A stretch of 16,736 nucleotides of DNA from Verrucomicrobiota bacterium (GTDB lineage: Bacteria > Verrucomicrobiota > Verrucomicrobiia > Limisphaerales > CANJXF01). This document shows, one piece after another, positions 1 to 16,736 of this stretch; within the stretch, counting starts at the first letter, position 1, and each line of letters begins with the position of its first letter. The stretch covers positions 1 through 16,736 of the forward strand of contig JBBQRQ010000109.1 in NCBI GenBank assembly GCA_038214755.1, written 5' to 3'. Made by a program: the position numbers and the translations under genes. A model generated the notes under the pieces. It searched no databases. It saw only the letters and a program-made list of their open reading frames with translations, and was not told the DNA's origin.

Positions 1-42
1 GAGCAGTGATTGAGGCAGTTTGTGGCGGCGGATTTTAGGCAT
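1..42 (-). CDS. Partial (5' end only) hypothetical protein, MPKIRRHKLPQSLL..., running off the left edge; possible partner of 35..256
   Basis: ATG at 42 overlaps the stop of the 35..256 ORF (ATGCCTAA), typical of translational coupling; frame stays open to the window edge. Confidence 0.55.
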   Translation of the reverse strand, partial: MPKIRRHKLPQSLL

Positions 43-256
43 GAGACTGGTCGCCGTAGAAACCGCGCACGATCTCTTCTTGCAGCCGATCCGCCTCTTG
101 CGGGTCTTTTGCTTCGACCATTCGTTTGGCTAACTGACCCAGTGCCTCTGGGGTGAGGAGACGGCTTTCTCCGGCCTGCCGGGCAAACTTAATTACCCGC
201 GCCTGTTCATCTTGCGGCAACCGTTTTATCTCTTCGATGATTTCAATCGCTGTCAT
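35..256 (-). CDS. Small helical hypothetical protein (73 aa), antitoxin-like
   Basis: N-terminus MTAIEIIEEIKRLP..EQARV resembles addiction-module antitoxin starts; has its own promoter and a coupled downstream ORF. Confidence 0.7.
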   Translation of the reverse strand: MTAIEIIEEIKRLPQDEQARVIKFARQAGESRLLTPEALGQLAKRMVEAKDPQEADRLQEEIVRGFYGDQSHA

Positions 257-262
257 GCAATC

Positions 263-291
263 AGATTACCGATCCCAACGTCCAGGCGCAA
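263..291 (-). promoter_or_regulatory. Putative sigma70 promoter (leaderless) for 35..256
   Basis: Minus strand TTGCGC-17 nt-TAATCT, then 6 nt, then ATG(256). Confidence 0.5.
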
Positions 292-296
292 GCGGC

Positions 297-467
297 TCAA
301 TGATTGTCTCCTTTCATCTGGTCAACGAAATCGCCACCGCTCAAGCGGGCGTGAAGTTGTCGCACTGCTTGAGCTTGCCTGATGGGATTCTTCTGGCCAT
401 TGCTGGTCGCCGCGAAAATCTCGCTCAACAAGGACGGCTTGGAATCGTTATTATTTTTCCGTTCCAT
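297..467 (-). CDS. Possible small hypothetical protein (56 aa, MERKNNNDSKPSLL...)
   Basis: Internal ATG at 467 of the 297..545 ORF; lies just after the 500..1099 stop in the same orientation; no recognisable motif. Confidence 0.3.
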   Translation of the reverse strand: MERKNNNDSKPSLLSEIFAATSNGQKNPIRQAQAVRQLHARLSGGDFVDQMKGDNH

Positions 468-499
468 GTCTGTAGATTTGTCACTGGCATTGAGCCGCG

Positions 500-1099
500 T
501 TAATGGCGAGCGCGTTTTCGGCTCGCCGTTTTCGCGACGGCGCATTGGATCGCTTGCAAGATGCTCATGATGGAAACGGTGAAAAGAGGCATTGCCAACA
601 CATACATGGCGGCGAGGAGCAGACGACGTTGCGTCAATGATTCTCGCGTCCAGAGTTTCTCGACCTGGCCGGCCACGTGCATGATTAAATTTGCCGGGGA
701 CAGATTCGGATTCTGCTCGTGATACTCCCGTCCGTAAGCCGTGTAGGTCTCTCCGATGACGACGCGTTGGTTATTATATTCCGCCGTCCAGCGAGCGGCG
801 CAGAGTTGATAGCCGAAGAACATGGCAGAGCCGAGCAGCAGAAAAATGACTGCGGCTGCTCCCCAAAGAAACGAATCCTTTTTGCTTTTCCACCGCATCG
901 CCGCCAGCAGCACCAAGCCGATTACAACGGTGATGACGAACTGCGCAAAGCGAACATAAACGCGGCTTTCCTCCGCTGCGCCAACCGGCGGCGGCACGAG
1001 AAATCCCGCCAACACACCCACCACCCACGCGGCAGTTTGGGCGAGGAGCACCCATGATTTGTGCGAACGCTTGAGAATTTCCTGAGCAGGATTGCCCAT
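500..1099 (-). CDS. Hypothetical integral membrane protein (199 aa, about 4 TM helices)
   Basis: Hydrophobic stretches WVVGVLAGFLV, FVITVVIGLVLLAAM, LWGAAAVIFLLLGSAMFFG and LLLAAMYVLAMPLFTVSIMSIL; polar loop between TM3 and TM4; 11 nt gap to the upstream gene. Confidence 0.85.
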   Translation of the reverse strand: MGNPAQEILKRSHKSWVLLAQTAAWVVGVLAGFLVPPPVGAAEESRVYVRFAQFVITVVIGLVLLAAMRWKSKKDSFLWGAAAVIFLLLGSAMFFGYQLCAARWTAEYNNQRVVIGETYTAYGREYHEQNPNLSPANLIMHVAGQVEKLWTRESLTQRRLLLAAMYVLAMPLFTVSIMSILQAIQCAVAKTASRKRARH

Positions 1100-1110
1100 A
1101 GCCGGCGGAG

Positions 1111-1878
1111 TTATTTCGGACTCTCCAATTTAGAAAAAACCAGAAGGTCCACCTCCAGTTCCGTTTCCCCGTGACCGCCGATGATCTGGGTGACGGGTTC
1201 TATTTTTTCTTTTCCTTTCTCCAGCCACATCACGTAACAGCCGGGCGCCATATTTTTCAGAACGGTGGGGCTGCTGATTTTTGGAAAACGTTTGTGCTCA
1301 TTCTTGAACTTGAATAACGCAATAGGCGAACACCAGACCTCGTAACCGGGAATTTCCTCCGTCCCTTTTTTTGTGCGGACTTTCACATTGATTTCCTTGC
1401 CCAGGCCATCGGCGGAGTGGCGGCAATTCTCGGCCTTGGCGTGCAAGTCGGCGGCCACGTCTTTCACGGTTTGCACAATTATTTCATCACTGTTCTTATG
1501 CAAATCTTTCAATTGTTTTTGCGCTCCTTGCAGCGCGTGAAAATAGAGATCGAGTTTTATATCGCTGGCGTAGGGAGTGGAGCGAGGCTGTCGCTGCGCC
1601 CAGTCCAGCCATTTTTGTTGCAAAAATTTGGCGTCGTTTTGAATCTGTTGGAGCGGCTCGCGCGTTTGGGGGAGACGGTCGCCGTGGCTTTTCTCAAGTT
1701 TCTCTGCGTAAGATTTGATCCAGCCGAGGGAGCGATGGAATTCAAGCACCGTGTCTGAAACCAATCCGGACTCTTTTCGGAACCCGGGCTTCGGATAAGC
1801 GCCAGGGGAAGGTTGGGAACAGGCGGGCCACGACGTTAGAATTATCGCCGACGAAATAATTATCATTCGTTGGAACAT
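1111..1878 (-). CDS. Hypothetical secreted protein (255 aa)
   Basis: Start at MFQRMIIISSAIILTSWPACS gives a signal-peptide-like N-terminus; helical middle and beta-rich C-terminus; upstream TTGCGC-17-AAAACT lies 7 nt before this ATG. Confidence 0.8.
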   Translation of the reverse strand: MFQRMIIISSAIILTSWPACSQPSPGAYPKPGFRKESGLVSDTVLEFHRSLGWIKSYAEKLEKSHGDRLPQTREPLQQIQNDAKFLQQKWLDWAQRQPRSTPYASDIKLDLYFHALQGAQKQLKDLHKNSDEIIVQTVKDVAADLHAKAENCRHSADGLGKEINVKVRTKKGTEEIPGYEVWCSPIALFKFKNEHKRFPKISSPTVLKNMAPGCYVMWLEKGKEKIEPVTQIIGGHGETELEVDLLVFSKLESPK

Positions 1879-1971
1879 GGCTCTTAGTTTTGCGCCGGAG
1901 CATCGGCAGCGCAATCTTAGATCTGCGCGTTCCCTGGATTCAGATTCCTTCAACAGTCAAATAGTGGTGCA

Positions 1972-2069
1972 GGTAGGAGCGCGAACGTTCCGTCCGCGCG
2001 TTTCAACACGGGGGGAAAACCTCGACGTTTTAGCCCTCTCGATTCGCGTGGAGGAGAATGTCCGCTCCT
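1972..2069. repeat. Degenerate REP-like inverted pair (GTAGGAGCGCG...CGCTCCT)
   Basis: aggagcgcgaacgttccgtccgcgcg near 1975 and its imperfect inverse cgcgtggaggagaatgtccgctcct near 2045-2069. Confidence 0.5.
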
Positions 2070-2075
2070 TTGCAT

Positions 2076-2152
2076 TTGGGCAACACGCCCTCCAGACCGT
2101 GTCCATTCACGCGGGCAGGATGCCCGGGAGACAGGCTGGAAGCCTGCCCCAC
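2076..2152. repeat. REP-like element with arm GACAGGCTGGAAGCCTGCCCCAC
   Basis: Hairpins cgggc-agga-tgcccg and caggct-gga-agcctg ending in CCAC (GTGG foot on the minus strand); left arm degenerate. Confidence 0.6.
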
Positions 2153-2184
2153 TATTTGGCCCAGCTTTGGCAGCCTCAAAAGAC

Positions 2185-3789
2185 TCAGCTATTTACAACA
2201 CCCTCGCAGTCGTCTCGCGTCAATAGGTTGTCCACCAGTCGCCAGATGTTTCGGGCATTTTTATTTTGCAATTCGACGGGCAACGTGGCGTCCGGAAAAT
2301 TTTGAAAACAAATCGGCCGCGCGAATCGTTTGATGGCGGCCGCCCCGACCGAGGTGGCGCGGGAGTCAGTCGTGGCCGGATACGGCCCGCCGTGATGCAT
2401 GGAGGCGCAGACTTCGACGCCGGTCGGAAAATTATTGAAAAGCAGCCGCCCAACTTTTTGTTCGAGCAGCGAAATTAAATTTCGATGCGCGACCAAATCT
2501 TCCTCGGTCGCGAATAAGGTAGCGGTGAGTTGACCTGACATGGTCCGCGCGATTAGTTCGAGTTGATTGTCGGAGTCGCAGGCGACGACGAGAGTGGACG
2601 GGCCGAACATTTCTTCGTGAAGCGTTTCGTGTTTTAAAAAAGTTTTGGCATCAGTGGCAAAGACCATGGCCGGGACTGTTTTCGGGTTTGAAATGTTGCC
2701 GGATTTTCCAGCGACACGGACTCCCGGAATTTTTTGAAACGCTTCGGCTCTCTCGTGAAACCGTTGGCGAATGGATTCGTAAAGCATTGTGCCCGGCTCG
2801 ATCTTCGAGGCGAAGGCCACCGCTTTTTCCAAAAAGGTTTGGAGTTGGGCATCGTCTTTTCCAATGACCAAACCGGGATTGGTGCAGAATTGGCCGACAC
2901 CCATCGCGACGGATTGCATCAATCCTTCCGCGATGGACGCGCCATTTTTTTCCAGAGCGCTCGGCAAAATAAATATCGGATTCACACTGCCCATTTCGGC
3001 GTAAACGGGAATGGGTTCGGGACGAGCGGCGGCGGCATCGAACAACGCGCGCCCGGCTTTGAGCGAGCCGGTGAACCCGACGGCTTTCGCGGCAGGGTGT
3101 CGCACCACTTGAAGTCCGACCTCGTGACTCGCTCCCTGCAAAAGAGAAAAAACTCCGGCAGGAATTCCGGCGGATTCGGCTGCGCGTGTGATCGCGCCCG
3201 CGACGAGTTCCGAAGTTCCAGGATGGGCTGGATGGGCTTTGACAACCACCGGATTTCCCGAAGCGAGAGCAGACATGGTGTCGCCGCCCGCCACTGAAAA
3301 CGCCAACGGAAAATTACTCGCGCCAAAAACGATCACAGGTCCCAGGGGAATTAACATTCGGCGCAGGTCGGGCTTTGGCATCGGTTTTCGGTCAGGCTGC
3401 GCGCGGTCAATGCTCGCTTGAACCCATGAACCTTCCCGCACCAGTTCGGCGAACATTTTAATCTGGGCCACCGTTCGCGCCCGTTCGCCCAGCAAGCGTG
3501 GCTCGGGCAAAGCGGTTTCGGCATTGGCGCGCTGGATCAGCCCATCGCCGAGTTGCAAAATTTCCCCGGCAATTTTTTCGAGAAAGTTTGCGATCTTTTC
3601 CGCAGGCTCTTTTCGATAAATTTGAAAGGCGGTTTGCGCCAGAGAAAGCGCTTGATCGATTTCCGAGGGAGAAGTTTCGCAAAAATCGGGAGACAATTTT
3701 TCGCCAGTGACCGGATTGATTGCCGCAAAAAAACTTTTGCCGTGCGCGGAAAGTTTTCCGCCGATGATGTTTTTTCCGTGCAATTCCAC
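2185..3789 (-). CDS. NADP-dependent aldehyde dehydrogenase, alpha-ketoglutaric semialdehyde dehydrogenase (KGSADH)-like (534 aa)
   Basis: Motifs GPVIVFGASNFPLAFS, VKAHPAHP, GFTGS, AEMGSVNP, catalytic GQFCTNPG and EEMFGP; GTG start (VELHGKNIIGG) chosen by family N-terminus. Confidence 0.93.
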   Translation of the reverse strand: MELHGKNIIGGKLSAHGKSFFAAINPVTGEKLSPDFCETSPSEIDQALSLAQTAFQIYRKEPAEKIANFLEKIAGEILQLGDGLIQRANAETALPEPRLLGERARTVAQIKMFAELVREGSWVQASIDRAQPDRKPMPKPDLRRMLIPLGPVIVFGASNFPLAFSVAGGDTMSALASGNPVVVKAHPAHPGTSELVAGAITRAAESAGIPAGVFSLLQGASHEVGLQVVRHPAAKAVGFTGSLKAGRALFDAAAARPEPIPVYAEMGSVNPIFILPSALEKNGASIAEGLMQSVAMGVGQFCTNPGLVIGKDDAQLQTFLEKAVAFASKIEPGTMLYESIRQRFHERAEAFQKIPGVRVAGKSGNISNPKTVPAMVFATDAKTFLKHETLHEEMFGPSTLVVACDSDNQLELIARTMSGQLTATLFATEEDLVAHRNLISLLEQKVGRLLFNNFPTGVEVCASMHHGGPYPATTDSRATSVGAAAIKRFARPICFQNFPDATLPVELQNKNARNIWRLVDNLLTRDDCEGVVNS

Positions 3790-3901
3790 CGGAACAATTA
3801 GTCGGAAAGCCTGTGGCGAAATCAATCTGCAAATTTTTTGCGGAGGATAATCCAACCACCAAGGCGTCAACGCAGCGAAGCCGCCGCACAATGACTTCCC
3901 G

Positions 3902-3995
3902 TTTTAACGCAGAGGTCGCAAAGGTTCTCGCAGAGGCACGCAGAAAAAAGACCTTTGCGCCCTCTGCGAAAACCTCCGCTCCCTCTGCATTGAAA
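3902..3995. repeat. Palindromic element built from CGCAGAG/CGCAAAG sub-repeats
   Basis: ttttaacgcagagg...cgcaaagg...cgcagagg pairs with cctttgcg..cctctgcg..cctctgcattgaaa. Confidence 0.8.
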
Positions 3996-4015
3996 TGTCC
4001 TGGCTCCTTCTCCGT

Positions 4016-4168
4016 GGGCGCATCTCAATTTCCTGCAAAATAACGGAACGCCGATCTCCTGATCGGCTCGCCGAAAATGGAGAGCGTTCCAATGCCGATC
4101 AGGAGATCGGCGTTCCGTTGCCACCTCTTGCCGAAGATTTGAAACCTGCAATTTAGTGAGATGCGCTC
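4016..4168. mobile_element. MITE-like element: 12-bp TIRs, 9-bp target-site duplication, internal 26-bp inverted repeat
   Basis: TIRs GGGCGCATCTCA (4016-4027) and TGAGATGCGCTC (4157-4168); CTTCTCCGT at 4007-4015 and 4169-4177; perfect internal IR 4042-4067 / 4094-4119. Confidence 0.75.
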
Positions 4169-4242
4169 CTTCTCCGTGAGCGCCGCGTTTCTCAGTCGAA
4201 CTGATCGGCGGAAACATTAAAGTGAATCAGGCGTTGTTCAGA

Positions 4243-4272
4243 TTGCCATTACGCGTCGGGCTTTTTTATTAT
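4243..4272 (+). promoter_or_regulatory. Putative sigma70 promoter for the DUF748-like gene
   Basis: TTGCCA-18 nt-TATTAT, then 9 nt to ATG 4282. Confidence 0.45.
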
Positions 4273-4281
4273 CCAAAAACT

Positions 4282-5349
4282 ATGACGCGGTGGACGAAGA
4301 AATTAAAATCGCGATGGCATCGTTTATCGCGGATCACGCAGGCCGTCATTTTGGGGATGGCGCTGTTGCTGATCGCTTTTCGCCTCGCACTTCCGTCTCT
4401 GGTCGAGCGTTACGTAAATCGAAAACTCAGCGAATTGCCCTCTTACAACGGTCACATCGGCGAGGTGGACATCCATTTGTATCGCGGCGCCTATTCCATT
4501 CATCACATCGAGGTCGTGAAAAAAACCGGGCAGGTTTCCGTCCCTTTTTTTTCAGCGCGCGCCGTTGATTTTTAACGAGGGAAAACTCCATTTCGTCAAA
4601 GGCCCCACCGAAGAAACCAGCCAAACCAAAATGGATAAAGACTGGACCAAACTGGTGCAGGATTTGTTTCCGTTTAAAATCAATCGGTTCAGTTTTATCA
4701 ACAGCGAGGTTTGGTTTGGCGATGTCACCACGCAACCCAAAGTCGATGTGTTCATTACCAACATGTTTTTAGTGGGAACAAATTTTACAACAGCCGCCAG
4801 GTTTCCACCAACTTGCCCGCCGGACTTTTTGTGCAAGGGCGCAGTCTTGGAAATGGCGCGTTGAAAGTTCAGATGGATCTCAATCCCTTTGCGACGAGAC
4901 CAACTTTCACTCTGGCTGCCGAACTGCGCGAAATGGATTTAGTCGCGCTAAACGAGATGCTCAACGCCTACGCCAAAGTGGACGTGTCCAAAGGGCGCAT
5001 GAGTATTTTTTCGGAGGTCGCGGCGCATGATGGAAATTTTGAAGGCTACGTCACGCCGCTGCTGGAAGACATAAAACTTCTCGATTTAAAAAAGGACAAA
5101 AACCCGGTGAAGTTGGTTTGGGAATCGTTCGCGGCGGCGCTAGTCCATTTATTTAAAAATCACCCCAAGGATCGGTTCGGCACAAAAATTCCGATTCACG
5201 GCTCGTTTGATAATCCGCAGGTCAGCGTCTGGGCTGCCTTCGCCAATGTCTTCCATAATTTTATCAGCGCATTTCCCTCTGCTGTCGAAGGAAGCATCAC
5301 TCCGGAGAACTTGAACAAGATGCAGGAAAAAAATCCCCGAAAAAAGTGA
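4282..5349 (+). pseudogene. DUF748-like (AsmA-related) envelope protein, split into three frames
   Basis: Three consecutive ORF pieces (4282-4575, 4565-4864, 4711-5349) carry successive parts of one protein (TM anchor + YNGHIGEVDIHLYRGAY; LHFVKG..LFPFKINRF; LNPFATRPTF..GNFEGYVTPL..GTKIPIHGSF); breaks near 4570 and 4790; could be assembly errors. Confidence 0.75.
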
Positions 5350-5353
5350 ACGG

Positions 5354-5438
5354 GGAGCGAAGATCAGCCGAAGCGGGTTTCGAGCGTGGTGTTTTACGAA
5401 GCCGCTGCGGCTGGTCGAGGACGACACAGCCGCGCTCC
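5354..5438. repeat. REP-like inverted pair (GGAGCG...CTGCGGCTGGTCGAGGACGACACAGCCGCGCTCC)
   Basis: ggagcg/cgctcc termini; gatcagccgaagcgg pairs imperfectly with ccgctgcggctggtc; lies between the convergent DUF748 gene and tRNA. Confidence 0.6.
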
Positions 5439-5491
5439 ACAAATTGTTAATCACGACCCTTCGATTCAGCAGTGCGGTCGAGAATGGAGAG

Positions 5492-5567
5492 TGGTGGGCC
5501 CGCTCGGATTTGAACCGAGGACCAAGCGATTATGAGTCGCCTGCTCTAACCGCTGAGCTACGGGCCC
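5492..5567 (-). tRNA. tRNA-Ile2 (CAU anticodon, lysidine-modified type)
   Basis: Minus strand GGGCCCGTAGCTCAGCGGTTAGAGCAGGCGACTCATAATCGCTTGGTCCTCGGTTCAAATCCGAGCGGGCCCACCA, 76 nt with encoded CCA; anticodon arm GGCGACT-CAT-AATCGCT matches the E. coli ileX type. Confidence 0.92.
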
Positions 5568-5915
5568 GCTGGTTTTAAAATAAAGTCTTTCTCGAGAGTT
5601 CAACAATAACGAATTTATTCTTCACTTCGTAAAATTTTTTCCGCAACTCCCTCCTTCGCGAAAGCGAAGATGCGATGGCGCAAATCCAACACGGATCGCA
5701 ACAGCGTTGGAGAACGCGACAAATTTTTTGAGAAAGATTTTTGCGACCGGGCGAGAGCCGTTCCGCACCTGCTGGTTCAACGAATTCCCGACGCAATATT
5801 TTTATTTGGTCCCCCGATGTGAAAACGTCTTTGTTGCTCTAAAATAAAAAAAATCATTTTTTGCGAAAGAGGCTTGCAGTCAATTTTCCCGTACGTAACC
5901 TCGGGGTTTTCCATT

Positions 5916-6323
5916 ATGAAGTTTCGCATCTTGTTTTTTTTGTTGCTGGTAATGATTGACACTGGTTCCGCCAGCTCCCCCGAATCGCCGCCTGGCCGTC
6001 CTGCGCTCATCCTGCTTTGGGATTGGCCGCTCAACGAAGTGATGGAAGATATTAGTTTTAATTTTTTGATGAAAACGAATCTGAGCGAGCCGAAGTGGAA
6101 AAAATTCAAAACGGTTTCCGCGTGGGATTGCCTCGGAGAGTATGCTTCGGTGGAGACCAGAGAAGTGACGAAGGTCGTTATTGAGGAGGACGGGACGGAG
6201 ACTTATTCAGTGGAATGGGTGTTATATATCAATGGCTTGTCCGCAAGTTTGCCCACGGGAAGTGACAAGGCTTTTTTTGTCATGTCCTATTCCAAGGAAG
6301 GCGTTGAATCGGATATTTTTTAG
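5916..6323 (+). CDS. Hypothetical secreted protein (135 aa), possibly a single FN3-like beta-sandwich
   Basis: Signal peptide MKFRILFFLLLVMIDTGSA; motifs LLWDWP...KTNL...W...AFFVMSYSKEGVESD. Confidence 0.6.
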   Translation: MKFRILFFLLLVMIDTGSASSPESPPGRPALILLWDWPLNEVMEDISFNFLMKTNLSEPKWKKFKTVSAWDCLGEYASVETREVTKVVIEEDGTETYSVEWVLYINGLSASLPTGSDKAFFVMSYSKEGVESDIF

Positions 6324-6359
6324 GTGAGCCACTAATTTTCCAGCCAGGAATCTCTCCGA

Positions 6360-7745
6360 TCAATTACTCAATTCATTCTCTAAATACTCGCGCGGGTCAG
6401 TGATTTTTCCAGTCAGCGCGCTGGCGGCGACGGTGCTTGGTGAAGCGAGAAAAACCTGCGACTCCTTGTGTCCCATGCGCCCGGGAAAATTCCGGTTGGT
6501 CGCGCTGATACATTTCATCGGCGAATTCATCCGGCCAAAAGTATCGACCGGCCCGCCGAGACACGCGGCGCATCCGGCGTTCTCCGTCATCTGCACTCCG
6601 GCATCGACGAGAATTTGCCAGACGGTTTTGTCGCCCCAACGCGCCGTTTGCAAATCGCGCACGATCTCCGGCGTGGCGGGAACTCCGAACGTGTCGATGA
6701 CCACTTTTTTTCCACGCAACACCCTGGCAAATTCCAGGAAGTCGCTCGTCTTTCCACCAGTGCAGGAACCGACGTAAGCGCGATCGAGTTTTACGTGGGA
6801 AAGTTCCTTCGCGGTTTTGCGCTGACCCGGATCGGGATGACAGGCGACGGTCGGTTCGAGTTTGGAAAGATCAACCACTTTTTCGTAAATGAATTTCTCA
6901 TCACCGTCGCGCTCGACTGGTTCGTAAGTCGATTTTGTCCCGTTCACCTTGCAGCGATAATCGACCGCCGCTTTGGTCTGTTCATCGAATTCAAAAATCC
7001 CATTTTTTCCGCCCGCTTCAATCGCCATGTTCGCGATGGTCATGCGATCATCCATCGACAAATGAGGAAGGGCCGAGCCGTCGAATTGCATGGCTCGATA
7101 CGTCGCGCCGTCGAAACCAATTTCGCCGATGCAATGCAAAATAATATCCTTGGCCATCACGCCGGGTTGCAATTTTCCTTCGAGACGAAAGTGCATTGTC
7201 TCGGGAACTTTGATGAGAAGTTTTCCTGTGCCCATGACAAAGCCGGCGTCGGTGTTGCCGATGCCCGTGGCGAATTCGTTGAACGCGCCGGCCATGCAGG
7301 TGTGCGAATCGGTCCCGAATAAAATTTCGCCAGGGCGCGTGTGGCCTTTTTGCGGAAGGGCGGTGTGACAAACTCCCGCGTAATTCGAGCCGTATTGTTT
7401 ATTGAGCAAACCTTTTTTTGGATCGAAAATCCAATGGCCGTTTGGATCGTCGATCACGTCGTAAAAATACGGCAAGCCCTGCTCTCTCACGAAGTCTCGC
7501 AGAATATCGACGTTGCGATTGGATTTTGAATCCGCCGTGAAAATGTAGTGATCGGGAATGATGACCACTTTATTTTTGTCCCAGACTTTCGCGTCTTTGC
7601 CAAATTCACGTTTGAAAACGCCGATGGTTCCCGGCCCGCAAACGTCGTGCGTCATTAAAATATCCGCGTTGACCCAGAGGTTGTCTCCGGCCTCAGCGCG
7701 GGATTTTCCGGCGGCGCGCGCTAAAATTTTTTCGGTCAATGTCAT
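6360..7745 (-). CDS. leuC: 3-isopropylmalate dehydratase large subunit (aconitase family), plant/Chlorobi-like type, 461 aa
   Basis: MTLTEKILA start; motifs THDVCGP, IPDHY, GTDSHTC, [4Fe-4S] ligands GSCTGG and CAACLG, TNRNFPGRMG. The ORF-track extension to 8273 is translated repeat DNA. Homoaconitase-like specificity not excluded. Confidence 0.9.
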   Translation of the reverse strand: MTLTEKILARAAGKSRAEAGDNLWVNADILMTHDVCGPGTIGVFKREFGKDAKVWDKNKVVIIPDHYIFTADSKSNRNVDILRDFVREQGLPYFYDVIDDPNGHWIFDPKKGLLNKQYGSNYAGVCHTALPQKGHTRPGEILFGTDSHTCMAGAFNEFATGIGNTDAGFVMGTGKLLIKVPETMHFRLEGKLQPGVMAKDIILHCIGEIGFDGATYRAMQFDGSALPHLSMDDRMTIANMAIEAGGKNGIFEFDEQTKAAVDYRCKVNGTKSTYEPVERDGDEKFIYEKVVDLSKLEPTVACHPDPGQRKTAKELSHVKLDRAYVGSCTGGKTSDFLEFARVLRGKKVVIDTFGVPATPEIVRDLQTARWGDKTVWQILVDAGVQMTENAGCAACLGGPVDTFGRMNSPMKCISATNRNFPGRMGHKESQVFLASPSTVAASALTGKITDPREYLENELSN

Positions 7746-7755
7746 AAAGTGAGGG

Positions 7756-7784
7756 AACGTAACGGACGACCTGTCAGAGGGCAA
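7756..7784 (-). promoter_or_regulatory. Putative sigma70 promoter of leuC
   Basis: Minus strand TTGCCC-17 nt-TACGTT, then 10 nt to ATG 7745. Confidence 0.5.
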
Positions 7785-7838
7785 TCGTCTTGTCGCGCCA
7801 AACGAGAACGTGGGCGCATCTGGACACGACCACCACGG

Positions 7839-7918
7839 CAGGGCGGAATGGCCGCTCCGCCCAAGCTCGTGCAAGGACGAACGAAGCGAAGTCAGGGCAG
7901 AGTGGCCGCTCTGCCCCA
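7839..7918. repeat. Two tandem hairpin repeats (54-nt period)
   Basis: cagggcggaatggccgctccgcccaa (7839-7864) and cagggcagagtggccgctctgcccca (7893-7918), with a compensatory G-C/A-T stem change. Confidence 0.7.
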
Positions 7919-7984
7919 CCTTCGTCACGCGATGGAGAAAGTGCGCAAATTGAAGAAGCTTCCCGGCTTTTCCACCGTGCAGCC

Positions 7985-8013
7985 AAAGCGGGGACGTGCC
8001 CCCGCAGTCCAAA
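7985..8013. repeat. Single REP-like arm AAAGCGGGGACGTGCCCCCGCAGTCCAAA
   Basis: gcgggg...ccccgc hairpin followed by agtccaaa (TTGGACTGCGG on the minus strand). Confidence 0.5.
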
Positions 8014-8043
8014 ATGGGATCGCTTCCAACCTGACCCACTTTT

Positions 8044-8258
8044 AACCCGAACTCCGAAGTTGGATGGGTTAGCACGGGCGACCCGCCCGTGCCGTCCGGC
8101 CACTGGCCGGACGGAATGGGGAGGACGCTGGCATTGGAAACAGAGGCACAGAAAAGTTCGTGCGCTTCCCCCGTTCCGAGCGGCGAGTCGCCGCTCGGCA
8201 CAGGCGGGTCGCCTGTTCTACCCGGCGGCTTCGCCGCCGCTATTTCGGAATTCGGGTT
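8044..8258. mobile_element. MITE/REPIN-like element: 15-bp TIRs enclosing an inverted pair of double-hairpin REPs
   Basis: AACCCGAACTCCGAA (8044-8058) vs TTCGGAATTCGGGTT (8244-8258), 14/15; internal arms at ~8066-8122 and ~8168-8223. Confidence 0.75.
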
Positions 8259-8338
8259 CAACTGCACCCCCAAAGTTCGGCGCTACAAAAGCGACATTGA
8301 CGGCAGAAGTTTAATCAACGATAAATACGTCCGCAAAA

Positions 8339-9355
8339 ATGCTGACTCGCCGAAAAATTTTTAATGGAAAATCCACCGTGATGGTAGCGGTCGCCCTGGT
8401 GGCTGGAGTGATGCAACTGGAGGCTGAACCGATTCAATTCTCCGGTGGAAGCAAGAAATCCGACGAGGGAAAAAAAACGGCGGAAAACCAGAAGCCCCCC
8501 AGCAGCACTTCATTGTCTTCCAAATTATTTCGCCCGTATCGTCCGCTACAATCGGTCACGGGCCTTGGCACGTTCAATCCGCAGCCATTTATCACCGCGC
8601 CTCAGGCTCCAACCGCGCCGCTGGGCAAACACGACGGAGAAGCGCTCGACCGCCAGAAAAATTGGATTTTCCTTAGACCCGATGACGAAAAGAAAAGCGA
8701 CTTGACCGGGAAAGCGCTGGGAGTTCGAAACAACTCACTAGAGCCGAAAAAAAGTGTTCTGACTAAATTTTTGGAAAACAAACCGGTCAACGACACGAAG
8801 GAAGATTCGGACGATAAAGCCGAGCAAGCCAAAAGCCTCAAAGAGCTGTTGTTTGGCCCGGACAACGAAAAAACAAAACGCGAGGGGCAATCCATCGGTT
8901 CGCTGCAGCCACAACTTTTGGAAAGGGATTCGAGAAGCCTGACGATTTCTGACAAGCCAAGTCTGGCCGACTTCTGGAACGACCAAAACAGCCCGAAAGC
9001 AAATCGGTTGCGGGAAGAAAAGGATGCGAACATGAAACAATTCGAAAGTTTCTTTTCCCAAAATGTTCCTGCTTCCATCGCGCCGGGGTTTGGCGTCATT
9101 AACGGGCAAAATCCGCTCACGGCGCAGCCGTTGACCTCCGTCGGACCAGGCTTGGAACGATTCAATTCCTCCGCGCCGCTCGGTTCGTTGGATGCCGTCA
9201 AAGCTGCCGCGCGCAGTAGCTCGCCAGCCATCGCTGCGCTGCCCGATGTGAACAACCGGCTCTTCGGCGCGGGCGCGTCATCCACTCGCACGCCTGATAT
9301 CGCCAGGCCTGTCGCGCAACCGGCGACCCTTCCCTTTCCGAAGCGGCATTTCTGA
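8339..9355 (+). CDS. Hypothetical exported, probably largely disordered protein (338 aa)
   Basis: Hydrophobic N-terminal segment VMVAVALVAGVMQLEA; Ser/Pro/Lys-rich; short conserved-looking motifs EPIQFS, DRQKNWIFLRP and C-terminal LPFPKRHF. Confidence 0.8.
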   Translation: MLTRRKIFNGKSTVMVAVALVAGVMQLEAEPIQFSGGSKKSDEGKKTAENQKPPSSTSLSSKLFRPYRPLQSVTGLGTFNPQPFITAPQAPTAPLGKHDGEALDRQKNWIFLRPDDEKKSDLTGKALGVRNNSLEPKKSVLTKFLENKPVNDTKEDSDDKAEQAKSLKELLFGPDNEKTKREGQSIGSLQPQLLERDSRSLTISDKPSLADFWNDQNSPKANRLREEKDANMKQFESFFSQNVPASIAPGFGVINGQNPLTAQPLTSVGPGLERFNSSAPLGSLDAVKAAARSSSPAIAALPDVNNRLFGAGASSTRTPDIARPVAQPATLPFPKRHF

Positions 9356-9366
9356 ATCGGTGCGGG

Positions 9367-9482
9367 GTAGGGCAGACATTCCTGTCTGCCGGTTAGAGCG
9401 ACTTTCCAGTCGCTCGTTGGAATCGCACTGGCACAGCGGACTGGAAAGTCCGCTCACTGGCAGTCTCGAAAGCCTGCCCTAC
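9367..9482. repeat. GTAG-footed REP doublet between convergent genes; possible bidirectional terminator
   Basis: GTAGGGCAG...CTGCCCTAC termini; internal hairpins ggcagac-attcct-gtctgcc, agcgact-ttcc-agtcgct and agcggact-ggaa-agtccgct. Confidence 0.8.
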
Positions 9483-9490
9483 GCAGAGTC

Positions 9491-10771
9491 TCAAATTTCC
9501 CAGCGCACCACGGGGACAATCGTCCCTGTGGACAACGTAGTTTCCGGCGGCACGTCAACCAGTCCATTGGCTCGCGCGAAGGAGCTTAAAATGTGTGAAG
9601 CCTGAATTCCTGCCGAGCGGACATCTCCTTTTTCATCGACAAAGACGCGGACGAAATGCCGGCGTTTCCCCTGATTTTCCAACCGCTCGGCTAAAATCCC
9701 TGGATGAGTTGGCCAGGAAAAATTTCTTGCTCCCTGCATTTTCGCGAGAGCAGGACTGACGAGTAAAATAAAAGTGACGAATGCGGAAACTGGATTTCCC
9801 GGAAGGCCGAACAAAAATTTATCACCCAGATGTCCAAAGACAAACGGCTTGCCGGGTTTGAGGGAGATTTTCCAAAAATCCAATTGGCCGCCGAGTTGAA
9901 CGAAAGCGTCTTTGACAAAATCCAACTCGCCTACCGAAACGCCGCCGGTGGTGACGACTGCATCGCATTCCGAAAATGCTTTTTCCAGCGTGGTTAAAGT
10001 GGCGGGAAGCGTGTCCGCCACGAGCGGAAAAAGTTTTGGATGAGCGCCGGATTTTTTTGCCAGCGCGGCGAGGGCCGATCGATTGCTTTCAAAAATTTGG
10101 CCCGGCAAAAGCGTTTGACTTGGGAGCGCGGACTTCAGTCCGCTTCGACTTTCGATGGATGAAGCGGAATAAATTCCGCGCTCCGATTCGTTTGCTTCGC
10201 GAAGTTCGCTGCCAGTGGCGAGAAGCCCAACCACCGGCTGGCGGCTCACTCGAATTCTTTTTATTCCGACCGCGCCGAGCAACGCGAGATGACCGGCGCC
10301 TAATCGCGCGCCCGGCTCGGCCAACGTTGCGCCGGATTTAATATCTTCGCCACGGAAGCGAATATTTTCCCACGGCTTGATGGGATCGAGAAAAACAATC
10401 CGGCTAGAATTCTGCGGGTCAACCTGGATGTCCTCTTGCATCGCGACAGCGTCGGCCCCGGCGGGCACGGGAGAGCCGGTAAAAATGCGGACGCATTGGC
10501 CGGAGAAAAGTTCGCCGGAGAAACTTTCGCCGGCGGCAATCTTTCCGATGAGACGCAATGAAGCGGACTGGGCGGGGCTGGCCGAAACCAGATCGTTAGC
10601 GCGAACGGCATATCCATCGACGGCGGAATTATCGAAAGAAGGAAGATCAATTTCAGAAATAATTTTTTCCGCGAGCACGCGGCCAGCGGCGTCAGCGAGT
10701 AAAATAGATTCAGCCGGCAAGGCTTGAACTGCGTGAAGAATTTTTCCCAGCGCTTCCTCCAGTTCGAGCAT
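9491..10771 (-). CDS. moeA: Molybdopterin molybdotransferase MoeA (gephyrin-like), with an in-frame palindromic insertion
   Basis: Motifs GRVLAE, PSFDNSAVDGYAV, RIFTGSPVPAGADAV, NIRFRGED, TGSEL, TTGGVSVGELD, KPGKP and GLPGNPVS. Confidence 0.95.
   Translation of the reverse strand: MLELEEALGKILHAVQALPAESILLADAAGRVLAEKIISEIDLPSFDNSAVDGYAVRANDLVSASPAQSASLRLIGKIAAGESFSGELFSGQCVRIFTGSPVPAGADAVAMQEDIQVDPQNSSRIVFLDPIKPWENIRFRGEDIKSGATLAEPGARLGAGHLALLGAVGIKRIRVSRQPVVGLLATGSELREANESERGIYSASSIESRSGLKSALPSQTLLPGQIFESNRSALAALAKKSGAHPKLFPLVADTLPATLTTLEKAFSECDAVVTTGGVSVGELDFVKDAFVQLGGQLDFWKISLKPGKPFVFGHLGDKFLFGLPGNPVSAFVTFILLVSPALAKMQGARNFSWPTHPGILAERLENQGKRRHFVRVFVDEKGDVRSAGIQASHILSSFARANGLVDVPPETTLSTGTIVPVVRWEI
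10123..10184. repeat. REP-like palindrome inserted inside the moeA coding sequence
   Basis: 24-bp arms ggagcgcggacttcagtccgcttc (10123-10146) and gaagcggaataaattccgcgctcc (10161-10184). Confidence 0.85.
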
Positions 10772-10849
10772 GGCGAAACTGTCGAGTGAAGAATTTCAAA
10801 TGTCGAATACGAATTGCTCGCTCCCCCCTCGACGGCGCATCTTTACCCT

Positions 10850-10994
10850 ACCGCCGTAGCGCAGGTTGCTAACCGCCGTAGCGCAGACTGGCAGTCTGCT
10901 CTATCGCGGATTGCCAATCCGCGACCTCTACCCCCGCGCGCGGACAGCCGACTGCCAGTCGGCCGATACAGCAGAATGCCAATCTGCGCTACGG
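10850..10994. repeat. GTAG-footed REP doublet with a duplicated left end
   Basis: ccgtagcgcaga (10876-10887) / tctgcgctacgg (10983-10994); internal hairpins; accgccgtagcgcag repeated at 10850 and 10872. Confidence 0.8.
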
Positions 10995-11094
10995 TGACTG
11001 CAACCGTCAGCTCCGATTTTCCACGCCAATTTCATTGCGATAATCAGGCGGTGGAGTAACGTCGCTGCGCACCCGGTTGTGTGGACAAAATCAG

Positions 11095-14000
11095 ATGACC
11101 TCATTCTTCATTTTCACGACGCGCCAGTTTTTTCTAAAACAATTCCTCGCGTTGATTTTGATCGGCGGCTCGACTCATGCCCTGCTCGCGCAAACCAATC
11201 CTGTCATTACCACACAACCGTCGAGCCAGACGAATTTTGTCGGCTCCAACACGATCTTCACCGTCGTCGCCGATGGCGCGGCACCGCTGGTTTATCGCTG
11301 GCGTTTCAATGGGGCAACGGTGGTGGATAATTCCCGCATCAGCGGCTCCGCCACTTCCAGCCTCGCCATTTCAAATCTCACTACGGCTGACGCTGGAAAT
11401 TACGATGTGGTCCTCACGAATAGTTTTGGTTCGGTCACGAGCGCCGTGGCTACGCTGACTGTTTTGCAATCGCCCACCTTCCTCGCGCAACCGGCGGGCC
11501 GCTCCGTCGTCTTCGGTTTGCCGACCACTTTCAGCGCCGGTGTCGTCGGCACCGCGCCGCTGAGTTACCAATGGCAATTCAACGGCACGGACATTCCTGA
11601 CGCAACGAACGCGACTTATTCAATCGCATCGGTGGCCGCGACTGATCTCGGAATTTATCGCGTCATCGTGAGCAATGAAGTGGGCGTGGCGACGAGCGCG
11701 GATGCGTTATTGACGCGTGGAAAAATTGTGGCGTGGGGAAGAAATGATTCTGGGCAAACCATTGTTCCAGCGAACCTCACCAATGTAATGATGGTGGCGG
11801 CGGGTGGAATCGGAGGAAATCCCGGATTTAGTTTGGCTTTGCGAACGGACGGGTCAGTCGTCGGTTGGGGAACCAACGGTGATCGCCAGAGGGATGTTCC
11901 CGTTGAATTGAGTAACGTCGTCGCGATTGCCGCCGGTGGAAATCACAGCATGGCGTTGCGCTCCGACGGGAAGGTTTTTGCCTGGGGCTCCAATGCCAGC
12001 GGACAAACGAACGTTCCGAGCTTGAGCAATATCGTAGCGATCGCCGCAGGCGCATATCACAGCCTGGCGTTGCGTTCTGACGGAAAAATTTTCGCATGGG
12101 GAAATAATAGTTATGGCCTAACCAACGTCGGTTCATTTCCCGCGAATATTACGGCCATTGCCTGTGGGCAATATCACAATCTGGCGATCCGTTACGACGG
12201 CGATTTAGTAACGTGGGGGAGCAATTCCGCGGACCAGACTAATCCGCCCGCGGGAGTTACTAACGTGGCCGGCATAGCAGGCGGTTTTTCGCATAGTCTG
12301 ATTCTTCGCTCCAATGGAACCGTACTTGCTTGGGGCTACTATGGGTATGGACAGCCGATTGTGCCTTTGGACCTGACTAACGTCACGATGGTAACAGCGG
12401 GTGATTATTACAGCGCCGCCCTGCGTTCGAACGGGATAGTCGCCGTCTGGGGACGAAATGATCACGGACAGACTAACGTCCCCACAGTCGCCAGTAATCT
12501 CGTCAGCATCGCGGGCGGTGGATCTCATCTACTTGGTCTGGTTGGCGATGACGCGCCACTCATCATTCAGCCGCCGATTGGCGGTGTGAATTATGTCGGG
12601 CGCGAAGCTGTTTTGCGCGGCAAAGCGACTGGCGCGTCACCGTTAAATTATCAATGGCAGTTGAATGGCGTGGAGATTCCCGACGCGACAAATGCGACAC
12701 TCGCCTTTGCCAGTCTTGCCGCGAACGACGCCGGTAATTATCAACTCGTCGTCAGCAACGCGTTCGGCGTGGCGACCAGCGTCCCCGCGCCACTGACGAT
12801 TTTAGATAACATTGCGCCAACGATTTTGGCGCAGCCGCCGTCGCTTCAAACCAATTTTCAAGGAAGCAAAGTAACGTTGAACTTTTCCGTCGCGGGAAAT
12901 GGGCCGCTAAATTTTCAATGGCGATTGAACGGGACGAATATTTTCGGCGCGACCAATCAGGAGTTGGTTTTTGATCCGATTCTTTTCACCAACGCGGGGA
13001 ATTATTCCGCAGTCATCAGCAATCAGATTGGAAACGTGACCAGCGGCACGTTTACCCAACGGGTGCAGACGATCAGAACGTGGGGCTATTCCGACTTTTC
13101 TTCGACGCCGATAGTAACCAACGTAATTTCGGTCGCGGCGGGATCCTACCATTACCTCGCGCTTCGCTCTGACGGAAAAATTCAAGGCTGGGGTTCAAGT
13201 CAAGTGGGCGAATCGACTCCACCAGAGGCTCTTTCCAATTCAACGGTAACGGCAATTGCAGCGGGACCCCTTGAAAGTTTAGCTTTGCGCTCCGACGGGA
13301 GACCTTTCGCCTGGGGTTCTAATTCTTCTGGTCAGACGAATGTCCCGGCTTCTGCGACGAATGTTATCGCGATTGCGGCCGGTCCTTACCATTCGCTGGC
13401 ATTGCGTTTCGGCGGGACGGTTGTGGCGTGGGGACAGAACATTTACGGCCAGACCAACATACCCGTGACTGCAACAAACTTGATCGCAATCGCGACGGGT
13501 GATTACCACTGCCTCGGCCTGCGAGCCAATGGGACAATCATCGGTTGGGGAAACAACTCTTACGGGCAAACAAACATTCCTCAAAGTGCAACGAACATTA
13601 TTGCCATTGCTGCTGGCACATATCATAGCCTCGCGCTGCGAAATAATGGAACACTCATCGCATGGGGTCTTAACAATGCTGGACAAACAAATATTCCTGC
13701 GAGCTTAAGTAACGTGGTCGCCATTTCTGCTTCGGTCTTTCACAGCACCGCGTTGCGCTCGGACGGAACAAGTGTTTTCTGGGGATCGTATAACCGCAAC
13801 GCTGTGCAACCTTCAGACTTAACTAATTTTATCGCAATCGCCGAAGGTGGTGACCACAGCGTTGGCCTCCTCGGCACGCGCGCGCCTGCGATTACCATCC
13901 AGCCGTTCATTCGAACTCTGTTGCAAGGTTCCAACACAATGTTCGTGGCCAAAGCGGTCGGCGCGCAGCCGGTGAGTTATCAATGGCAATGGAATGGCGC

Positions 14001-15033
14001 GAATGTTTCTGACGCGACCAATGACACGCTGACTCTGACCAATCTCCAATTTTCCCAATCCGGCGCTTACCAGTTGATCGTGAGCAATGCCTACGGAGTC
14101 AGCGCGAGCAAACCGGCCAAGCTCGCCGTCGTGCTTCCGCTCGACGAATCGCTCGACACCACGCAAATCAATTGGGCTTCCCTCGGCAGCGAACCTTGGT
14201 TTGGTCAGCCCGCCACCACTCACGATGGCGTGGACGCCGCGCGCAGCGGCGCGATTGCCAACGGGCAGGAATCGGTTTTGCAAACCAGCGTCGGCGGGCC
14301 GGGGCAAATTTCTTTTTGGTGGAAAGTTTCGTCGGAAGCGGTGTTCGATGTTTTAGAATTCCGCTTGAATGGCGCGGTGCGAGTCACGCTCTCCGGCGAA
14401 ACGGATTGGCAGCAACAAGCCTTCTCCATCCCGTCCGGCACGAACTTGCTCCAATGGCGTTACGCGAAAGATTTCAGTTCCAGCGTCGGGCAGGATGCGG
14501 GTTGGGTGGATCAATTCGTTTACACGCCGAACCCGCCGGTCATCACCATGCAACCCATCGGCAAGACGGTGAACATGGGTTCCAACGTTCAGTTCAATGT
14601 CACTGCGACCGGAGCCGCGCCGCTCGTTTATCAGTGGCGAAAAAATTTCACCAACAACGTCGGCCTCAATAGTTCCACGCTCACGCTCAACAATGTTGGC
14701 CGCGCGCAACGCGGAATTTATTTTGTGATCGTGACCAACGCGGGCGGCAGCGTGACGAGCAGCAATGCCATTCTCAATGTCCTCGTGCCCCAACGATTGG
14801 CTTCGCCGTCCATTCAACCGAATGGAACGTTGATCTTCACCGCGCGCGACGCCGATGGAAATCCATTGTCCGAGTCCGATCTGGCGAGGATGCAACTTCA
14901 GGCGAGCACCAATCTGGTGGATTGGAACACGCTTTCAGGAGGATTGATCGTGACCAATGGGAATTTGCAATTCGAAGATGCCGACGCCACGAATGCGCCA
15001 TTGCGTTTCTATCGGATTGTCGAAACGCCGTAG
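11095..15033 (+). CDS. Large secreted protein: SP-Ig-Ig-RCC1(7)-Ig-Ig-RCC1(7)-Ig-beta-sandwich-Ig-C-terminal motif (~1312 aa)
   Basis: Signal peptide ending THALLA; six I-set-like Ig domains (P.I..QP...YQW..NG...G.Y.V.VSN); 14 RCC1/BLIP-II-like repeats (G.V.AWG.N..GQTNVP...V.AIAAG..HSLALRSD); C-terminal LQASTNLVDW...RFYRI. Confidence 0.92.
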   Translation: MTSFFIFTTRQFFLKQFLALILIGGSTHALLAQTNPVITTQPSSQTNFVGSNTIFTVVADGAAPLVYRWRFNGATVVDNSRISGSATSSLAISNLTTADAGNYDVVLTNSFGSVTSAVATLTVLQSPTFLAQPAGRSVVFGLPTTFSAGVVGTAPLSYQWQFNGTDIPDATNATYSIASVAATDLGIYRVIVSNEVGVATSADALLTRGKIVAWGRNDSGQTIVPANLTNVMMVAAGGIGGNPGFSLALRTDGSVVGWGTNGDRQRDVPVELSNVVAIAAGGNHSMALRSDGKVFAWGSNASGQTNVPSLSNIVAIAAGAYHSLALRSDGKIFAWGNNSYGLTNVGSFPANITAIACGQYHNLAIRYDGDLVTWGSNSADQTNPPAGVTNVAGIAGGFSHSLILRSNGTVLAWGYYGYGQPIVPLDLTNVTMVTAGDYYSAALRSNGIVAVWGRNDHGQTNVPTVASNLVSIAGGGSHLLGLVGDDAPLIIQPPIGGVNYVGREAVLRGKATGASPLNYQWQLNGVEIPDATNATLAFASLAANDAGNYQLVVSNAFGVATSVPAPLTILDNIAPTILAQPPSLQTNFQGSKVTLNFSVAGNGPLNFQWRLNGTNIFGATNQELVFDPILFTNAGNYSAVISNQIGNVTSGTFTQRVQTIRTWGYSDFSSTPIVTNVISVAAGSYHYLALRSDGKIQGWGSSQVGESTPPEALSNSTVTAIAAGPLESLALRSDGRPFAWGSNSSGQTNVPASATNVIAIAAGPYHSLALRFGGTVVAWGQNIYGQTNIPVTATNLIAIATGDYHCLGLRANGTIIGWGNNSYGQTNIPQSATNIIAIAAGTYHSLALRNNGTLIAWGLNNAGQTNIPASLSNVVAISASVFHSTALRSDGTSVFWGSYNRNAVQPSDLTNFIAIAEGGDHSVGLLGTRAPAITIQPFIRTLLQGSNTMFVAKAVGAQPVSYQWQWNGANVSDATNDTLTLTNLQFSQSGAYQLIVSNAYGVSASKPAKLAVVLPLDESLDTTQINWASLGSEPWFGQPATTHDGVDAARSGAIANGQESVLQTSVGGPGQISFWWKVSSEAVFDVLEFRLNGAVRVTLSGETDWQQQAFSIPSGTNLLQWRYAKDFSSSVGQDAGWVDQFVYTPNPPVITMQPIGKTVNMGSNVQFNVTATGAAPLVYQWRKNFTNNVGLNSSTLTLNNVGRAQRGIYFVIVTNAGGSVTSSNAILNVLVPQRLASPSIQPNGTLIFTARDADGNPLSESDLARMQLQASTNLVDWNTLSGGLIVTNGNLQFEDADATNAPLRFYRIVETP

Positions 15034-15055
15034 TTCATCACGACCTGTCGAATTC

Positions 15056-15208
15056 AACGCAAAGGCGCAACGACGCGAAGACGCAAGCTAAAGCAGGCTA
15101 ACCTGCGAACCAATCTAAGCTCACCAAACGGTGCGGGTTCATGAGAATCAACATTTCAAAAGAACGGTTTCAAACCTTTGCGTCTCCGCACCCTTGCGTC
15201 TTTGCGTT
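15056..15208. repeat. Palindromic element built from CGCAAAG/ACGCAAG sub-repeats (related to 3902-3995)
   Basis: aacgcaaaggcgcaacgacgcgaagacgcaag pairs with ctttgcgtctccgcacccttgcgtctttgcgtt. Confidence 0.8.
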
Positions 15209-15228
15209 ATGTAAAGCCCGACGCTCAA
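15209..15228 (-). pseudogene. 5' remnant of a probable DUF5615 PIN-like toxin gene (TTG AGC GTC GGG CTT TAC AT)
   Basis: TTG overlaps the DUF433 stop (TTGA); MSVGLY(M) resembles the start of DUF5615 partners; the sequence switches to the repeat arm exactly at 15208. Confidence 0.5.
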
Positions 15229-15536
15229 AGTTTTCCAGCGGCGCGCAACCGGCGGCGCAATGGTGAGTCTGTGGTTTCAGCGGCAAGCGTTTCGGCGCGG
15301 CGACGGCTCTCCTCAATTTGGCGATCAAATTCCGCTTGATGATCGTAGTAATAGGCGAGCGCGGCATAAACTTGGGCGAGCGAAAGGTGCCGATGCTGAT
15401 AATGGATTTCTTCGGCACTCCAACCGTAGGCCAGATGATCGAGCACAACTTCGCTGACTTTGACGTTGGTCTCATCAATCCAGGCTCGATGCTGATCGTC
15501 CAGCCAGATATGCGGCATGGAGAGTATCGTTGACAT
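15225..15536 (-). CDS. DUF433-domain protein (putative antitoxin, 103 aa)
   Basis: AWIDETNVKVSEVV...GWSAEEI...HLSLAQVYAALAYYYDH is the DUF433 HTH-like signature. Confidence 0.88.
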   Translation of the reverse strand: MSTILSMPHIWLDDQHRAWIDETNVKVSEVVLDHLAYGWSAEEIHYQHRHLSLAQVYAALAYYYDHQAEFDRQIEESRRRAETLAAETTDSPLRRRLRAAGKL

Positions 15537-15542
15537 AAATGG

Positions 15543-15571
15543 AACGTAATGAAAGTCGTGCCGGCAAACAA
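15543..15571 (-). promoter_or_regulatory. Putative sigma70 promoter (leaderless) for the DUF433 gene
   Basis: Minus strand TTGTTT-17 nt-TACGTT, then 6 nt to ATG 15536. Confidence 0.45.
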
Positions 15572-15612
15572 TGAAAAGTCTCCTGAGATTTTTCGGAAAG
15601 GAATATTTTTAT

Positions 15613-16302
15613 TTACGAACGCGAAGGTAAGCGCAGATTTGCCAACCGTGTTTTCAATGTAGGATCGGCTTCGCGGTATTCGCGTTCGGCTCGTTCCAGC
15701 GCGGGCCGGATAATGCGCGCACGCACGTCGATTTCTTTGCCCCAAAGCATTTGCCAGAGGAGGCGCGTGTTTATCAGCATGTCGCCGCGGGCGGATTCTT
15801 CGTCGAACTTCGGACGGTAGAGATCGACGGCGAGCTGCAGGTGGCGCGCGAATTCTTCTTCGGTGGGATGACCCGTTTTTTCGATGACGAGACGGAAGGC
15901 GTTCTGATCTTTTTCTTCGAGCCGCTGAAGTTTGCTCACGAGCACGTCCCACGGATGCACGAAAACAAATAAGTGTCCGTGGCGCTCAACTTCGATGGCG
16001 CGGCTTCTCCAGTCGATGGTGCTTTTGAAGGCGAGCGGTTCGCAGACTTGAATGTAGAAATCCGTTTCTCCCTTATTCCATTTATTCTCGGTGACGAATT
16101 CTTCGAGAAACGCAGTGGTGGCTTCTTTTCCGAAGAGATCAATATCTTCGCTAAGGAATGTGCGCTCGACAAAAAGTTGCAACGGCGTGGAACCGAAGAC
16201 CGTGATCTCCAATCGCGGATGGACCGGAAGACGCCGCGCAAATTCGTCAAGCCGCTGTCCGGCTTTCCCGTTCCAATCGAGCTTTTCGGCCAAAAATTCC
16301 AT
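15613..16302 (-). CDS. DUF6036-like nucleotidyltransferase (pol-beta fold), 229 aa
   Basis: ITVFGS...SEDIDL (GS + DxD NTase motif) and HPWDVLVSKLQRLEEKD (K..R..KD motif); ATG at 16302 preferred over TTG 16317. Confidence 0.75.
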   Translation of the reverse strand: MEFLAEKLDWNGKAGQRLDEFARRLPVHPRLEITVFGSTPLQLFVERTFLSEDIDLFGKEATTAFLEEFVTENKWNKGETDFYIQVCEPLAFKSTIDWRSRAIEVERHGHLFVFVHPWDVLVSKLQRLEEKDQNAFRLVIEKTGHPTEEEFARHLQLAVDLYRPKFDEESARGDMLINTRLLWQMLWGKEIDVRARIIRPALERAEREYREADPTLKTRLANLRLPSRS

Positions 16303-16474
16303 AAATTGCCTGATCAATTAACCGCGTTGTCACGCCTTTGTCTTGCGCGAGCCGATGGCCAAGACGAACGTCGCGCGGAGTCAGTCGTCCCTGTTCCTCG
16401 CGCAACAATATGCGCGCGGCGATGCGGGCTTTGCGCCAGCATCGGTCGAGTCGTTCGGGCGAATTGTTCGTCAC
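16247..16474 (-). CDS. Small basic hypothetical protein (75 aa), likely partner of the nucleotidyltransferase
   Basis: GTG at 16474 lies 6 nt after a strong -10; Arg-rich helical sequence; overlaps the NTase start by 56 nt. Confidence 0.55.
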   Translation of the reverse strand: MTNNSPERLDRCWRKARIAARILLREEQGRLTPRDVRLGHRLAQDKGVTTRLIDQAIYGIFGRKARLERESRTAA

Positions 16475-16480
16475 GGATGT

Positions 16481-16509
16481 TTTATAAACGCAAAAGGCAG
16501 CGTGGTCAA
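16481..16509 (-). promoter_or_regulatory. sigma70 promoter (leaderless) of the small-protein/NTase operon
   Basis: Minus strand TTGACC-17 nt-TATAAA (5/6 and 5/6 consensus), then 6 nt to GTG. Confidence 0.65.
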
Positions 16510-16581
16510 AGCACGAACTGAAATGCGACTGCCACTCCAGCGGAATAAAACCGGAACAATTCAGTGCAAAGCAACGCTCGA

Positions 16582-16609
16582 CCTCACCCCGGCCCTCTCC
16601 TCCGAGGAG
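16582..16609. repeat. REP arm CCTCACCCCGGCCCTCTCCTCCGAGGAG, truncated by IS insertion
   Basis: Hairpin ccctctcct-ccg-aggag lacks the final aggg needed to complete the stem; IS end abuts directly. Confidence 0.7.
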
Positions 16610-16736
16610 CAACGGTGTTCAAAAGCAAAGGAAATTAAGCGGGTTGGATTTTGGTTTTTTGGCAATGGAGGGCGTGTTCTTTGAGGAGGCGATTCATTTG
16701 GAGGAGGAGTTTGCGCATGACCGCAGTGAGGGCGAC
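16608..16736 (-). mobile_element. Right end of an IS110-family element (partial)
   Basis: Transposase C-terminus, short non-coding tail ending ...GAACACCGTTG-CT, no TIR visible, junction inside a REP. Confidence 0.75.
16635..16736 (-). CDS. IS110-family transposase/recombinase, C-terminal 33 aa (partial; not in ORF track)
   Basis: Minus strand translates VALTAVMRKLLLQMNRLLKEHALHCQKTKIQPA*, matching the IS110/IS116/IS902 (K)VAL.A.MRKLL...N motif. Confidence 0.8.
   Translation of the reverse strand, partial: VALTAVMRKLLLQMNRLLKEHALHCQKTKIQPA

Follow-up and report, generated by a model that had tools for sequence, protein, structure and literature searches.

Which mobile element is cut by the right edge of this contig, and how did it find the palindrome in which it sits? 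The window, i.e., the whole stretch of DNA that we analysed (16,736 nt), is all of contig C109 of a 5.1 Mb Verrucomicrobiota genome in 175 contigs. Close to its right end, a minus-strand frame (16736->16638, VALTAVMRKLLLQMNRLLKEHALHCQKTKIQPA) runs off the contig edge, and its stop codon is followed by a short tail, the dinucleotide CT and an incomplete REP-like hairpin. We regard it as very likely that an IS110-group element with a 319-aa DEDD/Ser recombinase, of which positions 16610-16736 form the right tip, has inserted at CT in the arm of a REP-like hairpin, guided by a putative bridge RNA from its left non-coding end (LE).

Structure of the insertion and its sister copies

The right end of the window comprises the following features (window positions).

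16638..16736, minus strand: end of the recombinase open reading frame (ORF), last 33 codons (VALTAVMRKLL...KIQPA), an open frame cut by the contig edge
16635..16637, minus strand: recombinase stop codon TAA, read as 16637-16635
16610..16634, minus strand: right non-coding end (RE), 25 nt with terminal CACCGTTG, identical in all five right junctions
16608..16609, minus strand: CT core, the candidate crossover point (AG on the plus strand), present in 5/5 right and 3/3 left junctions
16593..16607, minus strand: remainder of the REP hairpin, loop and extension-side arm, with the right target half-site CCTCGGAGGAGAGGG
16561..16592, no strand assigned: one-sided G+C-rich REP extension CCTCACCCCGG (16582-16592) and further conserved repeat-unit bases, delimited by repeat matches genome-wide

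The contig thus breaks 127 bases into an insertion sequence. On the minus strand, the CT is followed by CCTCGGAGGAGAGGGCCGGGGTGAGG (16607->16582); on the plus strand, the repeat runs as CCTCACCCCGG and then as CCCTCTCCTCCGAGGAG (16593-16609), which ends at 16609, four bases (AGGG) short of the full palindrome. For bases 16561-16609, the genome contains dozens of matches at 82-100%, and other copies of the repeat do go on with AGGG, as seen at 133 uninterrupted sites of the 11-mer CCCTCTCCTCG in the genome and in loose contig ends of run X1 at 16609. The RE is the left donor half-site and contains the TTG of a possible -35 box. Adjoining the insertion, on the minus strand at 15225-16317, are genes for a DUF433 protein (1.7e-10) and for a DUF6036/DUF2204 nucleotidyltransferase (2.5e-06), a pair that looks like a toxin-antitoxin-type module; upstream (11077-15033) a 1,318-aa protein with RCC1 repeats and Ig domains is encoded.

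Comparing the last 176 window bases with the genome by blastn, we found the same right end at four other contig ends, namely C14 (97.7% over 176 bases), C81 (96.0% over 174 bases), C30 (96.8% over 156 bases) and C98 (99.3% over 144 bases), the last of which holds a complete sister copy. Element bases 16610-16736 are identical to this full copy, the sole mismatch of the 144-base match lying in the REP loop, and the 33-codon ORF end is identical to the 3' end of the C98 ORF. As the window is the whole contig, the complete element is described here from C98.

C98:1002->43, minus strand: full recombinase ORF, 319 aa from ATG

The initial annotation had taken the frame with VALTAVMRKLL for an IS110 C terminus and had predicted a DEDD RuvC-like N terminus beyond the edge. 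The C98 ORF matches the Pfam families DEDD_Tnp_IS110 (PF01548, 1.7e-17) and Transposase_20 (PF02371, 3e-12), these domain tests having been run on the C98 copy; of the Tnp domain region, the final 33 residues are present in the window. A phmmer search against solved structures gave only two matches, the transposases of ISCro4 (9T56, 1.5e-26) and of IS621 (8WT6, 2.1e-25). Residues D13, E55, D97, D100 and S236 align to D11, E60, D102, D105 and S241 of IS621, which an excerpt of PMC11208158 names as catalytic, and S236-G237 aligns to S241-G242.

Read in recombinase orientation, all five right junctions are CACCGTTG-CT-CCTCGGRGGAGAGGG (more fully ...GAACACCGTTG-CT-CCTCGG(A/G)GGAGAGGG...), identical in REP position and orientation, and all three left junctions (C98 and the ends of C33 and C8) are CCCT-CT-TGTATG (more fully ...(T/C)CCCT-CT-TGTATGTTTG...). 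Each of the eight has one CT and lies in the REP arm that is remote from the extension, the element being directed to the loop. Together, the left and right junctions define an element that has 1,233 bp in addition to one CT core and whose LE of 248 nt is much longer than its 25-nt right end. Left flank, CT and right flank add up to CCCT-CT-CCTCGGRGGAGAGGG plus CCGGGGTGAGG, one intact hairpin without duplication beyond the core, and uninterrupted sites (CCCT-CT-CCTCG) contain the CT once. The element ends, TGTATGTT... and ...CACCGTTG, are not inverted repeats. Outside the repeat, the flanks vary from copy to copy; because they differ past the repeat, the repeat is the target and not part of the element. 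The predictions about the protein are thus borne out in the sister copy, and so is the rest of the anatomy that had been read from the window: the short tail, the CT and the hairpin lacking an arm end are as described, with a right end shared with C14, C30, C81 and C98, the missing REP part expected at the far junction stands there around the CT in all three left junctions of sister copies, and the other copies sought at the same REP position are found in all five right junctions.

Left junctions occur only on C98, C33 and C8, and no partner among them could be assigned to C109. The five right junctions may come from several strains of the metagenome bin and not from five copies per cell. A covariance model of the RNA core (see below) matched only C98 in the whole own genome, the further copies being collapsed in the assembly. 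None of the sequencing runs listed is of RNA, and one DNA run (X1) contains 95% of the sampled window words. Among the contigs of runs X1, X2, X4 and X11, which we compared with window positions 15700-16736, none spans the junction from the unique flank (an 8,349-base contig stops at 16577) and none carries an empty-site allele of the C109 locus. The mean word depth was 23 on the unique part vs ~50 on the element part, contig depths not being equivalent to copy number. The insertion explains where C109 and at least six other contigs end.

The REP-like repeat family

The target belongs to a family of short imperfect palindromes with many intergenic copies, often in inverted pairs and arrays. 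With up to two substitutions allowed, there are 163 hairpin cores in the genome, and 156 of them carry the extension CCTCACCC on one side only; at least 98 of the 133 exact CCCTCTCCTCG sites run on as a hairpin plus the extension GGGTGAGG, counting the twelve commonest continuations. Inverted pairs are ~100-200 bp apart and arrays have a period near 257 bp (examples are C14:1298-2876, C14:65641-66930, C1:94149-94652 and C60:10743-11158), and with its conserved flanks (e.g., GGAACAATTCAGTG...GCTCGACCTCACCCC) each unit resembles a MITE or BIME.

The genome has 17 matches to PF01797 (Y1 transposase), only two of which have a repeat core within 1.5 kb, and then on one side only; none of the 17 is a cognate RAYT gene flanked by repeats. 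Since no RAYT link was found, the term REP is purely descriptive here. Several of the 17 matches lie inside very long open frames (970-1440 aa). An Rfam scan of the REP gave nothing above the gathering score, with a weak match to whalefall-1 (REP at C98:1380-1415; 21.4 bits, gathering score 37, E 0.004); judged by this similarity, the whalefall-1 motif may be a relative of the C98/C109 repeat family.

The left-end RNA and its guides

For the 250 nt preceding the ATG, the folding energy is -126.2 kcal/mol (z -6.3), and 0/200 shuffles were as stable. An alignment of ten distinct left ends has a mean column identity of 71%, and RNAalifold proposes 67 pairs for the whole left end, 27 of them with compensatory change. 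For the 149-column core of these 10 elements, we tested a stated 26-pair structure, in which 95.7% of the cells are paired and 11 pairs have changed on both sides; none of 500 shuffles reached its paired or compensatory values, and with the partners slid by 1-3 columns the pairing was 29-47%. The covariance model of this core gave 22 further matches in 33 sources (120,287 bases), every one of them on the ORF strand and 10-46 nt upstream of the first matched codon. An Rfam scan of the left end returned no family above the gathering score, the best hits being chance-level sRNA matches.

Four guide segments can be assigned in the C98 left end, with left-end positions counted from the first base after the CT.

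C98:1148-1140 (left end 103-111): LTG UUGCCCUCU, agreeing with GTTCCCT-CT in 7/9 positions, 6 of them contiguous
C98:1121-1114 (left end 130-137): putative RTG UCGAGGAG, reverse complement of CT-CCTCG in 7/8 positions
C98:1080-1071 (left end 171-180): putative left donor guide (LDG) AACCGUUGAU, in which the RE bases ACCGTTG recur, agreeing with CACCGTTG-CT in 8/10 positions
C98:1037-1028 (left end 214-223): RDG AAUGUGCAAG, pairing with CT-TGTATGTT through 7 Watson-Crick and 3 G-T pairs

Within a long closing stem, a conserved hairpin separates LTG from RTG; another hairpin lies between LDG and RDG, and the order LTG, hairpin, RTG, LDG, hairpin, RDG is that of IS621, a rule that we took from an excerpt of PMC11208160. 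The initial annotation had proposed that the element is programmed against this REP family by a bridge RNA upstream of the transposase, in a left non-coding end whose guide segments would match the REP flanks and CACCGTTG. The 248-nt left end of the C98 copy has such segments, and the guides and the fold of this putative RNA support the proposal by way of the sister copy. Against its own three left flanks, the LTG matches over 6 contiguous bases only, the three distal positions being mostly mismatched, and the core positions of the LDG are AU instead of CU and variable among relatives.

The ideal target predicted from the guides is TTGCCCT-CT-CCTCGA. No genome site matches it in 15/15 positions; the best sites match in 13 (8 sites), another 174 match in 12, and 121 of these 182 sites with at least 12/15 matches are the distal arm of the REP. 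By direct sequence comparison, the proximal arm (CGGCCCT-CT-CCTCC or -CCCCC) has a poorer RTG match.

A search for related loci yielded 16 with 43-88% best-segment protein identity (45-79% for full-length relatives), nearly all from Verrucomicrobiota MAG records. In a sample of the phylum, 19 of 401 genomes, the source genome included, encoded a relative (E <= 1e-40), with identities of 34-48% throughout. Two loci from Klebsiella pneumoniae MAG records (L007 and L015) combine a Verrucomicrobiota-type element (66-88% protein identity) with a CCGGGGTGAGG-type repeat, and their contigs are probably mis-binned.

Nine elements with differing flanks and a readable right junction allowed a comparison of guides and targets. 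In all of them, the RTG, read as its reverse complement, agrees with core and right flank at 7 or 8 of the 8 positions, the RTG/flank octamers being CTCCTCGG; CTTCGGAA; CTCCCCCA; CTCCCCGT; CTCCCCAT; CTCCCCAA; CTGCCGTA / CTGCCGTT; and CTGGGCTA. Over the six non-core RTG positions, cognate pairs had a mean of 5.44 matches vs 2.78 for non-cognate pairs (0/20,000 permutations as high), and over the seven non-core LTG positions of 10 elements the values were 4.7 vs 3.37 (p 0.009), permutation values that overstate independence because relatives share guides and targets by descent. Guide and flank have changed to sequences that are unrelated, each change on one partner having its match on the other. 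Poor LTG matches were seen in L005 (3/9), L014 (4/9) and L007 (5/9), whose left junctions may be misplaced or decayed, those of L005 and L014 being uncertain themselves. At its left junction (L005:1255), L005 reads CCCT-GG-TATG, not CCCT-CT-TGTATG, and is possibly a decayed or rearranged copy. Three relatives with the same LTG (L004, L006 and L008) occupy the proximal arm of the repeats in which they are inserted, and TTGCCCT-CT fits there in 7-9 of 9 positions.

For a further test, we took two distant multi-copy elements from the phylum sample and read their guides at model-aligned positions. In the first (G237; four copies, 37% protein identity), the LTG UGGAUCCU equals TGGATC-CT in 4/4 copies, and the RTG, whose reverse complement is CTTCACT, fits the flank exactly in two copies and is one base off in the other two. 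In the second (G348; five copies, 34% protein identity), CACCCU matches the left flank, and CT-ACCAT, the reverse complement of the RTG AUGGUAG, is identical to the flank in three copies and one base off in two.

On the 5' side of the target loop, there are two additional hairpins that are conserved. Directly 5' of this loop (C98:1194-1163, left-end positions 57-88), GCCGCCGUCCCCCC GGCC GGGGGGACGGCGGC forms a 14-bp G+C hairpin with perfect pairing, which is maintained through compensatory changes in 9/10 relatives. One relative of 1,113 bp (L006:1338-2452) is without the first two left-end hairpins (~85 nt) and has both guide loops with perfect LTG and RTG matches, which suggests that the 5' hairpins may be dispensable for targeting.

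According to an excerpt of PMC11208158, IS621 rebuilds a promoter across its RE-LE joint. Across the inferred joint of the present element, no sigma-70 pair was found at a threshold of at least 8/12 hexamer positions; at 7/12 there are four overlapping candidates, of which the best, TTGCTT-17-TATGTT, spans the joint and is weak. The TTG stands at the same distance from the core in 8/9 elements, and a TATGTT-like hexamer is kept. These positions agree with a rebuilt promoter of the IS621 type, without proving one.

Interpretation and comparison with known systems

The anatomy, the junctions, the protein family and its catalytic residues, the conserved RNA fold and the target-guide covariation across relatives are all shown by the sequences, and they fit a process of the following kind. 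Site-specific recombination has most probably placed the element at the CT in the hairpin arm far from the CCTCACCCC extension, facing the loop. The choice of target would most likely be made by a bridge RNA from the 248-nt LE upstream of the recombinase gene, a region that in C109 would lie past the contig edge. In its target loop, LTG and RTG would pair with the two strands of CCCT-CT-CCTCG, and in its donor loop LDG and RDG would pair with the joined element ends CACCGTTG-CT-TGTATGTT. By analogy with IS621, the element may be excised to a circle, a promoter may be rebuilt across the RE-LE joint, and strands may be exchanged through a serine linkage next to the core.

Other readings of the window have to be weighed against this one. 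It is unlikely that the window holds nothing but a dead right-end fragment, i.e., a solo end or truncated copy without a complete element. The contig does end 127 bases into the element, and three left junctions stand against five right ones, with no left-junction contig assignable to C109. However, those 127 bases are identical to the full C98 copy, all five ends break 141-144 bases in (the C81 and C30 matches span 141), as is typical of an assembler break at a repeat, and the missing left junctions sit in a repeat unit whose assembly and binning are difficult. That the palindrome is a terminal repeat carried by the element, and not a pre-existing target, appears extremely improbable: the 163 hairpin cores and the 133 exact uninterrupted sites are without an element, left flank, CT and right flank make exactly one intact hairpin with no duplication, and the element is constant whereas the repeats differ from one insertion site to the next, even though every copy has palindrome on both sides and flanks that are alike for ~50 bases past the hairpin.

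A different role for the left-end RNA, e.g., in expression control, with the recombinase reading the sequence or shape of the REP hairpin directly, we consider very improbable. The partial LTG match would fit such recognition, as would ISPpu10, where, according to an excerpt of bioRxiv 10.64898/2026.03.19.712850, the target stem-loop adds specificity beyond base pairing; but a structural gate of this kind would supplement guidance by RNA, not substitute for it, and RTG and LTG track unrelated targets in 9-11 elements, including CT-TCGGAA and CT-GGGCTA, which are not REP sequences. Membership of the IS1111 group, with a guide RNA (seekRNA) in the right end, has next to no probability despite the common protein superfamily. 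That group has a long guide-bearing right end and sub-terminal inverted repeats of 7-17 bp; here, the RE has 25 nt vs 248 nt in the LE, the conserved structured RNA lies in the LE, and a long LE with a short RE marks the IS110 group (excerpt of PMC11208160).

Beyond the preferred reading of a guided IS110-group insertion, the copy described here could, as a possible but rather doubtful extension, be one allele of a natural retargeting series, in which a conserved bridge-RNA scaffold of Verrucomicrobiota-type genomes would have been directed to at least 8 target octamers, mainly through an unusually long RTG of 7-8 nt. The present element would then have moved from the extension-proximal arm, as occupied in L004, L006 and L008, to the distal arm and the other strand with its ancestral LTG kept, and the hairpin may serve as a structural gate by which the three mismatches of the LTG are tolerated.

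Published work already covers the insertion of IS110-family elements into REP sequences, the CT core and a bridge RNA from the left end (PMC11208160, excerpt), the same excerpt gives bridge RNAs as predicted in 85.7% of IS110s, and the C109/C98 element reveals no new mechanism. Compared with IS621 of Escherichia coli (PDB 8WT6; excerpts of PMC11208160 and PMC11208158), the C98 element likewise has a DEDD RuvC-like domain and a Tnp domain with the serine, a CT core, REP insertion, a long LE and a short RE, a left-end RNA with the target loop followed by the donor loop, and LTG and LDG identical to the top strand with RTG and RDG complementary to it. It is an IS110-group member of the IS110 family and probably works in the manner of IS621. 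The two recombinases are distant relatives (E 2.1e-25); the best-scoring solved relative is the ISCro4 transposase (PDB 9T56, E 1.5e-26), with residues 9-299 aligned and the same conserved motifs, a comparison of the proteins only. The many-copy insertion of ISPpu9 and ISPpu10 of Pseudomonas putida, also of the IS110 family, into one repeated intergenic palindrome or stem-loop is similar by description (PMC12288879 and an excerpt of bioRxiv 10.64898/2026.03.19.712850).

Among the matches listed for literature on IS110 and bridge RNA, none mentioned Verrucomicrobi-. What is new is the host group, the repeat family, the long RTG and the natural series of guide-target pairs. The compact recombinase (319 aa) and these natural pairs are candidates for programmable recombinases, and the IS621 bridge-RNA rule can be recognised straight from the sequence of a metagenome-assembled genome in a distant phylum. 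In contrast to IS621, the C98 element has a different REP family and a Verrucomicrobiota-type host, two additional conserved hairpins 5' of the target loop, and RTG pairing over 7-8 nt vs 4 in IS621 (PMC11208160), although longer RTGs are noted for other orthologues in the same excerpt.
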